From positions 13,961-77,960 of the forward strand of contig PYIY01000195.1 of NCBI GenBank assembly GCA_003635195.1: a stretch of 64,000 nt of DNA, written 5' to 3'. The translations under genes were made by a program, and so were the position numbers. The stretch is from Candidatus Poribacteria bacterium (GTDB taxonomy: Bacteria; Poribacteria; WGA-4E; WGA-3G). The notes under the pieces were generated by a model. That model was given only the letters and a program-made list of their open reading frames with translations, was not told the DNA's origin and searched no databases. This document shows, piece by piece, positions 1-64,000 of this stretch; the first letter of the stretch is position 1, and every line of letters starts with the position of its first letter.

Positions 1-1105
1 GTAACAATAGCGAAACCGAGTCCGAACCAGGTATCGTGATGTGGGGAGCGCATCAGTTCAACCGTTTTTTTCTTTAATATGCGGACACCGTTGAGTTCGC
101 CACCATTGAGCAACATCTGACAAAACCGCATGTAGTCTGGCGCCGTTGAGACGAGTTTACCACCACCTCCTGGAAAGAAACGGACTTCACCGTTCTTGAG
201 GGGTGGATCTTTCTCAACACGTTCCAACCTCATTTTTCGGTCTTTATCACCTTCGACCCGCTTTTCTTTAGCACCGGCCGTCTTTTTTTCTTTCTCTTTA
301 TCACCCTTCATCCGCCCTTCTTTGTGAAGTTGATACAGTGCGGCGAACCTGTCCAACTTCTCTAAAGGCACTGAAAATGCGGTATCCACCATACCGAGCG
401 GTTTAAAGAGACGGGTTTGGAGGAATTCTTCAAACGGCATCTCGGAAACCACCTCTACGAGGTAGCCGAGTACATCGGTAGATAACCCATAGGTCCACCT
501 TTCACCCGGTTCGTGAACGAGCGGAATAGCAGTAAGTTTTTTTGCCATATCCGCCAACGTTGCGCCGCGTTTAAAAATTTTCGCCTCCCGATAGCGTTTA
601 TCGACCGGTTCGCTGCCCCAGCCATAAGTTAACCCTGCGGTATGCGTGAGAAGGTGTTTGATCGTTACCTCTTTCTTTGCGTCCAAGATTTCCGTCTGGT
701 CGGCGTTGTAGACCTTCATGTTTTTAAATTCAGGGATAAACTCGGACACGGGTGTATCGAGCTGAAAATGTCCCTCCTCATAGAGCATCATGACTGCGAC
801 ACTGGTAATCGGTTTGGACATGGAGTGGATACGAAACAGTGTGTCTGCTTCCATGGGCTTTTTGTTTTCAACATCCCGCATGCCGATGGTTTCAAAATGA
901 ACGATTTTGCCGCGTCTCGCCACGACCGTTAGGAACCCTGCTATACGTCCGTGATCAACATAGCCTTGCATCACAGGACGGATGCGTTCAAGGCGTTCGG
1001 TGGAAACGCCTACCTCCTCTGGCACAACCATGGGAAGTCCTTGTCCGGATGCAAGTGTCGTGACGAAAAACAGCAGTAATGACGCACACGTTAATATTTT
1101 CAATG
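1..1105 (-). CDS. Beta-lactamase-related serine hydrolase (class C beta-lactamase/esterase fold), partial; C-terminus beyond window start
   Basis: Minus-strand translation begins MKILTCASLLLFFVTTLASGQGLP with a signal peptide. An S-x-x-K motif (HSMSKPITS) is present. ATG at 1103-1105 is preceded by a GGAGAG SD. The frame is open to the window edge. The + strand ORFs 642..932 and 839..1063 are antisense artefacts. Confidence 0.75.
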
Positions 1106-1117
1106 CCCTCTCCTTTA

Positions 1118-1200
1118 ATGGTTATCAGTTGTCGGTTGTTGGTTAACGGTTAAGAGTCCTTTCTGGCAGTGATACAATCTATAACCTACACAAGAACCCT
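1118..1200. repeat. Hexamer-repeat palindromic element
   Basis: gttatcagttgtcggttgttggttaacggttaagag ... cctcttaaccgaaaaccgaaagg. Confidence 0.4.
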
Positions 1201-1226
1201 CTTAACCGAAAACCGAAAGGATTTTT

Positions 1227-1345
1227 TGGATGAAGATTAATTTTTTAATTCGGTAATTTCTTGGCGAAGCCCGGTGGGGTTAGGAAACCGCACCTCCCGG
1301 GCCTGGGGAATGTAGAATTACCGATTTATTTTTTTAAACCTCATG
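1227..1345. repeat. MITE-like palindromic element (copy 1)
   Basis: Same architecture as 18913..19032, with the central hairpin CCGGTGGGGTTAGGAAACCGCACCTCCCGGGCCTGG. Confidence 0.55.
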
Positions 1346-1379
1346 GAAAAAATCCGTACTGAAAACCAGTAACTATAAA

Positions 1380-2192
1380 TTATTGTACGACCTTAAGGTA
1401 TCCCCAACGGGTTGCGAGTTTGCCGCCGGGTTCAACGTTGAGGATTTGTGCTAAGCCGACATCCATCGCTTCTTGAATTTCCGCTTCGGTTCGTTCAACA
1501 TTGGAGATGCGTATCTCTTCAATGATACCTTTTAATCCGTTTGCGTTATCAAGGTTGGGTACCCCGATTGTAATTGGATCGCCACTTTGAAACGTCTCCG
1601 CATTGGGTGCCTCGGTCTCTAATTCACCATCAACGTAAACGCGTCCCATCTTGCCATCATAGGTAAAGGCAAGATGGTGCCACTTGTTGTCGGTGATGTC
1701 GGTTTTGCCATTTATATTGAAGGCGCATCCACCGTTTGCCCCGATCTGTGCGTGCAAAACGCTCTGATCTACATGAACCCAGATGCCGTAGTTTCGATTG
1801 GTACATCCTGCCTGCTGTTTGCAGACCATGCCCTGCCATTTACCTGTGCTCTCCTTTACCTTAACCCATGCTTCAATACTGAGTGTTTCCAATTCCAGTT
1901 TTTTGGTAGAATCGACGACGATGTAGCCGCCAGCATCACCGGGGAACTCCAATCCTGTCCCGAACTTCGCTTTTACCCACTTGGGGCTTCCAGCGAATTT
2001 GCCATCGTGTCCATTTCCCGAAGCGTCTTTCACGATCTTTCCAGCACCTTCCTCAAAAAGCCAGACAGCGACTGTATTTTTATCAACCGCTGCATCGGCA
2101 AATCCACCGCCGAACAGGAGTGAAACCGCGAGTATAACCGAGATCCCGATGAGACTATAGAAGAATTTCGCATCAGTGATGTGCATAATCAT
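1380..2192 (-). CDS. Secreted LamG/concanavalin-A-like lectin fold protein (LamG_3-like)
   Basis: It has a signal peptide. The WLFEEGAGKIVKDASGNGHDGKFAGSPKWVKAKFGTGLEF segment is typical of LamG_3 domains. It is a paralog of 38924..39700 and shares the C-terminal tail motif K(L/V)AT.WG.(L/I)K. Confidence 0.7.
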   Translation of the reverse strand: MIMHITDAKFFYSLIGISVILAVSLLFGGGFADAAVDKNTVAVWLFEEGAGKIVKDASGNGHDGKFAGSPKWVKAKFGTGLEFPGDAGGYIVVDSTKKLELETLSIEAWVKVKESTGKWQGMVCKQQAGCTNRNYGIWVHVDQSVLHAQIGANGGCAFNINGKTDITDNKWHHLAFTYDGKMGRVYVDGELETEAPNAETFQSGDPITIGVPNLDNANGLKGIIEEIRISNVERTEAEIQEAMDVGLAQILNVEPGGKLATRWGYLKVVQ

Positions 2193-2448
2193 TCCCCCTT
2201 TTACTCAGGTATTTTATCAGAAAGAGAATTTTTAAGTCAAGGGATTTGAGGTTAGCAGCAGGGTGGTGTAGTTACAAAGTGCGCCTATCGGTAGCTGTCT
2301 GTCTCTCTTTACGTTTCACCATAAATGACCCCACCTAAGCGAGAAAAATGTTGACACGGGATTTCGTATGGCATATAATTTCGCAAGTCCTGTTAGACGC
2401 GTTGATGCGCGAATCGTGATTTGGACAGACACATAAGGAGGCTTTTAC

Positions 2449-3621
2449 ATGGCAGAACGAATTAAGATGGGCTTAGTCGGATGCGGCGGTATGTCCGGTG
2501 CCCACATGGGTGGATACCGTGAGTTATGGTCGAAAGATGTCCGAGACTTTGACATTGTCGCTGCGTGTGATATAGATAAAGGCAGGGCAGAGAATCGAGC
2601 GAATGAGGCACACGAGTTCCAAGGCGGTACAAAGCCTGCTGTTTATACGGAACTTGAGGAGATGCTTGATAAGCATCCGGATTTAGAGTGCGTTGATATA
2701 TGTGCACTTCATAGTGCACACCATGTGCTTGCTGTCCCTGCCTTGGAAGCGGGTAAACACGTCATCATAGAAAAGCCGTTTGGTATTACGATGCGTGCAT
2801 GCAAACTGATGATGGAAGCAGCAGACAAAAACGATAAGATTATTTCTGTGGCAGAAAACTATCGGTTGAGCCGTATGGAACGTACGCGTAGTTGGGTAAT
2901 TGCGCAAGGACGTGTCGGTGAACCGCGTATGTTCTTTTGGATTGAGGTCGGCGAGGCATTAGGCAAATGGGGTTGGCGCAACTTCAAGATGGATGCCGGC
3001 GGCGGTTGGGCATTAGATGGTGGCGTACATTTCACGGATCTAATGCGCTACATTCTCGGTTTGGAAGCCGAGGAGGTTTACGCGATCAACAAGGCGTATG
3101 AACCTTACCGTTACGATAACGCTGCTGAGCGTGAAGGCGGTTATTCAGTTGATGTCGAAGATGCGATGATTGCGACAATCAAGTTTGAACAAGGCGTTAC
3201 CGCACAGTGGACCTGGGTAGGCTCTGCGCCTGCACACGGTTTTGGACAGAAAGTGATCTACGGCAGTGAAGGCGCTCTTGATTGGGGTAGAGGTTTGGTA
3301 CCACGCGGCGGTGAATCTATTTCTAATGACGATTTACAGAAAGAATTCACGGAGAGCCTCAGTGATGATGAACGTGAATATTTCTTCCCTGCGGGAATCG
3401 GTAATACGGTTGCCATTGAGCTGAAATACTTCGCCGATGCGATTCGGAGCGGCGGCAAACCGGAGGTGGACGCTGTTGAAGGAATGCGGTCTGAAGCGAT
3501 CTGTATGGCGGCTTATGAATCCGGCTGGTTTGGTCGTCCCGTGACAATCGCCGAGATTGAAAACTGCGAACTCGAAGGCTATCAGAAAGAGATTAATGAT
3601 AAACTCGGGATTGGTGTGTAG
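2449..3621 (+). CDS. Gfo/Idh/MocA family NAD(P)-dependent oxidoreductase
   Basis: N-terminal Rossmann motif LVGCGGMSGAHMGGY is present. An EKP motif (IIEKPFGITM) matches the family. A strong SD AAGGAGG lies 7 nt upstream of the ATG at 2449. Confidence 0.85.
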   Translation: MAERIKMGLVGCGGMSGAHMGGYRELWSKDVRDFDIVAACDIDKGRAENRANEAHEFQGGTKPAVYTELEEMLDKHPDLECVDICALHSAHHVLAVPALEAGKHVIIEKPFGITMRACKLMMEAADKNDKIISVAENYRLSRMERTRSWVIAQGRVGEPRMFFWIEVGEALGKWGWRNFKMDAGGGWALDGGVHFTDLMRYILGLEAEEVYAINKAYEPYRYDNAAEREGGYSVDVEDAMIATIKFEQGVTAQWTWVGSAPAHGFGQKVIYGSEGALDWGRGLVPRGGESISNDDLQKEFTESLSDDEREYFFPAGIGNTVAIELKYFADAIRSGGKPEVDAVEGMRSEAICMAAYESGWFGRPVTIAEIENCELEGYQKEINDKLGIGV

Positions 3622-3699
3622 ATATAACTTCTACGATTGGATATTCGTTTTCTATGGGATTGGAAGGTTGGAAGACTGGAAAATCTTCCATCCCCGTAA

Positions 3700-4512
3700 T
3701 TGGTTGAAACTATGGAGCGATTGAAAGGGAAGGTTGCGATTGTCACGGGTGCCGGTAAAAAAGGTGAAGTTGATGGGACCGGCTATGCGACATCCATGCT
3801 TTTCGCGAGAGAAGGTGCGAAAGTACTTTTGGCGGACATCTCACCTGAGAACGCCAACGCCACGCTTGCCGAGATTGAGGCAGAAGGCGGTGAAGCCTCG
3901 GTGTTCATCGGCGATTTGTCTACAGAAGAAGCCTGTGCTGGCATGGTGAACGCTGCTGTTGAACGCTTTGGTAAAGTGAATGTCCTTTTTAATAATGTCG
4001 GACTCGGTGGCTCTGGGATGGTCACGGAGGTAGACGAGGCGAAATGGGACAGAGTGATGGATGTCAACCTCAAGAGCATGATTATGGCGTGTAAGCATGC
4101 TGTGCCTCAGATGGCTGAGGCGGGGGGTGGTTCTATTATTAATGTCTCGTCGATTGATGCGTTGCGCGCTGGTTGGGTTCGGAATGTGCCTTATGCCGCA
4201 GCGAAAGGTGGGATGATTTCGACGACGAAGGTGATGGCGGTTCATCACGGGCGCGATAACATTCGAGTGAATTGTATCGCGCCCGGGCATCTTTATGCCT
4301 CGTTCCCTGCACCGTATCTGAGTGAAGCGGAACGGGAACGCCGTCGCCTCATTGGCCCGCTCGGCACAGAGGGAACCGCATGGGACGTGGCGTGGGCGAC
4401 AGTTTTTCTTGCCAGCGACGAATCGAAATGGATTTCTGGAGTCGTTATTCCGATTGATGCAGGCTTACTGGCAGCAACGCCGCTTGCTGTTGTGCATCAA
4501 TTGGACGAATAA
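3700..4512 (+). CDS. SDR family short-chain dehydrogenase/reductase
   Basis: TGAGKKG glycine-rich motif, NNVG motif and catalytic YAAAK (YxxxK) are present. An alternative ATG start lies at 3712; the ORF track start at 3700 is a TTG. Confidence 0.85.
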   Translation: MVETMERLKGKVAIVTGAGKKGEVDGTGYATSMLFAREGAKVLLADISPENANATLAEIEAEGGEASVFIGDLSTEEACAGMVNAAVERFGKVNVLFNNVGLGGSGMVTEVDEAKWDRVMDVNLKSMIMACKHAVPQMAEAGGGSIINVSSIDALRAGWVRNVPYAAAKGGMISTTKVMAVHHGRDNIRVNCIAPGHLYASFPAPYLSEAERERRRLIGPLGTEGTAWDVAWATVFLASDESKWISGVVIPIDAGLLAATPLAVVHQLDE

Positions 4513-4555
4513 TAGGCAGTGGGCGACATAGAGATTCAATTGGTAGATAATGACA

Positions 4556-5542
4556 TTATTGCGAGTTCCACAAGTAGTTTATGTTGAATTTTACTGGATC
4601 CTCAGCAGCGACTACTCCTTCCATTCGCACTTTTAAATCTAAAAGCTCTGCGGATTGCGTTGGATAGAAGAACTGAACACCCACTTCGTTATCGGGACCA
4701 ATGAATTGTGCAAAACCGGTTATATCATCATCTGTTATCTGTCTTCCATTTATCGTAACTGTTACGCCGCTCTCGCTAAGTGTCGGTGGATTTTGGGCTA
4801 TTGTTCCCTCTGGGTAGTATACCCAGATAATCCATCCGTGTCCATCATTAGTATCATCTGGATTATTGCTGTTATCGCCGTTGTTATCACCATTGGTATT
4901 ATCTGGATTATCGCCATTGGGTGAACCGCCGTTATTGTTGCCGTTGTTCCCACCGTTGCCGTTATTACCGTTGTTCCCACCGTTATTATTGCCGTTGTTC
5001 CCACCGTTGCCGTTATTACCGTTGTTTCCACCATTATTATTGCCGTTGTTCCCACCGTTGCCGTTATTACCGTTGTTTCCACCGTTATTATTGCCGTTGT
5101 TGCCGTTATTACCCGCATTGCCGTCATTATTGTTATTTCCACCCTGTCCGTTAGGCGTTGATGGGTCTCCTGTCGTATCCGTCGGTGTCTGTGGGATCGG
5201 GACTCTTTCTGCGCGTACAACAGGTTTCCCTTCATGATAGAAGATATACAGCTGCCGCTCCGGATAGAGGTAGATAGCCGGTCCGTTGGTGGTATCTGCG
5301 CCTGTTGCGAGTGTAAGTTTTAGGCAGGTTGAATCAAGATCATCCTGAAAGCAGACAGCATTTCCATCGGTTGAGACAAGATAGCGATCCACTTCATGAA
5401 CAGTCAACGTTGAACCTGTATAAGGCATATCGGAGCATCCAGTGATAGCAAAAAGGATCACGAGGGTTCCGGTGATGAATTTCGCGGGTGTAGGTTTAAA
5501 TTTTTTCGGGTTCCGGGAATTCATTTGTGATGTTTTTCTCAC
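4556..5542 (-). CDS. Lipoprotein with expanded Asn/Gly-rich 17-aa tandem-repeat linker; paralog of 5846..6607
   Basis: Lipobox LFAITGC is present. A central (NNGNNGNGGNNGNNNGG)n low-complexity array is encoded by a 51-bp DNA tandem repeat. N- and C-terminal domains align with the neighbouring lipoprotein (CSDMPYTGS...VC..D..D..C.KL; GW.I.VYYP). Confidence 0.7.
   Translation of the reverse strand: MRKTSQMNSRNPKKFKPTPAKFITGTLVILFAITGCSDMPYTGSTLTVHEVDRYLVSTDGNAVCFQDDLDSTCLKLTLATGADTTNGPAIYLYPERQLYIFYHEGKPVVRAERVPIPQTPTDTTGDPSTPNGQGGNNNNDGNAGNNGNNGNNNGGNNGNNGNGGNNGNNNGGNNGNNGNGGNNGNNNGGNNGNNGNGGNNGNNNGGSPNGDNPDNTNGDNNGDNSNNPDDTNDGHGWIIWVYYPEGTIAQNPPTLSESGVTVTINGRQITDDDITGFAQFIGPDNEVGVQFFYPTQSAELLDLKVRMEGVVAAEDPVKFNINYLWNSQ
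4905..5110. repeat. 51-bp in-frame tandem repeat (about 3.5-4 units) inside lipoprotein gene
   Basis: The unit ccgttgttcccaccgttgccgttattaccgttgtttccaccgttattattg recurs in direct tandem. It encodes GNNGNNGNGGNNGNNNG units on the minus strand. Confidence 0.7.
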
Positions 5543-5617
5543 GATGCTACTCCTGTTCCATCGAAGTTTATACTATTGCTGCATAAAGTTTGAATTTGAA
5601 GGTATCTGCGAAGGTCG

Positions 5618-5790
5618 AGCGAGAAAACCTTGAAGAAATCCGCAGAATAGTTGTCAGTTGCCAGTTTTAGAAGTTTCCAGTTACCAGTTGCCAGTTACCA
5701 GAAAGAGAGTCTCGAACTATCAAAAACTTTTTTAGCTGGTTACTGGTCACTGGGTACTGGCGACTGCTACACTGGATGCTGTTAACTTCA
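5618..5790. repeat. Hexamer-repeat palindromic intergenic element between the two paralogous lipoprotein genes
   Basis: A left arm ccagttaccagttgccagttaccag and a right arm ctggttactggtcactgggtactggcgactg form a long imperfect inverted repeat. It is flanked by GAAGAAA.CCGCAG and CCCAAGCAAA module fragments. Confidence 0.5.
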
Positions 5791-5845
5791 AAAGCAAAAA
5801 CACCCTTATCAAAGCCCGCCAAGCAAATACCCCAAGCAAAATCCT

Positions 5846-6607
5846 TTACTGTATCGGTTGTAAGCGGAGGATATTTTGGGTATTGTCAGCTTCTACGCTG
5901 TCTCCGTTGACATGGAAGGTTGCTATATTGGCAGGTACGACTCCGTCTACCTGAATTGTTATTTCTGGAGTTTGCGTTTTGACGGAAAATCGAACGCCGC
6001 GTCTACCGTCGTTTTTGTTAATTTGGGTGAATTCGGTGATCTCCAGATCGCGTTGCCTATTGGTTGGGATTGTCTTTCCTTCGGCGATTCTGATGCCGAG
6101 TCCGCTGGTTTCGGGTGTGTTACCGCGGTTCGCTTCACGGAATTTGCTTGGATAATATACCTCAATGCTCCAACCTTCGGGTATATAGTTGGTATCACCA
6201 CCGTTCAGATCGACATTTGATGGCAGTTCGGCTTTGCCTGCCTCTACCAATTCCTGTACAATCTGGCTGGTATCCATGAGTCGTTTTGCTTCCAGTATGG
6301 TTCGCCCTTGATAATTAAAGACATAGGCGATGTTTGTTGGATGAACGTGGACAGTCGGTGTATAGTCTATACTCGTCGGGTCGATTTCTGTTTTATCCAA
6401 CAAAAGTTTTACACAGATTGCGTCGAATCCATCTTCCAAGCAGACGGTATCTTGTTCTATTGTGTTAAGATACTGGTCCAGGTCGCCGGAGGTTACTACG
6501 GGTCCTGAATAAGGGATGTCGGTGCAGCCTGCTATGCTGGTAAGTATAATGAGCAGGCTGCTGGTTAAAAAGGTTATGTTGCTAATTTTTATTTTTATTT
6601 TTTTCAT
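5846..6607 (-). CDS. Lipoprotein, paralog of 4556..5542 (no repeat linker)
   Basis: Signal peptide with lipobox SIAGC is present. Conserved N-terminal block CTDIPYSGP...LD.YL...E.D.VC.ED.FD.ICVKL and C-terminal block GWSIEVYYP are shared with the neighbour. Confidence 0.7.
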   Translation of the reverse strand: MKKIKIKISNITFLTSSLLIILTSIAGCTDIPYSGPVVTSGDLDQYLNTIEQDTVCLEDGFDAICVKLLLDKTEIDPTSIDYTPTVHVHPTNIAYVFNYQGRTILEAKRLMDTSQIVQELVEAGKAELPSNVDLNGGDTNYIPEGWSIEVYYPSKFREANRGNTPETSGLGIRIAEGKTIPTNRQRDLEITEFTQINKNDGRRGVRFSVKTQTPEITIQVDGVVPANIATFHVNGDSVEADNTQNILRLQPIQ

Positions 6608-6930
6608 GATGTTGCTCCTTTATTGGCATCGCAGCGCGAATTAGCCGATCTCAGTAGCGTCGGCTATCCTCAGGGTTTATATGATATCTCTAAGGTGCCT
6701 AAATTAGAATGAAACCCAAACGCTATAAATAAACGATGAGTACCGATGTTAGGTTTCACGAAGTTGGTTTTTCACTTCTGATGTGCTATAATTACGGCAA
6801 GTTATTACCTATTGAAAAGGTAAGGGCATTAGATCCAGATGTTAGAAAATGAGGCGAGAAGGAAAATCGAAATTGAATAAGTTGTGTTTGGTCAAACACA
6901 TTTTCAAGTGATTTCAAAGGAGGACAAATC

Positions 6931-7239
6931 GTGAAGGATTATGGATTCTATCAACATAGATTGGGTTTTGTTCTGATATGTATCTGTGTTTTAGGTCTAC
7001 TTGTATTGGGTATACAAGGTTGCCGCAGTGGCTCAGCACAAGACCTTGTACAGACGCAATCCACTTTTGAGTTTCAATCCAAAGATGATTTACAACGCGA
7101 ACTTGAGAGTCTATATGCCAGTGTTAAACAAACTCGAATCCTTACATCGGAAATAAAAGGGCAATATGCACAGATACAATTGGAAATTCTCAGAGAGATC
7201 AGGTTGTTGCGATTTGGCGAGTTAGTCGTCAGTGAATAG
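6931..7239 (+). CDS. Small putative lipoprotein, hypothetical
   Basis: GTG start follows a GGAGGA SD. Hydrophobic signal with GIQGC lipobox is present. No recognisable domain. Confidence 0.4.
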   Translation: MKDYGFYQHRLGFVLICICVLGLLVLGIQGCRSGSAQDLVQTQSTFEFQSKDDLQRELESLYASVKQTRILTSEIKGQYAQIQLEILREIRLLRFGELVVSE

Positions 7240-7414
7240 ACTTGACATCACCGTAAGTGAGTTTTACAGATTTCCGAAGGGTTTTATAGTAAAGTTTAGA
7301 ATTAATAAGGACACGCCACCCCGGTTCGGTTAGGAAACCGCGAAGAAACACCCCAGCAAAAACCCTACCGGGGGAGGAAAGTGTCTCTTTATTTTTAGGT
7401 TTCACTATAATCTC

Positions 7415-7944
7415 TTAGAACTGTGCGGGGAAGTTGCCGCGGGCGGCATCCATGACTTCGCCTGTAATTTCGTCATGTCCATTGTCTTTGGCGAAACTTT
7501 CAATCCCCATCTTCGCCATGGGACGGACGAAAGCAGGGATCCGCTCTAAGCGTTCGAGTGCCTCCGTTGTCCAGATGGGACCCTCCGATTCGGCAGGTTC
7601 TGGTTCTTCCTGAAAGGCATCCGAGATAACGCCAGTAAAGGGACATTTGCCGCCTTCAGTAGTCTCGCCTGAACTGGTTTCTGACGAAAACATATCAGGT
7701 ATGGATTCGCCCTTTGCTGTCTCTAACTGTGAGCGCACGAGCTGCATCGGTTGTGCTGCTTCGTTAGTGCCACCGAGTTTAAGGTCCAAGGATTTCAGCA
7801 TCTGGGTCTCCGACGGGTTGAGGTACATGGCGATCTCGGTAAAGCAGTCAGGACATTCAAAAAGTGCTGTCACGGAGCCTTGTTCAGGGCGGGTTACGTC
7901 TTTAAACTTCATCGCTGTGTCGCAGTCTGTACATAAAAATTTCA
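7415..7944 (-). CDS. Zinc-ribbon protein with C-terminal PCP_red (protochlorophyllide reductase subunit B C-terminal-like) domain
   Basis: The true start is taken as MKFLCTDCDTAMKF at 7944; the ORF-track N-terminal extension to 8056 runs through an intergenic repeat. CxxC...CPDC Zn ribbon is present. The C-terminal WTTEALERLERIPAFVRPMAKMGIESFAKDNGHDEITGEVMD matches the PCP_red consensus. Confidence 0.6.
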
Positions 7945-7954
7945 TATCTCTAAC

Positions 7955-8062
7955 TTTCCTTGCGGTTCGGTCAGGACGGGTTTGGAACTTGAAGTGCCCT
8001 TCCGTAGAACTGAAGAAACACCCAAGCAATACGCAGAAATACCCAAGCAAAAACACCCTTCC
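7955..8062. repeat. 110-bp intergenic repeat (leader module + 2x CCCAAGCAAA module), near-identical copy at 27100..27215
   Basis: The sequence ctttccttgcggttcggtcagg...gaagaaacacccaagcaatacgcagaaatacccaagcaaaaacaccctt is almost identical at both loci. Each directly abuts a minus-strand start codon. Confidence 0.6.
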
Positions 8063-8102
8063 ATTTCGTTTCAGGCTATGCGCTCCTTCAACCCAAATTG
8101 TG

Positions 8103-8984
8103 CTACATACTAAAAAAGTTTTGGATTTTTTTAGCTACTTGCCCGAGTGCCTGACTTGCGGGAGTATCTGGGCATTCGTCAATATAAAGGGTTCCATTGT
8201 CATTGCAACGTGCAAGTCTCGGATCAAAGGGGATGCTGCCGAGCAGGGTCTGCTGGAATGCCTTATCAGGGGTTTCGTTTGCGGAAAAGAGCGGTTCCTC
8301 TTCACCACAATGTTGACATACATGGTAAGCCATATTCTCGACGACACCGATGATCGGAACCTTCAAGACATCTCTCGCCATGGTCATTGATTTTTTGACG
8401 ATCAATTGCGAGACTTCAGAAGGGATTGTTACAACGACGACACCCCCAAGATTTGGGATAAGCTCTGCTACATTTGGAAGCCGATCGGTTCCGGGTGGCA
8501 GATCTAACAAGAGGTAATCCAAGTTGCCCCATTCGGTATCGGCGATAAACTCTCGGAGTGCGCCGACCTCCATCGTGCTGCGCCATGTGAATGCATCTTT
8601 TTGTGAGTGTGCATTCCAGATCACCGGCGCGTCATCTTCAGCTAAGAGTAGATCCATAGAGATCAGTTTGGTGCCGAGTGCGGTAATCGCAGGTTTGACC
8701 CCTGTAGGCGTGTATTCCAGTGTAGCATCACGGACACCCATCATTTTTGCGAGCGTCGGTCCATTAATATCAGCGTCAACGACTCCGACAGTGTTCCCCT
8801 TCAGCGTGAGTGCAGTGGCAAGGTTCGCAGTGAGCGCGCTTTTGCCGACACCGCCCTTCCCACTCATAATAGCCACAGTGTGTTTTACTGAGGTGAGCCG
8901 TTGTTGGATCCGGTTCACTTGTGCTGTGACTTGCCCGATAATGTTGGAACCGGCATCGCTCGGCAAATCGTTGTACGTTTTCAT
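8103..8984 (-). CDS. apbC: Mrp/NBP35/ApbC family Fe-S cluster carrier ATPase
   Basis: Deviant Walker A SGKGGVGKS is present. ParA/MinD-like fold and the C-terminal CQHCGEEEP cysteine pair are present. The stop overlaps the start of the upstream gene (ATGA). Confidence 0.9.
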   Translation of the reverse strand: MKTYNDLPSDAGSNIIGQVTAQVNRIQQRLTSVKHTVAIMSGKGGVGKSALTANLATALTLKGNTVGVVDADINGPTLAKMMGVRDATLEYTPTGVKPAITALGTKLISMDLLLAEDDAPVIWNAHSQKDAFTWRSTMEVGALREFIADTEWGNLDYLLLDLPPGTDRLPNVAELIPNLGGVVVVTIPSEVSQLIVKKSMTMARDVLKVPIIGVVENMAYHVCQHCGEEEPLFSANETPDKAFQQTLLGSIPFDPRLARCNDNGTLYIDECPDTPASQALGQVAKKIQNFFSM

Positions 8985-10255
8985 TCTTCTCCACCGATGG
9001 CATAGAGTGCCTGATAACTACGGAGATAAAGCGTTCCGTTTGCGATAGCGGGAGACGCAGCGATGACTTCCCCCAGCGAATTGCTGGCGACGATTTCAAA
9101 CTCGCGTCCTGTTTTTACAACATTGACAATACCGTCCCGAGATGTTAGATAGATGTGTCCATTCGCATAGACAGGTGAGGCACGATGCCGGTGTCGATGC
9201 GTTCGCTTGCGATAGAGTTGCTCCCCGGTTTCGGCGTCAAGACATATCAGATCACCTCTCTCTCGACAGAGGTAAACCAAGCCGTTATGAATAACTGGAG
9301 AGGGAACATCAGGTGTGCCTTGTGGAAGTTTCCAAAGTTGCCATTTGCTATCAGTGATGTCCCCCTGCGCAGCTGGATCAATGCCGACAACGGGTCCGTT
9401 TTTCGCGGAGGGAACAACGATGAGTCCCTCTGTTGCAACAGGAGAAGCGACGAATCGGAGGGAGGGGTTATAACCCGCCTCTGGGTTAAAGCCGCCACAT
9501 CGCCAGATTTCGCTGCCATCTTCGAGGTTGTGGGCTGTGACATAGTCCGCCCCGTGGACAACAAGGTATTCACGTTCTGCATCGCGATAGAGAATTGGAG
9601 AGGTATAAGCCTGTTCACATTCATCGGTCGCATCACTGTCCCGATTATGCTTCCAGATCTCTGTGCCAGTCATCTTGTCGAGTGCTAAGACAACCCATGC
9701 GTTGCTGTGGATGAGTTGGAAGTAGAGTCGGTCTTTGTCAAGGAGCGGGGTAGTGGACATGACAAAGTAGAGATTGAAGCTACCATAACGGTCAGCGAGA
9801 TTGGTGTGCCAGACCTGATTTCCCTCAAAATCGTAGCAGGCGAGGTCGCCGGTTCCGAGGAACGCCCAGACATGTTCGCCATCTGTTACAGGAGAGGGTG
9901 CGGCGGAATTACCTTCGCCGCCGCGGACATCTCGGTTGCCATGTCCTAAAGTCTGCTTCCAGAGCTCTTCACCCTCAGTACTGATACACATCAAAACAAG
10001 GGCATCGCCTTCAGCCGAAGTCAGGAAAATTTTGTCTTCCCAAATAATAGGGGTAGAGGCGGCTTCACCGGGGAGCGGTAAACGCCATTTGATATTTTCG
10101 GTTTGACTCCACTGAATGGGTGCCTTGGTTTCATTGCTAATCCCATCGTTGTGTGTCCCGCGCCACTGTTGCCAATTGTCAGCGAAACTGTTAGTTGTTA
10201 GGATAAACGCCACAAGTAAGAACGTTATCGTGTATCTCAAAGTCTGTTTTTGCAT
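8981..10255 (-). CDS. PQQ-like beta-propeller repeat protein (BamB/quinoprotein-like), secreted
   Basis: Signal peptide is present. Multiple W-containing propeller blades are present (NWQQWRG, IWRCGG, etc.). The architecture is typical of PQQ-repeat propeller proteins. Confidence 0.8.
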   Translation of the reverse strand: MQKQTLRYTITFLLVAFILTTNSFADNWQQWRGTHNDGISNETKAPIQWSQTENIKWRLPLPGEAASTPIIWEDKIFLTSAEGDALVLMCISTEGEELWKQTLGHGNRDVRGGEGNSAAPSPVTDGEHVWAFLGTGDLACYDFEGNQVWHTNLADRYGSFNLYFVMSTTPLLDKDRLYFQLIHSNAWVVLALDKMTGTEIWKHNRDSDATDECEQAYTSPILYRDAEREYLVVHGADYVTAHNLEDGSEIWRCGGFNPEAGYNPSLRFVASPVATEGLIVVPSAKNGPVVGIDPAAQGDITDSKWQLWKLPQGTPDVPSPVIHNGLVYLCRERGDLICLDAETGEQLYRKRTHRHRHRASPVYANGHIYLTSRDGIVNVVKTGREFEIVASNSLGEVIAASPAIANGTLYLRSYQALYAIGGEE

Positions 10256-10309
10256 AATCCACCTCCGTTTTCAGGGAACCTTGCTACGATTCCGTGCCTA
10301 TAGTAAGCT

Positions 10310-10738
10310 TCAACGTTTCTCGTCTGTCCATAAACCTCGATCGGGTCCCTTCCATTGATAAGGTACTATTTTCGACAGATCGCCAATATTATACTCCAGA
10401 AATTCACACCCTGCTTCTATAACATACCCTTCGTTTGTGAAAACAGGGAACTCTAATTTGGCGAGAGCATCAAAAGGTTCGATCTCCAGCTGGACATCAA
10501 GTTTACCTTCCACTGTCTTGTAAAAAAAATCTGCGGAATGGCTTTCATGTTTCAGGATCATGACAGTACCGGACTGCTGAACCTCGCCATTAGATGCGCA
10601 AACCTTCACGCTGACGAGAAGATTACTCGCCGGTGGGGGATCTGAATGCACCTTAAACCATAAACCTTTGTGTGAACCCTCTGCAACGCCCTCATTTGGA
10701 CCGAGGATTTGAAATGTGACCGTTGGAATATCGCTCAT
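10310..10738 (-). CDS. Hypothetical protein
   Basis: Clean 142-aa ORF with coding-like composition. No recognised motif. Confidence 0.45.
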   Translation of the reverse strand: MSDIPTVTFQILGPNEGVAEGSHKGLWFKVHSDPPPASNLLVSVKVCASNGEVQQSGTVMILKHESHSADFFYKTVEGKLDVQLEIEPFDALAKLEFPVFTNEGYVIEAGCEFLEYNIGDLSKIVPYQWKGPDRGLWTDEKR

Positions 10739-10916
10739 TATTTACCATCCTAAAAAATAGTCGTACCTATACGTCAATACCGAGAATAAGGACCGGGATA
10801 TCAATATCAGCAACGCCCCGCTGCTCTAAATCGTACACACCCAGTGATAGTAGCGAAAATCGCAACCGCAAAACTGAAAATCAAAACTTATTCTCACATC
10901 TATCGCACGCGAAAAC

Positions 10917-11294
10917 TTAATAGTAATGCTCACCATAATTATTACTGCCTGGCGTGCCGGGCAGACAACAAAGAATCACCAAAAGGACTATCCACCCAAT
11001 AATGGGAATCATGCCCAACAATAAACACCAACCTGATATATTAATATCTTGTAAGCGTTTTGTCGAAACAATGCAACTGATACAAAACCAGACAAGGAGA
11101 AAGGAAAGAACCAGAACTATCCAAATATCTACAGGCAAACCAACATGAAGAGCAACCTCCTCGATGAGAAAAAGAAGAACAAAGACAAGCAAGCACATCA
11201 GGAGATAGCACAAATATTGTAAACGGTTAATTCGACCTTTAAAGGAAAACAGAAATTCAGATAAAGGCATTGCGTCTTTCTTTGCTATTTTCAT
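10917..11294 (-). CDS. DUF805 family inner-membrane protein
   Basis: FKGRINRLQY...STKRLQDINISGW...IPIIGW...PGTPGSNNYGE matches the DUF805 (YhaH-like) consensus. It has 3-4 TM helices. Confidence 0.7.
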   Translation of the reverse strand: MKIAKKDAMPLSEFLFSFKGRINRLQYLCYLLMCLLVFVLLFLIEEVALHVGLPVDIWIVLVLSFLLVWFCISCIVSTKRLQDINISGWCLLLGMIPIIGWIVLLVILCCLPGTPGSNNYGEHYY

Positions 11295-11512
11295 TTCTTA
11301 AGTCCTCCGCATCGCCTACGCCATTCTTTGCCGTATCTTTCTTGGGATGGCTTTCTTCGCGGTGCCGGAGGCGGCTCCGTGAATGGTTCGCCTCGCGCCT
11401 TGGCTTGCTTTCTACGTTGATCCCAATCTTCGATCTCTTTGTAGACCTCATCTTTCGCCTTAGCGATAAGTCGTTCTTCTCTCTTGAGAGTATCTCTGAT
11501 ACGCTGAAACAT
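11291..11512 (-). CDS. Small basic hypothetical protein
   Basis: 73-aa Lys/Arg-rich ORF, 4-nt overlap with the downstream gene. Weak support. Confidence 0.3.
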   Translation of the reverse strand: MFQRIRDTLKREERLIAKAKDEVYKEIEDWDQRRKQAKARGEPFTEPPPAPRRKPSQERYGKEWRRRCGGLKK

Positions 11513-11517
11513 GCTGT

Positions 11518-13425
11518 CTATTCCTGATCCGGTTGTTGATAATACTGTCCGAGTACTTCATTGGCAAGGCTTCTGCCATCTTCAATGACGCGTGCTGCGA
11601 AATCAAGCGTAACTTGTTCAATGTTGCTCTCTTGCGCCCGCTGTTCAATTCGGGTCTGCGTAATATTCCGCATAAATCCAGCAGGTACTAAATTCAAGCG
11701 TTCGATTGCCTCTTCCGTCCATTTCACTGGACTTTCAAAACCTTGAACGGCTTCAGGACTCTGAGAGTCGGAAGTCTGTGTTTGCAAGGTTCTAAGCTCA
11801 GGGGCATCCTCACGCACTGCAGCTGCTTCCCCCATGCTGTCGTTGATAATCTCTGTTGCGAAGGCATTGGTGATAGTGCCAATTTTTTGGGCGCGTGCGG
11901 ATTTTTCGATGCGTGCTTTGACGTTTCGACGCATATAGCCGCGCGGCACCCCGCGCAGTGCCTTTTTCGCCTGTTCCGACCATTGGAGTCGGATGCCATC
12001 AAACGTTTCTTCTTCAGCAGCACCGCCTTCGTCTACGGCGATATTCTCCAGAGAATCCTTATCGACCATCTGAAAACGTTCCGGCGGTGAACTACAGACA
12101 GGACACTGGACAGGTTGCTGGTTGTGTGCGGCGTAGCCACATTCGCCGCAGATAAATGTTTGGACTGCATCTGATTCCAAGACTTTCTGTTCGGCGATCT
12201 CTTTTGCGACACGGGTGAGTTTTTCAGAGGCGCGTTGCGGCATAATCGCTTCCATCGCCATGTCAATGACACTCTCGGTAATAACAGAGTGCCCACGTTC
12301 TATAGCAAACCGATGGACGGCTGTTTTGGCGATGCCGCGCACCAAGGGTGGGGCTTTCTCCATTCTATCTAACGCCTCCTGCGTCCAGACGAGCGTTTCT
12401 TCCGCCTTCACATCTATTTGTGGGAAATAACGTTGACTGGATAAAAGGACATTGCAAGGCGCGAGACGTAAGAGATTCTCAGCAGTGCTTCCGATGTCCA
12501 TATCTTGTTCACTGTGGACACCGATTCTGCCTAAGACGAGGAGCCACGGGTTGGTTTTTCGGGCATATTGTAGAATTTTTTCGTAGGCTTTTCCATCAAG
12601 TAGGGTGATTTTTAGGGCATAGTCGTGTTCATCTTTTGCGATGGCGCGTGCGACTTCCAAATGTGACTGATAAATTTTAGCGAGTCCGGTATCAATGACC
12701 TCTTCGTGGAGTTGTTCTTGCTCTTTAAACCTGAAAGTTCTTGCGGCGCGCTCGGTTAGCACATTCACGACCGAATTGAAGACGATGTAGTGTAAATAAG
12801 GGTCATAGACGCCAACGGCTTCAACCTGTCTGTTGAACTTTTGTCCGAGTTGTATTGCGGTTTTCAAACCTGAGAAAGATTCAGGGCTACCATCAATTCC
12901 GACGAGGATATTTCCTTCATGTGCTTCAATGGGTTCAAGGTCCCGGACAACGAGCGTATCGGTATTAATACGACGGACGACGCGTTCAGTGACACCGCCG
13001 ATAAGGCTATCTTTGACTGCTCCCATCCCGAGTGCGCCCATAATGACGAGATCGTAATCGCTTTCTTGAATGTCTTCAACGAGTTTTATGTAGTGTTTAC
13101 CTTCCGGCATTTTGGGTTCAAACGGGATGTCAAATTCGGTGCACTTCTGTTTCATCACCTCAAGATAGGAATCGGAGATCAGTTGCAGTCCCATTGTAAT
13201 GAGCGTATCGTGGATTCGGCGTTGTTTTTCAAGTTCCACCTCGTCTTGATACTCCTCCGGGAGCGTGTATTCCATCTGCTTGAAGCGGACATCGTGCATC
13301 TTTGCGGCGTAAACGTGCGAGCCGACGAGATGTGAGCCGAATTTCTTCGCGAATTCAACCGCCAAAGCGATACTTGCATCCGAGTAGTCGGAATTATCAA
13401 CGGGCACGTAAATCTTTTTAATCAT
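11518..13425 (-). CDS. Tandem universal stress protein (UspA) domains fused to three PCP_red domains and a rubredoxin-like Zn ribbon
   Basis: There are two USP domains (KKIYVPVDNSDYS...DYDLVIMGALG...; ILVGIDGSPES...LLVLGRIGV). Three W(T/S).EA...L...P.F.R...... repeats match PCP_red. CGECGY...CPVCSS forms the Zn ribbon. Confidence 0.8.
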   Translation of the reverse strand: MIKKIYVPVDNSDYSDASIALAVEFAKKFGSHLVGSHVYAAKMHDVRFKQMEYTLPEEYQDEVELEKQRRIHDTLITMGLQLISDSYLEVMKQKCTEFDIPFEPKMPEGKHYIKLVEDIQESDYDLVIMGALGMGAVKDSLIGGVTERVVRRINTDTLVVRDLEPIEAHEGNILVGIDGSPESFSGLKTAIQLGQKFNRQVEAVGVYDPYLHYIVFNSVVNVLTERAARTFRFKEQEQLHEEVIDTGLAKIYQSHLEVARAIAKDEHDYALKITLLDGKAYEKILQYARKTNPWLLVLGRIGVHSEQDMDIGSTAENLLRLAPCNVLLSSQRYFPQIDVKAEETLVWTQEALDRMEKAPPLVRGIAKTAVHRFAIERGHSVITESVIDMAMEAIMPQRASEKLTRVAKEIAEQKVLESDAVQTFICGECGYAAHNQQPVQCPVCSSPPERFQMVDKDSLENIAVDEGGAAEEETFDGIRLQWSEQAKKALRGVPRGYMRRNVKARIEKSARAQKIGTITNAFATEIINDSMGEAAAVREDAPELRTLQTQTSDSQSPEAVQGFESPVKWTEEAIERLNLVPAGFMRNITQTRIEQRAQESNIEQVTLDFAARVIEDGRSLANEVLGQYYQQPDQE

Positions 13426-13439
13426 TTTTTTAATTTTCC

Positions 13440-13665
13440 TTGCGGTTTTTTAACTTTCCTTGCGGTAGAACAACGTAGGTTTCGTATTTCACGCGCCTTC
13501 CTCAAGAGCCGCCCTCCACTACGTTACGGGCTACGGTTTCGGTCTTTCAGGTTAGGATTTTTAATTTTCCTTGCGGTAGAACAGCGTAGGTTTCGTATTT
13601 CACGCGCCTTCCTCAAGAGCCGCCCTCCACTACGTTACGGGCTACGGTTTCTGTAACGCGCCCCC
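13440..13665. repeat. Tandem direct duplication (about 2 x 120 bp) carrying three TTTTCCTTGCGGT leader modules
   Basis: The unit ttttaattttccttgcggtagaaca(a/g)cgtaggtttcgtatttcacgcgccttcctcaagagccgccctccactacgttacgggctacggttt is repeated head-to-tail directly upstream of the 13425 start codon. Confidence 0.6.
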
Positions 13666-13901
13666 AGAAAACCACCAAGTATATGTGCGATTATCGTTGC
13701 TGGCCATAAGTAAACTATCGCAGTTTGCCACTTCCAATGAAGGATAAAGTGCCGAGCAACGATGTTAATTGTGATCGGAATATAGAGGCATCTGCTCCAC
13801 GGACGGCTGAATCGCTTGAACTGTCCACGAAAAAATCCGAAGGTGAAGTGAATCACAAAAGCCGCGAGGGAGATTAAGAGATTCAGATCAAAGTCTCTCA
13901 T
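13635..13901 (-). CDS. Small membrane protein, hypothetical
   Basis: 88 aa with 2 predicted TM helices. It is translationally coupled (ATGA overlap) to sco1 upstream. Confidence 0.4.
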   Translation of the reverse strand: MRDFDLNLLISLAAFVIHFTFGFFRGQFKRFSRPWSRCLYIPITINIVARHFILHWKWQTAIVYLWPATIIAHILGGFLGARYRNRSP

Positions 13902-14542
13902 TTTTTTAGGAGTGCTTTGATATCTCGCCGTAAACGCAGCATCGCGGGTTTGCTTCGACTATCGTAGAAGTCGTGAATGTTCCCATCCGCTTTGACGAGA
14001 ACAAACCGCGGACTATGGAGTATTTCGCTTCCTTTGTGGCCCGCGGCTAAACTAAATCCTTCTTTGGCTAATTGGTAGATCTGCGCTTTGTCGCCAGTGA
14101 GAAAGTGCCAACGTCTACTGTCTGCTCCATAAGCCGATGCGTAGCGGAAGAGGACCTTTGGTGTATCCCGCTCTGGATCTACGGAGAACGAGACGAAATA
14201 GACAAGGTCTGCAATAAATTCGGATTGTAGGCGCGCCATCTCTTGTGTCATCGCTGGGCAGATCGTTGGGCAATTGGTGAAGATGAAATCTGCGATCCAA
14301 ATTTTGCCTGCCATGTCGGATAGGCTTAACGACTGTCCTTGCTGATCCGTTAAATTAAAATCAGGTACGCGGGCTTCAACGAGCTTGGGAAGATTGGGCG
14401 ATTCCTCTAACTTCGTATCAAACGCCGACCACAAGTTAATCCCAGCGATAGTGATAATGATGACCCCGAGTCCTACCCAGATCAGGGTGCTTTTGTCAAA
14501 TTTGGGCCTCGTTTTAGCGGCATTATCGGCTTGTGCTTCCAT
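13898..14542 (-). CDS. sco1: SCO1/SenC family copper chaperone for cytochrome oxidase CuA assembly
   Basis: Thioredoxin fold with the CxxxC motif FIFTNCPTICP is present. N-terminal TM anchor is present. It sits in a cox cluster. Confidence 0.85.
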   Translation of the reverse strand: MEAQADNAAKTRPKFDKSTLIWVGLGVIIITIAGINLWSAFDTKLEESPNLPKLVEARVPDFNLTDQQGQSLSLSDMAGKIWIADFIFTNCPTICPAMTQEMARLQSEFIADLVYFVSFSVDPERDTPKVLFRYASAYGADSRRWHFLTGDKAQIYQLAKEGFSLAAGHKGSEILHSPRFVLVKADGNIHDFYDSRSKPAMLRLRRDIKALLKK

Positions 14543-14562
14543 ATTCCAAATCCAGTGGGTAG

Positions 14563-14907
14563 TTAGTGAGACGACGTATCCACAACTTCCGCCGCCGGTT
14601 TCTCTATGCCATCGAGTCGCGTATCTAATGTGAGGTCAGGCATCAGCATAATCACGAGAAAAACGCAGATAATAAAAGGTGTTAGCACGATAATTGTCAA
14701 CGTCCTTCTTTCAAATTTCAGATGCATGAAATAGATCGCGACTAAAGCAGCTTTAGAACAAGCTAATCCGATGAGCAGGATAGCTTTTAGCACGATTGCG
14801 TATTCCGGTATCGCCACGGCGACCTCAATAATAGTTAGCGCAAGCAGCCACCAGAAAATCCTAAAGTATTTTGGATGCTCTTTATGTCCGTTCTCTGCCA
14901 TTTTCAT
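14563..14907 (-). CDS. ctaF: Cytochrome c oxidase subunit IV (bacterial CoxD/CtaF family)
   Basis: HPKYFRIFWWLLALTIIEVAVAI matches COX4_pro. Start taken as MKMAENG at 14907 with an AGGAG SD; the ORF-track extension into coxIII is rejected. Confidence 0.65.
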   Translation of the reverse strand: MKMAENGHKEHPKYFRIFWWLLALTIIEVAVAIPEYAIVLKAILLIGLACSKAALVAIYFMHLKFERRTLTIIVLTPFIICVFLVIMLMPDLTLDTRLDGIEKPAAEVVDTSSH

Positions 14908-14912
14908 TTCTC

Positions 14913-15563
14913 CTATAGTAGATAGATGAAGGTAAAAACCATAATCCAGATAAGATCGACGAAGTGCCAATAGAGTCCAACGATTTCTACCTCATGGTTA
15001 AATTCGGCGGTATACCTACCAGACCATCCATTTCTCAATATAACAATGAGATAAATGACCCCACCAGTTACATGTAATCCATGGAAACCGGTGATAGCGT
15101 AGAAAGTGGGACCAAAAAGTGTTGAGCCGCTAATTGCTGCACCTGATAACCCGTGCTCGGGAATACCCGTAAGCGTCAACCCATGGTGAATCAGATGATA
15201 CCATTCATAAGCCTGCAATCCGAGGAAGATGACGCCGCCTAAAATCGTTAATCCCAGAAAGTCGCACATCCGTCCGACCTTACCGTCCTGAATAGACTCC
15301 AGTGCTTTTACCATTGTGACACTACTGCATATCAACAGAAATGTCATAAACGCGGTTAGGTTAATACCGAGGATTTCGTCCGGTGGTACCCAACCGACTA
15401 TGCCTGCGCCTGCTCGGATAGCCGCATAAGCCGCCAGTAACGCCCCAAATGACATGGTATCCCCAACGAGAAAAATCCACATACCGAGCTTGCCGAGGCT
15501 ATCCGGCGTAAGCGAAGGCTCGTATACGTCTTCAGTGTGGTCTAAAGTGGTAGCGTGTTCCAC
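14913..15563 (-). CDS. ctaE: Cytochrome c oxidase subunit III
   Basis: Cox3 fold with 7 TM and conserved HGLHVTGGVIYL and W.HFVD.IW segments. GTG start with an AAGGAG SD. Confidence 0.9.
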   Translation of the reverse strand: MEHATTLDHTEDVYEPSLTPDSLGKLGMWIFLVGDTMSFGALLAAYAAIRAGAGIVGWVPPDEILGINLTAFMTFLLICSSVTMVKALESIQDGKVGRMCDFLGLTILGGVIFLGLQAYEWYHLIHHGLTLTGIPEHGLSGAAISGSTLFGPTFYAITGFHGLHVTGGVIYLIVILRNGWSGRYTAEFNHEVEIVGLYWHFVDLIWIMVFTFIYLL

Positions 15564-15582
15564 TATATTTAAACTCCTTATA

Positions 15583-15682
15583 TTAGTTATCAGTTATCAG
15601 TTCTCGGTTATCAGTTAAAGAAGCGTTTGGAATTACCGGAATTCCGCTTTAAGTGGTTACTGATAACTAAGAACTATTTTTC
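15583..15682. repeat. Hexamer-repeat palindromic element in the coxIII leader
   Basis: gttatcagttatcagttctcggttatcagttaaag is followed after 40 nt by the inverted arm ggttactgataactaagaac. Confidence 0.45.
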
Positions 15683-15918
15683 GTAGATGATTCCTGATCG
15701 GTCGATTTTCTGTTTGCCCGTCGGTATTGTAAATAAACTGTGCTGCCGATGACTCCGAAGACTGTAAATGGCATTGCCATCAAGAAAAGGATACTGAAAT
15801 TAAAACCTTTAGCGATCGGGTCATCAAGTGTTTTACAAGCGGGACACGCCTCAAGATATGTCGGTACGATGAGCATAACGCATATCAAGAGGAAAACCCA
15901 GAAAAAAAATCTATACAT
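15667..15918 (-). CDS. Small membrane protein with CPAC motif, hypothetical (cox-cluster associated)
   Basis: Start MYRFFFWV at 15918 has an AAGGA SD. Two TM helices flank EACPACK. Confidence 0.4.
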   Translation of the reverse strand: MYRFFFWVFLLICVMLIVPTYLEACPACKTLDDPIAKGFNFSILFLMAMPFTVFGVIGSTVYLQYRRANRKSTDQESSTKNSS

Positions 15919-15940
15919 CCTAACAATCCTTTCATGATAT

Positions 15941-16534
15941 CTACGAGAGATATACCAAAACGTAGAGAATTGGCCAGAGTGCGACAACAAAAATCCAATA
16001 GATCATACAGGTATCAACGCCTGTGTAACGGTTTGCAGAGAACCGTCCTGCCATCGCCATTCCGAAAACAATAAACAACCAGATAACAGCACTCAGCACA
16101 TGAACAGCATGGCAGCCGATGAGCACATAAAAGATGCCGCCATACACACCCGACTGAAGCGTGAGCCCCTTGCGAATGAGTTGTACCCATTCGCTTCCCT
16201 GTACACCGAGGAAGAGGAGCCCAAGCACGCCTGTGATTAAAAGCCAATTACGGAGCTGCTTTACTCCGTCTTTTTGAATTGCGCGCCACGCTTGAAACAT
16301 TGTATAACCGCTGAGCAGAAGCAGTGCGGTATTAATGCCAGTTACGACACGTGGTAGCTCAATCCCGATATGCGATGGCGGGGGCCAGGTAACGTTCCCG
16401 ACCCGAAATACGAGAAATGTCCCGATAAGTCCAGAAAACAGCATCGTCTCTGCGCCGAGTAGGACCAATATCCCTAATCGTGCGTTGCTTAGCGGTTGGC
16501 GTTCCTGGACTTCAGAGTTATTATGTGTCATCAT
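15941..16534 (-). CDS. Cytochrome c oxidase subunit III-like protein (second, short Cox3 family member)
   Basis: 5 TM with Cox3-like GCHAVHVLSAVIWL and W.FV..LW segments. Distinct from ctaE. Confidence 0.7.
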   Translation of the reverse strand: MMTHNNSEVQERQPLSNARLGILVLLGAETMLFSGLIGTFLVFRVGNVTWPPPSHIGIELPRVVTGINTALLLLSGYTMFQAWRAIQKDGVKQLRNWLLITGVLGLLFLGVQGSEWVQLIRKGLTLQSGVYGGIFYVLIGCHAVHVLSAVIWLFIVFGMAMAGRFSANRYTGVDTCMIYWIFVVALWPILYVLVYLS

Positions 16535-16926
16535 TCGCGCACCCTGTTTTTTAGAATCCGCAGAACAATCTCAACTACCGCTGCAATAACCAATAGCAAG
16601 ACGATAATGCGAACGGCAACACCTAAAATCGTGGCAGTGACACCGCCTGCGATTGCTCCTATGACAAACAGAGCCGTCACAAGCAGAGATAGAATAACGG
16701 TAAGGCGGCGATTTTGAACAATTTCACCTATCGCTGCGATAATCAATAGCAACCCGATAATGCCCAGAACCGGGACAACCAGACTACTCACAACACCTTC
16801 AACAGATTGCGGTGCTTTGCTGCCTGTAATTATCGCTGCTGTCACAATAGTAAATAATCCGAAAAACAACAGTGCCAAGATAAGTCCGAGGCGGCGATTT
16901 CGCTTGCGATGCTCTGGTGCGTTCAT
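16531..16926 (-). CDS. Hydrophobic membrane protein with internal duplication, hypothetical
   Basis: 131 aa, 4 TM. Repeated ..IIAAIGEIVQNRR / ..VIAAVVEIVLRILKNR hairpins. ATGA overlap with the downstream gene. Confidence 0.45.
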   Translation of the reverse strand: MNAPEHRKRNRRLGLILALLFFGLFTIVTAAIITGSKAPQSVEGVVSSLVVPVLGIIGLLLIIAAIGEIVQNRRLTVILSLLVTALFVIGAIAGGVTATILGVAVRIIVLLLVIAAVVEIVLRILKNRVRE

Positions 16927-16974
16927 GAGTACTCCAATGGCTTCTGAGATAACGTCATTTGCTTCCTCGTTAAC

Positions 16975-17901
16975 CTAAATTTTATCCAATGCCATTGTGA
17001 TAAATACCACTGGCAGATAAAGCAACGATGCATATAACAGATAGCGTGCCGCTTTCACTGAGCGGGTGCGTTGTAGATAGATGCCGAACGCCAGAAATGT
17101 CCCACCTGCCAACAGTGCTGTGAAAAAGTAGATACTCCCTGCAACGTTGTACAAAGCAGGCAATAAACCGATCCCGAGGAGTGCGACGCAATTAATCACA
17201 ATTTGGCGGCACGTGCTTGATCCATCCGGATGAATGACCGGTAATAGACGGAATCCCGCTTTTGCGTAGTCTTCACGATAGATGTAGGCGATTGCGAGAG
17301 AATGCGGGAGTTGCCACAAAAAGAGTATCGCGAATAGCACCCATGCCTCACCTGTTAGTGTCCCTCTCGCCGCGACCCATCCAACGACTGGTGGCAGTGC
17401 GCCTGGCACCGCGCCGATAAGCGTGCACAGCGAGGTTTTCCGCTTGAGTGGCGTATAGAGGAATAGATAACTCACAACTATTAAGGAAATGACGAATCCG
17501 CTGAGTGTATTGACGATGAACGTCAGATAAAGCATTCCACCACCTGCGAGGGCAGCACCGACAAGTAGTGCCTCCAACGGTTTCATCCGACCATCTGGCA
17601 GCGGTCTTTCCTGCGTCCGTTTCATCTGTGCATCTACATCGCGTTCAAGGTATTGGTTAAGTCCTAACACACCCGCTGCTGTCAATCCAGCCCCGATAAG
17701 CGTATGCAAGCAGAGCATCCAGTTTACAGTCTGCTGCACGCCGAGATAGAAACCCGCAGCGGTTGTAATGAGTATCATCACCACCAATCGCGGTTTGATA
17801 AACTCAATATAGTCAGCGGCGCGTCGCACGAAAACCGTATGCTTCGACGGCGGATTTGCTGTATTCGTGTTGTCTGGTAAAGTTATTATTGTAGAACGCA
17901 T
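16975..17901 (-). CDS. ctaB: Protoheme IX farnesyltransferase (heme O synthase)
   Basis: UbiA-family prenyltransferase with N..LER DVD (NxxxDxxxD-like) motif and 8-9 TM. Cox-cluster context. Confidence 0.9.
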   Translation of the reverse strand: MRSTIITLPDNTNTANPPSKHTVFVRRAADYIEFIKPRLVVMILITTAAGFYLGVQQTVNWMLCLHTLIGAGLTAAGVLGLNQYLERDVDAQMKRTQERPLPDGRMKPLEALLVGAALAGGGMLYLTFIVNTLSGFVISLIVVSYLFLYTPLKRKTSLCTLIGAVPGALPPVVGWVAARGTLTGEAWVLFAILFLWQLPHSLAIAYIYREDYAKAGFRLLPVIHPDGSSTCRQIVINCVALLGIGLLPALYNVAGSIYFFTALLAGGTFLAFGIYLQRTRSVKAARYLLYASLLYLPVVFITMALDKI

Positions 17902-17911
17902 TATGTCTATC

Positions 17912-18880
17912 TCATTCGGTAGCTAACGCATCGCTTGCGTGCGTTTCAACAGTTACCGATGCATCAGTGAATCGGTAAATCTTTAAGGTAAGCACAAAAC
18001 TGCCCACCAACATGAGTGCACCAACAGCAACGTGTGCAGTGGTAATTGTTACCGTGAGCGCGGTTGCAAAGGTTTCGCCGAATGCGGTAAGCTTTGCGAA
18101 AAATGCCCCTGTGCCGAGCATCAACTGGACAGCGAGCAGACCGAGCAGTAGTAGTGGCATTGATTGTCCAATTCTCTCAGTGTCACCGTTCATCGCCAAA
18201 ATACGTCTCGCCAACAAAAAGATATGCAGCGCGACGAGAAAAGCGAAGATAAGATGTGCATCAAGCCTGCTCCCGGTATGCCGTAAAATAGCACCAAAAA
18301 TGAGCTGCATATAAATGAGGCATGTCGTAATCAGACTTAACCGGCGCAGTATGGGCGAGGAGACCTTGAAGAAACTCCCAAGCAAAAACCCCCTACGAAT
18401 CGGAGTTTCAGTTTTATCGTGCCACCAGTCCCGCGAGGTGAACCAAGCGATCCCACAGAGTAAAGCAAAAAACGCTTGAGCGAGACATGCATGTACGATC
18501 GCGAAGTTGCGGTTAATCTGCGTAACCCGAAGCCCACCAAGAACGCCCTGTACAACAACAGCGATAAGTGCAGCGAGTCCGAGCCATTTTAGCCATTTTC
18601 GGGAATCCTTTGCTAATATCAAGACAAAGAGCGCGATTGTCAAGAGTCCGACGAGTGAGCCCATGAGTCGATGACTATGTTCATACAAGATCCCCCCCAC
18701 CATCTCCGATAATGGATAGAGGAACATATTGTACCCGAAGGTTGTTGGCCAATCAGGGACAGCCAAGCCGGAATCTGTACTTGTAACAATCCCCCCGATG
18801 ACAATTAACAAGAAGGTCGCGCCTGCAGTGAGGCGTGCGATTCTGTGTAGCCATGGACTGTAATTAGCGTGATTTTCCAT
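17912..18880 (-). CDS. ctaA: Heme A synthase (COX15/CtaA family, type 2 without Cys loop)
   Basis: 8 TM with conserved EHSHRLMGS and HV.VGALML histidine sites. It contains an in-frame copy of the GAAGAAAC.CCCAAGCAAAAACCCCCTACG repeat module at 18361..18393 (see findings). Confidence 0.85.
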   Translation of the reverse strand: MENHANYSPWLHRIARLTAGATFLLIVIGGIVTSTDSGLAVPDWPTTFGYNMFLYPLSEMVGGILYEHSHRLMGSLVGLLTIALFVLILAKDSRKWLKWLGLAALIAVVVQGVLGGLRVTQINRNFAIVHACLAQAFFALLCGIAWFTSRDWWHDKTETPIRRGFLLGSFFKVSSPILRRLSLITTCLIYMQLIFGAILRHTGSRLDAHLIFAFLVALHIFLLARRILAMNGDTERIGQSMPLLLLGLLAVQLMLGTGAFFAKLTAFGETFATALTVTITTAHVAVGALMLVGSFVLTLKIYRFTDASVTVETHASDALATE

Positions 18881-18912
18881 GCTGCGTTTTCAGAATTTTA
18901 CAGAGGCATGGT

Positions 18913-19032
18913 TGAATGAAGATTAAAAAATTAATTCGGCAATTTCTTAGCGAAGTCCGGTGCGGTTGCAAACCGCACCTACCGGGCCTGGGAAGAATTA
19001 GAATTACCGATTTAAATACTGAAACTTCATAA
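18913..19032. repeat. MITE-like palindromic element (copy 2 of 1227..1345)
   Basis: gaatgaagattaaaaaattaattcggcaatttcttagcgaag-CCGGTGCGGTTgcaAACCGCACCTACCGGGCCTGG-gaagaattagaattaccgatttaaa. The terminal arms attaattcgg(t/c)aatt / aattaccgat are inverted repeats. Confidence 0.55.
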
Positions 19033-19050
19033 AACCGTGCCTACAACTGC

Positions 19051-20889
19051 TTAGTCTCCACTTGTTGCGGGTGCGTGTTCAGGTTGTGCCTGCGGGATCC
19101 AATCAGATTCTTCACCGGGTACACTATATTCATAGGGACCGCGGTAGACAGTAGGGATTTGACCGAAGTTGCCGTGTGGTACGGGTGTAGGAGCTTCCCA
19201 CTCGAGCGTATTGACCTGCCACGGATTCTGTTCAGCGACTTTCCCTTTGTACATGCTCCAGAAGAAGTTAAAGACGAGTATCAGTTGTGCGAAACCGAGT
19301 GTGAACGCACTCATTGTGATAAAGATGTTCATATCCTCAAAGCTTTGTTCTTGTGTGATTATCTCCACGGCTTCTGCCATCGGGTTAGATATACGCCGCC
19401 GATGCCCACCGACCCCGAGGATATGCATTGGGAAGAATGTGCAATTGAAGGCGATGAACGTCAACCAAAAGTGAATTTTAGAGAGTACATCGTTCATATA
19501 GCGTCCATACATTTTTGGGAACCAGAAGATGATGCCCCCGAAAATAGCGAACAGGCTTCCACCGAACACAACATAGTGAATATGCGCTACAATGAAGTAG
19601 GTATCGTGGATGTAGATATCAACGGGTGTGTTTGCCATGTAGATACCGCTGAGTCCACCGATCACGAACATCGAAACGAAAGCAATACCGTGGAGCATCG
19701 GGGTTGTAAATCGGATTGACCCGCGGAACATTGTTCCAAGCCAGTTAAATGTTTTAATGGCTGAAGGCACCGCAATGAGTATGGTTGTTGTCATGAATAT
19801 AGACCCCAAATCGTCGCGCATACCACTTTGGAACATATGATGTCCCCAGACAATCCATCCCAAAAACGCGATGGCAATCATTGCGTAGACCATGGAACGG
19901 TATCCGAAGATCGGTTTCCGTGAAAAGACGGGAATCAGTTCGGAAGCGATCCCCATTCCGGGCAAGATGAGGATATAGACTTCAGGGTGCCCGAAGAACC
20001 AGAAGAGATGTTGCCAGAGCAGCGGGTCCCCACCGCCTTCCGCGGTTGCAGTGAAGAACGTTGTTCCAGCGAGCCTATCAAAGATGAGAAGCGCGAGAGC
20101 AGAAGACAGTACCGGAAATGCAAGTAGCAAAAGAATCGCGACGATGAAAAGCGACCAGATGACTAACGGCATTCGGAAGAAGGTCATCCCGGGTGCGCGC
20201 ATATTGATAACCGTTGTGATGTAGTTAATAGAGCCGACCAGAGAGGAAAAGCCTTGAATGAGGAGACTGATCGCCCAGAGATTTTGTCCCCATCCGACAC
20301 CTGTCCACTGTGGATCAGCAGAGAGGGGGGCGTAGCCTGTCCATCCGGCTGCAGCGTGTCCGCCAGGCACAAAGAACCCGACTGTCATTAAAACGGCTGC
20401 GAGAACTGCGAGCCAAAAGGAGAGCATGTTGAGAACAGGAAACGCCATGTCCCGTGTTCCGATCATTAACGGGATCAAGAAGTTTCCAAAAGCACCGACC
20501 AAAATTGGAACAACGACGAAAAAGACCATGATAGTGGCATGCATCGTGAACAGCATGTTGTAAAATGCATCCGTCATGACTCCAGCTGGCATATTTACCT
20601 CAATCCATTCCTCTTTTTCAGATTCATAGATGCGTTCCCACATTCTGTCGGCACCGGTGACGACTTCACCATCGTCCATGTACTGTTGCGATACGCCGAT
20701 GATTGGTAGCGGCTTTTCCGGATAGGCGAGTTTCCATCTAAAAAGGAGCGCGAGCCCGCCACCGAGGAAGAACATAATCAGTCCATAGATAAGGAACTGC
20801 TTACCGATTGTCTTGTGGTCGAGCGAAAAGATGTATTTGCTAATAAAACTTTCTTCGTGATGATGTTCCGTATGTCCGTTATCGTGCAT
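19051..20889 (-). CDS. ctaD: Cytochrome c oxidase subunit I (heme-copper oxidase catalytic subunit)
   Basis: 12+ TM with conserved WFFGHPEVYILILP, CuB and heme ligand histidines (HHMF, GG.TG). 612 aa. Confidence 0.95.
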   Translation of the reverse strand: MHDNGHTEHHHEESFISKYIFSLDHKTIGKQFLIYGLIMFFLGGGLALLFRWKLAYPEKPLPIIGVSQQYMDDGEVVTGADRMWERIYESEKEEWIEVNMPAGVMTDAFYNMLFTMHATIMVFFVVVPILVGAFGNFLIPLMIGTRDMAFPVLNMLSFWLAVLAAVLMTVGFFVPGGHAAAGWTGYAPLSADPQWTGVGWGQNLWAISLLIQGFSSLVGSINYITTVINMRAPGMTFFRMPLVIWSLFIVAILLLLAFPVLSSALALLIFDRLAGTTFFTATAEGGGDPLLWQHLFWFFGHPEVYILILPGMGIASELIPVFSRKPIFGYRSMVYAMIAIAFLGWIVWGHHMFQSGMRDDLGSIFMTTTILIAVPSAIKTFNWLGTMFRGSIRFTTPMLHGIAFVSMFVIGGLSGIYMANTPVDIYIHDTYFIVAHIHYVVFGGSLFAIFGGIIFWFPKMYGRYMNDVLSKIHFWLTFIAFNCTFFPMHILGVGGHRRRISNPMAEAVEIITQEQSFEDMNIFITMSAFTLGFAQLILVFNFFWSMYKGKVAEQNPWQVNTLEWEAPTPVPHGNFGQIPTVYRGPYEYSVPGEESDWIPQAQPEHAPATSGD

Positions 20890-20909
20890 CGTTATTATCC
20901 TCCTTCAGC

Positions 20910-21575
20910 CTACTGAGGCCATCTTTCTTGTACCCAAGCATCGTAGTCGGTTTGTGCATGGACGTTGAGATAGCCGCGCATCTCTGAATGTCCGAATCCA
21001 CAGAGTTCTGCGCATGGAATCTCATAACGTCCTGCCTTTTCGGCCTCAAACCAGACGTTGATAAATCGGTTAGGCAATGCATCCTGTTTGAGACGTAATT
21101 GCGGCACAAAAAAGCTGTGGATGACATCCTCAGAGGTTAATCGGATATGCACGACCGCGTTGACTGGTACATGCAATTCGTTTTCCAATTCGAGGTCATC
21201 GTCAGTCCCGAATTCGTTATCGGGCCCGGGATACGTCATATCCCAGTTAAACTGTTTTCCGCTGACCTGGACGACAACATCTGGGTTTTCAGGAAATTGT
21301 GTTGGGGACTTAATCTTATTCCACTGCGGGTAACTGAGCATTGCGAGTACAAAGACAATCACCGTTGTTACCGCTGTCCAGATGATTTCCAGCGTTGTGC
21401 TCCCCTCAATGTAGTGTGCCTTCTTGCCTTCCTGATGTCGATATTTAATTAGGAAAACAATAAGGGTGCCGATTACAAGGATAAACACAACGAGCGTAAG
21501 CCAATAGATAGCGTGAAAGAGGTTATCAACGCCTTGCCCGAACGTTGATACGTTGTCTGGTAGCCAGTGAAGCAT
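20910..21575 (-). CDS. ctaC: Cytochrome c oxidase subunit II (CuA domain, no fused cytochrome c; aa3-type)
   Basis: Two N-terminal TM helices are present. The CuA site H...CAELCGFGHSEM is complete. Confidence 0.9.
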   Translation of the reverse strand: MLHWLPDNVSTFGQGVDNLFHAIYWLTLVVFILVIGTLIVFLIKYRHQEGKKAHYIEGSTTLEIIWTAVTTVIVFVLAMLSYPQWNKIKSPTQFPENPDVVVQVSGKQFNWDMTYPGPDNEFGTDDDLELENELHVPVNAVVHIRLTSEDVIHSFFVPQLRLKQDALPNRFINVWFEAEKAGRYEIPCAELCGFGHSEMRGYLNVHAQTDYDAWVQERWPQ

Positions 21576-21587
21576 CCAGTCCTCCTT

Positions 21588-21720
21588 TTAAGGGTTATCG
21601 GTTGTCAGTTGTCGGTTGTCGGTTAAGAGGTTTTGATGTAACAATTCACGACTTCTTGGCGTGTGCCCCGCTGGGGGAGATCGTTACAAACTGATCCCTG
21701 TAAACCGATAACCGATACCT
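21588..21720. repeat. Hexamer-repeat palindromic element (coxII leader / ABC permease 3' end)
   Basis: gttatcggttgtcagttgtcggttgtcggttaagaggttttgatg ... ctgtaaaccgataaccgatacc. Confidence 0.5.
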
Positions 21721-21722
21721 AT

Positions 21723-22508
21723 TTAATTCCTTTGTGCAGACGCTGTAAGCGTTGCGCCCACGTACGTCAAAATACAAAACAGACCAGTAATCAGTAGAGA
21801 GAGTGTCCAAGGCGTTCCCTCTCCGAAAGCCTTTGCGGTGGTGTCAAGGTAAAGGCTATGTCGAAAAGCCGCAAGCCCATACGTTAACGGATTGAATTTC
21901 ATTGTCCATGCTAACCAACCGGGTACGCCAGTACTCGGGAAAAACGCGCCAGAGAGAAGCCAAATCGGAATGAGTAAGAGATTCATAATTGCATGAAACC
22001 CTTGTGTTGAATCCATCCGCCACGCGATCAGTAATCCGAGATTTGTCAGACCAAACGCTAAAAGTGCCATCACACCGAGCGAGAGCAAGAAAGAGGTTAC
22101 GCCAAACCGAATGCCTATCATCGGTGTAAATAGTAGTAGCAACAAACCTTGCAAGAGTGCTAACGTTGTTCCGCCTAACGCCTGTGCGAAGACAATCTGC
22201 CACCTTGGCACAGGTGCGACGAGTACCCCTTGTAAGAAACCTTCGCGCCGATCATTCACAACAGAAATTGTAGCGAAAATGGACGTAAAAAGCAATACTA
22301 AAACGACGATACCCGGATAAAAGTATTCAATATAACTGGGTCCGTCCACTGCCCCAGAAGGTTGAAAAGAGGCACTTAAACCACTTCCGATGAGAATCCA
22401 AAAAACCAATGGTTGCGCAATAGCACTGAAGAGTCGACTCCGTTGGCGATAAAATCTGATGATTTCGCGCCACCAAATCGTCGTAATAGGCAGCAGAATG
22501 CCCTGCAC
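21723..22508 (-). CDS. ABC-2 type transporter permease
   Basis: 6 TM ABC-2 membrane domain; paired with the upstream ATPase. Confidence 0.8.
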   Translation of the reverse strand: MQGILLPITTIWWREIIRFYRQRSRLFSAIAQPLVFWILIGSGLSASFQPSGAVDGPSYIEYFYPGIVVLVLLFTSIFATISVVNDRREGFLQGVLVAPVPRWQIVFAQALGGTTLALLQGLLLLLFTPMIGIRFGVTSFLLSLGVMALLAFGLTNLGLLIAWRMDSTQGFHAIMNLLLIPIWLLSGAFFPSTGVPGWLAWTMKFNPLTYGLAAFRHSLYLDTTAKAFGEGTPWTLSLLITGLFCILTYVGATLTASAQRN

Positions 22509-22511
22509 GAA

Positions 22512-22650
22512 ATACTTCCTTTAATAGTTGTCGGCTGTCGGTTATCAGCCATCAGTTAAAGAGTGGTTCGTAACATTTTGCCCCAACTTGGAGTCCTTCA
22601 GAGAGGGGTAAATTGTCGCATCAAAGCCTCTTAGCCGACAGCTGACAACT
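22512..22650. repeat. Hexamer-repeat palindromic element between ABC ATPase and permease
   Basis: tagttgtcggctgtcggttatcagccatcagttaaagag ... cttagccgacagctgacaactattgg. Confidence 0.5.
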
Positions 22651-23629
22651 ATTGGACGAACGGATTTCCTGTCAACTTTACGAAAACATCCTCCAGTGTC
22701 GGTTTGCCAAGTCGAACGGATTGAATTTCATCAGGAAAAGCAGCGACCACATCCCGAACAAATTCATGTCCATGTTTACACTCAACGCGCAGTCGGTTAT
22801 CAGCGAATACGGTTGAAACACCGAACCTTTCGGCAATAGTGGTCCCAAGGGTTTCATTGTCTACACCCTCTATGAGGATAACATCACCACCCACTTGGTT
22901 TTTGAGTTCATCAGGTTGACCGAGAGCAACCAATTGACCTACATCCAAAATGCCGATCCGATTGCATGCCTCGGCATCATCCAAGAGATGTGTTGTCAGC
23001 AAAACGAGGATATTCTCTGCCTGTGCAGTTGTCCTGAGGTAATCGTTAAGTTGTCGCCGTGCGGTCACATCCAACCCACTGGTCGGTTCATCAAGGAGTA
23101 GAACGCGAGGGGAATGGAGCAAGGCTTTCGCGATTTCAACCCGTCTTTGCAAACCACCGGATAGGATTTCAACTCGCTCTTTTGCCCTATCGGAAACGCC
23201 AAAACGTTCAAGAAGTTCCGCAGTTCGGTAACGTAGGGTCTTACCAGTGAGTCTATATAGATGTCCGTGGTGTTTTAAATTTTCAACGACGGTAAGTTTG
23301 GTATCTAACCCTGGGTGTTGAAAAACGACCCCTAAAAGGTTCCTAATCGCTTTCACCTCGGTAGCTAAATCATGTCCGAGGATACGAACAGTGCCAGTGG
23401 TTGCTGGCATCAGTGTAGACAGGATTTTAAAAAGGGTCGTTTTCCCACTTCCGTTTGGTCCGAGGAGCCCAAAAATCTCGCCACATGAGACATCAAAACT
23501 TATATTGTCAAGTGCCTGCCGTTGCTGATAAGCATAGGAGAGATTCTCTACCTCAATTCGACTTTCGGAAACCTTCGGCTTTCGGCTTTCAGTATTTATG
23601 GAATGTAAAACATCCGTTTCTACCACCAT
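22649..23629 (-). CDS. ABC transporter ATP-binding protein
   Basis: Walker A GPNGSGKTT, signature LSGGLQRRV and Walker B LLLDEPTSGLD are present. Confidence 0.9.
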   Translation of the reverse strand: MVVETDVLHSINTESRKPKVSESRIEVENLSYAYQQRQALDNISFDVSCGEIFGLLGPNGSGKTTLFKILSTLMPATTGTVRILGHDLATEVKAIRNLLGVVFQHPGLDTKLTVVENLKHHGHLYRLTGKTLRYRTAELLERFGVSDRAKERVEILSGGLQRRVEIAKALLHSPRVLLLDEPTSGLDVTARRQLNDYLRTTAQAENILVLLTTHLLDDAEACNRIGILDVGQLVALGQPDELKNQVGGDVILIEGVDNETLGTTIAERFGVSTVFADNRLRVECKHGHEFVRDVVAAFPDEIQSVRLGKPTLEDVFVKLTGNPFVQ

Positions 23630-23669
23630 GAAAACCTCTTGCTGACCGCTGATCGCCGATTGCTGATGG

Positions 23670-24455
23670 CTACTTCAGTTTCAGCGTGAAATCTTGCGTG
23701 ACAGTGCCGCCGGCCTCTACGGTAACAGCGGCAGGAGCCTCGTTGTTCGTACCACAAGCTTCATGCCAATAGCCGAGCTTATATTCGCCCGCGGGAACAT
23801 CTTCAAGCGTGAATTCACCCTTTTCGTTGGTTACAGCAAAATAGGGGTGTGGTACATAAGCGACCCATGCGGACATCCACCCGTGAATATCGCATTTCAT
23901 GGGCACAGGGCCTTCCGCCTTTTTGACAGCCGCGAGCGGCATTTTCTTCCGGTTTTTTGTCTGCTGTTTGTTAACCGGGGTGTTGATGACACTGAAGATA
24001 TGAACGTTGTGATTAACTCTATCACTATTGAGCATCGTTAGCCGAGTATCAAGCGGAATAATCTGGACGTGAGGTTCAAACCTGCAGCCCTTTTGGTCGA
24101 TTTCTAACTTGGTCTTTTTGTCAAAATCTTTGCCCTCTGAAACATCGATTAGGTAGACGATTGTATTTTTTAAAGCGTTGCCTTCACCGACGACCAGTGA
24201 CTCATCAAACTTCTCCTCAGCCCCACAAACCTTCTGATCTTTGGTGATTTCAAGTTTCTTCATCTCAGGCACGTCCCCTTCAAACTTCACTACACCGCTA
24301 ATCGTGCCGCCATTGTTCACAGCCATGGGTTTATACTTTTTTTCAGGAAATATCAACGTTTCGACTTCGCCTGCATCGGAGTCAGCCGCGAAGACGCTAC
24401 CGACAAAGCAGCACGCGAGAAGTACCGTGAGACTTGCCAACAAATAGGATTTCAT
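23670..24455 (-). CDS. Secreted cupredoxin-like (type 1 copper motif) protein with C-terminal CarboxypepD_reg-like beta-sandwich; paralog of 31570..32319
   Basis: Signal peptide is present. HNVH upstream plus CDIHGWM (C-x2-H-x2-M) forms a blue-copper ligand set. The C-terminal GEFTLEDVPAGEYKLGYWHE is transthyretin/CarboxypepD_reg-like. Confidence 0.6.
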   Translation of the reverse strand: MKSYLLASLTVLLACCFVGSVFAADSDAGEVETLIFPEKKYKPMAVNNGGTISGVVKFEGDVPEMKKLEITKDQKVCGAEEKFDESLVVGEGNALKNTIVYLIDVSEGKDFDKKTKLEIDQKGCRFEPHVQIIPLDTRLTMLNSDRVNHNVHIFSVINTPVNKQQTKNRKKMPLAAVKKAEGPVPMKCDIHGWMSAWVAYVPHPYFAVTNEKGEFTLEDVPAGEYKLGYWHEACGTNNEAPAAVTVEAGGTVTQDFTLKLK

Positions 24456-24467
24456 TTTTTTCTCCTT

Positions 24468-24600
24468 TAATAGCCGTCAGCCATCAGCCTTCGGCTTTCA
24501 GTTAAGAGATTTGTTGTGACAGTAACAGTTAGCATAACCGCTACAAGTTGTTTACTGACTGCTGACTGCTGACAGCCGACAGCCATTGGGATTTACATGT
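24468..24600. repeat. Hexamer-repeat palindromic element
   Basis: tagccgtcagccatcagccttcggctttcagttaagagatttgttg ... ctgactgctgactgctgacagccgacagccattgg. Confidence 0.5.
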
Positions 24601-24602
24601 TT

Positions 24603-26339
24603 TTAGGCATTTTCCGAATTTTTCCGTTGTACGAACGCGCGTAAACCGAAGAGAAAGCCAACAGAGAGCAGTGCGATTAAGGGCGGATAAATGAACCGCT
24701 TTGAAGACGGTACAGGTTCAAGAACAAAAGTATACCAACTTGTTATGACCCGTTTTGTGTCAACATCACCGTTCGCGCCATCCCATGCCGAGAAAGCGAT
24801 CGGCACGAAAACACCGGGTTCAAGTTGCAAGTCCTTTTTGTCGTCGGTCTTTAAGGCGCGTTTCACCCATAATTTGTATTGCCCATCTGTGTAGATGCCT
24901 TGTGCCTTTAATTCGCCTTGTGCTTCCTGAACTTCAGCGTTGTTAATACCTTTGGCGGTGAACTCGGTCACCTGTTCAGGTGCTGAGGCTTTCCAGTGCC
25001 ATAGATAGACCGGTAGCCTCCCGCCCCACAAGAAATAGGGTTTCGGTGCGGTCGGTCCTTGGGGCACTTTCACAGGAAACTGAACTGCCAATGCATCCTC
25101 AAGCGGTTTCCCTGTTGTTTCATCCGTTTCATCGCCGGTTGTCTGTGTCCGGTCATCCCAGATAAAGAGGAAAGCGACCTCTGTGTCGTTGTAAAACGAC
25201 CTGACGTGTACGCCATCGATTGTTGGGTTAAACTGCCGCGGTTCAATGACCACCTGTCCAACGAGCGGGAAATATTTGGCTTCAAACGTTTCCCAAGCAG
25301 CATCATCAATAGGGGGTAGCGCGTCTTGAACGTATTGCGAACGTAGTACGTTATTGCCAATAGCGGGTTCAGGACGCTTTGCCGGCATAAGCGATTTTAC
25401 GTAGTTCGCCAGATGCCAACTCTTTTCATAGACGACTTTCATTGCGTCATTATAGGTCTGTATGTCAGCTGCACTGACCTCACCACCTTCCTTGATGGTG
25501 AGTGCGATGTCAACAGCAGCATCCATTTTTTCGTAAAATTTTCCAGATTCCTCTTCCTCCGCCTCTGTCATCTCGTCTTTATTTTCCAATTCAATGAGGC
25601 GTTTGGATTCTTCAGTCGTTAACCCAAAATTCAGGAAACTATCGCCTTCAAACGCAGGCATTGGTGAACCGGCGATCCCGCCGATAAATCGTTTGAAGAT
25701 GTCTTCAGTGTCTGCGCCGCCTCGGTAATTCCAACCCTGCGTCAGATTTGCGGGCCACGTCTGGAATCCCCAACTATCCTCAAGTGTCGGTGCGGAGGTT
25801 CCATCGCCGCGTCCGACGTTCCCGTGGCATTCAACACAACCGAGTTCAACATAAAGATCCTTTCCAGTTTCGACGCTCTGTTCAGCGTAAGGGATTTTTC
25901 CCGCCAAGGTAATCTGTTTTGGTGGATTTTCACTTTCCTTAAAGCCGTCGTAGAAGGTTTTGATGTAGGCGACGACTTCCCAGCGATCATTCGCACTTAA
26001 GGCAGTATCCCACGGTGGCATAGACGATCCGGGCATCCCATCAGTGATGATGTCAAACAGATCTTGATCCGTTGGGAGTTGCCCAGCTTCGGTAGACCGG
26101 ATTTTATACAACCCGCGTGTGAAATCTCTCGGTTTTGGGAGGAGGTTCTCAGCCGCGGATCCGTCGCCTCTACCTTCAACACCGTGGCAGTGTGCGCAGC
26201 TATCTTCATAAACCTCTTTGCCTTTTTCGGAAGCCTCCGGTGCATTTTGCGTATGCGCAAAGTTAAACACAACAAGTATTCCAAGAAAGGTGAGTAGGAG
26301 AGCAGTTGTTCTGATTCTCATTTTAGTGTGCCTCCCCAA
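24603..26339 (-). CDS. Dihaem c-type cytochrome fused to an EB_dh/DOMON-like haem-binding domain, C-terminal TM anchor
   Basis: Two CxxCH motifs are present (CAHCHG, CVECHG). The C-terminal ~280 aa resemble the ethylbenzene-dehydrogenase-like cytochrome domain. A terminal hydrophobic helix is present. Confidence 0.7.
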   Translation of the reverse strand: MGRHTKMRIRTTALLLTFLGILVVFNFAHTQNAPEASEKGKEVYEDSCAHCHGVEGRGDGSAAENLLPKPRDFTRGLYKIRSTEAGQLPTDQDLFDIITDGMPGSSMPPWDTALSANDRWEVVAYIKTFYDGFKESENPPKQITLAGKIPYAEQSVETGKDLYVELGCVECHGNVGRGDGTSAPTLEDSWGFQTWPANLTQGWNYRGGADTEDIFKRFIGGIAGSPMPAFEGDSFLNFGLTTEESKRLIELENKDEMTEAEEEESGKFYEKMDAAVDIALTIKEGGEVSAADIQTYNDAMKVVYEKSWHLANYVKSLMPAKRPEPAIGNNVLRSQYVQDALPPIDDAAWETFEAKYFPLVGQVVIEPRQFNPTIDGVHVRSFYNDTEVAFLFIWDDRTQTTGDETDETTGKPLEDALAVQFPVKVPQGPTAPKPYFLWGGRLPVYLWHWKASAPEQVTEFTAKGINNAEVQEAQGELKAQGIYTDGQYKLWVKRALKTDDKKDLQLEPGVFVPIAFSAWDGANGDVDTKRVITSWYTFVLEPVPSSKRFIYPPLIALLSVGFLFGLRAFVQRKNSENA

Positions 26340-27099
26340 AGGTTCGTGGCTGATAACCGGTGTAATCAGATAAAAATAGGATAACGTCCCAAATTTCGTC
26401 TTTTGTCAAGTGGTCCTCCCAAATAGGCATTGCTGAATCCCAGGGTGTGCCAGCTGCGGGTAACCCCGGTCCGCCTTTGGCAATCCGCCAGAAAAAGAAA
26501 GATTCCTGGAAGTTAGGAATAATTCCCGGGTCTTGGAAATTAGCGGGTAGCGGCTGGAGATACGGTGCGAAATGCCCCTGCCCATCTAAGTGGTCTCCGT
26601 GGCAGTAAAAGCAATTCTGATGATAGACCCGTCTACCGTTTTCAACATGTGCTTTGAACGCTTCAGGATCATCTTTTTCGTAATGCCGGAAGGGGTTAAC
26701 GACATCTTGCATCGTGCCGATGACCTCATCTTTGTAGGTTAATTCAAGCGGCGGCGATGGGTGTGCGTCACGCGGACTTCCAGGCGGATTCGCTCGCTGT
26801 GCGATAATCGAGTAGGTATAACCGAGTAGCAGGAGCGGGATTAACACCACAAGAACGCGGCGGTGGAGACGGCGTTTGTCATCCACCAACGTTTCAAGGA
26901 TAGGGCGGCGAAACTCTCGAAATAGCGAGTCCTCAACGGAGATATGTACCAAGATTGCGATGACTATCAGCCCCATATACATCGCAATCACGCTACCGGG
27001 TATCGGTACTGAAATGATACCGCCAATGACGAATCGCAGGAAGACCCAAGAACCCACCAGAATTATGAGACATATTGTGAAAAGCGACAACTTTTTCAT
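26323..27099 (-). CDS. Membrane-anchored monohaem cytochrome c (class I)
   Basis: Start MKKLSLF at 27099; the ORF-track extension to 27174 runs through the intergenic repeat. One CFYCHG motif. N-terminal TM helices are present. Confidence 0.75.
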   Translation of the reverse strand: MKKLSLFTICLIILVGSWVFLRFVIGGIISVPIPGSVIAMYMGLIVIAILVHISVEDSLFREFRRPILETLVDDKRRLHRRVLVVLIPLLLLGYTYSIIAQRANPPGSPRDAHPSPPLELTYKDEVIGTMQDVVNPFRHYEKDDPEAFKAHVENGRRVYHQNCFYCHGDHLDGQGHFAPYLQPLPANFQDPGIIPNFQESFFFWRIAKGGPGLPAAGTPWDSAMPIWEDHLTKDEIWDVILFLSDYTGYQPRTFGEAH

Positions 27100-27215
27100 T
27101 CTTTTAATTTTCCTTGCGGTTCGGTCAGGTGAGTTCAGGGTTTGACGTTCCGTGACGTATATCTGAAGAAACACCCAAGCAATACGCAGAAATACCCAAG
27201 CAAAAACACCCTTTC
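27100..27215. repeat. 110-bp intergenic repeat, second copy (see 7955..8062)
   Basis: Near-identical to 7955..8062 (attttccttgcggttcggtcagg...gaagaaacacccaagcaatacgcagaaatacccaagcaaaaacaccctt). Confidence 0.6.
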
Positions 27216-27265
27216 ATTACATTACTGGCTAAGTTTTCTGTTTTTTAACAACTATCCTTTATCTG

Positions 27266-28783
27266 TTATTCCGTGGGAGTCTCACCTGTTTCTTCAGTTA
27301 CTGCTTCTACTGCTTCTGCGGTTGCGCCAGTGAGCGTGCTTAAGAAAGAGAGTAGATTGGTCAAATCTGCGACCGATAAGAGTATCGGGAAGTTTTCAGG
27401 CATCGGCGATGTAACAAGCAACCTCTTGCCAGACGCACGGGTAACGGTAGTTTCATTAAGATCAAGACCATCATATATCTCTTCACTTCCATCAACGATT
27501 AAGACGATCTCGTCCTCTATCGTTCCTGAAACATATTCACCAACAATTTCATCGTCATCAAAAGTGACAACGGTCATCAGGCTTTTGACATCTGTTTTAG
27601 AAAACGTTCGATTTTCCTCACCAACCTTAAGCGTTACGGTTTCATCAGTTTCGGAAATCAATTGACCACTTACGGGTGCATCCGCATCCGCAGGCGTTAG
27701 AGTCAATGTAAAATAGCCCTTCGCTTCCAGATCCGTGAGTTCTTCAATTGGCTCATCATCAAATTCGCTGAATAAGATAGTGTGCTCTTCTTCCACGCCA
27801 TCTGCTGTTTTGGTTCGGACGACGATTTTTTCTTCGTCCTGTGAGACGAGCGTCCCTTGGAAAGTCGTTCCTTTGGCACGAACAGTAACTGCGCCGTAGC
27901 CACTGACAATTTGGGCACCGGGCACAAGGATTGACTCCTCAAGATACCGCATGTCGTTAAAGGCAGCAATTTCAGAGAGATCGGGTGCGGTGACGACTTC
28001 AAAGTCTTCACTTGTTGTTTCACCCGCTGCTGGACTCTCTATCCCTGTTACAGCGTGGCAGGAGATACACGCGGCATCTACAAAGACCTTTTTACCGAGT
28101 TCCGGGTCCCCAGTCAGCAATGGCGGGAGTGCTTCAGCAGTGGCCCCTACGTCCGCTCTATCTATGGGTTCATCAAACGGTGTTGGGTCAATTTCGCCGC
28201 CTTGGCTCTGGAGGTAAGCGATAACTGCTTCAATCTCCAATTTTGAGAGATTGATAGGTGCTTTCCATACCTCTGGCATAATTTTGCCGTAGCCGGGAAC
28301 AAGAAAGTTCGCCGGTTGATACATGGATTCAATCAAATACGCTTTGGCATCCATACCGGGTACACGGGTTGCAGCATTAACGCCGATGTCTGTCAAGTCG
28401 GGACACCTTCCTGGCGGCGCGGAGGTATCCACAGTATGACATGCGCTGCATTGCCCTTTTCCATTAAACACCAGGGCACCCTGCTCAGCGACAGCATCTG
28501 GATCGCTCCAATCCAGTTCAGTTAAATTTACCGCAGTGGAACTTTCGGGGACAAGCCCTGCGACAAAGGCGTAAAACCATATCACGGCAAGTGAGAACGT
28601 CAACAATCGCATGACACTGGTCCATAAGACGATGTTCACAATTACCGCGATCAGAAACCAGACCGACCAAGGGAGTAGATTCTCTGAGGCGATCGGGAAC
28701 GCAGATGCGCCAGCAATATAGGCGATGAAACTCACCACCATTAAAATTAGACTTGCGATTTTTATAAGCGTATTTCTCGACAT
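27266..28783 (-). CDS. Membrane-anchored dihaem cytochrome c
   Basis: 3 N-terminal TM helices. Two haem-binding motifs CSACHTV and CISCHAV. Acidic C-terminal tail. Confidence 0.75.
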   Translation of the reverse strand: MSRNTLIKIASLILMVVSFIAYIAGASAFPIASENLLPWSVWFLIAVIVNIVLWTSVMRLLTFSLAVIWFYAFVAGLVPESSTAVNLTELDWSDPDAVAEQGALVFNGKGQCSACHTVDTSAPPGRCPDLTDIGVNAATRVPGMDAKAYLIESMYQPANFLVPGYGKIMPEVWKAPINLSKLEIEAVIAYLQSQGGEIDPTPFDEPIDRADVGATAEALPPLLTGDPELGKKVFVDAACISCHAVTGIESPAAGETTSEDFEVVTAPDLSEIAAFNDMRYLEESILVPGAQIVSGYGAVTVRAKGTTFQGTLVSQDEEKIVVRTKTADGVEEEHTILFSEFDDEPIEELTDLEAKGYFTLTLTPADADAPVSGQLISETDETVTLKVGEENRTFSKTDVKSLMTVVTFDDDEIVGEYVSGTIEDEIVLIVDGSEEIYDGLDLNETTVTRASGKRLLVTSPMPENFPILLSVADLTNLLSFLSTLTGATAEAVEAVTEETGETPTE

Positions 28784-28789
28784 TATTTT

Positions 28790-28990
28790 ACTTTTCCTTG
28801 CGGTTCAGTGACCTGGGTTTGGATTTTTGAGGTGCCATTCTTAAATCCGCTCTCCATTCCATTACGAGTTACGCACTTTGTTCTACCGCTTTCTAACTAT
28901 TCCTTGCGGTCAAATGACCTGGGTTTGGATTTTTGAGGTGCCATTCTTAAATCCGCTCTCCATTTCATTACGAGCGGGTTTGTGATTAAT
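28790..28990. repeat. Tandem direct duplication (about 2 x 105 bp) with leader module
   Basis: The unit (t)tccttgcggt.a.tgacctgggtttggatttttgaggtgccattcttaaatccgctctccatt.cattacgag is repeated twice upstream of the 28783 start. Confidence 0.6.
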
Positions 28991-29026
28991 TACATCGGGG
29001 TTACTGACATCTTGCTTCATTACAGT

Positions 29027-29539
29027 TCACCAGTCTCTTATGACTGCCACGCGACTGATTCCAGTAAGAAGGACATTCAGACCGTGTCCGGACTTGTCAG
29101 TCGATTCCTGAAGTGCGGTTGACCATGGAGAGACACCAACAAGAGCCAGACAACCCGCCGTGGCTGCGCCCAAAGTACAACCGACCATTGTGGCACTTGC
29201 TGCAGTTGATCTCCTTCGTTCCTTATAGGTATCTATATAAACCGAAATATATTCAGGCGATTTCCCCACAAGTCGACTGAGCGGCGGAGAAGGTCGATAC
29301 GAATAAGACGGTATCAAACTGAGCGCACCTAAAAGGCATCCGCCACCAAGTGCGAGAGAAAAACCGCTACAAAACCATAAACATGCGTCCTCGTCAGCAT
29401 CAGTATTGGCATCATGTTTAGCGGCATTTGCAATTCGCTTTAGCACCTCCAATTCTGCTTGAGAGGCATCAGCAGTCGCTATAAAAGGAAAACCGAAAGT
29501 CAATCCTATTACCAAAAGAAGTATACCAATCCTTCTCAT
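29027..29539 (-). CDS. Secreted Cys-containing hypothetical protein
   Basis: Signal peptide is present. 170 aa. The start abuts the stop of the upstream membrane protein (coupled). Confidence 0.45.
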   Translation of the reverse strand: MRRIGILLLVIGLTFGFPFIATADASQAELEVLKRIANAAKHDANTDADEDACLWFCSGFSLALGGGCLLGALSLIPSYSYRPSPPLSRLVGKSPEYISVYIDTYKERRRSTAASATMVGCTLGAATAGCLALVGVSPWSTALQESTDKSGHGLNVLLTGISRVAVIRDW

Positions 29540-31441
29540 CTAATCATCACCTTCAGCAGTGACGGCTGCGTCGGCGACAGCTGCTGATGCTTGCTTCTTC
29601 TTTTCACCCCACAAACCGAGCCAGAAGATAAACCCGACGAGTGCGAAGAAGACTACCATAATGATTGCTACCATGTTTACTGCTTCGCTGAGAGGCGGTG
29701 TAAACGCGTCAGGGGATGTATCCGGCATGACCCCGAAGACATGCCACTGTTCTCGAAGTCCGGAGCGAGCGTAGCCCATCAAGCCCATCAAGGATGTAAA
29801 TGTAATTGCCAAGAGAATTAACACATATTGTGACCGGTCTGTCATCTCACCCCACTTGATAGTCCCCGATGTCTGCGCTCGCCTGTACATGAAAACATCA
29901 AGGACCGTCACGGCGAACATGACGACCAGGGCGATGACTACCTGCCACGGGGTTAGCACGTCGACACGAAATTCTGTCCGAACGGAAAATCCAACGATAC
30001 CGATAACCACAATTGCGACAACTCCGAAAAAGCAGATAGCAGAGATAGTGATATTCCCAACTTTTCGCCAACTTGCCGTTGGTGTTTTCCCGGAACGTCG
30101 ATAGAACAGAAAACTCAAGAAGGTAGTGAGGATAACGATATTCACTGCGGTATTCTTGGCAGTCATCAACCCAAAAAATCCGAGATGCGGGTGGTTCGCG
30201 CCGCCCATAGCACTCAGTTCACTGGCAGTTGAGATTTTAGAGAGTGTCCGCGGTGTCATCCAGATGGCGACAGAGACAATGATAGCGATGATCATCCATG
30301 GACGGTACCGGGCGTAGATTTCTGCGCCGTCAATCCGTCCCATACCTGACCAGAGGTAGTAATTCGCGCCGATGAATAGGACACCGATCATCACCGCCTG
30401 AATGATAAATAGCCAAGAGAAGAGGCTGCCCATCATGTTGATGCCCATCGTGTTATTGAACATGTAGATTTCGCGGCCAAGCCAATACCCTGCAAACGGT
30501 AAGGGAATGAGTCCACAGAGTGCGATGAAGTTTCCGGTATACCCCATCCAATCGTAGTGTGCTTTGTCCTCCTTCGTCTTGGCGACAAGAAATCGAAATG
30601 CGGCATAAGCTGCGACAATGGAACCCCCGAAAGCAATATTCCCGATCAGACGATGAATGTTAACCGGCATCCACGTAAAGTTGTTGACAGCGTCCCAAAC
30701 GGTTCCCATGAATTCGCCAGTTGCTTCATTGTGGAGTGGGACCATTGTATGGCTTGTAACGCCTTCCATAGCGGTTTCAGGTGTTAGTGCTGGATCGGCA
30801 GCCAATTTTTCTTGAATCCAAGACTTCCGCCTGCCTTCAGAGACCACACCGTGTTGTGTTGCCGGGCTCGTCTGATAAGTAAGCCACGAGTTAGAGACAA
30901 ACATAATCGCCGTGCCCCACACATTTAATAAAACACCGAGGAAGAGATGCCACCCTTTATGCCGTCCCTGCATCTTATCCCATCCGTAGGAATAGAGGTA
31001 GAGCGTAAAGGTTTCGCCGAAAAATAGGATGACGTAAAAAATCATCGTCGGTCCAAATATCCCGCTGAGCTTGCTCATCACTTTCGGATAGCACCAGATA
31101 AGAATGAAGACGAGAACACCACCGAGTAAGGCTGTTGTCGAAAACGCGCCCATACAGAGCTTAATAAACTCTTGTGCCATCCGGTCGTATCGTTCATCCT
31201 TGGTCTTCCAACCGATGAATTCAATGATAACGGCGAACATCGGGACCCCGAGAATAAAGGATCCGAACAATAGGTGGAGCTGCGCAGCGATCCATGCTGC
31301 GGTTCGGCTGCCGATCACTGGGAAAGGACGATATTCAGCCTCAGTCATGTCCTGTGCGAACGCTGGTGCGATAGCTAACACGGCATAAAAGACGAGTACA
31401 CAACCCAGTATGAGATAGAGCCTCTTCTTAGATATTTTCAT
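29540..31441 (-). CDS. Large polytopic integral membrane protein (about 14 TM), function unknown, embedded in the cytochrome cluster
   Basis: 633 aa, signal-like N-terminus and many hydrophobic helices. No CydA Q-loop, CcsA WWD or NrfD signature recognised by eye. Confidence 0.55.
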   Translation of the reverse strand: MKISKKRLYLILGCVLVFYAVLAIAPAFAQDMTEAEYRPFPVIGSRTAAWIAAQLHLLFGSFILGVPMFAVIIEFIGWKTKDERYDRMAQEFIKLCMGAFSTTALLGGVLVFILIWCYPKVMSKLSGIFGPTMIFYVILFFGETFTLYLYSYGWDKMQGRHKGWHLFLGVLLNVWGTAIMFVSNSWLTYQTSPATQHGVVSEGRRKSWIQEKLAADPALTPETAMEGVTSHTMVPLHNEATGEFMGTVWDAVNNFTWMPVNIHRLIGNIAFGGSIVAAYAAFRFLVAKTKEDKAHYDWMGYTGNFIALCGLIPLPFAGYWLGREIYMFNNTMGINMMGSLFSWLFIIQAVMIGVLFIGANYYLWSGMGRIDGAEIYARYRPWMIIAIIVSVAIWMTPRTLSKISTASELSAMGGANHPHLGFFGLMTAKNTAVNIVILTTFLSFLFYRRSGKTPTASWRKVGNITISAICFFGVVAIVVIGIVGFSVRTEFRVDVLTPWQVVIALVVMFAVTVLDVFMYRRAQTSGTIKWGEMTDRSQYVLILLAITFTSLMGLMGYARSGLREQWHVFGVMPDTSPDAFTPPLSEAVNMVAIIMVVFFALVGFIFWLGLWGEKKKQASAAVADAAVTAEGDD

Positions 31442-31568
31442 GGTTTTCGCTGTCAGCGGACTCCCTTTCGGTTTTCTGAACCTATCAAATCAAACAGACT
31501 ACCAGCCGTCAACTTTCGGTTTCCGTCAGCAAGGAAGGTTTCTTGCTGACCACCGATTGCTGACTGCT
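31440..31568. repeat. Hexamer-repeat palindromic element
   Basis: gctgtcagcggactccctttcggttttctg ... ccgtcagcaaggaaggtttcttgctgaccaccgattgctgactgc. Confidence 0.4.
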
Positions 31569-31569
31569 A

Positions 31570-32319
31570 TTATTTCGCTTTTTTCTTAAAATCAGTACTC
31601 GTGAAATTTACGGTAATATCACCACTTGCGGGCACTTCAACCCTTTTGTTTGCTGAACCGAGCTCTTCATGCCATGCGACAACACGTACTGTACCAGCAG
31701 GAACATCTTTAAGCGTATATTTTCCGGTGTCCGCTGACTTTTCATACGCGTCTGAACTGATCATTTCGTTTTCAGCGTTCTTGTAACCGGTGACAGTATA
31801 AAAGTTGCTGGGAACAGCGACGATGTAACCGGTCATCCACGCGTGGATATCACATGTGAACTTAATTTCTTCGGCCTTTTCAATTTTATGCGGGATAACT
31901 ACCCCGGGCTTCGGAATCAGCGTATTCACTGCCTCATTCTTCTGGGCATGTGAGTGGACGTTGTGCGCCACCGGATCACTGGAGACAAGATCCACTGTAG
32001 CACCGACAGGTACAACAAGCACGTGCGGGTAGTAAGCGCAACCCACTTGGTCCATCTTAGGGTTTTCTTTTGGCAAGGTCACTTTTGCGCCGCGGACGCG
32101 AGCATGAATAACAACGTTTTTAATGCCTTTGCCTTTTGAGACAACGAGCGCTTCGGATTTTGTGCCTTTTACAGCTGCAATGCAATGATCATCTTTGTTA
32201 GCTGCTAGTGCTGGACGCGCGGGTGCGTCGCCCTCATACGTTACGGTGCCAGTGATATTGCCTGCCAATGCAACGCTCGCCAGCATTCCAAAAACAAGCA
32301 AGGTCATTAGGGTTTTCAT
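31570..32319 (-). CDS. Secreted cupredoxin-like (type 1 copper motif) protein, paralog of 23670..24455
   Basis: Signal peptide is present. HNVH plus CDIHAWM is present. The C-terminal YTLKDVPAGTVRVVAWHEE is CarboxypepD_reg-like. Confidence 0.6.
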   Translation of the reverse strand: MKTLMTLLVFGMLASVALAGNITGTVTYEGDAPARPALAANKDDHCIAAVKGTKSEALVVSKGKGIKNVVIHARVRGAKVTLPKENPKMDQVGCAYYPHVLVVPVGATVDLVSSDPVAHNVHSHAQKNEAVNTLIPKPGVVIPHKIEKAEEIKFTCDIHAWMTGYIVAVPSNFYTVTGYKNAENEMISSDAYEKSADTGKYTLKDVPAGTVRVVAWHEELGSANKRVEVPASGDITVNFTSTDFKKKAK

Positions 32320-32436
32320 GATTATTTCTCCTTTTATATTAAATTTAGCCTGTAATATATTAACACTACAGGGATTAAGAACACAAATAAAAAGACCTAA
32401 AGTCTGAATGAATCTTTTCTGAAGATTACTGTTACG

Positions 32437-32793
32437 CTACGGACGAAATGTCTCCTTAATATAGGTGAGAATTTCACGTTGTTCTTCATCGCTGAGATAG
32501 TAGTAAAACGCCGGCATATCGTCCTTTCCAGCGTTAATGCTATTCAGCAATTGTTCATCGTCGTGCATCTCCCAGAGACTGTTGTCCGTTAGGTCTGCTG
32601 GGTCTAACTTTTTGAAACGACCGATACGTCCACTCCCCTCTCCGTTGTTCCCGTGACACCCTGCACAGTATCGTGCGTATTTGTATTCTACCTCCGACTG
32701 ATACTTCGTACTCGGATCGACCTGGTTACCCAACCAAATTAACCCGTTGAGCCACACAATAATCATGACGATGACGATCGCAAGGTGTCTCAT
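32437..32793 (-). CDS. Monohaem cytochrome c (class I, c552/c6-like)
   Basis: 118 aa, N-terminal TM/signal, CAGCHG haem site and a distal Met region. Confidence 0.8.
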   Translation of the reverse strand: MRHLAIVIVMIIVWLNGLIWLGNQVDPSTKYQSEVEYKYARYCAGCHGNNGEGSGRIGRFKKLDPADLTDNSLWEMHDDEQLLNSINAGKDDMPAFYYYLSDEEQREILTYIKETFRP

Positions 32794-32794
32794 A

Positions 32795-32908
32795 ATGGTT
32801 TTTAGTTATCAGTTATCAGTTGTCAGTTACAAGAGGTTTTGATAGTCCTAAAGTCTTTCTGAGAACTGAAAGGTTTTCGGAGAAAACCGCACTGACCACT
32901 GATAACTA
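32795..32908. repeat. Hexamer-repeat palindromic element with conserved core shared with 54698..54845
   Basis: gttatcagttatcagttgtcagttacaagaggttttgatagtcctaaagtctttctgagaactgaaaggttttcggagaaaaccgcactgaccactgataactatta. Confidence 0.55.
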
Positions 32909-35900
32909 TTAACGTCCCAACGAGATCATATAATCTCGGACGAGTTGAATCTGTTTTTCAGCATCATTGCCAGCGTAACCATCAACTGCCATATGTTGTC
33001 CGCCGACGAGTGGCCAGGCTTGTGGCATCGCCGTTCCGGGTTGGAACGACTGCGGGTCTTTCATCCAATCAATGAGCCAATCCGGCTTGAGACGTTCTTT
33101 TGCCAATGAAAGGTCGGGCCGTCCCGCCTTGTCACTTCCTTCAGGAATAACTTCGCCTTGTGAAGGGTGGCAGGAGATACACTGGAGCTCGTCAAAAATC
33201 TGTTTACCGACGCGCAATTCAGCACGCGTTGGGATTGGCACTTCAAGCGTCTCGTAAGGGTAGGGTTCGTCGTCAAGTGCAGAGAAGTATTCAACAAGCG
33301 TGGTTGCTTCATCATCAGATAGCCCAAATGTCGGCATCCGTACTTTGAGTCCGTAGCGGACATCAGACGGCTCCTTGAGGAAGGTAAACAACCAGTCTGG
33401 ATAGACTCTCGCGCCTTCAGCCTTCAACGGTGGCGGGGCAAACTGCTTGGCAACCATCTCACCCAGCCCCTCATGTGCGATGATAACGTCGCGATAATCG
33501 CCGCCTGCGCCTTCAATCTCGTGGCATCCGGCACAGTTGTATCTCTTCACCAGTCGTCTACCGGCATCAATACGGTTCAATTTCTCGGATCGGTTATGGA
33601 TATAACTGAGCGGGTACTTCTCGGGTTGGAAGCTCTTCAAAAGCACGGCGAGTGCCCTTGCATCTTCTTCGTTAATTTGGAAGACGGGCATCCGCGAGAT
33701 AATGCGCCGGGTTTGGTAACGCCGCGGGTTGGTAACCTTACCGATTGTCCACCCGGTCCAACTATGTTCAACGTCTACTGTATCGCCAAAGTCAAGTTCA
33801 TCAGCGAATTTCGCGCCGAATTCGCCAAGGTCCGCCCCGACTTTTGATTCATTCTCAAAGCCGGGAATTTCATGGCAACCGAAACATCCGTAAGTTCTAA
33901 CAAGTGCCTCACCCTCTTTCACGTCTACTTCACCGATAGACTCAGTCGTTGCATTAGGTGTCGCCTTCTGTAAACTCATCAAATAAGCGACGACGTTGTC
34001 AACTTCGCGAGTGCTTAGCCGCAAGCTCGGCATACTCGTATCGGGATCATAAGCCTTTGGATCGCGAATCCACTGCCGGAGATAACTGGGAGTGACCTTC
34101 GCGCCGACGCTATCGAGTGCTGGTGCGAAATCGCTGCCTAAGCCGTCAACGGCGTGACATGTGAGGCATCCGACGGTTTTAACGGTCTCCTCGCCTGCTT
34201 TAATAACGCTCTCAGATTTGGAATAGTTTACAGAGGCTTCATCAAGGTTTGCATCATGCATCGTTGCGAGATATGCTGCAATAGATTTCACTTCATCGAC
34301 GATACGGAGGACATAATCGTTGGAATAGGGATACTCCGTACCATCATCCGCTTTAACAATGATACCGTTGTCGGTTTTCGTGACAGCACCGGTGCGCGTT
34401 CCGCCGTTCTTGAGGTAGACGACTTGGCTCATACCTTCGGCGGGGAAGAAGTTCGGCATTGTTGCATTTGGCAGATGTGCCTCGGGTTTCTTAATCCAAC
34501 TTTCGAGCCAATCTGTATCTTTGACCTTACTACCGACTTTTGCGAGCGATGGACCGACCTTGTTAATGTTTTCGATTGCACTGTATCCCTCTACAGCGTG
34601 GCAACCGTGGCAACCGAGGTCTTCAAAGAGAGCCAACCCCTTCGTCAAATTTGGTGCATAATCCACAGGTTCATCTGTTTCAGGATCTACGCCGTAATCT
34701 AATTTCATGACCCCATCGTGGCAACGGCGGCAGTTAGATTCCATATACCCCTTCGTCTTTTCGGACGTTCTGCCGGTGTGTTCATCCAATCCGAGTACAG
34801 GACTGAGCCAGTATTCAGCATGCGTTAGGGCGTGGGCAGCTTTCGCTGTCAGTGCTTGCCCTTGTCCACCGTGGCACGGTGTACAGCCAAATCTATCAAT
34901 AGGATGCTTTTCAAGGAGGACATCGCGGTGCGGATGGGTCTGAAGGACGGACCGGTAGCCGGTTTCATAAGAAATTTCAACTTCACCGAAGACATCCACA
35001 TCACTGAAGGTAAGCGTCCCGTTCTCTTCCAGTGTATATTCGTCTGCTTCCGCATCAAATCCATCAATTATGATACTCTCACTACCCTCCTTAATACTTG
35101 CATGTTTGAGGCGTTGTACGACGGGATTTGCGCCATCACCTTCTACCTCAAATATCTCCTGTGCGGATTGTTCATAGCCGCTTCTATCAGCAGAAAAGTG
35201 GCATGTAGCACATCTATCTGCGGTGTAATCGAAGTCTTCAAGATAATATTGCGTGATCGTTCGGGTTTCACGGAAAGGGTTCTCTAATAGGCTACCGAGG
35301 AAGGTTCGTTTGATACCGCCAACGGAATGCAGTTTTTCTTGTAGACGTGCGACTTCGTCATACTTCTCCTTGTCGGCTTGTAGTGCCTGAAGGGATGCTT
35401 GCGCGGCAGCGATGCCTTCCGCTATCTCTGGATCTGTCGCATTATATTTCTGAGCGATGAGGTAGGTGCTGAGCGCCTGCTGTGGATCACCATTGGTTTG
35501 ATAGAATCGCGCCAAAGTTTTGTTGGCATCCGCGAAGACCGCCTCTGCTGCCAAGACAGCCTCAGTGAGTTCACTTTCAATTCGGGATTCAAGTTCATCT
35601 AATTTCTTTTTCCACTTGTCAACAGTTGCATTATATTTACCCTTTGCTTCGTGGAGGCTGTGCTGATATTTATAATTGATGGCATCCGATTCGCTCTGCC
35701 GGAATTTGCGTTCCTGCAGCGCTTCGTCAAGCGTAACCTGAGCGTTCGTTACCTCTTTAGTCAACCTCCCTAACTCTTTTGCGTCGGGTTCTTGAGGTGT
35801 AGAAAGTTCAGGCAAAGCGAGCTTTGCATTCTCCAATTCCGCGCGTGTTTTCTCATATTCATATTGATAAAACTGCTGCTGGATCTGCTTCCATGGACGG

Positions 35901-36019
35901 CGGGTGATCATCTCACTCCAGAACCCCCACAAGGTTACGAGTCCTAACAGTCCGGACAAGATAAAGAACAAAGCAGAATACGATTTATTTTCAGCGGGAA
36001 TTTCTTTTTTGTTCCTCAC
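32909..36019 (-). CDS. Membrane-anchored octahaem c-type cytochrome (bc-complex associated)
   Basis: GTG start with an AGGGAG SD. N-terminal TM and coiled-coil region. Eight CxxCH motifs (CATCHF, CTPCHG, CRRCHD, CHGCHA, CLTCHA, CFGCHE, CAGCHE, CISCHP). Confidence 0.85.
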   Translation of the reverse strand: MRNKKEIPAENKSYSALFFILSGLLGLVTLWGFWSEMITRRPWKQIQQQFYQYEYEKTRAELENAKLALPELSTPQEPDAKELGRLTKEVTNAQVTLDEALQERKFRQSESDAINYKYQHSLHEAKGKYNATVDKWKKKLDELESRIESELTEAVLAAEAVFADANKTLARFYQTNGDPQQALSTYLIAQKYNATDPEIAEGIAAAQASLQALQADKEKYDEVARLQEKLHSVGGIKRTFLGSLLENPFRETRTITQYYLEDFDYTADRCATCHFSADRSGYEQSAQEIFEVEGDGANPVVQRLKHASIKEGSESIIIDGFDAEADEYTLEENGTLTFSDVDVFGEVEISYETGYRSVLQTHPHRDVLLEKHPIDRFGCTPCHGGQGQALTAKAAHALTHAEYWLSPVLGLDEHTGRTSEKTKGYMESNCRRCHDGVMKLDYGVDPETDEPVDYAPNLTKGLALFEDLGCHGCHAVEGYSAIENINKVGPSLAKVGSKVKDTDWLESWIKKPEAHLPNATMPNFFPAEGMSQVVYLKNGGTRTGAVTKTDNGIIVKADDGTEYPYSNDYVLRIVDEVKSIAAYLATMHDANLDEASVNYSKSESVIKAGEETVKTVGCLTCHAVDGLGSDFAPALDSVGAKVTPSYLRQWIRDPKAYDPDTSMPSLRLSTREVDNVVAYLMSLQKATPNATTESIGEVDVKEGEALVRTYGCFGCHEIPGFENESKVGADLGEFGAKFADELDFGDTVDVEHSWTGWTIGKVTNPRRYQTRRIISRMPVFQINEEDARALAVLLKSFQPEKYPLSYIHNRSEKLNRIDAGRRLVKRYNCAGCHEIEGAGGDYRDVIIAHEGLGEMVAKQFAPPPLKAEGARVYPDWLFTFLKEPSDVRYGLKVRMPTFGLSDDEATTLVEYFSALDDEPYPYETLEVPIPTRAELRVGKQIFDELQCISCHPSQGEVIPEGSDKAGRPDLSLAKERLKPDWLIDWMKDPQSFQPGTAMPQAWPLVGGQHMAVDGYAGNDAEKQIQLVRDYMISLGR

Positions 36020-36060
36020 GAACTTTACTCCCTTTTTCTAATTTTCCTTGCGGTTCGTTC
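36020..36060 (-). promoter_or_regulatory. Conserved leader module ACCGAACCGCAAGGAAAATTA upstream of the octahaem cytochrome gene
   Basis: Plus-strand TAATTTTCCTTGCGGTTCG abuts the start codon region. The same module precedes minus-strand starts at 7944, 13425, 27099, 28783, 36968 and 53908. Confidence 0.4.
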
Positions 36061-36101
36061 AAGTGGGCTTAGACTCTGAGGTTTCTTTCCGTTAGCTATT
36101 C

Positions 36102-36968
36102 TTAGATGTTGAACCACGGGGATACCCAGATGTATTTTACATTGAAAAATATTCGCAAGATCATTTTGATTGGCAGTGCGAGCATAGTTAAGAACAGAAA
36201 CGAGACGATGATATATCGAACCAACCCCAGTTCTTGTAAGAAACGGTTACTATTCCGTTTCCAGAAATAGACAATCGGCCCGAGCGAGAAATAACCCGCG
36301 ACGACAGCGAAGCCGAAAAAGTTTGCGGTAACCTCATTACGAATGCCGAAAAGATAGGACAGATTCACGTTCGTCAGCGGTACAACGAGGTGTGGGTCCC
36401 ATGCTTCCCAGGGCGCGAAGAAGTTCCATCCGGGGCCTCTGAGGAATGTGCCGACGACCATCAAGACGATCCACAAAATGATAAATCCGAAGCTGAATAC
36501 AGCGAGTGCGAACGGACGTTCTTTGATGGTATAATAGCCTTTACCTTTTGGGTTTGTGTCGATGTAGGGAATAGCGATCAAGCCTGCAATAATGAGACCG
36601 GGCAGCACCACACCTGCAATCCAAGGATCAAAGTAAACGAGCATCTCTTGGAGTGCGAGAAAATACCAAGGTGCTTTAGAGGGATTGGGAGTTTTTGTCG
36701 GATCGCTCGGTTCTTCAAGTGGGGCATCAATCATAATCGACCAGACGCCTAACACAAGCATCACAATAATAGCGCAGATAAACTCGTTCCGACACAGGTA
36801 GGGCCACACATAGACTTTATCGTTGAGTGCGGCATCCGATGGCACACCTGTTTTATCCGTCTGGCGTGCCTGCCGGTACGAAAGCCAGATGAAATACGGT
36901 ATCAGAAAGAGAATAGCAACAATAGGGACGTTATCCGGCTTCGTCACCAGTGCTATAAAATGCTCCAT
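36102..36968 (-). CDS. petD: Cytochrome b C-terminal part / b6f subunit IV-like protein with extra C-terminal helices
   Basis: PNPSKAPWYFLALQEML corresponds to the PEWY quinone-site motif of PetD/cyt b C-terminal domain. 6-7 TM. Confidence 0.75.
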   Translation of the reverse strand: MEHFIALVTKPDNVPIVAILFLIPYFIWLSYRQARQTDKTGVPSDAALNDKVYVWPYLCRNEFICAIIVMLVLGVWSIMIDAPLEEPSDPTKTPNPSKAPWYFLALQEMLVYFDPWIAGVVLPGLIIAGLIAIPYIDTNPKGKGYYTIKERPFALAVFSFGFIILWIVLMVVGTFLRGPGWNFFAPWEAWDPHLVVPLTNVNLSYLFGIRNEVTANFFGFAVVAGYFSLGPIVYFWKRNSNRFLQELGLVRYIIVSFLFLTMLALPIKMILRIFFNVKYIWVSPWFNI

Positions 36969-37092
36969 ACAATTCTGCTCCTTCTTTTAATGTCCCTTGC
37001 GGTTCGGTTAGGATGCTTTTAGAAATAAGATCCTCGATGCTTGGGATACAACCTTGGTTAAAACTTGTAGCAGGAAATCCCAACCTTGACCG

Positions 37093-37863
37093 CTATAGCG
37101 GGCCGGAGATGCCTCCATCTTTACGGACACGCCAGAAATGCAAAGCCATCAAGACACTTGCCAAAAGTGGCACAGCGACACAATGTAGAATATAGAACCT
37201 CAAAAGCGTTGAGGGGCCTACAATCGTCCCTGCGAGAAGTGCGAATCGGACATCGTTGGATTGTGTGATGTCTTGCGGTGCGAATGGCCCTTCATGCCCT
37301 AATACCGGTGTTGCGCGTGCCATGTTTGTTCCGACGGTCACAGCCCAAAAAGCCAATTGATCCCAAGGTAACAGATAGCCAGTGAAACTCAGGAAAAATG
37401 TTACGAGTAGTAAGATGACCCCGACGGCCCAATTGAATTCGCGTGGCTTCTTGTAGGAACCGGTCAAAAAGACTCTGAACATGTGTAACATTACGGAAAT
37501 AACCATCCCGTGTGCTGCCCAGCGGTGCATGTTCCGTAGGAGCATCCCGAAGGGAATGTCAAATTCGAGGTATTGTACATCGTGGAAGGCGTATTCAGCG
37601 GTCGGACGATAATAGAACATCAGGAGCACGCCTGTGACGGCTGTCACAAGGAACATAAGGAAGGTGATGCCGCCCATGCACCATGTAAAACGGAAGTTGA
37701 GTGCATGGCGAGAAACCCGAGGAGGATGGAGATGCAACCAGACGTTTTGGAGGATTTGTAAGGTGTACCGACGCCCTGTGTCTTCATATCCGTGGCGGAA
37801 TATAGAGCGCCAAATGTCGGAGTTGGTAATCTTTTCTTTGAGCCCTTTACGTTCTTCGTTCAT
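37093..37863 (-). CDS. petB: Cytochrome b6-like (cytochrome b N-terminal, haem b-binding) subunit of a bc/b6f-type complex
   Basis: HRWAAHGMVISVMLHMFRVFLTGSYKKPREFNWAVGVILLLVTFFLSFTGYLLPWDQLAFWAVTV aligns closely with cytochrome b6. The four His ligands are present. Confidence 0.9.
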   Translation of the reverse strand: MNEERKGLKEKITNSDIWRSIFRHGYEDTGRRYTLQILQNVWLHLHPPRVSRHALNFRFTWCMGGITFLMFLVTAVTGVLLMFYYRPTAEYAFHDVQYLEFDIPFGMLLRNMHRWAAHGMVISVMLHMFRVFLTGSYKKPREFNWAVGVILLLVTFFLSFTGYLLPWDQLAFWAVTVGTNMARATPVLGHEGPFAPQDITQSNDVRFALLAGTIVGPSTLLRFYILHCVAVPLLASVLMALHFWRVRKDGGISGPL

Positions 37864-37980
37864 ACTTTTTATAGCAAGTTCCGACGCGTACGTTGCAACA
37901 AAGCCTATTCAAAATACGCCCTATAACGCCGAAACGCCTTTTCTACCTGACCGAAGCCAAGCACAAATGCTCTCCTTTCT

Positions 37981-38475
37981 TTAGACCTTCAAAAAGGAGC
38001 CTGGGTCGGTCCACTGCCCCTTCTCACCTAAAAACTTCACGGACTTATCAATTTCGATCTGACCATCTTCTGCCAATGTAATTTTAACGCGTTCAAGGGG
38101 TCGTGGTGCGGGGCCTTCGTAGTTAATACCTTCCCGGTCAAAGCCGCTGCCGTGGCAGGGGCATTTGAATTTGTTTTCAGAACCGAGCCAGCGCGGTGTG
38201 CATCCGAGATGTGTGCAAATGGTTAAGAGTGCATAGAATTCGCCATCCTGTTTCCGGACGATCCAAACACCGTAGGGTTCCTTTTTGTACTTTTCGCTAA
38301 CGCTGCCCGGCGGATACTCTGCCGGGAATCCTGCTTTAAAAATAGAGGACGGTTCAAACAGCACACGCGGATACAGATACCGAACCAGTCCTGGTCCCAA
38401 AGTCAGCCCCAGTGCTGCAGTGAAATTTCCCCAACCGAGGAATTTGAAAAATTTACGTCGAGATACCACTTCCAC
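37981..38475 (-). CDS. petC: Rieske [2Fe-2S] iron-sulfur protein
   Basis: N-terminal TM/Tat-like anchor is present. Rieske boxes CTHLGC and CPCHGS are present. Confidence 0.9.
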   Translation of the reverse strand: MEVVSRRKFFKFLGWGNFTAALGLTLGPGLVRYLYPRVLFEPSSIFKAGFPAEYPPGSVSEKYKKEPYGVWIVRKQDGEFYALLTICTHLGCTPRWLGSENKFKCPCHGSGFDREGINYEGPAPRPLERVKITLAEDGQIEIDKSVKFLGEKGQWTDPGSFLKV

Positions 38476-38690
38476 CCCCGATTTAGTAGATGAACGCTCA
38501 CGCGTCAGTTCTACAAAACAGCCTAATTTCTAATTTCAAACAAATACTATCAAAATCTTCTGATTTGAAAGTTATCCCTGCGCTGGTAAAACACACTCGC
38601 CAATCCGAGATTGGTTTGACTATACAAGGCACAAAATTCAGCCAATGCGATCTTGCACCGTGAGCGTTAAATATTATAACACGTCCTTAA

Positions 38691-38780
38691 AGATTTGTCA
38701 ACCAATTTTTTCAATTTTTTCACAGAATTTTGAAAAATTTTAGGGAAATGCTTCGTATTTTTTGATTCGCATCTCAATGG
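38691..38780. repeat. ~85-bp imperfect direct repeat, left copy (partner at 49850..49924)
   Basis: agatttgtcaaccaattttttcaattttttcacagaattttgaaaaattttagggaaatgcttcg...tctcaatgg versus agatttgtcaactattttcaatttccccatagaatttgaaaaactttaagaaaatgatttcactctctcaatgtg. Confidence 0.5.
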
Positions 38781-38923
38781 GGTTATATTACGCAGCAAAC
38801 ACAACAAATCAGATGAAATCAGCACAATTTTGTTCAATTTTCTGTCAATCTGTGCTACAATCTACTGCAGGAATATCTTGAGTCTTCAGAAAATTAACAA
38901 CTGATAAACAGAGGAGAATTAAA

Positions 38924-39700
38924 ATGACTCGCTTTACAATCAGTTTAATCATTGTAGTTTGTGTGTTTGTGCAACTCAGTAACGCTGAAATCGATCCGGA
39001 ATCTATTGTTGGTGCGTGGTTGTTTGATGAAACGAATGGAAAAGTTGCCGCAGATTCATCTGGCAACGATAACGACGGTAAGCTTGTCGGCGGTGCGAAA
39101 TGGGTGAAAGGTAAATTCGGCAACGCTATTGAACTCAATGGAAAGGACGCTTGGGTCACTGTCCCAGAGATCGGACCGCTTGAAGACTTTACGCTCATTA
39201 AATGGTTCAATTCAACAGGGAGAGTTGGCGCGTGGAGATGTTTTTTTAACCGCGACGGTTGGGCAGCGGGGTATGTCCATTATCAATTCCGACCCGATAA
39301 TAAGATGGAGATGGCTATTCACTCCAACAACCCTGTTCGTCATCCGGGTTGGCCCGATTCGGATTTTACAGCGGATAAGGGTATCTTGAATAAATGGTTT
39401 CATCTCGCGGTCGCTTATAGTAGCAACGAAGAATTTGTCCGCGTCTACTTCGACGGTGAACTGGATGCTGAGGGTAAATGGGGTCCCTTACCGGGCGCAT
39501 TTGGACCTGGACGCATCGGTTCATGGAGCGGCGGTGGTAGAGAGTGGGAAGGCATGTTCGATGAAATGATACTCTTCGATGTCGCACTTGAGGAAGATGA
39601 TATCCAGACGCTTATGGATAACGGTTTAGAAGCGGCACTATCAGTTGATCCCGTAGGTAAAGTCGCAACTATTTGGGGTACAATTAAGCAAGGCAGATAG
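38924..39700 (+). CDS. Secreted LamG/concanavalin-A-like lectin fold protein, paralog of 1380..2192
   Basis: GAGGAG SD. Signal peptide is present. WLFDETNGKVAADSSGNDNDGKLVGGAKWVKGKFGNAIEL is LamG_3-like. C-terminal KVATIWGTIK tail motif is present. Confidence 0.7.
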   Translation: MTRFTISLIIVVCVFVQLSNAEIDPESIVGAWLFDETNGKVAADSSGNDNDGKLVGGAKWVKGKFGNAIELNGKDAWVTVPEIGPLEDFTLIKWFNSTGRVGAWRCFFNRDGWAAGYVHYQFRPDNKMEMAIHSNNPVRHPGWPDSDFTADKGILNKWFHLAVAYSSNEEFVRVYFDGELDAEGKWGPLPGAFGPGRIGSWSGGGREWEGMFDEMILFDVALEEDDIQTLMDNGLEAALSVDPVGKVATIWGTIKQGR

Positions 39701-40231
39701 GGCCGCACAGCAGACGGTAATCTTTGGTAAATGTGCTTGGATAGAGATTACAGACTTAATTTGGTAATGTGCGGTGTTAATTGTCAGAATCAGGATTTAC
39801 AGGGTTCAAGGATTTTCAGGATTAGGGGGTATTCTGGAAGAAAACTTGCTTTCGACCAGATAAAGGTTCTCAAAACGGATGGACGCTTGTCTGCTTTAAG
39901 AACATTCATACCCCCAACAATCCCATAAATCCTACAATCTTGCCAATCTCGGTCTATCTGTGTTCAGGGGCATTTAGTTTTAAATATTCACTTTATTTCT
40001 CTGAATATACTTCTTCTGTAGGAGCGAGCTGTGCTCGCGATATTGCGTCCAAAATTTAACATCTGTTAACCAAAATCAAGATTGGAACCGAAAACTGAAT
40101 AGTCCTGATCTGCGTTAAACTTCATATATGATGAAACTACTTGATACTGTCGCACTTTTGGAAGATATACCCATACACAATTCTTTAGTCGGGTAGGAAA
40201 GATAGCTGTATAGAAGCACGAGGTCACAATT

Positions 40232-41788
40232 ATGAAATTAAGCACTGTCGAAGCTAAAAAACGCCCCTCCTTCAACTATATTGAATATTTTGAAACGCAG
40301 CTCTATTATCAATGCATCACGTGTTCAACGGTTGTAGAACCTGAAATGGGGTACTGTCGAGAATGCAATGCAGAGTTAAATCCAAATAATAGGCAGCAGC
40401 TATTTTGCTATGAGTGCAGAAAGCCAATCATCTACAAAAGAGACTATTTCATAAACAAAAAACACTTTGTCTCACACTATCCTGTTAATTACTTAGCATG
40501 CCAATGTCCAGGAAACCTCTGGATACCATTCATAAAAAATCAGAATTTTAGTGATCCTGCTACAGGATTAGTGAGGATCACAGTAGATAATATGTACATT
40601 TGGACTATTTGCTGTGCCGAATCTTCTCGATATAGCAATAATGAAGATATTTACTTCATTAATTGCCAACAGCAAGAAGATGATCTATTCCTAAAGCCCT
40701 ATATAAGATACAATATAGGAAAGACAAAATTATCTACATCAGAACGTAATGAATTTACTGGTAGATACTATAGAATATGCACGGATGTCATATCGTTAGG
40801 TATCAAATTGGGTATTTTAAGAGAATTAATGCGTGATGAAACATTTGCTAGGCGGGGGTGGGTTCGGTTAGAAAATCGGATACAAGAAATATTAGACTTT
40901 TCTGGAATATACTTTAGTAATGAGTTAATATCTAGCCTATTGGAAAATTGTTTTGCCAGATTACGGAGGCTTTTTAATCCAGCCCCCAAAGATAAAGAGA
41001 ACACTGTTGAACGATACAGAAATGACTTTCTCAAAACTTCTTACCCCAAAACACATAAGTTTGAACGTAAGAAATACGGGATCGCAAAACTAATTGGAAG
41101 GCTGAAAATATTAACAAACAAAAGTATATTACACGACGACATTGATTTTAACAGCAATATTTTCCTTGGAGATTGTCGAACCCTATTCGATTTCTACGAC
41201 GACACAGTTCTGAAAACTATAGATATCCTCAACAAGATGCACCGGTTCAAATTGTTCTTTAATCACGAAGACTCATTAAGGTCCTTAGGTTTACATAATA
41301 CTGGTGGAGAGATAGCACTGGCTTACTTGAGATTGGGAGATGAAGCCTTAACCGCATATAAACAAAAACAAGCACTCGAACTATTACGTTTTGACAACTA
41401 CATTGACAATGGAAACCTATCTCCTGAAGAACGTGAAAGTTATGAAAAGAAAAGAGATATTTATGAACGTAACCTTAACTCCTTCTTTGACCGCTGGATT
41501 ATCTGGGATCACCAAACATCTTTAAATATAATCCTTCCAGACGGTCAACATATTGAGATGCCCTATGGTTTCAAGAGTATGCGCCTCACAAAAACCCATG
41601 ATGGCGATTATATTATTTACATTAAAACCCCGGGTATTACCCTATGTCCTAATTACCGTATAGAGTACTTTGGCAATAACGAAAATTTCGCAAGACAGGT
41701 ATTTAGAGTAATTGATAAACAAAGGTATGAACACGAAACTATAGACTTAAGCAATTTCACATACGATTCCTCACTAACTATATTCTGA
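40232..41788 (+). CDS. Hypothetical protein with N-terminal multi-CxxC zinc-ribbon region, encoded in AT-rich DNA
   Basis: 518-aa ORF, about 36-38% GC against about 50% in the flanks. CITCSTV...CRECNAEL...CYECRKP Cys pairs are present. No recognisable catalytic motif. Confidence 0.5.
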   Translation: MKLSTVEAKKRPSFNYIEYFETQLYYQCITCSTVVEPEMGYCRECNAELNPNNRQQLFCYECRKPIIYKRDYFINKKHFVSHYPVNYLACQCPGNLWIPFIKNQNFSDPATGLVRITVDNMYIWTICCAESSRYSNNEDIYFINCQQQEDDLFLKPYIRYNIGKTKLSTSERNEFTGRYYRICTDVISLGIKLGILRELMRDETFARRGWVRLENRIQEILDFSGIYFSNELISSLLENCFARLRRLFNPAPKDKENTVERYRNDFLKTSYPKTHKFERKKYGIAKLIGRLKILTNKSILHDDIDFNSNIFLGDCRTLFDFYDDTVLKTIDILNKMHRFKLFFNHEDSLRSLGLHNTGGEIALAYLRLGDEALTAYKQKQALELLRFDNYIDNGNLSPEERESYEKKRDIYERNLNSFFDRWIIWDHQTSLNIILPDGQHIEMPYGFKSMRLTKTHDGDYIIYIKTPGITLCPNYRIEYFGNNENFARQVFRVIDKQRYEHETIDLSNFTYDSSLTIF

Positions 41789-42234
41789 CCAGTCGCGTAG
41801 GTTGGGTTGAACGGATACCCCCAAACCCTGATAGATCGGCAGGAGAATGAGTTTTCCATAGATGTTAGGTCAGACAAAAACCAAGTGAAACCCAACATTT
41901 TTGCTGATGGTCTGAAGTTGGGTTTCACTGCGTTCTTGATTTCGGATGCCAATATGTTAAATTTACGTGTATTTGGTGCAGCACATCTATTTTCTCAGTT
42001 CCGTTCAACTTGGGGGAGACACCCAAGCAAAACACCTACGCGGCTGTCAACGGCTAAAATTACGGATTTTTCACCGCCTTTCTGTCTAGCGGAATATAGC
42101 GAAATGCCGCGACAGTTGTAAAGGTTACTGCCAATCGACTGTAAGAATATGCCACCTTTCCTGTGGCTGTCGCCGCGGAGGATTTTCGTTTCTATACACC
42201 TGTCGCACGACTGGTACTAAATACGTCCCGATGG

Positions 42235-45200
42235 CTATTGAAAATCAAGCACTTCATCAATCTCTGCCATAATCCGCAGCGTTTCTCCTACTGCAACCAA
42301 AATTCCAGAATACTGCCGCACCTCCGCATGGGTTAACGCCGTGTTTTTTCTATCCTGCAACCACTTCTTACACACCTGATACGCCCCAATCTTATATTCC
42401 CACACCTCAGCAGGTACATCCGTGAAATGTTGATCGTCATTAATCCAAACGTGTCCACCCGCATAGCGAACTTTTGAGACAACGGCATTGCCTTCACCTT
42501 CAAACCGATGTAGCGGTGAAATCTGTACATCTTTCAAAAGATGCCAATCAATCAAATTCTGCCCCAACGCTGCAAGTTTTCGGAAGTATTCAATATCTTG
42601 CGGCAAAGGGATATATGGAAATCCATATTTCAAAAACTCATAGTAACTTTCACGATAGATAGGGCTATAAAGATGGGCGTAGATATAGGCGATAATTTCC
42701 TCTGATGAAACGCCTTGAGGGGGTTTTGATAATGCAGTTTGCGGCAAATCGAATTTTTCTGAGAGCACTTTAAGGAAATCAGGGTTGAAATTATGTTGGC
42801 GTTCTGTTGTCAATTCTGCCCTATTGGGATCCTCATAAATATAGAGCGGGAATACGTGTACAGACTCACTTGATCCACTTGAGAGATAACAATTCTCTGT
42901 AATTTCGTCGGTTATTAAAATATGTTGCCACTGCTTGCCTCCTTTGACTATACGACAGACACAAAGAGCAATATTTTCGTTTAGCAAATGAGGCATAATA
43001 TCATTGCGTGGACTCGTGTGAAATCCGCAGGATCGTCCAGTATAGTAGGTTTTACGAACATCAAAAGGACGGTGTCGAATAGGTACAATATACTGTTTTG
43101 CATTGGAGTGGTCGCGGAGATCTTGTTGTGCCAGATGGACTTTCCAATATCGGTTGTCCAAATCATATTTTTTCTGCACCTCGTTTTCGGAGAGTGACAC
43201 AAAGTTTTGTACAGTCTCGCGTAACGTATTCTCTGTGCGATGAATAGTTACTTCGTTACGTCCGGTGACAATTCCGCTTGAACCGGACTGGAAAATCTCA
43301 TTTAGCTGCCATCCATGTTTGTATATTGCCTCGCGGTTTGGGACAGAATCTTGAGGGACAAAAAGGTAGAGCGGAGATGCGGGATGCAATTCACACCAAT
43401 CAGTTTTTTGGACATCAGTTTCCAAAAGTGTTCTATATTTTTCCTCTCGATTTCCCCACATATCCGCGTAGTAGCATGTTGCTTTGCCCGGAGTGCTGCT
43501 TTCTTTGACGCATAATAGAATCGCAACCCCCACTTCTATGTCAAATACGTTCTGATCCTCTTTTCCATCTGGAATAGCTTCCTCTACTATTATACTGCCG
43601 TGCAAATTAAGTAGGTATATGGAGTCAAAACTGTCTAATAAACTCTGCCGCATCCTACGAAAAGTTAAACCGTCAAGGAAGCTATTATTCACAATGTAAC
43701 CAACAACACCTTCGCCATTTTTATCAATTCGCCACTGTGCCCACCGGATAAACTTAACATAATCGGATTGCAGTGATTTTTTCTGGTCCCAGATCCCCAA
43801 CAGTTGTCCATCTACTGGTTTGTAATCCTCAATGAGCTGTCCAATAAAAGTTGGTTGGTCATCATTATCGCTACTCGGATTTGCCGAGGCTAGGGGATAG
43901 GGTGGATTACCAAGAATGACGAGGAGTGGTTCGTCCCGCTTTACTGAAACCGCTGCATTTGCCTCATCAGAGATAAATCCTGCAAAAGGTAAACGTTGCT
44001 CGCGCTCTATAGGTTCCTCTAACGTATTAGTAAGATAGACGCGGAGACGTTCGGTTGCCTGCCATCCTTGCGCTTGTAGAAACAGACTCAACTTCAGATG
44101 TGCAATCGTATAGGGTGCAACCAACAACTCAAATCCGAAAAGTCGTTTGACCAATTGTGCATTGATATACCGGTTCCAGTCGCCTGTACCGTAGGTCGTT
44201 GTGACGTATTCACGGATGTGGTCAAGTACTGCAAAAAGAAAACCTCCGGTGCCCGTCGCGGGATCAAGAATGAGCGTGTTGTCATCGGAAAGCCCATCAG
44301 ATCTGTTAAGTGCTGTCTTGAGCAAAACATCAACAGATCGAACAATGTAGGAGATAACCTGTGGCGGTGTATAATAGACCCCGCGTTCCACGCGCAGCTG
44401 CGGGTCATATTCAGCAAGAAATGTCTCATAGAAATGGATCACTGGATCTTCAAGATGAGTTCTCGCAATAAACGCCGTGCGAAGCATCTCTGTAGGGACA
44501 TTTTGAAGAAGGTTTGCAATGTCCTCCAAAATATAAGTAATGTTTGCATTAAGATTTGGCGAATCTATTTGGTGGAAAAGTTGTCGCAAAAATGGATTTG
44601 ACTGCGGGAGCGCGCTGGCGGCAGTTTCTCGTGAGAAGTTTGTCGCGTTAGGTAACGCGCAGCGTGCAGCGAAGAGTCCATACGCTAGTGTCTGTGCGTA
44701 CATATCCGCAAACTTGCCAGGAGTCAATGTAGAGAGGAGAAGTTCCTTAAAGGCCGAGAACATCGCGTAGGTGTCGCTGTTTTCATCGGTGAGCCTCGTT
44801 TCGATTTGTGTTTGGAGTTCACGGGTTCGGCGTGCAAGATGCTTCGCGAGTGCCTCCGGAGTGGTGATTTGCATGGAGCCCGCACTGAAAAATCCATCTA
44901 ACAGGCTTTCCAGATTTTCAATTCCGTTGTCAATTAGTGCTATCGCGCGCGATGTCCCATTCGTATATAACCGAAACTCCACGAAATTGGTGAGGATAAA
45001 GTTATCAAGGTTCTCAATAAAACGTTCATTCTGCACCTTGGCGTGCCCAGTGAGTGCATCAAGGTTCCTGCCATAAGCCTCCGCCTCAATATAACCGAGA
45101 GGGAATAGACCTTCTCTGACAACAAAATCCGGTCTGCCGATTTCTAACTGTCGCGGCTCGTGGGTAATCCTGATAGTATATTCTAAAAGTTCAGCGGTCT

Positions 45201-45314
45201 GTTCCAAAAAGTCTTTGAGATGTCCGTGTAAGGAGAGTTCAGCGGTAGCATCGCCCTGTTCTCGGGTCTGTTGGATGTTTTGCCTGTACGTTCTACAAAT
45301 CTGTTGAAATAACA
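42235..45314 (-). CDS. MmeI-family (Type IIL) single-chain restriction-modification enzyme homolog: N-terminal PD-ExK-like domain + N6-adenine DNA methyltransferase + TRD
   Basis: MTase motif I ILDPATGTGGFLFAV and motif IV LGNPPYP are present. The N-terminus GRPDFVVREGLFPLGYIEAEAYGRNLD...LTNFVEFRLY parallels MmeI GFVDLFWPGILLIEMKSRGKDLD...LVCDFQRFRLT (from memory). Start taken as MLFQQIC at 45314 (GGAG SD); the ORF track extends to 45432. Confidence 0.75.
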
Positions 45315-45499
45315 TTAGGCTCCTTTTTAATTCAGATAGTTTTAGAATCGAATATAAATCGCGTTTGTCCTCTCTACTACCAGTACTATTTGTTGAAAAT
45401 GAAAACAGTTGATAATGTTTTGGTAACAACAATACATTAAAACCCTAAGTATGGTAGTGGTATCTGAACGAGCTTTAACTCTGTTCACTGTTAGGAATA

Positions 45500-47449
45500 T
45501 TATCTTCCCCGATTGAGATCTTCAACAGTTTTCTTGATACCTCTTGCAATATTTGTAAATGCCTCATCCTGATTTTCCCATAGCGTCACAGCCTTCACAC
45601 CTCTCGGTAATGCCTGAAGTTTACCAAAGGGTGCCTCTTCCCAATCAACAGGACGCAGTATTATAGGAATTACCCGGGCCTCTCCGACACTGTGTCGTTC
45701 CATAGCACGCTTCATTTCAATATCATAACAATAATCGGATGCAAGGAAATCAGCACTAACAAGCAGAAGTATTATGTGAGCAGTATTCAAGTGTTCATGA
45801 ATCTCTCCTTCCCATTCTCTACCAGCACTTATTTTCCGATCATGCCAATCTGTAATAACTCCCTGTCTTCTCAAAATGGAGAGGTGGTTCTCAAGTTGTT
45901 CTCGTAACTCCTCATCTCTGTGGGAATAAGAATAAAAAAGCTCAACCCCACCCGGTTGCGATCCTGAACCGATTGTTTGATCCTGTTGTTCTTGAATTAA
46001 ATTGGATAAATACTCCCTCTCTGCAATCATTTGGAGAAACGAACCCTCTGGTAATGGAAGAAAAGGATCATCATGTATTGCTTGCATTCTGCGGATGGCG
46101 GCCTCCACTTGTTCACCATGTCGATGACAGACTTTCCAAACTTTCTCCACCTTCTCTTTTTCACTCGTCCCAGGTATATAATCAATGAGATCAATTAACT
46201 CATTGAGCATCTTATAATAAAAATTATCATAATTTAGCGCAGTAAAGTGCTTTGCTTGGCGAACATAATCAATCAGCGTAGTTCTGACTTCATCCTTCCC
46301 AACACCTTCCTTAATAAAATCAAACGTGTAAATACCACTGTCATCTACATCATCTAATTCCGAGCCATAAGCGGCAAATCTTCGATCTATACATTGCGAA
46401 CAACCACCACAATGAGTTGCTTGGCCTGTATGTTGAAGTGTTTGACTGCAAGACACTGTGCTTGTGATCAAATCCTCTCGTCCAGCTTCAGATAGAATCT
46501 GGTAGATTTCTGTTTTGGTTTTCCATAAGAAAGGGGTGGCGATTTTAACTTTCGGTTCATAGATTGTTGCAAAGAAATTCTCAAGACACATTATCGTTTT
46601 TGGATGTGTCGTCCGGCTAGCTCTTGCATTCATCAGATCTTGTCTCTTTGGAAAGTTAATCGAAGTGATTCCATTTTCATAAACAAAAATCTCCCTCTGG
46701 GAAAGAGCATGTGACAAAGCGTAAGCGATAGCAGTATACAAAAAAGAACGAGTTCGTTGCGTTTCCTCCCTCGCTCGAATTTGGCGTAAACTACAATAAA
46801 ATTTGTAATGTCTGATCCGATTCGGATAACGTTGATGAAGTGCTCTAACTAACTGGTCCTGTGTTCTTGCAGTCTCTGGCTGACCAGAACGGTGACTAAT
46901 GAGGCAGAGTTGATCAGAAGAATTTTCAAGACAGTCAACAATCCCAGCCAAGGAATCAAGTCCTCCTGAAAAAAGAATCACTTTTGTATTTTGCTGGGGT
47001 TCAATTTGAAACGTTTCCTGATCAAACAAGTTTGTCGGGTCAGTTGAGTGCCCGGATTGAAAAGAGAAATGATACGTCTGATCGCCGGACATAAAGACGA
47101 GTGTTTCTTTGAGTCTTTCCTTGACATCAGCCCTATCCCAGAAAGCAAAATCTCGAACTTTAATGACAAAGTAAAATGACCTTGCCCAACTATGGGACTC
47201 TACACTGGCTTTATTTCCACGAGAGGTTAACCTATCGGCACAAAAAACATAGGCAGCAATCTCTAACAAATCAAGGATACGATCAGGAAAATGAGATACA
47301 TAGTGTATAAAACTAGGCAGGCCAAGTTTTACATTTGGGATCTTGTTGGAAAATTCTCGATATTCAAGGACTAAATTATCATCTTGAGCCCATTGCTGAG
47401 GTGGATCTGCACCATTACATAGTACAATTCGTGGAGGGACATCTCTCAC
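45500..47449 (-). CDS. Fusion protein: unknown N-terminal domain + QueC-like PP-loop ATP pyrophosphatase domain + C-terminal TIR domain
   Basis: PP-loop KVILFSGGLDSLAGI is present. The QueC-type C-terminal Zn motif reads LWKTKTEIYQIL...STVSCSQTLQHTGQATHCGGCSQCIDRRFA; compare E. coli QueC LMWIDKAETW...[21 protein letters not shown]. The final ~140 aa are a bacterial TIR domain (LFYSYSHRDEE...W...LLLVSADFLASDYCYDIEM with the conserved Glu). Confidence 0.7.
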   Translation of the reverse strand: MRDVPPRIVLCNGADPPQQWAQDDNLVLEYREFSNKIPNVKLGLPSFIHYVSHFPDRILDLLEIAAYVFCADRLTSRGNKASVESHSWARSFYFVIKVRDFAFWDRADVKERLKETLVFMSGDQTYHFSFQSGHSTDPTNLFDQETFQIEPQQNTKVILFSGGLDSLAGIVDCLENSSDQLCLISHRSGQPETARTQDQLVRALHQRYPNRIRHYKFYCSLRQIRAREETQRTRSFLYTAIAYALSHALSQREIFVYENGITSINFPKRQDLMNARASRTTHPKTIMCLENFFATIYEPKVKIATPFLWKTKTEIYQILSEAGREDLITSTVSCSQTLQHTGQATHCGGCSQCIDRRFAAYGSELDDVDDSGIYTFDFIKEGVGKDEVRTTLIDYVRQAKHFTALNYDNFYYKMLNELIDLIDYIPGTSEKEKVEKVWKVCHRHGEQVEAAIRRMQAIHDDPFLPLPEGSFLQMIAEREYLSNLIQEQQDQTIGSGSQPGGVELFYSYSHRDEELREQLENHLSILRRQGVITDWHDRKISAGREWEGEIHEHLNTAHIILLLVSADFLASDYCYDIEMKRAMERHSVGEARVIPIILRPVDWEEAPFGKLQALPRGVKAVTLWENQDEAFTNIARGIKKTVEDLNRGR

Positions 47450-48231
47450 TTCTTACTGCTCTCCCGTTGTAATTCCTCACGCATCTTTCCAAAAGCGTGC
47501 CATAAAAATCCTTGAACCTCTTTTTTGCTAGGAATACCTTTTTTCGTATGTTGATTAAACCAACCTGCTGCGAAAGACTGTGTAATCTTCGCTGTTTCAA
47601 AGGCATTTGAAGAAATAGCATCAATGTGTTTTTCAAGATACTGCCCAAATTTAATTCGTTCATCAATACTACCTAAAGCTGCAGAAATTTCTCTTTCCAA
47701 AAAATACTCTAAATACCCCTGTGTAAATTTTCCGAAAAACAGACGCGATAATTCACAGAATCCCGCACCATTCCCTGCTTTACGCCATACTTCAAAAGGA
47801 TCTTTCAATGAATCCAAAAGACTAAGTGAATTCACGTGATTTTGATCATACCAAATAGAAATTGCTTCACTAGCAGCCTTTTGGGCAATTCCACTATATT
47901 CAAAAGAATCTTTTTGAGATGCAACATAAGCATTGACAGCTTTCGCAAAAGAAAGTGGTGTTGGATTATTAGGAAGTTCAATCCCAATATCCAACAACCA
48001 AACTTGTGGGTTTTCTTCACGCGAAGCAACAGCAAGATTGACTAGGAATTGAAACGTACCCAAAACACCACTATCTCGCTCAATATGACGAAATCGTGAT
48101 CTAACATTCTGAATTGTCTTTTGCGTAATATCCTCGATTTCAGTATCAGATACATGCCTTCCAGCAATCTGTTCAAAAATATCTCGCCACTTTTTCGTTT
48201 GGGGAAGAACAGACATTCGTTCATGACCCAT
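47446..48231 (-). CDS. Hypothetical 261-aa protein translationally coupled to the QueC-TIR gene (ATGA overlap)
   Basis: AT-rich coding ORF with no recognised domain. A possible R-x4-H (RSRFRH) motif is present. Confidence 0.5.
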   Translation of the reverse strand: MGHERMSVLPQTKKWRDIFEQIAGRHVSDTEIEDITQKTIQNVRSRFRHIERDSGVLGTFQFLVNLAVASREENPQVWLLDIGIELPNNPTPLSFAKAVNAYVASQKDSFEYSGIAQKAASEAISIWYDQNHVNSLSLLDSLKDPFEVWRKAGNGAGFCELSRLFFGKFTQGYLEYFLEREISAALGSIDERIKFGQYLEKHIDAISSNAFETAKITQSFAAGWFNQHTKKGIPSKKEVQGFLWHAFGKMREELQRESSKK

Positions 48232-48372
48232 TACTTGATCTCCATATCACAATTTCTTATCGGATTCCCTTATTCCTTGCGTATATTGACAAGGACTTTC
48301 CTTTCTGGCTTTAGCTATCAGAAATCAGAGCCAGTTGTTGACTCCGTGTGGTTCAACAGCATAAGTCCACCT

Positions 48373-49293
48373 TTAATCTTGGTTTTTGACAAGAACTACC
48401 TTAATAGCAGATAAACCTCTATCCGTATGATGGATGTCAAATTTCACTTTTTGACCTTGTTGAAGCAAATTGACTTTTTCATTCAAAATTTGTGACTCAT
48501 GCACAAATATATCCGGATCATGTTCCTCACACGTTATGAAGCCGTACCCTTTGATTGTGTCGAACCATTTTACCTCTCCTTGTGTCCGGATTAAAAGCGG
48601 CGAAATTTCTCTTTCGATCATTTTAACGGCTTTTGAAAATGGAATCTGAAAAAATTCTCTATCCATTCGTATTCGATAATCACTCAGTAGTTTGAAAACG
48701 AGATTTTCTGCCTCTTTGGCATCTTCCACTTCAAAAACTGCTTTTGCAGAATACGGTATTAACACACCTGTTGCTGAGTTTATCTCCTTAACTCTGTCTT
48801 CTACAGAACGAGTAGTCATTCCGATCTTTAGAACATCAGGTTCATCTTTCCTTGACAAAATATACAACCAACCATGTTTCCCCTGAGAGACACGAATTTT
48901 TCTATGATTTTTCCAATGACTAAGGTAGGTCGGAAGGGTCCCGCTAATCAAAGTCCCACGTATCAAAAGTGCTTGTTCAAAATCACGTCCCTTTAGACTT
49001 TCCCGGAGCTTAACTAATAGGGAAACAATGGAATTCATTTCACTTCTAGGCGGATGGCCAAGTCTATCATAGACAGTAAACCAATTCCATTGGTCTTTCC
49101 TTAATGACCGATTAAACATACCTTTCAGTTCTGAAATAGCATCCAAATCTACCTGGTCTGGAGGAATTCCATCACTTAAAAAAAGAGATACAACATCTAC
49201 GGCATTATCAAAACGTCTTCTCATAGTTACCGACAAATCTGACATTCCAAATCCATATTTATGTATAGTCATCGGCGTTATCTTCTTTATCAA
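48373..49293 (-). CDS. T5orf172/MUG113 (GIY-YIG superfamily) domain protein with C-terminal cold-shock (CspA-like S1) DNA-binding domain
   Basis: GWLYILSRKDEPDVLKIGMTTRSVEDRVKEINSATGVLIPY...REFF matches T5orf172. The C-terminal GEVKWFDTIKGYGFITCEEHDPDIFVHESQI...GQKVKFDI is a cold-shock domain. Confidence 0.65.
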   Translation of the reverse strand: MIKKITPMTIHKYGFGMSDLSVTMRRRFDNAVDVVSLFLSDGIPPDQVDLDAISELKGMFNRSLRKDQWNWFTVYDRLGHPPRSEMNSIVSLLVKLRESLKGRDFEQALLIRGTLISGTLPTYLSHWKNHRKIRVSQGKHGWLYILSRKDEPDVLKIGMTTRSVEDRVKEINSATGVLIPYSAKAVFEVEDAKEAENLVFKLLSDYRIRMDREFFQIPFSKAVKMIEREISPLLIRTQGEVKWFDTIKGYGFITCEEHDPDIFVHESQILNEKVNLLQQGQKVKFDIHHTDRGLSAIKVVLVKNQD

Positions 49294-49384
49294 TCTTGGT
49301 TTGGTGTATTTGAAGCGGCTACTGCCAGTCTGTCATCAGAATCAAACTATGGTACAGGGTCATTACAATTTTAAGAAATTATAG

Positions 49385-49835
49385 AGTTTCTTGTCCTTTT
49401 TCAGGATCCGGTGCGGTTAGGAAACCGCACCATAGGTGTCAATTTAGTGATTTTCACGATGTTTTTGTAGCATCATCTCTTCAAATGCTGCAGAAATCCG
49501 CAGAAATACCCAAGCAAAGACACCTATCAAAAACCCCCTACGGGGCTTAGATGTGTGAGGTCCCGTTTTTCTACAGAGATGCTTAAAGAAATACCCAAGC
49601 AAATAAACCCTACGGGATTCAAGAGGTTTTTGAAGTCTTCAAGATTTCCGCGTAGTATCCGGTTCGGTTAGGAAACCGAACCTACCGGGCCTGGATACCC
49701 AAGCAGTTATTTTTTCTAAAATTGACACCTATGGTGCGGTTAGGAAACCGCACCTACCGGGTCTGGGAGTCTAAAATTGGACGAAAAAACCGAGAACTGA
49801 ATAGCTCTGGACTATGGTATAAAACATTGACTATT
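49385..49835. repeat. Composite cluster of modular repeats (three hairpin modules, two CCCAAGCAAA modules); homologous to 58310..58700
   Basis: GGTGCGGTTAGGAAACCGCACC occurs at 49410 and 49733. The variant GGTTCGGTTAGGAAACCGAACC occurs at 49661. gcagaaatacccaagcaaagacacctatcaaaaaccccctacgggg occurs at 49500. About 80-90% identity to the 58.3-58.7 kb copy. Confidence 0.6.
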
Positions 49836-49849
49836 ATCTCAAATCTCCA

Positions 49850-49924
49850 AGATTTGTCAACTATTTTCAATTTCCCCATAGAATTTGAAAAACTTTAAGA
49901 AAATGATTTCACTCTCTCAATGTG
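49850..49924. repeat. ~85-bp imperfect direct repeat, right copy (partner at 38691..38780)
   Basis: See 38691..38780. Same orientation. Together they bracket the AT-rich accessory segment. Confidence 0.5.
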
Positions 49925-49946
49925 AAAATTCTTCACCTAAAAACAT

Positions 49947-50579
49947 TCAAAAAAGGGTGAGTCTCGGTGTTTCGGATGCGTCTTGTAGTTTTTGTGCTGC
50001 CTCGGCAATATCATCAACGAGGATTTGACGCATTGCGGTGAAATCCTCACCTTCTTGTCGTAGGATATAAGCCGGGTTAAACGTTGCCATAGCAAAGGGT
50101 GCGTACTGGGTATCTGTAAACCAGATGCCGCGTTCTTCCGTGATGCGGAAACCTCTGTGAATCAGCACTTTCGCTGCGGGTGCACCCATGCAGAGAATCA
50201 CCGAAGGTTGTATGAGGGTGAGCTCTCCATCAAGCCATTTGGAGCAGGCTTTAATCTCTGATGCTTTCGGTGGGCGGTTTTTCAATACACCCCCTTTAAG
50301 CCCTGCTGCTCGGCACTTAATAATGTTGGTGAGCCAGATGTCCCTGCGCGTTAAGTCGTTTATTGTCAGCACTTCATCAAGCAAATCCCCAGTAGGTCCT
50401 GAAAACGGCAATGTTGTGTGATTATCTGCAGCGGAGGGTCCCTCTGCAACAAGTACCAATTTCGCAGCGGCATCCCCACTGCCGAAAACGACGTTCGCAC
50501 GGGTTTTCGCTAAGTCACAATCCGTACAAACGCTGGCGCGCGCTTTGAGAGTGTGCATTTGTGTATGAACAGTGCTCAT
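49947..50579 (-). CDS. Uracil-DNA glycosylase, family 4-like
   Basis: CTDCDLAKTRANVVFGSGDAAAKLVLVAEGPSAADNHTTLPFSGPTGDLL matches the family-4 UDG N-terminal consensus (C..C.L...R...VfG.G....lm.vGEaPG...d..G.PF.G..G.LL). Confidence 0.75.
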   Translation of the reverse strand: MSTVHTQMHTLKARASVCTDCDLAKTRANVVFGSGDAAAKLVLVAEGPSAADNHTTLPFSGPTGDLLDEVLTINDLTRRDIWLTNIIKCRAAGLKGGVLKNRPPKASEIKACSKWLDGELTLIQPSVILCMGAPAAKVLIHRGFRITEERGIWFTDTQYAPFAMATFNPAYILRQEGEDFTAMRQILVDDIAEAAQKLQDASETPRLTLF

Positions 50580-50603
50580 GTTCTGACCCCGACTTTCCTA
50601 AAG

Positions 50604-53201
50604 TTACACGGTGCCTCCGGAAGTTTTTGCGAAGTGAATACTGGCATGTACCAATTGATCGGGTTGCGTCTCGGTAAATGTCAGTTGATAAATCGGTTTG
50701 TCCCAATTATATTCATAATCGCTGCCGTAAGTCGCTACACTTATGGGTAGATAATCCTCTGGCACATGGATAAAGCAGGTGCCCTCAGCTTGTCTAAGCG
50801 GTTTACAAACGAGTAGATAACTCTGGCTGTGCCGGTCCCAACCGGCAGATAGTATCTCGGCACTGCCCTGTGTATAGTGGATATCGGTTGCGAGCAATTG
50901 CGGAACCTCTTGCTCCTCACGGAAGCAAAGCAGCTTCGCGGAACGGGGCGGAATATTCAATAAGTTTACACTTTGTGAAACCTTGCCGAGGTATTGACGC
51001 ATCCAGAAGTCGTGGACAAGGAACCCATTAGATTCCGGCACCCCAAGCGTATCCAGTTGAAAATAAACGTCGTCTTCACGATCATTCCAATTGAAGACTG
51101 CGGCGAGATACCATGTTTCACGAGGTGTTGAAATAGGGAGGCTCCAAATTTTAGGGAAAGGTTCGTCGTAAATGTCTACGGGAGTGGCGGCTTTATTGAT
51201 AAGTGGGAAGATTTTTGCTAAGTATGCCGCCCGCAATGGTGTAAGTGTTGCGATCGAGTCAGCACAAAGCACAGTCCCTCCACTGAGTGCAGCGGCTGTC
51301 ATCTCCACGATTGCCTCGTTGATGGGTCGTGGTTCATCGACAGCAAGTTCGCCAAAGAGATGGTTCCAGAGGACATTATGCTCTCGTAGATACGCTGCAT
51401 ATCTGCTCAAACGATGCTTTGTACCGCGCTGATGATGCCACTGATCGCTTGCTCGGTTGGAGGTGCCACCAGTGAATGGTGCGTTAAGGAGCGGTGCGTT
51501 GACGGCAATACTACCGACACACAAGTCTGAAATAGCATTGTATCCTGCCAACATAACGTTTTGTTTCGTTGGCACGTTTTCCAAACGCACTTCATTAATT
51601 ATATCTCTTAGCAGCTCCGCGGCAAAACGATAGAGCTGTACAGCTGTTAGACTGTCATCATGCCATTGCAGGTTGTGTGAAGCGTTAGTAAGTCCTATTG
51701 TATACGCGGTGAAGTCCACATCAATGAGCGAATACCCACAATCGCTCACGATGTGTTTAATCTGTTCACGAACCCGTGCCTGTACTTCCGGATGGGAAAC
51801 ATCTAAGAGTGCGACCTCTTTGCCAGTGTCTGGCAGATGGATTGTTGCGGGTTTGGACCTGTTATGTGCAGTGCGTTTACGTGGCTGTCTCTTTCCGCCG
51901 CGAGTTTCAGCCTGTTCCTGTATGCAATAGTCTGGATGGTTCTGTACAAGTTCTGAATCAAGTGTTAGAGCGAACGGGTTAACCCGGATTCCTGTCTTAA
52001 AACCTTTTGCGTGAACCTGATTGAGAGTTTCTGGACTTTGTAATCCTGACGCTGTGTCAAGTTGAATATAACAGATACCCCCCGGGGCGTTGGGTTGAAA
52101 TAGGGGGTGCTCGACGAGTGCCTCCGCTTGGGTTAATATAGCATCAGGCTCAAGTGGTTCTGACGTGTTGGAAAAGGACCAGGCAGCAAATGAATCCTCA
52201 CGAACCATCGTAGATTGAACATCCGTGAGTCCACTTTTTTTTGCCCTGAGTGCCGTATAGTGCTCATAGGCAGCCTTAGCCCCGCCCGTAAAGTTTATAT
52301 AGACGGTTTCGGAGAGGATTTCCTCACCAGCGTCGCAGTGCTGCCTACACTGATGATAAAGTGCCCACGGGTTAACGCCGGATACCGATGCCTTTTTAGC
52401 ATTGGATTGTGAACGTTGTCCCCCATTCCCTTGACAACCGACTTGAATTCGGGGCCACCACTTCTCAGTAGTTAGGAAACCGAAGACGAGTGCTTTGCCA
52501 CTCTGTGTATCGTGAAGGACACCATCATGGCTGGGATGCATAGCATCGGTCTCGCTGAGAAGGAACCCGTCATAGAGTCTTTTACTGACACCGGGGGAGA
52601 TAGGCGGCATATTGATAAAGAGGTGGCACTCCGATGGTGTTGTCCCGAGCAAAGCGGCACCTCGGTTTGCCGAAACACCGAGCACCGTTACGCTGTCGAG
52701 TTGCAACGGTTCAGGTTTTAGGTTTTCAATGCCAACTTTGAGGTGTATGGCGGGATGCGCGCTATAACAATTGAGGTATGTATTTATCCGAATGCCTTTA
52801 CCCGTTGCCTCATGTGAGAAACGGAGCTGATGATAATCACCGAAAACATCGGTTTTAGGAAGTTCGGTAATAAATTCACGGGTGCCAGTGTCTTCGGTTT
52901 TGATGACACTTCCATCGTCAAAGGTTACCTGTGTACACCCGTTTCGGATAATTGTGTCGCCGCTTTCATCAACATAATCCCATGTTCCTTTTGAAAGGTT
53001 GAATTTAATCTCAAAAAATTTATTGTGGTTTACCACGACGAGGTCGCCCTGCCGTGAGACTGTTACATCATCTGATCTCATCCATTGTTTTCCTTTTTGA
53101 TCTTGGCGCGAGTGTATAGACTGAGTTTGGAAACTTTCGCGGGCAACCCTTAAAATTCGGAGGACATCATGATTTATATAGCGGCGGCAACTGCCCGACA
53201 A
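50604..53201 (-). CDS. Glycoside hydrolase family 36-like protein (alpha-galactosidase/raffinose-synthase superfamily)
   Basis: HAKGFKTGIRVNPFALTLDSELVQNHPDYCIQ resembles the GH36 K.GLW.EPE.V...S.L...HPDW block. GYSLIDVDF resembles the GIDYVKWDMN nucleophile region. The real start is probably internal, around MRSDDVTV. Confidence 0.45.
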   Translation of the reverse strand: MSGSCRRYINHDVLRILRVARESFQTQSIHSRQDQKGKQWMRSDDVTVSRQGDLVVVNHNKFFEIKFNLSKGTWDYVDESGDTIIRNGCTQVTFDDGSVIKTEDTGTREFITELPKTDVFGDYHQLRFSHEATGKGIRINTYLNCYSAHPAIHLKVGIENLKPEPLQLDSVTVLGVSANRGAALLGTTPSECHLFINMPPISPGVSKRLYDGFLLSETDAMHPSHDGVLHDTQSGKALVFGFLTTEKWWPRIQVGCQGNGGQRSQSNAKKASVSGVNPWALYHQCRQHCDAGEEILSETVYINFTGGAKAAYEHYTALRAKKSGLTDVQSTMVREDSFAAWSFSNTSEPLEPDAILTQAEALVEHPLFQPNAPGGICYIQLDTASGLQSPETLNQVHAKGFKTGIRVNPFALTLDSELVQNHPDYCIQEQAETRGGKRQPRKRTAHNRSKPATIHLPDTGKEVALLDVSHPEVQARVREQIKHIVSDCGYSLIDVDFTAYTIGLTNASHNLQWHDDSLTAVQLYRFAAELLRDIINEVRLENVPTKQNVMLAGYNAISDLCVGSIAVNAPLLNAPFTGGTSNRASDQWHHQRGTKHRLSRYAAYLREHNVLWNHLFGELAVDEPRPINEAIVEMTAAALSGGTVLCADSIATLTPLRAAYLAKIFPLINKAATPVDIYDEPFPKIWSLPISTPRETWYLAAVFNWNDREDDVYFQLDTLGVPESNGFLVHDFWMRQYLGKVSQSVNLLNIPPRSAKLLCFREEQEVPQLLATDIHYTQGSAEILSAGWDRHSQSYLLVCKPLRQAEGTCFIHVPEDYLPISVATYGSDYEYNWDKPIYQLTFTETQPDQLVHASIHFAKTSGGTV

Positions 53202-53908
53202 GATATGACGGCGGTCTGCTCATTCCCAGCATGTGAAAGTGAAAAGGAGTCTCCAGGGGAGAGGCAGAGGACATCATGTCGTTGAAGTGTGTGCGCCTCC
53301 CCATTGTCATCCTTCACTTCAGCACATCCATCCTTTAGCACATAGATTGATTCGCTGTGTATCGGTTCGTGCGTAAAGTGTTGTCCCTTGTCAAGACAGA
53401 TGTAATCTAAGGAGAGATGTACAGAGCCTTTTTGCGGTGAGACGACGCTTCGCCAATCGGCAGCTTTTCCGAACACAGGTCCACACCGTGCCATATTGAG
53501 TACCTGAACGCTGCTCCGATGCCCATTTTGCGGCGTTGGGGCTTCGTCTGGTGTATCGCGTTCGCCCCGGTAGAGTGCCATGTCTGGGGGTGCTTGGAAA
53601 CTAATCAAACGTGCCTTGTTCGGTGTCGTATTGACCGTTCCGTGGACCTCGCCTGCGGGTACAAAAATAACATCGCCTGCAGTAATCGGTGTATAGACAC
53701 TCCCTTGTCGGATAGCACCACCGCCTTCTAAGACGACGATAGCGTCTTCGGATGCGTCATGATAGTGCTGTGTAAATTCTTGACCGGGAGCGTGGAGTCC
53801 GTGGTTTAGCGTCAACTGCGTTGATCCCATATCCGGATGTACGACACGCCAATTTTTGCCTTTGCCCATCTGAAAGGGTGTTCCGGATTGGAGGTTCAAA
53901 ATCTTCAT
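53174..53908 (-). CDS. Bicupin (two cupin barrels) protein
   Basis: Two cupin motifs are present: G..F..HYHDASEDAIVVLEGGG in the N-terminal barrel and a second barrel with H.EPIHSESIYVLKDG. Confidence 0.7.
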   Translation of the reverse strand: MKILNLQSGTPFQMGKGKNWRVVHPDMGSTQLTLNHGLHAPGQEFTQHYHDASEDAIVVLEGGGAIRQGSVYTPITAGDVIFVPAGEVHGTVNTTPNKARLISFQAPPDMALYRGERDTPDEAPTPQNGHRSSVQVLNMARCGPVFGKAADWRSVVSPQKGSVHLSLDYICLDKGQHFTHEPIHSESIYVLKDGCAEVKDDNGEAHTLQRHDVLCLSPGDSFSLSHAGNEQTAVISCRAVAAAI

Positions 53909-53950
53909 TATTTTTTAAATTTCCTTGCGGTTCGGTGAGGTCCATTGGTG
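53909..53950 (-). promoter_or_regulatory. Conserved leader module upstream of the bicupin gene (second copy at 54070..54095)
   Basis: ttttttaaatttccttgcggttcggtgagg directly follows the start codon on the plus strand. A second module aaaagtttccttgcggttcggttag lies 160 nt further on. Confidence 0.4.
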
Positions 53951-54092
53951 GCTTGATGTCTCTCTCCGTATATCCGCCTTCCATTTCATTACAGGCTACG
54001 GTTGTTTACTATTTTTCATCGGAAACCCGATTTTGACATCGGAAAAATCGGAGCAGAACCCTACATATTTAAAAAGTTTCCTTGCGGTTCGG

Positions 54093-54695
54093 TTAGAAGA
54101 GAGAATAAAATGATACTACCGTATCCCCATAATTCGCCTGCCGAGTCCGAGTCAAACTCCCAACTGTGTCAGGTATAACATACTGCTTTGCATGTTCAAC
54201 AAGTAGTATGCCGTTAGAGCAGAGCAGCGAGCTCTCAGCCAGCAATGCTAAACAGACAGTGTATATTTCTGAGCTATCCTCTAAACCTGTACCGTAGGGT
54301 GGGTCGAAATAGATAATTTCAAACACAGCAGCCTGTTTCTGGAGATATGTAATCCCTTTCACAGCATCGCGACGAAGCAGAGATATTGTATCAGTCGGCT
54401 TGCGGGCTGCGCGAGGTTCAGTCGTAAGTCCACATGCCCGAAGGTTTTGTTCTATAATCTGGATACACCGTGGGTCGCGCTCCAAAAAGGTGACATGCTT
54501 CGCGCCACGGCTCAACGCTTCGATTCCTATATTCCCTGTACCGGCACAAAGGTCGAGGAAGTTTGCATCAATAATTTGTTCGCGCAGAATACTGAAGACA
54601 GATTCTTTAACGCGATCCGCAGTAGGACGGACGACACGATTTCCCTTCGGTGCGACCAAGCGTCTGCCTCTGAATGCGCCAGCGATAACTCTCAT
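54093..54695 (-). CDS. rsmD: 16S rRNA (guanine966-N2)-methyltransferase
   Basis: MRVIAGAFRGRRL N-terminus, LDLCAGTGNIGIEALSRGA SAM motif and IYFDPPY motif IV are present. Confidence 0.85.
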   Translation of the reverse strand: MRVIAGAFRGRRLVAPKGNRVVRPTADRVKESVFSILREQIIDANFLDLCAGTGNIGIEALSRGAKHVTFLERDPRCIQIIEQNLRACGLTTEPRAARKPTDTISLLRRDAVKGITYLQKQAAVFEIIYFDPPYGTGLEDSSEIYTVCLALLAESSLLCSNGILLVEHAKQYVIPDTVGSLTRTRQANYGDTVVSFYSLF

Positions 54696-54697
54696 TT

Positions 54698-54845
54698 TTT
54701 ATTAGTTACCAGTTGTCAGTTGTCAGTTACAAGAGGTTTTAGATAATCCTGAAGTCTCTTTCTGACAACTGAAAGGTTTTCCGGAGAAGACCACACTGAC
54801 AACTGAAAGGTTTTCGGAGAAAACCGTACTGATAACTGACAACTA
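54698..54845. repeat. Hexamer-repeat palindromic element, extended copy of the 32795..32908 type (core duplicated)
   Basis: ttattagttaccagttgtcagttgtcagttacaagaggttttagataatcctgaagtctctttctgacaactgaaaggttttccggagaagaccacactgacaactgaaaggttttcggagaaaaccgtactgataactgacaactatta. Confidence 0.55.
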
Positions 54846-56168
54846 TTAGATTTTAAACAATTCCTCTACTATCGATCCATCGTTGACGACTCGAATCGGT
54901 CGCCCGGAGCGGGAGTAGTTCTCTTCATTACCATCAATTCCGAGTGCGAAGCAGAGGGATGCGAACAAGTCTGGTACACCGACAGCCCCACTGACAACTT
55001 CGCTACCATCTTCATTCGTATTACCGACGATTTGCCCACCGCGGGTGCCACCGCCTGCGACGACAGCCGACCAACCGTTGGTATGATGATCCCGTCCATC
55101 GTTTTCATTGATTCTCGGTGTACGTCCGAATTCACCGAGCCAGAGCACAAGCGTATCTTCGAGGAGATCCCGCTCGGATAAGTCTTTCAGGAGCATCGCG
55201 AACGCTGGGTCCACCATATCAAGAAGTTCTTTTGTCCGCTCAAAGTTATTTTGGTGTGTATCCCATCCATCGAGTGAGACTTCTACAAATTTGATGCCAG
55301 CCTCCACGAGTCGTCGTGCCATGAGACACCCTTGACCGAATCTGTTCATACCGTACGCTTCGCGGACGGCGATTGGCTCTTCGTCGAGCTGAAAAGCGTC
55401 TATTTTGGGGGAGTTGATGAGCTCGTCTGCTTTTTTATAAATGGCTTCGTGTGCTTCCGTGCTGCGTCCGGTCCGTTTCGCGATAAAATCTTTTTCAATT
55501 GTCCTGAGCATCTTAAGCCGTTCTTTAAAACGGTGTGTGTCCATCTGTGCCGGATAGGAGATGTCTTCCACAGGTTCCATCGGATTTTTGATGACAAACG
55601 GATCGTGCGCTGCACCGAGGAAACCGCCCGAGTACATCGGCGAATTGATGTTAACACAACTCGGTAGGTCCAAAAGTTCATCTTCAAGATAGTAAGAGGT
55701 GATTGATCCGAAGGTAGGATGCCGCACTGCACCGCCAGGCGCATACCCGGTATGTAGCAGATAACGGGCGCGTTCATGGTTCCCTTCACGCGAAACCATT
55801 GAACGGATAATAGAAAGATGGTGTGCTTGTTCCGCAACGTTCGGCAGATGTTCGGAAACCTGTATATCCTTCGCACTTGTCGGAATCGCTGCGAAGGGAC
55901 CTCCGTTTTTGGTGCCGGGTTTGGGATCAAATGTATCTAACTGACTGGCACCGCCACTCATAAAAAGAACGATACAATGCTTCGCGCGCGGCACGATATC
56001 CTCAAGCTGCGCGAGGCTGCCGGAGCCGAAGTGCTGCATCGCAATAAGTCCCAGAAAACTGCTGATACCCGTCTTGACAAAACTGCGTCGCGAGATCTCT
56101 GTGTGCCATAATTCTGGTGTGTCGTATTCTGGTACCCACAATTTTGTATCCATATTTATTCTCCTCAA
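54846..56168 (-). CDS. DUF1501 domain protein (sulfatase-like, Tat-exported; Planctomycetes-type)
   Basis: Twin-arginine signal RRSFVKTGISSFLG and FMSGGASQLDTFDPKPG are diagnostic of DUF1501. Confidence 0.85.
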   Translation of the reverse strand: MRRINMDTKLWVPEYDTPELWHTEISRRSFVKTGISSFLGLIAMQHFGSGSLAQLEDIVPRAKHCIVLFMSGGASQLDTFDPKPGTKNGGPFAAIPTSAKDIQVSEHLPNVAEQAHHLSIIRSMVSREGNHERARYLLHTGYAPGGAVRHPTFGSITSYYLEDELLDLPSCVNINSPMYSGGFLGAAHDPFVIKNPMEPVEDISYPAQMDTHRFKERLKMLRTIEKDFIAKRTGRSTEAHEAIYKKADELINSPKIDAFQLDEEPIAVREAYGMNRFGQGCLMARRLVEAGIKFVEVSLDGWDTHQNNFERTKELLDMVDPAFAMLLKDLSERDLLEDTLVLWLGEFGRTPRINENDGRDHHTNGWSAVVAGGGTRGGQIVGNTNEDGSEVVSGAVGVPDLFASLCFALGIDGNEENYSRSGRPIRVVNDGSIVEELFKI

Positions 56169-56322
56169 TTATTTCATCTATACCATTTTAACATGCTTCG
56201 GCATTTATAAACAAGGGAAAAATTTTAAGCGATTTTCAATTTTCATCTGCTGAGCGGATTGAGAAGGAATGGAAGGGTGGCGTGCCCCTTCCTCGTGAGT
56301 CGTGAGGTGTCTGGATAGTTTT

Positions 56323-57312
56323 TTACTTTAAGTCCTGCTGTTTGAGTTTCCCCCAGAGGGTGGTAAGTTTATTCATGGGTTCAACGGCATACGGAACATC
56401 AGTATGGGTCCAATCGAATAACCACACGCCTTCCCCATGCTTATCGAGAAATTCTTCATGAGGGCCTCCGTTGATAGGTGCTGCGAAGTTGCGATATACC
56501 TCATCTACTTCTATTGTGTAAACAACGTACTGTCCATCAGGGGACCATTTGAGCCCCAAAAAGCCAGGCTCGGCTTCTCGAGTTTCTATAGACTTCAAGT
56601 TTGATCGTCCGGTAAGTGAGACAATGCTAATTGTATACGTAGTTGCCCAACGCCCGTGTGCAAAAGCCCTATCCGCAAAAGCGAGGTATCTCCCATCTGG
56701 TGAGAAGGCGGGGTTAAAACCATCTTGGGTTATCTGTAAAACTTCTTGGGTTAAGATATTGAAGATACAAATGCCGTCGGAGGTGCCATACACGATATGT
56801 CTTCCACTTGATGACCATTCTACAGTATACGCCTCACCTTCTTTTAGCAGTTGGACTTTCGGGCGCGATTTCTTTAATTCATGTTTTGGAATGAGATATA
56901 TCCCAGTCGCTGGTGCCGGTCCTGTCCGCTCATGCGTGAAGACGATATCACCGTTTTGTGAGATGTCAAGACCCCAAATAAGACTAAATTGCTGACGTGT
57001 AAGGTCTCGTACTTTTGGAAAATCAGCCTTTTTATCAAAAAGATAGATGTCGTTACCGAACATTAGTTGATGGTGCCAAGCGGTCGTAACAACGAGATTC
57101 CCATTTGGCTGTACGGCGAGGCCTTCTGGCGAATATCTCAGGTTAAAAAATGGGCGATCATCGCGCGCTTTCTCCACGTTGGTGACCCAGAGTTCGTTGA
57201 AGGCATTAATTGGGGGTCTAAAGATGATTTCTCCGGTAAGTTCTGCCTGTACTGTTGTGAGTGGCAGGAGAGAAGTCAGACAGAAACAGAGGCATTTGAA
57301 AAAGTGTCTCAT
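56323..57312 (-). CDS. Secreted WD40-like/TolB-like beta-propeller repeat protein
   Basis: Signal peptide is present. PD40-like repeats are present (YSPEGLAVQPNGN, FSPDGRYLAF, WSPDGQYVVY). C-terminal KLTTLWGKLK tail motif is shared with the LamG proteins. Confidence 0.6.
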   Translation of the reverse strand: MRHFFKCLCFCLTSLLPLTTVQAELTGEIIFRPPINAFNELWVTNVEKARDDRPFFNLRYSPEGLAVQPNGNLVVTTAWHHQLMFGNDIYLFDKKADFPKVRDLTRQQFSLIWGLDISQNGDIVFTHERTGPAPATGIYLIPKHELKKSRPKVQLLKEGEAYTVEWSSSGRHIVYGTSDGICIFNILTQEVLQITQDGFNPAFSPDGRYLAFADRAFAHGRWATTYTISIVSLTGRSNLKSIETREAEPGFLGLKWSPDGQYVVYTIEVDEVYRNFAAPINGGPHEEFLDKHGEGVWLFDWTHTDVPYAVEPMNKLTTLWGKLKQQDLK

Positions 57313-57408
57313 GATAACTCCTATTGCGATGAGGTTATGTATTGGATCGATGCCTGTTTTGAATCCTGCTATTTTGGGGTGTTTTCACACATCATCTGCC
57401 CAATCGCC

Positions 57409-58179
57409 TCAAATATTTGAGTGTGATTGACATCCATCAACATTCACACAGGCACCCGTTACAAGGCTTGCACGTTCCGATGCGAGGAAAACGACGACGT
57501 TCGCGATTTCTTCAGGTTTTCCGAATCTACCGAGGGGCATATCGCTTTTTACAAAGGCCTCCATCGCCTCCGGATCTGCCGCTATGCGCCGCGCCCAACC
57601 GCCACCGGGGAAAAGGATTGAACCCGGAGCGACACTATTCACGCGGATATTGTCCGGTGCGAGTTCCTTTGCCAAAGATTTTGTCATACTAATCTCGGCG
57701 GCTTTCGCGGCGTTATACGTAATGTGTCCACCGCCTTCCCGACCATAGATAGACGTTATCATCAAGATCACACCACCACCTTGTTTTTTCATTTCAGGGA
57801 TGGCGAGTTTGTTAACGCGTGCAGCGGAAACCAGATTCAGATCAAGGATTTCGTGCCACTCGGTATCCGAAATCTCCTCGAGAGGGGTCCATCGGCTGCC
57901 GCCGACATTGTTCACAACGACATCGATTCTGCCGTAGGTTTCGACTGTTTCTGCCATAAACGCTTCAACCTGCTCTGTATCCGTAACATCTGTGAGCTTG
58001 GCGAAAACTGGCGCGCCCTTTGTAGCGAGTTCGTCTGTTACGCTTTGGAGTGTCCCTTCGGTTCTACCACAGATGCTCAGTTGCGCGCCTTCTTCAGCAA
58101 ATCCGTGCGCGATGGCGCGTCCGATACCGCGGCTCGCTCCTGTTACAACGACGACTTTATCCTTTAATCCTAAATCCAT
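57409..58179 (-). CDS. SDR family oxidoreductase (3-oxoacyl-ACP reductase-like)
   Basis: TGASRGIGRAIA, NNVG and YNAAKAA motifs are present. Confidence 0.85.
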   Translation of the reverse strand: MDLGLKDKVVVVTGASRGIGRAIAHGFAEEGAQLSICGRTEGTLQSVTDELATKGAPVFAKLTDVTDTEQVEAFMAETVETYGRIDVVVNNVGGSRWTPLEEISDTEWHEILDLNLVSAARVNKLAIPEMKKQGGGVILMITSIYGREGGGHITYNAAKAAEISMTKSLAKELAPDNIRVNSVAPGSILFPGGGWARRIAADPEAMEAFVKSDMPLGRFGKPEEIANVVVFLASERASLVTGACVNVDGCQSHSNI

Positions 58180-58309
58180 TAGATTCTATGTCCTTTTTAT
58201 ATACGAGTTTGAAAGTAACCCTTTAATATTTCTATGTTGTTATTATAAGCGAGAATCTCTGAAATGTCAACCGAATAGCGGATGTGTAATAGAACCATTC
58301 AATTCTCCA

Positions 58310-58700
58310 TTTTCCGATCGAATCTTCACCACCAGGCCCGGTAGGTGCGGTTTTGCGGTGTACCATAGGTGTCAATTTAGCGATTTTCACGGTATTTTAG
58401 CAAGTGTGGATATAAACATGCTGAAGAAATACGCAGAAACACCCAAGCAAAGACACCTATCAAAAACCCCCCTACGGGGCTTAGGAGACGGAGGAGATAT
58501 ATTTCTATAAACATGCTGAAGAAACACCCAAGCAAATAAACCCTACGGGACTGCAGAGGTTTTTTGAAGTCTTCAAGGTTTCCGCGTAAGATCCGGTTCG
58601 GTGTTTTTGCTGGGGTGTTTCTTCTAGGAAACCGAACCTACCGGCCTGGGGATCTAAAATTGGATTAAAAAACCGAGAACTGAATGGTTCTGGCTTGAAA
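58310..58700. repeat. Composite modular repeat cluster, second copy (see 49385..49835)
   Basis: It contains an inverted-orientation hairpin-module fragment caggcccggtaggtgcggtt. Two CCCAAGCAAA modules are present. One hairpin has a reverse-orientation CCCCAGCAAAAAC module inserted in its loop (58595..58660). Confidence 0.6.
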
Positions 58701-58795
58701 TAAAATTGATTTGACAATATATCATGACTGTGGTAAAATATATGTGTTAAGGAAATAGAAAAGTTCTGTCCGACTCAAAAACAGGAAAAGGACCT

Positions 58796-59269
58796 ATGGC
58801 ATACTATATCACCGACGAATGTATTGGGTGTATGGCGTGTTTGACGAATTGTCCCGTTGATGCGATCACAGGGGATAGGAACATGCTGCACATCATTGAT
58901 CCAGACGTATGTATTGATTGTAGTGCGTGCGGGATGGTCTGTCCCGTCGAAGCGATCCGTGATCAGTTTGGCGAGGTGTGTAAGTTCATTCGCCGCCCCA
59001 CACATCGTCCTATCGCCGTTATCTACGAAGAACTCTGCTCTGGCTGTGATTTCTGCGTCCATATCTGTCCTTGGGACTGCCTTGAACTCAAGGATCCAGA
59101 CACTGGCGAACATGCCGAAAGTTTCTTCGGTATTTGTGAACTTGTTAAACCGAAGGAATGTGTCGGTTGCAAGTTATGCGAAGAAGTCTGCATCAAGGAC
59201 GCTATTCGCATTGAGTCGCCTGTGCTGGTAGAACTTGCTGAAGCAGCAGAAGCGGAAGCAGCAGATTAG
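58796..59269 (+). CDS. Ferredoxin with four 4Fe-4S-type Cys motifs (tandem dicluster)
   Basis: CIGCMACLTNCP, CIDCSACGMVCP, CSGCDFCVHICP and CVGCKLCEEVC are present. Confidence 0.8.
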   Translation: MAYYITDECIGCMACLTNCPVDAITGDRNMLHIIDPDVCIDCSACGMVCPVEAIRDQFGEVCKFIRRPTHRPIAVIYEELCSGCDFCVHICPWDCLELKDPDTGEHAESFFGICELVKPKECVGCKLCEEVCIKDAIRIESPVLVELAEAAEAEAAD

Positions 59270-59273
59270 CGTT

Positions 59274-59945
59274 ATGGGAGCGGCGCTTCCAATGGCGAAC
59301 ATACATCTCTATAGACCGGATCTTGTCATCGTCATTTCCGGACCGTCTGGTTCAGGAAAAAGCACCGTCATTGATGCGCTCTGCAAATCGGATGAAACGC
59401 TGCGGCTATCCGTCTCAGCGACAACGAGGAAGCCTCGTCCGCGTGAAGTAGATGGCGTTGACTATCACTTCCTGTCAAAATCGGAATTTGAGACGCATAT
59501 TCAACAAGACGATTTCCTTGAATGGGCAGAATACGGAGACAACTGTTACGGAACGCTCAAATCTGAAATAGCCACTGCAGGTGAAGTGAAAAAAGATACT
59601 ATTTTAGAAATTGAGGTAAAAGGTGCCTTGCAAATCCGAGCGCAAGATCTGTCCCCGACGAGAAGTGTCCTTATCTTCATCATACCCCCATCGTTCGCCA
59701 TCCTGGAGAAACGCCTTCGTTGTAGAAAAACAGAATCGGAAATGGAACTCAAAAAGCGCCTCGCTATCGCGAAATCCGAAGTCCTTGAGATTGAACACTA
59801 CGATTATTGGGTTAGTAATCCACAAAACGCGATCCAAGACGCAGTTCAGCAGATTCAGGCCATCATTGCCGCAGAACGTTCCCGTATTGATAGTAAATTA
59901 ATAGAGACAATTAATCCCCTGCTCGGTGTTGACAAGGTAAATTAG
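59274..59945 (+). CDS. gmk: Guanylate kinase
   Basis: P-loop ISGPSGSGKST is present. Gmk-type GMP-binding segment SATTRKPRPREVDGVDYHF is present. An alternative start is ATG 59292; the ORF track begins at 59235, overlapping the ferredoxin. Confidence 0.85.
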   Translation: MGAALPMANIHLYRPDLVIVISGPSGSGKSTVIDALCKSDETLRLSVSATTRKPRPREVDGVDYHFLSKSEFETHIQQDDFLEWAEYGDNCYGTLKSEIATAGEVKKDTILEIEVKGALQIRAQDLSPTRSVLIFIIPPSFAILEKRLRCRKTESEMELKKRLAIAKSEVLEIEHYDYWVSNPQNAIQDAVQQIQAIIAAERSRIDSKLIETINPLLGVDKVN

Positions 59946-60012
59946 TTGTTGTACTTGGCTCATGTAGAAGTTGTGTGCTATTTTTATTTGACCAACATCC
60001 TCCCATAATCAA

Positions 60013-60810
60013 ATGGAGAGCACCATGGATACCGTAAACGACTTTGGATTCAAACAGAGAAAATATATGCCAGTCTTTCCAAAAGCGAACGGCAAAACGA
60101 CTGTCTATATTGAAGGTTATCCGTGTGAAGATGACGAACCTATGTCCGCAACCGGTTTTCACGGCGAACAGATTGCAGCAATTTACGAACAGTTCAAGCG
60201 ATACTTCGCAATCAACGAACTTGTTTATATTGGGATTGACAGTTTTATCTACTATAGCGAAGGCGACATCACAAAATGTGTCGCGCCAGATATTTACGTC
60301 GTTTTCGGCGTTGCGAAGTATCCGCTACGGCGTAGCTTCTATACGTGGGCAGAAGGCACCGCCCCGGTTGCTGTCTTTGAGTTCCTGTCTGACGCGACGG
60401 CACGTCAAGATCGGAATGAAAAAGTCGGCGTGTATCTCAATGATATAGGTGTCCAAGAGTACTTTATACATCAACCGGAGTTGAAGAAACCTGCAGAGTT
60501 TCGCGGGTGGGGGCAGGATCCGTCAGGTGGTATTGTTGAGATGGAACCGGATGCGGAAGGCGGTCTGTTCAGCGAAGCGTTAAATCTCTACTTTCGCTGC
60601 GAGGAACAACATCGGACGCACGTTAGACTGTTGCGTCCGTATCTGCCAGATGGCACGCCGATTACAACATCTCTGGAGGAACAGCACCTGAAAGAGGCAG
60701 CAGAAGCACGCGCAGAAACAGCAGAAGCACGCGCAGAAGAAGAAGTACTACGCAGACAGCAGGCTGAAGCAGAATTGGAAGAACTCCGCGCACAAATGGC
60801 TAAATCTTAA
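60013..60810 (+). CDS. Uma2 family (DUF820) PD-(D/E)xK-type putative endonuclease
   Basis: PDIYVVFG ... VAVFEFLSD ... EK core is typical of Uma2. Ala/Glu-rich coiled-coil tail. Confidence 0.7.
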   Translation: MESTMDTVNDFGFKQRKYMPVFPKANGKTTVYIEGYPCEDDEPMSATGFHGEQIAAIYEQFKRYFAINELVYIGIDSFIYYSEGDITKCVAPDIYVVFGVAKYPLRRSFYTWAEGTAPVAVFEFLSDATARQDRNEKVGVYLNDIGVQEYFIHQPELKKPAEFRGWGQDPSGGIVEMEPDAEGGLFSEALNLYFRCEEQHRTHVRLLRPYLPDGTPITTSLEEQHLKEAAEARAETAEARAEEEVLRRQQAEAELEELRAQMAKS

Positions 60811-60824
60811 CACTCATAAAAAAT

Positions 60825-62045
60825 ATGGAATTCAGAGAGCGGACGATTATCTTAGGTGTTACAGGTGGGATAGCGATTCACAAATCACTTGACTTAGCGA
60901 GTCAACTCGTGAAGAGTGGTGCATCTGTTCATGTGGTGATGACGGAAAACGCCACACGACTTGTCCAGCCTTTGCAATTCCAAGTTATCTCACGGAACCC
61001 TGTCCTGCTGAACCTATTTGACGCGGGTACAGATTGGAAACCGCCGCACATCGATCTCGCTGACCGTGCTGATCTGCTCGCAATTGTCCCGGCAACGGCG
61101 AACATCATCGGTAAACTCGCAAATGGTATCGCTGACGATGCGCTCTCTACAGTTGCTGTTTCTGTCCACTGTCCGATACTCCTCGCCCCCGCGATGAACG
61201 GTCACATGTATCAAAACCCTTTCGTCCAACGCAACCTTTCCACCCTAAAAACACACGGTGTTCATTTTATTGAACCGGCAAGCGGCGATCTCGCCTGTGG
61301 TTATGAAGGCGTAGGACGTTTGAATAAAGTAGAGATGATCCTTGAAAGAGCAAGCAATATTCTGGTTTCAACTGCAAGTTTGGAAACACAAGATTTGCAA
61401 GGCACACGTATCCTCGTCACGGCAGGGGCAACCCGCGAATATATTGATCCAGTCAGATTCATTACCAATCGTTCCAGCGGTAAGATGGGATACGCCATTG
61501 CTGAGGCAGCGGCACAGCGTGGTGCTGAAGTGCAGTTGATTAGCGGTACGGCTACTGTGCCGCCACCTATCGGGATTGAGATCCAGCACGTTGAAACAAC
61601 CGTTGAGATGCACGATGCGGTTCTGCAGGCGTTCAATGAGACGAACATTATTATCATGGCAGGCGCGCCTGCTGACTATCGTCCGAGTGAATATACACCG
61701 CATAAAATCAAAAAGAGTGCTGATACATTGACGCTTCCGCTTGAAAGAAACCCAGACATCGCGCAGGCACTTGGCGAACAGAAAACGGATCAAACCCTCG
61801 TCTGTTTTGCCGCGGAGACGAACGATCTTCTTGAAAACGCTCAAGAGAAGTTGGTACGCAAGAACTGCGATCTGATTGTAGCAAATGACATTCTTGAAGA
61901 AGGCGCGGGCTTCCAATCGGATACGAATATCGTTACCCTGCTGGACCGGGATGGTACCTGCGAACAACTACCCCGTTCCTCAAAACGAGATGTGGCAGAT
62001 GCCATTCTGACAAAGGTCGTTTCTATACGAAGCGGCACGAAATAG
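60825..62045 (+). CDS. coaBC: Bifunctional phosphopantothenoylcysteine decarboxylase / phosphopantothenate-cysteine ligase
   Basis: N-terminal flavoprotein domain ILGVTGGIAIHKS. C-terminal CoaB domain LVTAGATREYIDPVRFITNRSSGKMG. Confidence 0.9.
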   Translation: MEFRERTIILGVTGGIAIHKSLDLASQLVKSGASVHVVMTENATRLVQPLQFQVISRNPVLLNLFDAGTDWKPPHIDLADRADLLAIVPATANIIGKLANGIADDALSTVAVSVHCPILLAPAMNGHMYQNPFVQRNLSTLKTHGVHFIEPASGDLACGYEGVGRLNKVEMILERASNILVSTASLETQDLQGTRILVTAGATREYIDPVRFITNRSSGKMGYAIAEAAAQRGAEVQLISGTATVPPPIGIEIQHVETTVEMHDAVLQAFNETNIIIMAGAPADYRPSEYTPHKIKKSADTLTLPLERNPDIAQALGEQKTDQTLVCFAAETNDLLENAQEKLVRKNCDLIVANDILEEGAGFQSDTNIVTLLDRDGTCEQLPRSSKRDVADAILTKVVSIRSGTK

Positions 62046-62087
62046 ACTATTCAGGAAATCGGGCTTACAAGGTTTCCTTCCTACAAG

Positions 62088-62960
62088 ATGAATCACCAAC
62101 AGATCCGTGCCTTTTTCGCGCTAAATCATACCCGTCCTAAAAAGCAGTTAGGTCAAAATTTCCTCGTTAATCCAGAAGCACTCAAAATCATTCTTGAAGC
62201 TGGCGCGCCGACAGCGGACGACACGGTCATAGAAATTGGTGCCGGGTTAGGGTGTCTTACCGATGTGTTAGCGCAGCATGCCAAACGCGTTATTGCTATT
62301 GAAGTAGACGAACTCTTATACAATACCTTAGTGGCCGAATTTTCGACAAATTCATGTGTCCAACTTCTTAATGCCGATGTTCTTAAATTGGAACTTAATT
62401 CACTGTTGTCGGACGGCACAGGGACTGTGCCTACTACATTTAAAGTTATAGCGAACCTACCTTATAGTATTACAACTCCCATCTTGTGGAAACTCCTTGC
62501 ACATCATAAACAAATTCATAGTTGTATATTAATGATGCAAAAAGAAGTAGCGGAAAGAATTATTGCGGGCCCCGGCGGGAAGGATTACGGTGCTTTGACA
62601 ATCGGTGTCGGCTATTACGCCGAGGCCACACTGATTGCCACGCTGCCGCCAGAGAATTTTTATCCTGCCCCGAAGGTAGATTCCGCGCTCCTAAAACTGG
62701 AAATGCTCGAAACGCCAAAGGTTGTGGTAGAAAATGAGGAATTTTTCTTTAAAGTAGTACGTACCGCATTTCGGACGCGACGGAAGATGTTAAAAAATGC
62801 TTTAGCCAGAGGTAGATTTGCTTCAGACGAAGTATTGACAACCGCATTTAAGGAACTCGGTATAGCCCCACAACGGCGCGCCGAAACATTGGATATCACC
62901 GAATTTGCAGCACTTGCGAATTTTTTATCTCAAGCCGCATCAACGAAGGCGGGCGTTTGA
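62088..62960 (+). CDS. rsmA: 16S rRNA (adenine1518/1519-N6)-dimethyltransferase
   Basis: KKQLGQNFLVNP, EIGAGLGCLT SAM motif and NLPYSITTPIL are present. Confidence 0.9.
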   Translation: MNHQQIRAFFALNHTRPKKQLGQNFLVNPEALKIILEAGAPTADDTVIEIGAGLGCLTDVLAQHAKRVIAIEVDELLYNTLVAEFSTNSCVQLLNADVLKLELNSLLSDGTGTVPTTFKVIANLPYSITTPILWKLLAHHKQIHSCILMMQKEVAERIIAGPGGKDYGALTIGVGYYAEATLIATLPPENFYPAPKVDSALLKLEMLETPKVVVENEEFFFKVVRTAFRTRRKMLKNALARGRFASDEVLTTAFKELGIAPQRRAETLDITEFAALANFLSQAASTKAGV

Positions 62961-62977
62961 GACGTATAATTTTGCGT

Positions 62978-63763
62978 TTACAACCGGATGTCTAACTCAA
63001 TCAGCTGCCAATAGACGATCTTCCAATCTGCACCTTCACGGCGGAACTCAAATTTACAATGTGCTTTGAGTTCCCTCGGATCCCGTTGTTCACCCTTCTC
63101 AGCGTTAATATCAAGTCGAAGCGTTACTGCCATTTTCCGTGCATGCGTCACATCTATTTCTATATCCTTGAACAGGAATTCAAGGAAGACATACTCCTCA
63201 AAGAGTTGCGTTATCGCCGGAACGACATCCTCATAATTTTCGGGAATAATACCTGATGCGACACCGAAGAGTGTCGCGGCATCGTCTGCAGCGACGTAGG
63301 TCTCCGAAAAGAGTGCTTGGATCGCTTCAATGTTCTCCATATCCAAGGATTCGAGGAGGTCAGAAAAATTGTCAAAGAATTCTCGTGTCTCCACTACTGG
63401 ATCCTTTAGTGGTGTCAATGCAACGTCCATAACCAAGCGTTCTTGATTAAGCACAAAGGGTTGGCTATAGGGTTTGTAATCTACATCTTCGACAATTAGT
63501 GTGTGCGCATCGCCGTAAACAACACCTTGAAAAGCATAAACACCCTCCGCGCCAGTTTCAACTGATGCTTCTAACAGTTTTACAACAGCCCCCGGAATAG
63601 GGTTTCCCGTCCCGGCATCGGTGACGGTACCAGAGACTGTCCCGTATTGGAGCACGACCGGTTTTTCAGGTTCCGGTTCCGGTTCAAGTGGATCTTCAGC
63701 GTTTTCACATGCAAAAATACATACCACGAATAATAAAAATAAAACCATTTTTTTGCGTATCAT
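62978..63763 (-). CDS. Lipoprotein with N-terminal CarboxypepD_reg-like domain, hypothetical
   Basis: Lipobox CIFAC is present. GTVSGTVTDAGTGNPIPGAVVKL...GVYAF is present. C-terminal unknown domain. Confidence 0.55.
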   Translation of the reverse strand: MIRKKMVLFLLFVVCIFACENAEDPLEPEPEPEKPVVLQYGTVSGTVTDAGTGNPIPGAVVKLLEASVETGAEGVYAFQGVVYGDAHTLIVEDVDYKPYSQPFVLNQERLVMDVALTPLKDPVVETREFFDNFSDLLESLDMENIEAIQALFSETYVAADDAATLFGVASGIIPENYEDVVPAITQLFEEYVFLEFLFKDIEIDVTHARKMAVTLRLDINAEKGEQRDPRELKAHCKFEFRREGADWKIVYWQLIELDIRL

Positions 63764-63844
63764 AATTTATCTACTGCTCCTTCATAATACTGTCGAAGCG
63801 AGGTCCCTGCCTCGCTACTGCACGTTTTCCACGAAACTCGTCAA

Positions 63845-64000
63845 TCAAAAAACTTCTCAAGGGTCTGTGAACTCGGCGGTTTCGTGAGTAGAGAAACGAT
63901 TATCAAAGTAACAGACGAAACAGCGATCAGGATCGTAACAGGCATAATCCCAGTTCCGCCTACAGTATATCCGGGTGTCTGCCAGTTGCGGAGAAAGAAA
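63845..64000 (-). CDS. C-terminal fragment of a membrane protein (gene continues beyond window end)
   Basis: The minus-strand frame reads ...RNWQTPGYTVGGTGIMPVTILIAVSSVTLIIVSLLTKPPSSQTLEKFFD-stop. The hydrophobic helix suggests a transporter C-terminus. Confidence 0.3.

What the first reader, a model, noticed from the sequence alone, without database searches (positions are those of the whole stretch)
45500..47449. QueC-like PP-loop enzyme fused to a TIR domain: candidate novel anti-phage effector
The 649-aa product combines three parts. The first is an unknown ~150-aa N-terminal domain. The second is a domain with the diagnostic QueC (7-cyano-7-deazaguanine synthase) signatures: PP-loop SGGLDS and the C-terminal Zn-binding C...CGGCSQC motif preceded by LWKTKTEI. 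The third is a C-terminal TIR domain with the conserved catalytic-position Glu (YCYDIEM).

QueC-like proteins are known in defense as QatC (QatABCD) and Cap9 (type IV CBASS), where they conjugate a 7-deazaguanine derivative onto a partner protein. TIR domains are NAD+-cleaving or signal-producing effectors in Thoeris, CBASS and other systems. I am not aware of a described QueC-TIR fusion.

The gene lacks the QatA/QatD or CD-NTase/Cap10 partners. Instead it is translationally coupled to an unknown 261-aa protein. It sits in an AT-rich island next to a restriction-modification enzyme homolog and a T5orf172-CSD protein, the classic defense-island context.
Basis: partly seen in the sequence, partly recalled or inferred. 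Interest (0 to 1): 0.9.

Follow-up and report, generated by a model that had tools for sequence, protein, structure and literature searches.

The report
QatBC-like defence pair with fused TIR
This is very probably a stand-alone two-gene anti-phage system: a QatC-type ATP-dependent protein-modifying enzyme carries its own NAD-degrading TIR domain and is paired with a small partner protein, and because related pairs swap the TIR for many other toxic domains it could show what the poorly understood Qat immune core controls.

Summary
ORF 45500..47449(-) encodes a 649-aa protein with a PP-loop (SGGLDS), a four-Cys Zn site and a C-terminal TIR domain whose catalytic-position Glu (E578) is invariant.

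The interpretation needs four corrections.
1. The "unknown" N-terminal domain is QatC's own N-terminal extension. Residues 1-480 superpose on the whole QatC crystal structure (E 1e-16, TM 0.76).
2. The 261-aa upstream protein occupies QatB's place. It is all-helical, has a disordered tail, and 117 of 120 homologs start MG (MGH.R...LP...W). Sequence homology to QatB is undetectable, and the fold evidence is mixed.
3. The conserved unit is only these two genes. The partner lies directly upstream in 84 of 84 loci, and no third gene is conserved. The R-M enzyme and the T5orf172-CSD gene are neighbours, not parts.
4. TIR is a minority occupant of a swappable C-terminal slot. Other occupants include a DpnII-MboI nuclease with an intact PD-ExK site (the commonest), a PNP phosphorylase, a trypsin-like protease, a phosphoesterase and an AAA+ domain.

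The family is large (571 loci among species genomes) and is unnamed in every library and paper I could search.

Verdict: a new variant of a known kind, a QatBC-like core with a built-in effector. Function and mechanism are inferred, not shown.

The parts
47446..48231 (-). Partner gene (261 aa), the QatB-like putative substrate or regulator.
   Evidence: ORF. It lies directly upstream of the fusion on the same strand in 84/84 related loci. The AF2 model has pLDDT 86, is all-alpha with 11 helices and has a disordered N-terminal tail. Its best PDB Foldseek hit is QatB 9y01_A, prob 0.99, TM 0.47/0.54. It has no sequence or profile match to QatB.
48187..48231 (-). Partner N-terminal tail MGHERMSVLPQTKKW. 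Gly2 is the putative acceptor, and L9/P10/W15 are conserved.
   Evidence: 117/120 homologs start MG, and L9, P10 and W15 are invariant in A1. The motif is kept in the PNP, REase and unknown-tail variants. Residues 1-10 have pLDDT below 50. It parallels the QatB MGTS...P16.W18 motif (PMC13279940).
48240..48243 (-). GGAG Shine-Dalgarno, 8 nt upstream of the partner's ATG.
   Evidence: Read directly from the sequence. It supports the annotated start and hence the MG N-terminus.
47446..47449 (-). GTGA overlap of the partner's stop codon and the fusion's start codon (translational coupling).
   Evidence: A 4- or 8-bp overlap is the rule in related loci and in canonical qatB-qatC.
45500..47449 (-). 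QatC-like-TIR fusion gene (649 aa).
47000..47449 (-). Residues 1-150: alpha/beta N-terminal extension, equivalent to the QatC N-terminal extension.
   Evidence: The PADLOC and NCBIfam QatC models match from residue 56. The Foldseek alignment to QatC 9y01_B spans 480 columns with TMt 0.76.
46364..46987 (-). Residues 155-362: PP-loop ATP-pyrophosphatase (QueC-fold) core.
   Evidence: Pfam QueC; QatC phmmer alignment; QueC 3bl5 Foldseek E 7e-5.
46952..46969 (-). SGGLDS PP-loop (S161, D165, S166), which binds the beta/gamma phosphates of ATP.
   Evidence: It aligns to P. aeruginosa QatC S156/D160/S161, is invariant in A2, and SGG.DS is present in 117/120 homologs.
46601..46618 (-). SRTTHP (S278-P283), the QatC-type substrate-site motif that replaces the Tyr/Asp of QueC and Cap9.
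   Evidence: It aligns to QatC T278-R279-T280-T281-H282-P283. R279, T280, T281 and P283 are invariant and S278 is at least 90% conserved. The flexible loop before it has pLDDT below 50 at residues 269-276.
46391..46450 (-). Zn-binding cysteines C334, C347, C350 and C353.
   Evidence: They align to QatC C334/C354/C357/C360 and are invariant. C..C..C is present in 120/120 homologs.
46022..46294 (-). Residues 386-476: helical C-terminal extension. In QatC this is the QatB-binding extension.
   Evidence: Helices appear in the AF2 model. The region is covered by the 480-column superposition on QatC. It is conserved in variants with other effector tails; the core HMM matches to about position 485.
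45953..46009 (-). Residues 481-499: disordered Gln/Gly/Ser linker, the boundary at which C-terminal domains are exchanged.
   Evidence: pLDDT 30-33. Homology to the REase-type and other variants ends at about residue 485.
45506..45946 (-). Residues 502-648: TIR domain, the putative NADase effector.
   Evidence: Pfam TIR_2 E 1.9e-14 and TIR E 1.3e-6; PADLOC ThsB1 E 5e-64; PDB Cat1 TIR E 1.4e-6; Foldseek hits to plant TIRs, SARM1, ThsB and SPARTA.
45716..45718 (-). E578 codon, the putative catalytic glutamate of the TIR domain.
   Evidence: HMMER aligns it to the Glu of the xWCx(D/E)-EL motif of Cat1, Roq1 and AT1G72930, with a one-residue insertion. It is invariant in 41 TIR-type homologs.

Best explanation
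The two overlapping genes 48231..45500(-) form an autonomous anti-phage system built on a QatBC-like core.

- The 649-aa protein is a complete QatC-type PP-loop enzyme: N-extension, QueC-fold core and helical C-extension. A flexible linker joins it to a TIR effector domain.
- The 261-aa partner plays the role of QatB. It probably binds the QatC-like body and presents its processed N-terminus (Gly2) to the PP-loop active site.
- By analogy with Cap9 and the model proposed for QatBC, the enzyme adenylates a carboxylate first substrate with ATP. That substrate is unidentified and probably is not 7-carboxy-7-deazaguanine. The enzyme then transfers it onto the partner's N-terminal amine.
- This event, triggered or completed during infection, switches on the fused TIR domain, most likely through assembly of TIR domains. 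The TIR then degrades NAD+ and aborts the infection.
- In sister systems the same switch drives a PD-ExK nuclease, a PNP phosphorylase, a protease or other domains in place of TIR.

What is shown here: the domain architecture, conservation of catalytic residues, the obligate gene pairing, the modular effector slot, and the absence of any other conserved gene.

What is inferred: the defence function, partner binding, the N-terminal modification, NADase activity, and how the two activities are coupled.
For: **QatC identity**
- PADLOC QatC E 3e-50 and NCBIfam QatC E 2.5e-58.
- Solved QatC chains by phmmer, E ~1e-23.
- Foldseek to 9y01_B: E 1e-16, TMt 0.76 over 480 columns.
- Every QatC residue shown by mutation to be needed for defence has a counterpart (PMC13279940). 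S156/S161 map to S161/S166. T278/T280 map to S278/T280. The Zn cysteines map to C334/C347/C350/C353. All are invariant or nearly so.

**Partner as QatB counterpart**
- It has the same gene order and the same 4-8 bp overlap as qatB-qatC.
- It is of similar size and all-helical, with a disordered N-terminal tail.
- The MG start is present in 117/120 homologs, with invariant L-P...W.
- QatB is the top hit among 350,542 PDB chains, and the only hits with TM above 0.3 are QatB chains.

**Autonomy**
- The partner is present in 84/84 loci.
- No other neighbour occurs in more than 19/78 loci.
- TIR-type pairs in Armatimonadota and Zipacnadia sit among housekeeping genes.
- QatA and QatD are absent.

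**The C-terminal domain as an effector**
- The slot is exchanged at the linker for DpnII-MboI REase, PNP_UDP_1, Trypsin_2, Metallophos and AAA+ domains.
- The REase tails keep PD..ExK in 51/51 sequences.
- The TIR catalytic Glu is invariant.

**Defence context**
- The pair lies in a low-GC island.
- Across loci it sits next to R-M, BREX (PglZ), AAA_13 and integrase genes.

**Precedent**
- QatB plus QatC alone protect against phage lambda-vir (PMC13279940).
Against: - No experiment exists for any member of this family.
- Sequence homology between the partner and QatB is undetectable: NCBIfam and Pfam give nothing, and hhalign against a 63-sequence QatB profile gives probability 0.15.
- The partner's tail is about 14 residues, against 30-90 in QatB, so the geometry of active-site insertion is untested. 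I could not run a complex prediction.
- QatC catalysis has never been reconstituted, and its first substrate is unknown (PMC13279940, PMC13376578, PMC13639016). The core step of the model therefore rests on an unproven precedent.
- The TIR domain's best profile match is a Thoeris ThsB model, a signal-producing TIR rather than an NAD-depleting one.
- The fusion scores below NCBIfam's QatC equivalog cut-off, 198 against 280 bits.
Confidence: 0.5

Rival explanations
1. The pair is a defence system, but the partner is not the enzyme's substrate. The partner would act as the infection sensor or as an inhibitor that holds the TIR domain off, in the manner of an antitoxin. The PP-loop domain would modify something else, such as a phage protein, a nucleotide or nucleic acid, or the fusion protein itself.
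For: - The partner's tail is much shorter than QatB's.
- QatC showed no pyrophosphatase activity with QatB in vitro (PMC13376578, PMC13639016).
Against: - The near-universal Met-Gly start, the disordered tail and the conserved L-P...W motif are exactly the features that mark N-terminal acceptor substrates of Cap9 and QatC (PMC13279940). They would be unexplained for a mere inhibitor.
- QatB is the best structural match by Foldseek.
Confidence: 0.2
2. This is a Thoeris-like signalling system. The TIR domain produces a cyclic ADP-ribose-type signal that activates a separately encoded effector, with the QatC-like/partner module acting as a priming or regulatory ancillary, as Cap9/Cap10 are proposed to do in some Thoeris operons.
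For: - The best profile hit of the TIR domain is PADLOC ThsB1, E 5e-64.
- Thoeris operons with cap9/cap10/cap11 ancillary genes have been reported (bioRxiv 10.64898/2025.12.03.692087).
Against: - No ThsA-like or other recurrent effector gene lies near TIR-type pairs. Neighbours in different phyla are PPDK, sulfatase, PhyH and RtcB.
- No third gene is conserved family-wide.
- In sister systems the same slot holds domains that are terminal effectors, not signal synthases: a PD-ExK nuclease, a protease and a PNP phosphorylase.
Confidence: 0.1
3. The functional unit is the first reader's four-gene operon: T5orf172-CSD, the partner, the fusion and the Type IIG R-M enzyme act together.
For: - All four genes are on the same strand with short gaps of 141 bp and 67 bp.
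- An orthologous Type ISP-like enzyme of about 1030 aa follows the pair in other Poribacteria, L007, L008 and L010.
- T5orf172-CSD lies nearby in L001.
Against: - Outside Poribacteria neither gene accompanies the pair.
- In L001 the R-M gene has decayed to a 155-aa fragment and IS elements separate T5orf172-CSD from the pair, yet the pair is intact.
- A terminator-like hairpin lies between T5orf172-CSD and the partner. This is weak evidence, because such sites are not enriched over shuffled sequence.
- Both neighbours match defence families that function on their own: PADLOC REase_MTase_IIG (an established type) and the candidate PDC-S57.
Confidence: 0.06
4. It is a metabolic or DNA-modification enzyme, a genuine QueC making preQ0 or a 7-deazaguanine derivative, with the TIR domain as an incidental fusion.
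For: Pfam QueC hit above the gathering score. Some sources annotate homologs as 7-cyano-7-deazaguanine synthase.
Against: - The QueC equivalog models score far below their cut-offs: TIGR00364 31.9 against 150.3 bits, and PRK11106 19 against 378 bits.
- The match covers only the C-terminal part of the QueC profile.
- The deazaguanine-recognition Tyr/Asp pair is replaced by the QatC-type S/T-x-T.
- E. coli QatC does not complement a queC deletion (PMC13329287).
- No queD, queE, folE or tgt genes are conserved beside it.
Confidence: 0.02

Closest known systems
QatBC core of the QatABCD anti-phage system (Gao et al. 2020; structures 9y01/9y02, 9vlk/9vll, 9zee/9zef; PMC13279940, PMC13376578, PMC13639016)
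   Same: - The whole three-part QatC architecture is present: N-extension, PP-loop QueC core with Zn site, and helical C-extension.
- It has the QatC-specific (S/T)-R-T-T-H-P substrate motif.
- An all-helical protein of about 260 aa is encoded immediately upstream with a 4-bp overlap, with a disordered tail that starts Met-Gly.
- QatBC alone is reported to be sufficient for defence against some phages.
   Different: - There is no QatA (KAP NTPase) and no QatD (TatD nuclease).
- A catalytic effector domain, here TIR, is fused to the C-terminus of the QatC-like protein.
- The partner has no detectable sequence similarity to QatB (PF28083, the NCBIfam QatB model, hhalign) and has a tail of about 14 residues instead of 30-90.
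- The motif is MGH.R...LP...W rather than MGTS...LxPxW.
- Identity to QatC is only about 21-25%, and the fusion scores below NCBIfam's equivalog cut-off.
Cap9 of type IV CBASS, and the cap9/cap10/cap11-associated Thoeris operons (Wassarman et al. 2025; Yirmiya et al. preprint 2025)
   Same: - A QueC-family enzyme in an immune system acts on the Gly2 N-terminus of a partner protein.
- In the Thoeris variants a TIR protein is part of the same operon.
   Different: - Cap9 is a minimal QueC of about 185 aa that keeps the Tyr/Asp deazaguanine site. This protein is QatC-type and lacks that site.
- There is no Cap10 (TGT-like), Cap11 (OGG-like) or CD-NTase here.
- In those Thoeris operons the TIR is a separate protein and the presumed substrate. 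Here the TIR is fused to the enzyme, and a different protein carries the MG tail.
Effector-type bacterial TIR NADases activated by assembly (TIR-SAVED, TIR-APAZ/SPARTA, Cat1, TIR-STING)
   Same: - A TIR domain with the catalytic Glu is tethered by a linker to a sensor or regulatory module.
- The closest solved sequence match is Cat1.
- No separate effector gene is present.
   Different: The regulatory module is a PP-loop protein-modifying enzyme plus a partner protein, not a nucleotide-binding or Argonaute sensor. No evidence yet exists for oligomerisation or NADase activity.
Thoeris ThsB
   Same: The TIR domain scores very strongly against a PADLOC ThsB model (E 5e-64).
   Different: No ThsA or any other signal-responsive effector is present, and the TIR is fused to a QatC-like enzyme.

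Membership tests
QatABCD defence system | QatC: a QueC-like PP-loop protein with N- and C-terminal extensions, SGGxDS, a four-Cys Zn site and a TxT substrate motif. | tested here: met
   PADLOC QatC E 3e-50. phmmer to QatC chains 9vlk and 9zee, E ~1e-23. Foldseek to 9y01_B, E 1e-16, TMt 0.76 over 480 columns. The motif residues are invariant, with T278 replaced by Ser. Caveat: the NCBIfam equivalog score is 198 bits, below the 280-bit cut-off.
QatABCD defence system | QatB: homolog of PF28083 / the NCBIfam QatB model, encoded upstream of qatC, with an N-terminal MGTS motif. | tested here: inconclusive
   - Met: position, 4-bp overlap, size, all-alpha fold, disordered tail and MG start.
- Met: Foldseek top hit is QatB, prob 0.99, TM about 0.5.
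- The motif is MGH.R, not MGTS.
QatABCD defence system | QatA: a KAP-family P-loop NTPase in the operon. | tested here: not met
   tblastn with four QatA proteins finds nothing in the window or in the related loci, apart from a 49-aa P-loop fragment in L085. No such gene appears in the gene tables.
QatABCD defence system | QatD: a TatD-family nuclease in the operon. | tested here: not met
   tblastn with four QatD proteins gives no hit in the window or in 88 related loci.
Canonical QueC (7-cyano-7-deazaguanine synthase) | Score above the equivalog cut-offs, and the YxQxHxxE / VPxRN / YPDC catalytic signature. | tested here: not met
   TIGR00364 scores 31.9 bits against a cut-off of 150.3, and PRK11106 scores 19 against 378. 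Only the C-terminal third of the profile matches. The substrate site is QatC-type.
Type IV CBASS (Cap9) | A minimal Cap9 together with a CD-NTase carrying an MGGS tail, Cap10 (TGT-like) and Cap11. | tested here: not met
   No PADLOC or Pfam hit to a CD-NTase or TGT-like protein among the five genes of the island that were scanned. Neighbour clustering shows no such conserved gene. The protein is about 480 aa of QatC type, not a Cap9 of about 185 aa.
Thoeris | A ThsB TIR protein together with a ThsA-type signal-activated effector. | tested here: not met
   The TIR matches ThsB1, but no effector gene is conserved next to TIR-type pairs.
Catalytic (NADase-competent) TIR domains | A conserved catalytic glutamate in the xWCxxEL-type motif. 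| tested here: met
   E578 aligns to that Glu in Cat1, Roq1 and AT1G72930, with a one-residue insertion, and is invariant in 41 homologs. Enzymatic activity itself cannot be tested with these tools.

The most novel reading that the evidence does not exclude
The partner plus QatC-like module is a general, self-contained infection switch that works by ATP-dependent modification of a protein N-terminus and directly gates whichever toxic domain is fused to it (TIR, PD-ExK nuclease, PNP, protease, phosphoesterase, AAA+). On this reading it is a previously unrecognised, phylum-spanning family of two-gene defence systems, distinct from QatABCD. Its partner may not be a QatB homolog, and its conjugated moiety may be a new, non-deazaguanine and possibly phage-derived metabolite. 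If so, the TIR and nuclease variants would give the first easily measured output for the still-unsolved QatC reaction.
Probability: 0.4. Interest if true: 0.85.

Novelty: new variant of a known kind. Interest (0 to 1): 0.72.

Why it matters
Three 2026 structural papers on QatBC all end with the same open questions. What does QatC conjugate to QatB? How does that stop a phage? What is the effector, given that QatA and QatD are dispensable against some phages?

This family bears on those questions in three ways.
- It hard-wires an obvious output (a TIR NADase or a PD-ExK nuclease) to the QatC-like enzyme and drops QatA and QatD altogether. That argues the B-C pair is a sensor or switch module rather than the killing device.
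- It supplies a simple readout (NAD+ loss or DNA cleavage) with which activation, and hence the missing first substrate, could be searched for biochemically.
- It adds a large group of likely defence loci that current annotation calls "hypothetical protein", "TIR domain-containing protein" or "7-cyano-7-deazaguanine synthase". The group comprises 571 loci among about 185,000 species genomes and 880 clusters at 50% identity with E <= 1e-30. It spans Poribacteria, Chloroflexota, Bacteroidota, Ignavibacteriota, Verrucomicrobiota, Armatimonadota, Planctomycetota, Spirochaetota and others.

Tried and rejected
- **Partner against solved structures by sequence:** phmmer against the PDB gave only chance hits, E >= 0.4.
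- **Partner against family libraries:** Pfam, NCBIfam and PADLOC scans gave nothing, apart from a Type I specificity hit at E 0.01 that I treat as chance.
- **Profile-profile comparison of partner and QatB:** negative with 6 QatB sequences and again with 63.
- **Promoter and terminator scan of 42-50 kb:** site counts did not exceed shuffled sequence, so I draw no operon boundaries from it.
- **Literature query "DpnII-MboI" or "QueC":** badly posed, and returned only Quechua and QuEChERS papers. It was wasted.
- **Phage collection:** no copy of the partner.
- **Plasmid collection:** a single copy, in Leptospira noguchii, so the cassette is not notably plasmid- or phage-borne in those collections.
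- **Considered and rejected:** a four-gene operon as the unit, canonical QueC function, and Thoeris membership. See the rival explanations and the membership tests.
- **Not possible here:** A pairwise superposition of the partner model on 9y01_A with a topology check was also not possible.
Full report
**1. The observation**

ORF 45500..47449(-) is real: 649 aa, GTG start. Direct translation confirms the features below.
- SGGLDS at residues 161-166.
- C334 plus CGGCSQC at residues 347-353.
- LWKTKTEI at residues 308-315.
- YCYDIEM, which contains E578.

The profile matches are well beyond chance.
- Pfam QueC E 2.5e-9 and TIR_2 E 1.9e-14, both above gathering score.
- PADLOC QatC E 3e-50 over residues 56-381, and a ThsB-type TIR model E 5e-64 over residues 503-647.
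- NCBIfam QatC E 2.5e-58. At 198 bits it is below the 280-bit equivalog cut-off.

The gene overlaps the upstream 261-aa ORF by GTGA. The surrounding 40.0-49.9 kb has GC 0.408, against 0.477 for the rest of the window.

**2. What the 649-aa protein is**

- phmmer against the PDB finds QatC chains 9vlk_A and 9zee_B at E ~1e-23 from residue 56.
- The AlphaFold2 model has pLDDT 82. It superposes on QatC 9y01_B over 480 columns with TMt 0.76 and E 1e-16. B. subtilis QueC is a much weaker partial hit, E 7e-5.

The model has five parts:

| Residues | Part |
|---|---|
| 1-150 | alpha/beta N-terminal extension |
| 155-362 | PP-loop core |
| 386-476 | helical C-terminal extension |
| 481-499 | disordered linker (pLDDT about 30) |
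| 502-648 | TIR domain |

I mapped the P. aeruginosa QatC numbering onto this protein from the alignment:

| P. aeruginosa QatC | This protein |
|---|---|
| S156 / D160 / S161 | S161 / D165 / S166 |
| H180 | H186 |
| R233 | R234 |
| F237 | Y238 |
| T278 / T280 | S278 / T280 |
| C334 / C354 / C357 / C360 | C334 / C347 / C350 / C353 |

In a 41-sequence alignment of TIR-type homologs most of these residues are invariant; S278 is at least 90% conserved and Y238 is in neither conserved set. They include the positions whose mutation abolishes QatABCD defence (PMC13279940).

Like QatC, and unlike QueC and Cap9, the protein lacks the Tyr/Asp pair that reads 7-deazaguanine. Canonical QueC equivalog models score far below threshold, 31.9 against 150.3 bits.

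For the TIR domain, HMMER aligns E578 with the catalytic Glu of the xWCx(D/E)-EL motif of Cat1, Roq1 and AT1G72930, with a one-residue insertion. E578 is invariant.

**3. What the 261-aa neighbour is**

Sequence-based searches find nothing.
- No Pfam, NCBIfam or PADLOC family matches.
- There is no sequence match to any PDB chain.

Other features point to QatB.
- Of 120 homologs, 117 begin Met-Gly. The shared tail is MGH.R...LP...W, with L9, P10 and W15 invariant.
- The annotated ATG has a GGAG Shine-Dalgarno 8 nt upstream.
- The AF2 model (pLDDT 86, pTM 0.87) is all-alpha with 11 helices and a disordered first ~14 residues.

This matches the published description of QatB. QatB is a helical protein of ~30 kDa with an unstructured N-terminal tail. 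It has an essential MGTS motif plus conserved Pro16/Trp18. Its Gly2 sits in the QatC active site (PMC13279940, PMC13376578, PMC13639016). My own alignment of canonical QatBs shows MGTS...G9...L14.P16.W18.

The fold evidence is mixed.
- Foldseek against 350,542 PDB chains ranks QatB first: 9y01_A prob 0.99, TM 0.47/0.54, and 9y02_A prob 0.96. Every other hit has TM <= 0.27. The E-value is only 0.18.
- hhalign of the partner profile against canonical QatB profiles of 6 and then 63 sequences gives probability 0.1-0.15.
- Canonical QatBs carry PF28083 in the precomputed annotation. None of the 120 partner homologs do.

I therefore call the partner a QatB counterpart (analog), with remote homology possible but unproven.

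**4. The conserved unit and its relatives**

A pattern scan of one genome per species (185,579 species) found 571 loci encoding a relative of the QatC-like body. The 80 best cover many phyla: Poribacteria, Armatimonadota, Chloroflexota, Bacteroidota, Ignavibacteriota, Verrucomicrobiota, Planctomycetota, Bacillota and others.

The partner gene is always present.
- I called ORFs myself and searched them with HMMs built from my alignments. In all 84 loci where the fusion gene was found, the partner gene lies directly upstream on the same strand, usually overlapping by 4 or 8 bp.
- Canonical qatB-qatC pairs show the same arrangement.

No third gene is conserved.
- Clustering of 665 neighbouring ORFs found no cluster present in more than 19 of 78 loci. 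The commonest are Type ISP/IIG-like R-M enzymes, Type I methylases and integrase- or primase-like genes.
- Examples of flanks include BREX PglZ, Fic, AAA_13 and IS elements.
- TIR-type pairs in Armatimonadota and Zipacnadia are flanked by housekeeping genes: PPDK, sulfatase, PhyH and RtcB.
- QatA and QatD are absent from the window and from all fetched loci.

The T5orf172-CSD gene and the Type IIG enzyme next to the pair in this window recur only within Poribacteria. In L001 the R-M gene is reduced to a fragment while the pair stays intact. They are neighbours, not components.

**5. A swappable C-terminal slot**

Homology between family members stops at about residue 485, which is the linker.

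Among the 80 loci plus the earlier ones, the tails fall into these classes:
- 53 DpnII-MboI-type restriction-endonuclease domains (Pfam PF18742, E 2e-9).
- 15 TIR domains.
- 10 tails of about 97 aa and unknown type, in two clusters.
- A few singletons.

The nuclease tails keep E57, P70-D71 and E82-x-K84 in 51 of 51 sequences.

An exhaustive HMMER search of 1.84 billion cluster representatives with residues 1-480 gave 880 proteins at E <= 1e-30 and 2,910 at E <= 1e-10. The best 150 divide as follows:
- 42 nuclease tails.
- 5 TIR tails.
- 22 with no tail (less than 40 aa beyond the QatC-like core; the reason was not checked).
- 81 with other tails.

Pfam identifies PNP_UDP_1, Trypsin_2, calcineurin-like phosphoesterase and sigma54-type AAA+ among those other tails, plus a weak DUF4062 match (E 0.0029, below the gathering cut-off). 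Several large clusters have no family.

I checked three further variants: a PNP-type, an unknown-tail type and the Leptospira plasmid copy. Each has a partner upstream that starts MGH.R.G.LP.

Interchangeable toxic domains on a constant regulatory body are a familiar pattern in defence systems (established knowledge of CBASS, Avs and similar systems). This pattern argues that the TIR here is a terminal effector.

**6. Mechanism**

*Shown*
- A complete QatC-type enzyme with intact ATP, Zn and substrate-site residues.
- An obligately co-encoded partner with a Gly2 tail.
- A linker-tethered TIR domain with its catalytic Glu.
- No other conserved gene.

*Inferred*
- The partner binds the QatC-like body.
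- The enzyme adenylates an unidentified carboxylate and transfers it to the partner's N-terminal amine. This is the model proposed for QatBC and demonstrated for Cap9-CdnD.
- This event licenses the TIR domain to hydrolyse NAD+, giving abortive infection.

I put about 0.85 on a defence function, about 0.6 on the partner being the N-terminal acceptor, and about 0.65 on the TIR being an NAD-depleting effector. The whole chain together gets about 0.5.

*Weak points*
- QatC chemistry has never been reconstituted in vitro.
- The partner's tail is short.
- The TIR domain's nearest profile is a signalling ThsB model.

**7. Comparison with known systems, and novelty**

The nearest known system is the QatBC core of QatABCD. 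The system here fails two of that system's four defining components (QatA and QatD) and is inconclusive on a third (QatB). I therefore do not file it as QatABCD, although it most probably works like QatBC.

It also differs from type IV CBASS and from the cap9/10/11-associated Thoeris operons. In those, the enzyme is Cap9-type, the TIR is a separate protein, and Cap10 is present.

I found no description of a QatC- or QueC-effector fusion in any of the following:
- The three QatBC structure papers.
- The PF06508 family survey. That survey does note that only about 34% of its QatC cluster is linked to qatA or qatD.
- The deazaguanylation paper.
- The TIR-system survey.
- Full-text searches.

PADLOC-DB v2 has no model for the partner. 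RefSeq names a plasmid copy as two hypothetical proteins. The literature collection is incomplete, and I could not run current DefenseFinder or PADLOC.

**8. Verdict**

This is a new variant of a known kind: a QatBC-like two-gene system with a fused, interchangeable effector, and this window carries the TIR form. Interest is 0.72. The fusion is not unique, TIR is a minority variant, and nothing is experimentally shown. The family is nevertheless large and unnamed, and it bears directly on an open mechanistic question.

Noticed in passing
window 48373..49293 (-): A 306-aa fusion of a T5orf172/MUG113 (GIY-YIG-like) domain with a C-terminal cold-shock domain. It matches the PADLOC candidate system PDC-S57 (E 1e-21) and the CSD of the retron Se72 effector model. 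It is probably a separate single-gene defence candidate.
   Followed up: partly
window 42235..45432 (-); L007, L008, L010 downstream of the pair; L001 9971..10438: A 1065-aa Type IIG/ISP-like restriction-methylase (PADLOC REase_MTase_IIG E 4.5e-240, Type_ISP_C). An orthologue follows the pair in several Poribacteria and has decayed to a 155-aa fragment in one genome. The linkage is lineage-specific and not family-wide.
   Followed up: partly
window 40232..41788 (+): A 518-aa protein with an N-terminal double zinc ribbon (weak Pfam DZR hits) in the lowest-GC stretch of the window (0.37). It has no family match and its function is unknown.
   Followed up: no
window ~40000..49900 versus L001: The low-GC island (0.408 against 0.477) sits between a UDG gene (49947..50579) and Rieske/cytochrome b genes. 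This is the same chromosomal site as in another Poribacteria genome, where DDE_3 transposases are inserted, so it looks like a variable defence hotspot.
   Followed up: partly
window 48326..48346 (-): A terminator-like hairpin with a T-rich tail lies between the T5orf172-CSD gene and the partner gene. Such sites are not enriched over shuffled sequence, so this is only a hint of separate transcription.
   Followed up: no
L093 1..4004: The PNP_UDP_1-tailed variant of the pair lies beside two more PNP_UDP_1 proteins, one carrying an EAD7 effector-associated domain. This may be a cluster of PNP-based defence genes.
   Followed up: no
L052, L053, L055, L057, L059, L066, L067, L080 and related loci, downstream of the pair: Ignavibacteria and Melioribacter variants with an unclassified ~97-aa tail are followed in 9 loci by a 133-aa HTH/excisionase-like gene and an 825-aa primase-like gene. 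This suggests carriage on a mobile element.
   Followed up: no
L092 6001..8645 (Leptospira noguchii plasmid p1_LIP1709037): This is the only plasmid copy of the cassette in PLSDB (REase-type tail). It is flanked by IS982 and IS3 transposases, and RefSeq annotates both genes as hypothetical proteins.
   Followed up: partly
L085 ~11998..12168: A short (49-70 aa) match to the P-loop region of QatA lies just downstream of the pair in Larkinella sp. C7. It is the only QatA-like signal in any related locus, and I did not examine whether it is a full KAP NTPase gene.
   Followed up: no

Follow-up and report, generated by a model that had tools for sequence, protein, structure and literature searches.

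QueC-family enzymes in described defence systems

The closest described system is QatABCD, an anti-phage system (Gao et al. 2020) for which the structures 9y01/9y02, 9vlk, and 9zee are available (PMC13279940, PMC13376578, PMC13639016). In this system, a small helical protein, QatB, is encoded directly upstream of the QueC-family gene qatC, and QatA and QatD complete the set. QatB folds into a ten-helix, all-alpha globular structure (9y01_A), and neither its N-terminal MGTS motif nor a conserved Pro/Trp stretch can be dispensed with. The PP-loop motif of QatC is essential as well, and a substrate-site motif of this enzyme, T278-x-T280, stands in place of the Tyr/Asp of QueC and Cap9 (PMC13279940), QatC being devoid of these CDG-recognition residues. 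The reaction of canonical QatC is partly established, with an NDG peptide at low stoichiometry, and its catalytic activity resisted reconstitution in vitro (PMC13279940). The three structural papers cited above, all of them from 2026, left open both the reaction carried out by QatC and the way in which the modification of QatB stops the phage. On the other hand, in type IV CBASS the QueC-family enzyme Cap9 deazaguanylates its co-encoded partner, the CD-NTase CdnD (Wassarman et al. 2025; PDB 9NTO).

The locus analysed here lies in a window of 64,000 nucleotides from a Candidatus Poribacteria bacterium and consists of two overlapping genes, hereafter B and C, the features of which are collected in Table 1. 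The gene order is that of QatABCD, with a small helical protein directly upstream of a QueC-family gene. Nevertheless, both arrangements differ: in the B-C loci, the QatC-like protein carries a fused effector (TIR or a PD-(D/E)xK restriction endonuclease, REase), and neither QatA nor QatD is present. Searches with phmmer, using four canonical QatA (KAP-family NTPase) and five canonical QatD (TatD-family nuclease) sequences, returned none of these proteins within ±6 kb of 80 B-C loci or between 36 and 52 kb of the window. Literature searches returned no description of QueC or QatC fused to TIR or DpnII-MboI, or of a "Qat-like" system.

Table 1. Features of the B-C locus, in window coordinates
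Feature	Position	Strand	Basis
Terminator-like hairpin, between B and the upstream T5orf172-CSD gene	48326..48346	-	Consensus scan, pattern match only
Shine-Dalgarno-like GGAG(A), 8 nt 5' of the ATG of B	48240..48243 (GGAG)	-	Sequence reading
Gene B, 261-aa putative QatB-like partner	47446..48231	-	ORF, ATG start, TGA stop
B codons 1-15, MGHERMSVLPQTKKW, near-invariant family motif	48187..48231	-	Alignment conservation
Shine-Dalgarno-like GGGAGAG, within the 3' end of B, 9 nt 5' of the GTG of C	47459..47465	-	Sequence reading
GTGA junction, TGA stop of B (47448..47446) overlapping the GTG start of C	47446..47449	-	
Gene C, QatC-like-TIR fusion, 649 aa	45500..47449	-	ORF and PADLOC/NCBIfam/PDB matches
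QatC-like region, C residues 1-481	46007..47449	-	AF2 model vs QatC 9y01_B
SGGLDS PP-loop (ATP pyrophosphatase motif), C residues 161-166	46952..46969	-	Alignment
S-R-T-T-H-P, C residues 278-283	46601..46618	-	Alignment; counterpart of QatC T278-x-T280
Zinc-binding Cys cluster C334...C347-G-x-C350-x-x-C353-x-D-R-R	46391..46450	-	Alignment
Predicted disordered linker, C residues 482-500	45950..46006	-	pLDDT below 50
TIR effector domain, C residues 501-649	45503..45949	-	Pfam TIR_2 1.9e-14
Putative catalytic Glu578 codon, motif S571-x-Y-C-x3-E578	45716..45718	-	

A conserved gene pair with a QatC-like enzyme

The ATG at 48231 is the first start possible past the upstream stop, so that the N-terminus of B (MGH...) is unambiguous, and the terminator-like hairpin that precedes the gene likely marks, to judge from its pattern, the 5' boundary of a two-gene unit formed by B and C. 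In the preliminary description, the stop of B was said to overlap the start of C within an ATGA. The 4-nt overlap is indeed present, but the tetranucleotide is GTGA, and reading of the sequence revealed no in-frame ATG near the GTG start. Within the B-C family, ATGA is the usual junction, as the start codon of C is ATG in 56 of 69 homologous loci, but this window lacks it. The AT-rich character formerly ascribed to the DNA encoding B was borne out, with a GC content of 0.39–0.40 at 46–50 kb against ~0.48 elsewhere in the window. This low-GC stretch is a defence island, where a Type IIG/ISP restriction-modification gene and the T5orf172-CSD (PDC-S57-like) gene are located as well.

The pairing of both genes was followed in 80 species-representative genomes from ~20 phyla, 78 of which have room downstream of B. 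A QatC-like gene comes directly after B in 77 of these 78 loci, intact in 69 and fragmentary in the remaining eight, so B is kept beside the homologues of its QueC-TIR neighbour. Among the 69 intact pairs, the overlap measures 4 nt in 43 and 8 nt in 17, and the annotated canonical qatB-qatC junctions likewise overlap by 4 or 8 nt.

The gene downstream of B had been described as a QueC-family enzyme with a TIR domain, and Pfam, PADLOC, NCBIfam, and PDB sequence matches all agree with that assignment. Against PADLOC, C matches QatC (3e-50) and a ThsB-type TIR (ThsB1, 5e-64), and sequence searches against QatC chains in the PDB gave E-values of 1e-22 to 1e-23. The NCBIfam QatC score of C, 198 bits, falls below the equivalog cut-off of 280, which places it in a divergent subfamily. 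Residues 1-481 comprise an N-terminal extension, the QueC/PP-loop core, and a C-terminal helical extension, and the model of C covers the whole of QatC 9y01_B (471 columns; target-normalised TM 0.75; E 3.4e-18), the full fold with both extensions thus being common to the two proteins. This region is 24–26% identical to canonical QatC and 56–60% identical to the REase-fused members of its own family.

Along with the fold, C shares all the signatures of QatC. The S, G, G, D, and S of the PP-loop are invariant in 74/74 members of the C family and in 7/7 canonical QatC proteins. At the substrate site, where canonical QatC reads T-R-T-T-H-P, 66 of the 74 members carry S and the other eight T at position 278, followed by invariant R279, T280, H282, and P283 (74/74). 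The four cysteines of the zinc site are conserved without exception in the 74 members and in canonical QatC, and sequence reading also revealed the D-x4-R...WxR, RxRxF, ENG, HP, and P-x4-TK motifs, which are those listed for the QatC cluster (PMC13329287). C is therefore a QatC-like protein of a divergent subfamily. Its family exhibits changes in the active site, where R276, K284/T285, Q352, and D355 replace the residues of canonical QatC. Cap9 differs from C in its architecture: C holds an S/T-x-T motif and large extensions, whereas Cap9 is minimal and keeps the CDG-binding Tyr/Asp.

The helical partner and its Met-Gly tail

B had been described as a protein with no recognisable domain, and this description stands: Pfam, NCBIfam, PHROGs, and PADLOC contain no family matching it, the sole library match in those scans being one of chance level (0.01) to a Type I specificity model. 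PDB sequence searches returned nothing, either with the single protein or with a profile of 25 B sequences, and no Pfam model is recorded for the family. Its members are nonetheless numerous, with 1323 homologues at E<=1e-3 in a collection of 5.8 billion proteins, which form 979 clusters at 50% identity. They come mostly from uncultivated lineages and show a patchy, island-like distribution. None of 50,697 phage records contains B, and the family occurs in one of 72,556 plasmids, whereas canonical QatC-type matches were found on 144 plasmids.

A protein of this kind could be an unrelated enzyme or housekeeping protein, such as a HEPN nuclease, that neighbours the QueC-TIR gene by chance, and one JGI record does name a B homologue "HEPN domain-containing protein". 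That B should be a chance neighbour is nevertheless very improbable given its association with a QatC-like gene across ~20 phyla (77/78 loci), its patchy, island-like distribution, and the lack of Pfam and NCBIfam matches. Its position in a low-GC defence island, together with the absence of family matches, likewise speaks against a housekeeping role. With regard to HEPN in particular, which the preliminary description had proposed as a possible remote relative, no HEPN family was matched in Pfam or PADLOC, and the Rx4-6H motif is missing from B, as H3 is the only conserved His. Homology to HEPN was consequently rejected. As to the Abc-three-component proteins, also named in that description, none of the results hinted at them.

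The AF2 model of B (pLDDT 89, pTM 0.88) is all-alpha, with 11 helices preceded by an N-terminal tail predicted to be disordered (pLDDT below 50 for residues 1-10), and only about the first 10–14 residues are predicted to be unstructured. Among PDB structures, the only meaningful fold match is QatB (9y01_A), with a probability of 0.96; the match is weak, with TM values of 0.44/0.51, a Foldseek E of only 0.25, and an rmsd of 7.9 Å. The remaining PDB matches do not exceed a TM of 0.28, and a BFVD search yielded no viral structure with a TM above 0.29. The body predicted for B is all-alpha, as is that of QatB, while detectable sequence similarity between them is nil. Hhalign gave a probability of 0.3%, and HMM cross-searches between the two families, run on small databases of about 130–270 sequences, gave E>0.02. 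No QatB model matched B at E<=1 in scans of PADLOC and NCBIfam, the latter being the library that names QatB in PGAP annotation. In precomputed records, the QatB Pfam model PF28083 is present on the listed QatB homologues and on none of the listed homologues of B. A CD-NTase, the partner in type IV CBASS, was not matched by B in Pfam or PADLOC either, B being a helical protein.

A parallel with QatB lies in the N-terminal tail, which contains the most conserved columns of B in an alignment of 70 sequences. The family motif, M-G-H-x-R-phi-G-x-L-P-[KR]-[TS]-x-x-W, starts with MGH in 211 of 223 full-length members; conservation reaches ~100% for G2, H3, P10, and W15, 98% for R5, and 96% for L9, and H3 is the only (near-)invariant His of the family. 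Canonical QatB, in comparison, carries MGTS in 113 of 114 sequences. Both proteins thus begin with Met-Gly, followed by conserved Pro and Trp residues, although positions 3-4 read H-x in the MGH-x-R tail of B and T-S in that of QatB, and the tail of B is shorter (~14 residues, against 30–90 in QatB). By analogy with QatB, the tail of B is proposed to enter the QatC-like active site, with Gly2 acting as the acceptor after removal of Met.

In the interpretation that we consider rather probable, B is a QatB-equivalent whose Gly2 is modified in the QatC-like active site, controlling the TIR NADase, and both genes make up a compact Qat-like system directed against phage. That B could serve the QueC-like enzyme as a substrate, or regulate it, had already been proposed with QatB and the CD-NTase as analogues, and this suggestion now gains support from the QatC-like nature of the partner, the Met-Gly tail, and the fold match with QatB. 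A different role for the same tail can also be envisaged, where B would be a sensor or regulator bound to the QatC-like protein, and its N-terminus a pseudo-substrate plug or docking peptide uncoupled from covalent modification, the effector being released when a phage factor displaces or binds B. The gene pairing and the conserved tail fit such a plug equally well, and its proponents could invoke the short 14-residue tail and His3, both unlike QatB, as well as the failed reconstitution of canonical QatC catalysis in vitro (PMC13279940). It appears unlikely, because the invariance of SGGxDS, the T280 site, and the zinc site in 74/74 members is hard to explain without catalysis, and an invariant Gly2 is the signature of an amine acceptor exposed once Met has been removed.

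Exchangeable effectors and the proposed switch

The similarity of C to its REase-fused homologues stops at approximately residue 485, within the predicted linker, beyond which the TIR domain begins. The structural matches of this domain in Foldseek include SARM1, plant TIRs, and Cat1, and E578 is invariant in 73/73 TIR-type homologues. Like the TIR of Thoeris ThsB, it is of the bacterial defence type and conserves the catalytic Glu. However, ThsB acts with ThsA (SIR2/SLOG or Macro), whereas in C the TIR and a PP-loop protein-modifying enzyme share one polypeptide, and neither a ThsA-like protein nor any other signal receptor was detected among the neighbouring ORFs scanned in the window. More generally, the arrangement resembles defence proteins with exchangeable TIR or nuclease modules, such as Thoeris ThsB-type TIR and SPARTA (TIR-APAZ), in that the TIR of C ends a sensor or regulator chassis and a nuclease takes its place in relatives.

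When the effector classes were assigned from the last 125 residues, an earlier jackhmmer grouping having been confounded by shared upstream sequence, the C-terminal effector was REase in ~53 of the 69 partners (51 by Pfam) and TIR in 11. Most of the REase-type C-terminal fragments show a PD...ExK-like pattern, a count that is approximate owing to the confounded grouping. The TIR clades are set apart from each other by REase members in the tree, and the B family pairs in addition with HTH-tailed QatC-like forms that have no effector. The effector is thus modular on a constant chassis of B and the QatC-like protein.

This modularity bears on a further possibility, namely that B is an antitoxin-like immunity protein which neutralises the TIR (or REase) directly, as in type II toxin-antitoxin pairs, with the QatC-like region serving some other role. 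The layout, in which a small gene precedes and overlaps the one that bears the toxin, is certainly typical of toxin-antitoxin pairs. However, the partners of B family members that are 40–55% identical to the protein of the window include two effector folds unrelated to each other as well as forms devoid of an effector, which indicates that B tracks the QatC-like chassis rather than the toxin. As, moreover, the conserved feature of B is its QatB-like Met-Gly tail and its only fold match is QatB, direct neutralisation of the effector by B is quite improbable.

Returning to B as a QatB-equivalent, a mechanism in four steps can be outlined. First, B and C would be made together from their overlapping genes and would assemble into a complex, with the helical body of B bound to those extensions of C that are specific to QatC. 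Second, with the QatB-QatC and CdnD-Cap9 structures as analogy, Met1 would be taken off and Gly2 would thread into the PP-loop site of C. Third, a carboxylate co-substrate, be it 7-carboxy-7-deazaguanine or a different acid, would be adenylated by C at the expense of ATP and then moved onto the Gly2 amine of B. The invariant Gly-His of B, together with the changed residues of the C active site (R276, K284/T285, Q352, and D355), may mean that the adduct differs from 7-deazaguanine. Finally, the modification state of B would switch the fused effector, which in the case of TIR would lead to oligomerisation and NAD+ cleavage, resulting in abortive infection. The modification may either prime or fire the system.

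Such a mechanism would share with type IV CBASS a QueC-family PP-loop enzyme, the Gly2 amine of a co-encoded partner as acceptor, a tail placed in the active site, and a modification that controls an immune effector pathway. It would be distinct in its components, since the CD-NTase, Cap10, and cyclic-nucleotide receptor of type IV CBASS are not present with B-C. It is possible, and is put forward here tentatively, that B and the fusion of a QatC-like protein with an effector represent a distinct and widespread defence system that has so far gone unnamed, a "minimal Qat", whose general switch for interchangeable suicide effectors (TIR NADase or PD-(D/E)xK nuclease) would be ATP-dependent conjugation at the N-terminus of a dedicated helical partner.

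The fusion of an effector to the enzyme gives the QatB/QatC-type module an explicit and easily measured output. NAD+ cleavage (TIR) or DNA cleavage (REase) could hence report QatC-type activation in vitro, so far impossible with canonical QatC. The swapping of effectors, in turn, argues for the QatBC core being a regulatory switch, and if the "minimal Qat" proposal is true, the QatB-QatC core of QatABCD would do the sensing and licensing and not the killing. The B-C family would also widen the range of Qat-like immunity by many uncultivated phyla in which canonical QatABCD models stay silent, including Poribacteria, Chloroflexota, Latescibacterota, Verrucomicrobiota, and Bacteroidota, and the B family, with more than 1000 members, could be named by annotation pipelines.

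The genes that flank the pair vary between B-C loci. Some of the other loci adjoin SIR2 or type III restriction-modification genes.

A translationally overlapping gene pair

B, the 261-aa protein, and C, the 649-aa QatC-like-TIR fusion encoded directly downstream, form an obligate, translationally overlapping gene pair. The open reading frame of B is real, and its ATG at 48231 is the earliest start codon past the upstream stop, so that the N-terminus of the protein, MGHERMSVLPQTKKW, is independent of start choice; a GGAG(A) site precedes this ATG by 8 nt. The stop of B and the start of C share 4 nt, as the preliminary description had reported, but the tetranucleotide is GTGA and not the ATGA given there, C starting with GTG. 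A GGGAGAG sequence precedes this GTG by 9 nt, within the 3' end of the B gene.

Features of the B-C locus and of the low-GC island
Feature	Position	Strand	Remarks
Cytochrome b/Rieske genes	~36-38.5 kb		island boundary
LamG-like protein			in island
518-aa ORF	40232-41788	+	weak double zinc-ribbon match only
Type IIG/ISP-like methyltransferase-specificity protein	42235..45432	-	1065 aa
C	45500..47449	-	649 aa, GTG start
B	47446..48231	-	261 aa, ATG start, TGA stop
Terminator-like hairpin	48346..48326		between T5orf172-CSD gene and B
T5orf172 + cold-shock-domain (CSD) fusion	48373..49293	-	306 aa, PADLOC PDC-S57-like
UDG-family gene	49947..50579		island boundary

Homologues of B number 1323 at E<=1e-3, the profile search yielding 979 clusters at 50% identity, and a Candidatus Poribacteria MAG carries a protein identical to B under the label hypothetical. 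Scanning a single genome for each species gave 80 loci across ~20 phyla, including Poribacteria, Chloroflexota/Dehalococcoidia, Bacteroidota, Verrucomicrobiota, Latescibacterota, Armatimonadota, Planctomycetota (Brocadia), Desulfobacterota, Nitrospirota, Ignavibacteriota, Omnitrophota, Actinomycetota, and Gallionella, together with a Clostridiaceae MAG, a CPR MAG, and one bin labelled archaeon. An intact QatC-like gene starts at the B stop in 69 of the 80 loci, and in eight more this gene has a frameshift, is truncated, or runs off the contig; in two the contig ends just past B, and one holds a degraded B fragment and no QatC-like gene. Conservation of the pair therefore extends to 77 of the 78 loci with room downstream. 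Of the 69 intact pairs, 43 overlap by 4 nt and 17 by 8 nt, the same junctions as in annotated canonical qatB-qatC pairs on plasmids. B is very likely the dedicated partner of C. The adjacency makes it highly improbable that B is an unrelated protein or a HEPN enzyme, a possibility raised earlier and also opposed by the lack of any Rx4-6H motif in B.

The flanks of the pair vary by locus (transposases, SIR2, type III restriction-modification, ThiF/multi-ubiquitin, housekeeping genes), and homologues of QatA (KAP NTPase) and QatD (TatD nuclease) occur neither within ±6 kb of any of the 80 loci nor at 36-52 kb of the window, so that the unit comprises two genes. B was not found in 50,697 phage records, and the only one of 72,556 plasmids to carry it is from Leptospira noguchii; canonical QatC-type sequences account for 144 of the remaining plasmid hits. 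This near-absence may explain why the pair was missed by screens centred on cultured bacteria.

At seven loci (L034, L045, L048, L093, L094, L096, and L097) the QatC-like gene is frameshifted, split, or reduced to a fragment, in L045 by an insert of ~3 kb, which fits a toxic system that is often inactivated. At one REase-type locus (L007:1-1256), the pair adjoins a type III restriction-modification system and a ThiF/Multi_ubiq set with the appearance of a bacterial defence module for ubiquitin-like conjugation, a further sign of residence in a defence island.

The QatC-like enzyme and its exchangeable effector

C joins a complete PP-loop enzyme of the QatC type, its catalytic motifs intact, to a TIR domain that is likewise intact. 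The preliminary name QueC-TIR holds for the TIR domain and the QueC family, the enzyme being more precisely QatC-like: residues ~56-381 match QatC in PADLOC (3e-50) and the PDB chains 9vlk and 9zee (E 1e-23 to 1e-22), with an NCBIfam QatC score of 198 bits, under the equivalog cut-off of 280. In an alignment of 74 C family members and seven annotated QatC proteins, the SGGxDS PP-loop and all four zinc cysteines are invariant. The segment [S/T]278-R-T280-T-H-P corresponds to T-R-T-T-H-P of canonical QatC, where the threonine pair, essential for QatC, replaces the Tyr/Asp that binds 7-carboxy-7-deazaguanine (CDG) in QueC and Cap9 (PMC13279940). Also readable in C are D-x4-R...WxR, RxRxF, ENG, HP, and P-x4-TK, the motifs listed for the QatC cluster (PMC13329287). 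For C, the AlphaFold2 model (pLDDT 83) can be aligned over the full extent of QatC 9y01_B (471 columns, target-normalised TM 0.75, E 3.4e-18), indicating that the QatC-specific N- and C-terminal extensions are present. Residues 482-500 are predicted to be a disordered linker, followed by the TIR fold (Pfam TIR_2 1.9e-14; PADLOC ThsB1 5e-64), which by its sequence is of the defence type; its motif S-x-Y-C-x3-E578 is invariant in 73/73 TIR-type homologues.

The QatC-like region of C shares 56-60% identity with REase-fused members and only 24-26% with canonical QatC. Five residues around the active site (R276, K284, T285, Q352, and D355; ~46385-46624) are invariant in this family, and their canonical equivalents are L/N, aromatic, aromatic, P, and I, respectively; these changes may co-vary with the differing partner tail, G-H-x-R versus G-T-S.

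The effector domain is exchangeable. Among the 69 intact partners, 51 carry a REase domain by Pfam DpnII-MboI (53 by a family-specific search), most REase-type C-terminal fragments showing an approximate PD...ExK-like pattern, while 11 carry TIR and five only short HTH-like tails (L066, L073, L078, L082, and L092). When a neighbour-joining tree is built from the QatC-like region alone, the TIR forms split into two clades, Poribacteria (10) and Armatimonadota/Zipacnadia (3); 24 non-TIR members, almost all of them REase forms, descend from the common ancestor of these two clades. A chassis that stays constant while its toxic domains are exchanged is typical of defence systems, and the sensing or regulatory part is B together with the QatC-like chassis. 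An anti-phage function of the pair is likely. An antitoxin role of B, acting on the effector, is improbable, given that a single B family pairs with TIR, REase, and effector-less forms alike.

Directly after the HTH-tailed partner, L073 (1310-6737) and L082 (6780-12213) hold a tyrosine integrase and a DnaG-primase/AAA_25 helicase-wHTH gene, which suggests that a mobile element integrated at the 3' end of the QatC-like gene, displacing the effector domain.

The Met-Gly tail of B

As noted previously, B has no recognisable domain, scans of Pfam, NCBIfam, PHROGs, and PADLOC and a PDB sequence search giving no match. Its AlphaFold2 model is confident (pLDDT 89, pTM 0.88) and all-alpha, with 11 predicted helices; its pLDDT is below 50 at residues 1-10 only. 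This same N-terminal end holds the best-conserved columns (M1, G2, H3, R5, L9, P10, and W15) of a 70-sequence alignment reaching down to 24% identity. The tail reads M-G-H-x-R-φ-G-x-L-P-[KR]-[TS]-x-x-W, with G2, H3, P10, and W15 at ~100%, and its Met-Gly is the invariant feature of B; MGH opens 211 of 223 full-length members, the others being mostly GTG starts, or members whose start was mis-called and whose MGH is internal.

Canonical QatB likewise begins with Met-Gly, but continues differently (MGTS in 113/114 sequences, then ...SPLVPxW). Its Met1 is cleaved off, Gly2 is located in the QatC active site, and defence is lost upon the G2D change, when the N-terminus is tagged, or when the Pro/Trp stretch is deleted; QatB and QatC suffice against some phages without the other Qat genes (PMC13279940, PMC13376578, PMC13639016).

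By sequence, B is not QatB. The remote homology to QatB proposed for checking was not borne out: hhalign of the B alignment against 26 QatB sequences gave a probability of 0.3%, reciprocal HMM searches found no significant match, NCBIfam and PADLOC scans of B did not return QatB, the B profile matched no PDB sequence, and the precomputed QatB family PF28083 falls on listed QatB homologues and on none of the listed B homologues. B is consequently treated as the counterpart of QatB in function and position, perhaps very distantly homologous to it, and not as an established member of the QatB family.

By analogy with QatBC and Cap9-CdnD, removal of Met1 would bring the Gly2 amine of B into the active site of C, which, using ATP, would activate a carboxylate (CDG or another acid) and conjugate it to Gly2. 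The modification state of B would then gate the fused effector, here the TIR NADase activity, probably via oligomerisation, resulting in abortive infection. Gly2 as the covalent acceptor is reasonably probable on this analogy. A tail acting as a non-covalent plug or sensor is unlikely and fits poorly with the total conservation of the C catalytic motifs. The full statement, in which B is a dedicated partner modified at Gly2 in anti-phage defence, is somewhat favoured; the modification could either prime or trigger the system.

Full-text literature searches yielded no account of TIR or DpnII-MboI domains fused to QueC/QatC, or of a two-gene system that is 'Qat-like'. In a 2026 survey of the QueC family, only ~1/3 of QatC-cluster genes have qatA or qatD neighbours, the remainder not being discussed (PMC13329287). 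The fused TIR or REase offers a direct, assayable readout for QatC-type chemistry, and effector swapping marks the QatB/QatC-type core as a switch.

The low-GC island

The pair lies in an island of GC 0.37-0.45 (~38-50 kb), against ~0.48 elsewhere in the window; the AT-richness already described is seen at 46-50 kb (0.39-0.40). The 518-aa ORF, which has no PADLOC match, sits at the GC minimum (0.37). The Type IIG/ISP-like gene starts 67 nt downstream of the stop of C, with TTG according to the ORF finder; its product matches N6_Mtase and Type_ISP_C (1.5e-76) and PADLOC REase_MTase_IIG (4.5e-240), and domain scans reported no nuclease or helicase domain at its N-terminus. The 306-aa fusion upstream of B has a T5orf172/MUG113 (GIY-YIG-like) domain and, at its C-terminus, a cold-shock domain. 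It is similar to the PADLOC candidate PDC-S57 and to the CSD effector of retron Se72, and probably represents a single-gene defence candidate separate from the pair.

What the first reader, a model, noticed from the sequence alone, without database searches (positions are those of the whole stretch)
48373..49293. T5orf172 (GIY-YIG-like) + cold-shock domain protein at the head of the putative defense operon
The central region matches the T5orf172/MUG113 domain (GWLYILSRKD...KIGMTTRSVEDRVKEINSATG...REFF). This is a GIY-YIG-superfamily module that recurs in abortive-infection and defense islands. It is fused here to a C-terminal CspA-like nucleic-acid-binding domain. The gene is on the same strand, 141 nt upstream of the 261-aa/QueC-TIR pair, and is AT-rich. 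It could be a nucleic-acid sensor or nuclease component of the same system, or an independent defense gene.
Basis: partly seen in the sequence, partly recalled or inferred. Interest (0 to 1): 0.55.

Follow-up and report, generated by a model that had tools for sequence, protein, structure and literature searches.

The report
Stand-alone T5orf172 nuclease with cold-shock domain
This gene encodes a three-part protein (an undescribed helical domain, a T5orf172/GIY-YIG-type nuclease domain and a cold-shock nucleic-acid-binding domain) that looks like an independent, mobile defence-island gene and not a part of the neighbouring QueC-TIR system.

Summary
ORF 48373-49293 (-) matches T5orf172 (aa 141-228, E 9e-15) and CSD (aa 238-301, E 4e-22). 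It lies 141 nt upstream of the 261-aa/QatC-TIR pair and has 37.6% GC against about 50% in core genes. The true start is probably the ATG at 49272 (299 aa).

It has no match in Pfam, NCBIfam, PHROGs, PADLOC or PDB, by sequence or by fold.

The operon reading fails:
- Of 80 genome loci with homologues, only the syntenic Poribacteria relative carries the QatC-TIR pair, and there 3.8 kb of IS elements separate the two.
- Of 80 loci holding the 261-aa partner, none carries this gene, although 54 of 55 keep the QatC-like gene.

Homologues have no fixed partner. They often sit beside or inside restriction-modification loci, for example hsdR-[gene]-hsdM-hsdS.

In other proteins the N-domain is joined to PD-(D/E)xK-like, Mrr or HNH nuclease domains, to TIR (with a T5orf172-like domain) or to a kinase (with T5orf172). 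This fits a sensor joined to interchangeable effectors.

Best reading: an autonomous single-protein conflict or defence nuclease aimed at single-stranded nucleic acid. Function is untested. It is a new variant of a known kind, of moderate interest.

The parts
48373..49293 (-). ORF as reported (306 aa from TTG, stop codon included). The probable real CDS is 48373-49272 (299 aa from ATG).
   Evidence: Searches give the ORF. The closest homologue, P0001, starts at the equivalent ATG. Nucleotide homology to the syntenic locus L001 starts at 49272.
48904..49245 (-). N-terminal all-helical domain (aa 17-130), undescribed. Invariant residues include S54, L56, K57, G58, M59, N61, R62, D67, Q68, W69. 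Proposed sensor or regulatory module.
   Evidence: Alignment A1 shows the conservation. The model has six helices at pLDDT above 90. There is no family hit, no PDB sequence hit and no significant PDB fold hit. A profile of the domain finds 420 clusters, with varied partner domains.
48610..48873 (-). T5orf172/MUG113 domain (aa 141-228), GIY-YIG superfamily. Proposed nuclease effector. Invariant residues: G141, Y144, K156, G158, T160, R167, N172, E196, R207, R209, D211-F215.
   Evidence: Pfam match, PADLOC PDC-S57 and PD-Lambda-1 partial matches, alignment, BFVD fold matches, and motif-order comparison with ICP1 Odn E180.
48391..48582 (-). Cold-shock domain (aa 238-301) with intact RNP1 (KGYGFI) and RNP2 (IFVH) motifs. 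Proposed single-stranded nucleic-acid binder.
   Evidence: Pfam match, NCBIfam Csp models matched below their equivalog cut-offs, PDB sequence hits and fold hits, and the alignment.
48232..48372 (-). 141-nt spacer to the 261-aa gene. It holds only a weak terminator-like hairpin (48346-48326) and is not unusually structured.
   Evidence: one search gives z = -1.18. Co-transcription is neither shown nor excluded.
49273..49870 (-). Block of about 598 nt directly upstream of the ATG, absent from the syntenic relative. It separates the gene from its ancestral Shine-Dalgarno site. It contains MITE-like 36-nt inverted repeats (49410-49445 and 49719-49754) and a near-consensus sigma-70-like promoter (49860-49833).
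45500..48231 (-). Context, not part of the feature: the 261-aa gene (47446-48231) and the QatC-like+TIR gene (45500-47449). The two overlap by 4 nt and form a self-contained two-gene module.
42235..45432 (-). Context: Type ISP/IIG restriction-modification enzyme (1065 aa) in the same low-GC island.

Best explanation
The gene is an autonomous, horizontally mobile, single-protein conflict system. It is most probably an anti-phage or anti-mobile-element nuclease. It shares a defence-island hot spot with the QatC-TIR pair but is not part of that system.

Proposed working:
1. The undescribed helical N-domain acts as the sensor or regulator and keeps the enzyme silent (inferred).
2. The T5orf172 domain, a GIY-YIG-type fold with the arginine and glutamate invariant, is the nuclease effector. 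The fold is shown here. Activity is inferred from ICP1 Odn and SNIPE.
3. The cold-shock domain tethers the enzyme to single-stranded DNA or RNA, such as replication or recombination intermediates or transcripts of an invader. Binding competence is inferred from the intact RNP1 and RNP2 motifs.

The frequent position beside or inside restriction-modification loci suggests that it backs up or complements restriction.
For: Independence from the QatC-TIR pair:
- 1 of 80 genome loci carries the pair nearby.
- 0 of 80 loci with the 261-aa partner carry this gene.
- IS elements lie between the genes in the relative.
- Divergence differs: 86.7% against 70% identity.

Mobility and accessory status:
- GC is 0.376 against about 0.50.
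- Poribacteria homologues at 64-87% identity sit in different genomic positions.
- Taxonomic spread is patchy across phyla.
- Integrases, recombinases and IS elements are nearby.

Defence context:
- Embedded as hsdR-[gene]-hsdM-hsdS with an 18-nt gap and a 4-nt overlap.
- 25 nt downstream of an Mrr/AspBHI type IV enzyme.
- Next to Type ISP, Type III plus ApeA-HEPN, Type IIG and PDC-S26, and an N6_N4 methyltransferase.
- Sequence resembling restriction-modification genes is about twice as dense within 4 kb as at 6-10 kb.

Effector-swap signature. The N-domain profile finds 420 clusters. It occurs with:
- T5orf172 alone, or T5orf172 plus CSD.
- A class of about 365 aa with a PD-(D/E)xK-like motif.
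- Mrr_cat or HNH_2.
- TIR_2 placed N-terminal to the domain (two of the three such proteins keep a T5orf172-like domain after it).
- T5orf172 followed by a protein kinase.

Nuclease competence:
- The conserved core of the T5orf172 domain is invariant in 30 homologues.
- Published nuclease activity of T5orf172/GIY-YIG domains depends on the conserved glutamate: Odn E180A (PMC8263062) and SNIPE E414A (PMC13190303).

The CSD is structurally canonical.
Against: - No experiment exists on any member of this family, and the literature search found nothing on the domain combination.
- The PADLOC match to PDC-S57 covers only the T5orf172 part (profile positions 5-91 of 212), and PDC-S57 is itself only a candidate.
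- The equivalence of E196 and R167 to the catalytic residues rests on motif order and spacing. Automated alignments to Odn and I-TevI were not significant.
- Some loci show no defence context, for example between sufB and sufC or after lon.
- The restriction-modification proximity test used queries taken from these same loci and had no random-locus control.
- In this window a 598-nt insertion separates the gene from its ancestral ribosome-binding site, so expression here is uncertain.
- Co-transcription with the downstream pair cannot be excluded.
Confidence: 0.55

Rival explanations
1. The gene is a sensor or nuclease component of the 261-aa/QatC-TIR system and is transcribed as the first gene of one operon.
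For: - Same strand, only 141 nt apart, with similar low GC.
- No convincing terminator lies in the gap.
- The same three genes are present in the syntenic relative.
- A few N-domain proteins are fused to TIR, so the N-domain can work alongside TIR chemistry.
Against: - Co-occurrence is 1 of 80 loci in one direction and 0 of 80 in the other.
- The 261-aa and QatC-like genes overlap by 4 nt and are conserved as a pair in 54 of 55 loci without this gene.
- In the relative, 3.8 kb of IS630-type elements lie between them.
- Divergence is unequal: 86.7% against 70%.
- There is no TIR among the 25 Pfam families that most of the neighbours within three genes matched, across the 22 CSD-subfamily loci sampled.
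Confidence: 0.06
2. The gene is a selfish, free-standing homing-endonuclease-like element (or a recently domesticated one). It spreads by cutting and inserting between conserved genes and gives the host no defence benefit.
For: - T5orf172 is the dominant domain of free-standing homing endonucleases in ICP1-like phages (PMC10448857).
- The gene is found wedged between sufB and sufC, between hsdR and hsdM, directly after udg and after lon.
- Its position differs among close relatives.
Against: - No phage record matches the N-domain. Phage hits cover only the T5orf172 part.
- The N-domain also pairs with TIR and a kinase, which are not homing-endonuclease features.
- There is one copy in the window.
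- The full-length architecture is strongly conserved across phyla.
- No disrupted target or intron/intein context was seen.
Confidence: 0.15
3. The gene is a housekeeping or stress-response nucleic-acid-binding protein: a cold-shock-type RNA chaperone or regulator, or a domesticated T5orf172 acting as a DNA-binding repressor as in PLE CapR. It would have no role in conflict.
For: - Public records call homologues 'cold shock domain-containing protein'.
- T5orf172 was first described as a DNA-binding domain.
- A domesticated T5orf172 repressor exists (PMC8096241, listed).
- The CSD is canonical.
Against: - The gene is rare and patchy: 81 confirmed matches among 185,579 species genomes, a lower bound from a two-pattern scan.
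- It is AT-rich and positionally mobile.
- The conserved T5orf172 core residues are invariant, which is not expected for a binder-only domain.
- Csp equivalog cut-offs are not reached.
- The N-domain is shared with Mrr, HNH, PD-(D/E)xK-like and TIR partners.
Confidence: 0.1

Closest known systems
SNIPE / PD-lambda-1 (single-protein defence nuclease; Nature 2026, PMC13190303)
   Same: One polypeptide combines a targeting or sensing region, a nucleic-acid-binding region and a GIY-YIG/T5orf172-type nuclease whose conserved glutamate is essential. The PADLOC PD-Lambda-1 models match the T5orf172 part here (E 5e-8).
   Different: Nothing here resembles DUF4041: the PD-Lambda-1 model match starts only at about aa 131, and no long hydrophobic segment that could be a membrane anchor is apparent in the sequence. 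This protein has an unrelated helical N-domain, and a C-terminal CSD that implies single-stranded rather than injected double-stranded DNA targets.
PADLOC candidate PDC-S57
   Same: This is the best PADLOC hit (E 1.3e-21). It is a T5orf172-containing single-gene candidate found in defence islands.
   Different: Only profile positions 5-91 of 212 are matched, which is the T5orf172 module. The rest of the architecture differs. PDC-S57 itself is unvalidated, and no paper mentions it in the library searched.
ICP1 Odn and T5orf172 homing endonucleases of phages
   Same: Same nuclease fold and core motifs. The domain is a proven nuclease dependent on the conserved glutamate. The architecture is likewise modular, with a specificity domain joined to T5orf172.
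   Different: Those are phage-encoded and use double-stranded-DNA-binding domains such as RepA_N-like, Bro-N or helix-turn-helix. This family is cellular, and its N-domain is absent from the phage collection.
Restriction-modification-embedded back-up nucleases such as PrrC within the EcoprrI hsd locus (from general knowledge, not tested here)
   Same: In locus L022 the gene sits inside a type I hsd operon and is translationally coupled to hsdM. Many homologues abut restriction enzymes.
   Different: PrrC is an ABC-ATPase/HEPN-like anticodon nuclease with no sequence relation to this protein. Most homologues here are not inside hsd operons.
Retron Se72 (type V) cold-shock-domain effector
   Same: A CSD used in a defence context. 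There are weak matches to NCBIfam retron_eff_Se72 (45.9 bits) and PADLOC CSD_V.
   Different: The score is below the cut-off of 82. No Rfam family of any kind reaches its gathering score in the window. Here the CSD is only the C-terminal fifth of a larger enzyme.

Membership tests
T5orf172 (PF10544) / GIY-YIG superfamily | Profile match above Pfam's gathering score | tested here: met
   55.4 bits against a cut-off of 20; MUG113 46.5 bits against 22.3.
T5orf172 (PF10544) / GIY-YIG superfamily | Alpha/beta fold shared with T5orf172/GIY-YIG proteins | tested here: met
   127 BFVD matches at E<=1e-3. The best superpose over 92-110 aligned positions at about 2-2.5 A rmsd, and one is annotated as a GIY-YIG nuclease. 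There was no significant match to solved GIY-YIG structures in PDB when the search used the two-domain model.
T5orf172 (PF10544) / GIY-YIG superfamily | Catalytic arginine and glutamate retained (Odn E180, I-TevI R27/E75) | tested here: inconclusive
   R167 and E196 are invariant in 30 homologues. They fall at the expected places by motif order and spacing relative to Odn. hhalign, hmmsearch and pairwise alignments to Odn and I-TevI were not significant.
T5orf172 (PF10544) / GIY-YIG superfamily | Metal-dependent nuclease activity | not testable with these tools
   Needs purified protein.
Cold-shock domain (PF00313) | Profile match, five-stranded OB barrel, RNP1 and RNP2 motifs | tested here: met
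   78.4 bits against a cut-off of 27. Target TM 0.85-0.91 to CspA/B/C/E. KGYGFI and IFVH are present, and W243, Y250, F252, F263, H265 are at least 90% conserved.
Canonical stand-alone Csp proteins (CspA/C/D/E equivalogs) | NCBIfam equivalog cut-off; protein of about 70 aa | tested here: not met
   Best score is 70 bits against a cut-off of 115 (cspD). The protein is 299-306 aa.
PDC-S57 (PADLOC candidate) | Full-length match to the model | tested here: not met
   Only profile positions 5-91 of 212 align, which is aa 140-227.
SNIPE / PD-lambda-1 | DUF4041 region between the membrane anchor and the nuclease | tested here: not met
   No DUF4041 hit in Pfam. The PD-Lambda-1 models align only at profile positions 347-449, the nuclease part. 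No dedicated transmembrane predictor was run.
Qat system (QatABCD) or the local 261-aa/QatC-TIR module | Conserved co-occurrence with the QatC-like gene | tested here: not met
   1 of 80 and 0 of 80 loci. No Qat model matches this protein.
Retron type V (Se72) effector | Equivalog score; adjacent reverse transcriptase and msr-msd RNA | tested here: not met
   45.9 bits against a cut-off of 82. No Rfam family reaches its gathering score in the window. No reverse-transcriptase domain was found among the five island and flanking proteins scanned.
Free-standing homing endonuclease | Phage or intron context, and cleavage of the gene-less allele of the insertion site | tested here: inconclusive
   The full-length architecture is absent from 50,697 phage records. 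Insertions between conserved genes do occur. Cleavage specificity is not testable here.

The most novel reading that the evidence does not exclude
The helical N-domain (core motifs around SELKGMFNR and DQWDWF) defines an unrecognised family of modular prokaryotic immune proteins. One shared sensor or regulator would be wired to at least five kinds of partner domain: T5orf172, PD-(D/E)xK-like, Mrr, HNH and TIR, with CSD or a kinase added in some. On this reading, the T5orf172-CSD members act as restriction-linked back-up nucleases. They would attack single-stranded nucleic acid when an invader escapes or disables the neighbouring restriction enzyme, as PrrC does.
Probability: 0.15. Interest if true: 0.7.

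Novelty: new variant of a known kind. Interest (0 to 1): 0.45.

Why it matters
If the protein is active, it would add a single-gene nuclease system with an unusual targeting module, a cold-shock domain. That implies recognition of single-stranded DNA or RNA and not of sequence or modification.

The N-terminal domain is absent from every library tested here, yet it is found in about 420 protein clusters and is joined to several different nuclease types and to TIR. It is therefore a good candidate for a new sensor or regulator module. Working out what it recognises would explain a whole set of unannotated genes.

The finding also corrects the boundaries of the neighbouring QatC-TIR system, which is a two-gene module.

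Tried and rejected
- PDB fold search with the whole model returned only cold-shock proteins.
- Repeating it with the model cut to the N-domain plus T5orf172 gave no significant hit (best E 0.016, generic helical bundles).
- PDB sequence-profile searches with the full alignment and with the N-domain alone gave only CSDs or noise.
- Aligning the T5orf172 domain to I-TevI (sequence recalled from memory) and to ICP1 Odn by hhalign, hmmsearch and pairwise alignment gave no significant alignment. The catalytic-residue assignment therefore rests on motif order.
- Clustering neighbours across about 70 loci to find a conserved partner gene found none. The largest cluster, HsdR-like helicases, occurs in 6 loci.
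- Literature searches for T5orf172 with 'cold shock', for PDC-S57, and for CSD with GIY-YIG and defence returned nothing.
- No Rfam family was found in the flanks or the whole window. The 141-nt spacer is not significantly structured.
- No tRNA gene marks the island.
- Exact look-up of the protein under three possible starts found nothing in the 15-billion-protein collection.
- I first assigned the REFF glutamate (E213) as the catalytic residue. I dropped this after locating Odn E180, which corresponds by position to E196.

Full report
**What is there**

The ORF 48373-49293 (minus strand, 306 aa from a TTG) is real. Pfam places T5orf172 at aa 141-228 (55.4 bits, cut-off 20) with the overlapping MUG113 model. 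It places a cold-shock domain at aa 238-301 (78.4 bits, cut-off 27).

PADLOC hits are PDC-S57, CSD_V and PD-Lambda-1. In each case only the T5orf172 or CSD portion aligns. NCBIfam matches only Csp models, all below their equivalog cut-offs. PHROGs matches only T5orf172 and Csp families.

The start codon is probably the ATG at 49272. The closest homologue begins there, and nucleotide homology with the syntenic relative begins at exactly that base.

**Anatomy**

Alignment of 30 full-length homologues (40-87% identity) shows three conserved parts.

Invariant residues include S54, L56, K57, G58, M59, N61, R62, D67, Q68 and W69.
- *T5orf172 core.* G141, Y144, K156, G158, T160, R167, N172, E196 and D211-F215 are invariant.
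- *CSD.* RNP1 (KGYGFI) and RNP2 (IFVH) are kept.

AlphaFold2 gives a confident model (pLDDT 86.8, pTM 0.78): a six-helix N-domain, an alpha/beta T5orf172 domain and an OB barrel.

- The barrel superposes on CspA/B/C/E with target TM 0.85-0.91.
- A model cut to the N-domain plus T5orf172 (pLDDT 90.3) matches 127 viral T5orf172/Bro/GIY-YIG proteins through the T5orf172 domain only.
- That model matches nothing significant in the PDB.
- The N-domain has no relative in Pfam, NCBIfam, PHROGs, PADLOC or PDB sequences and is absent from 50,697 phage records.

**Is it part of the QatC-TIR system?** No.

The window comes from a Candidatus Poribacteria genome. Its closest relative (87% identity) has the same hot spot between udg and the Rieske/cytochrome b genes. 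The order there is udg, this gene, two IS630-type elements (3.8 kb), the 261-aa gene, QueC-TIR, then a Type ISP remnant.

- tblastn of the window's 261-aa and QatC-TIR proteins against 80 genome loci with homologues (10 kb on each side) finds them only in that relative.
- Poribacteria homologues at 83% and 81% identity have other company. One lies beside a Type ISP enzyme and DUF4268. The other lies in an island with Type III restriction-modification and ApeA-HEPN.
- Others lie next to an N6_N4 methyltransferase, near an HsdS gene with IS630, or after lon.
- In the reverse test, the 261-aa family (1323 hits) was traced to 80 metagenome loci. 54 of the 55 with enough downstream sequence have the QatC-like gene immediately downstream. 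None has a homologue of this gene, although 45 have at least 1.2 kb upstream.
- Between the window and its relative, this protein is 86.7% identical, like the core genes (82-97%). The 261-aa and QatC-TIR proteins are 70% identical.

**What company does it keep?**

There is no conserved partner. Among 664 neighbouring ORFs, the largest cross-locus cluster (HsdR-like) occurs in 6 loci. Integrases occur in 4. Among 110 neighbours within three genes in the CSD subfamily, no Pfam or PADLOC family matches more than three.

What does recur is restriction and other defence genes:

- In L022 the gene is embedded as hsdR-[gene]-hsdM-hsdS, with an 18-nt gap and a 4-nt overlap.
- In L174 it is 25 nt downstream of an AspBHI/Mrr type IV enzyme.
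- In L031 it lies between a type IV helicase-nuclease and PDC-S26. L026 has a Type IIG enzyme 2.8 kb away.

Sequence resembling restriction-modification genes covers 3.3-4.1% of bases within 4 kb of the gene and 1.5-1.7% at 6-10 kb. That test is weak. The queries came from these same loci and there is no random control.

Some contexts are not defence-like:

- between sufB and sufC;
- in an IS-rich stretch.

**The N-domain is a shared module**

A profile of aa 17-128 finds 420 clusters (E<=1e-3) among 1.84 billion representatives. Among the best 150:

- 47 are N-domain plus T5orf172 (about 235-250 aa; Streptomyces, Micromonospora, Clostridia and others).
- 19 are N-domain plus T5orf172 plus CSD.
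- 38 are a class of about 365 aa whose C-terminus carries a PD-(D/E)xK-like motif (consensus iDaf..L.sGPAiFEvKSi).
- Individual proteins pair the domain with Mrr_cat, HNH_2 or NA-iREase1.
- Three proteins carry TIR_2 on the N-terminal side of the domain. In two of them (P0216, P0238) a T5orf172-like domain follows it.
- One carries a protein kinase after T5orf172.

Two of these relatives that could be placed on contigs lie next to recombinases, and one also next to a TIR-STAND protein. One constant domain joined to interchangeable nuclease or NADase domains is the usual signature of sensor-effector conflict proteins.

**How it most likely works**

*Shown:* the fold and motif integrity of a T5orf172 domain and of a CSD; independence from the QatC-TIR pair; mobility; frequent restriction-modification company.

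*From the literature:*

- T5orf172 is a GIY-YIG subfamily.
- ICP1 Odn cuts DNA, and its E180A mutant is dead (PMC8263062).
- T5orf172 genes are the main homing endonucleases of ICP1-like phages (PMC10448857).
- The GIY-YIG domain of SNIPE/PD-lambda-1 is essential for defence, shown by E414A (PMC13190303).

*Inferred:* E196 and R167 are the catalytic pair. Taking Odn from the ICP1 record, the order beta1 (GWLYILS / DYLYVIN), beta2 (LKIGMT / CIKVGRS), helix with Arg, beta3, helix with Glu matches. The spacing is 38 residues here against 40 in Odn. Automated alignments were not significant.

*Model:* the N-domain holds the nuclease inactive until it meets an invader cue. The CSD brings the enzyme to single-stranded DNA or RNA. 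Cleavage then destroys invader (or host) nucleic acid.

I put about 0.85 on autonomy from QatC-TIR, about 0.6 on a defence or conflict role, and about 0.35 on the specific mechanism.

**Rivals**

- *Operon component:* contradicted by co-occurrence in both directions.
- *Selfish homing-endonuclease-like gene:* supported by the insertions inside the suf and hsd operons and by the pedigree of the domain. It is weakened by the absence of the N-domain from phages and by its TIR and kinase partners.
- *Housekeeping cold-shock or regulatory protein:* this is how public records name homologues. Rarity, low GC, mobility and the invariant conserved core argue against it.

**Local peculiarity**

Relative to the syntenic genome, a block of about 598 nt (49273-49870) is inserted exactly between the ancestral Shine-Dalgarno site (GAGGAAAA, then 6 nt, then ATG in the relative) and the ATG. 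The block carries:

- MITE-like 36-nt inverted repeats;
- a hairpin repeated three times here and once at 1273;
- a near-consensus sigma-70-like promoter pointing at the gene.

The coding sequence is intact. Expression in this genome may be altered.

**Novelty and verdict**

This is a real three-domain gene. The domains were called correctly and the system assignment was not. It belongs to the known kind 'single-protein defence-island nuclease with a GIY-YIG/T5orf172 effector'. It differs in two respects: an undescribed, widely shared N-domain, and a cold-shock domain as the nucleic-acid-binding module. No member has been tested. Interest is moderate.

Noticed in passing
window 49273-49870 (inverted repeats 49410-49445 and 49719-49754; hairpin copies at 49410, 49661, 49733 and 1273): A block of about 598 nt is absent from the syntenic relative. 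It sits exactly between the ancestral ribosome-binding site and the ATG of the gene. It contains a MITE-like element with 36-nt terminal inverted repeats, a 22-nt palindrome (GGTGCGGTTAGGAAACCGCACC) that also occurs 48 kb away, and a near-consensus promoter (TTGACA-16-GATAAT) facing the gene.
   Followed up: partly
window 45500-48231; loci L093-L172: The 261-aa gene and the QatC-like gene form a tightly conserved two-gene module (54 of 55 metagenome loci). Elsewhere the QatC-like protein (about 620-640 aa) ends in a PD-(D/E)xK-like domain; the one C-terminus scanned (L098) matches REase_DpnII-MboI (E 2.6e-11). In this Poribacteria lineage that end is replaced by a TIR domain, an effector swap.
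   Followed up: partly
L022:7574-14117; L173:6550-9782; L174:4189-6327: Homologues are wedged inside operons. One lies between hsdR and hsdM of a complete type I system, overlapping hsdM by 4 nt. One lies between sufB and sufC of an Fe-S cluster operon, with an 8-nt gap. One lies 25 nt after an AspBHI/Mrr type IV restriction gene.
   Followed up: partly
proteins P0135, P0138, P0148, P0166 (class of about 365 aa); P0211, P0216, P0238; P0124: The N-domain occurs in other architectures:
- a leader of about 78 aa, then the N-domain, then a C-terminus with a PD-(D/E)xK-like motif and no Pfam hit;
- TIR, then the N-domain, followed in P0216 and P0238 by a T5orf172-like domain;
- the N-domain, T5orf172, then a protein kinase.
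P0166 lies next to a large serine recombinase. P0216 lies next to an integrase, a resolvase and a TIR-STAND protein.
   Followed up: partly
L001:12205-14590: In the closest relative, two IS630-type elements (DDE_3 plus HTH) lie between this gene and the 261-aa gene, and the Type ISP gene is reduced to a 155-aa remnant. IS630-type genes also flank homologues in L003 and L175.
   Followed up: no
window 40232-41788 (+): A 518-aa ORF has the lowest GC in the island (0.357). Its only hits are weak, sub-threshold matches to a double zinc ribbon at the N-terminus. It is absent from the syntenic relative. It is an unexplained island gene.
   Followed up: partly
window 48376-49293 (-): The exact protein, under three possible starts, is not in the 15-billion-protein collection. 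The adjacent 261-aa protein is there (NCBI C6503_22365, Candidatus Poribacteria). The gene may have been left uncalled or annotated differently in the public record.
   Followed up: partly
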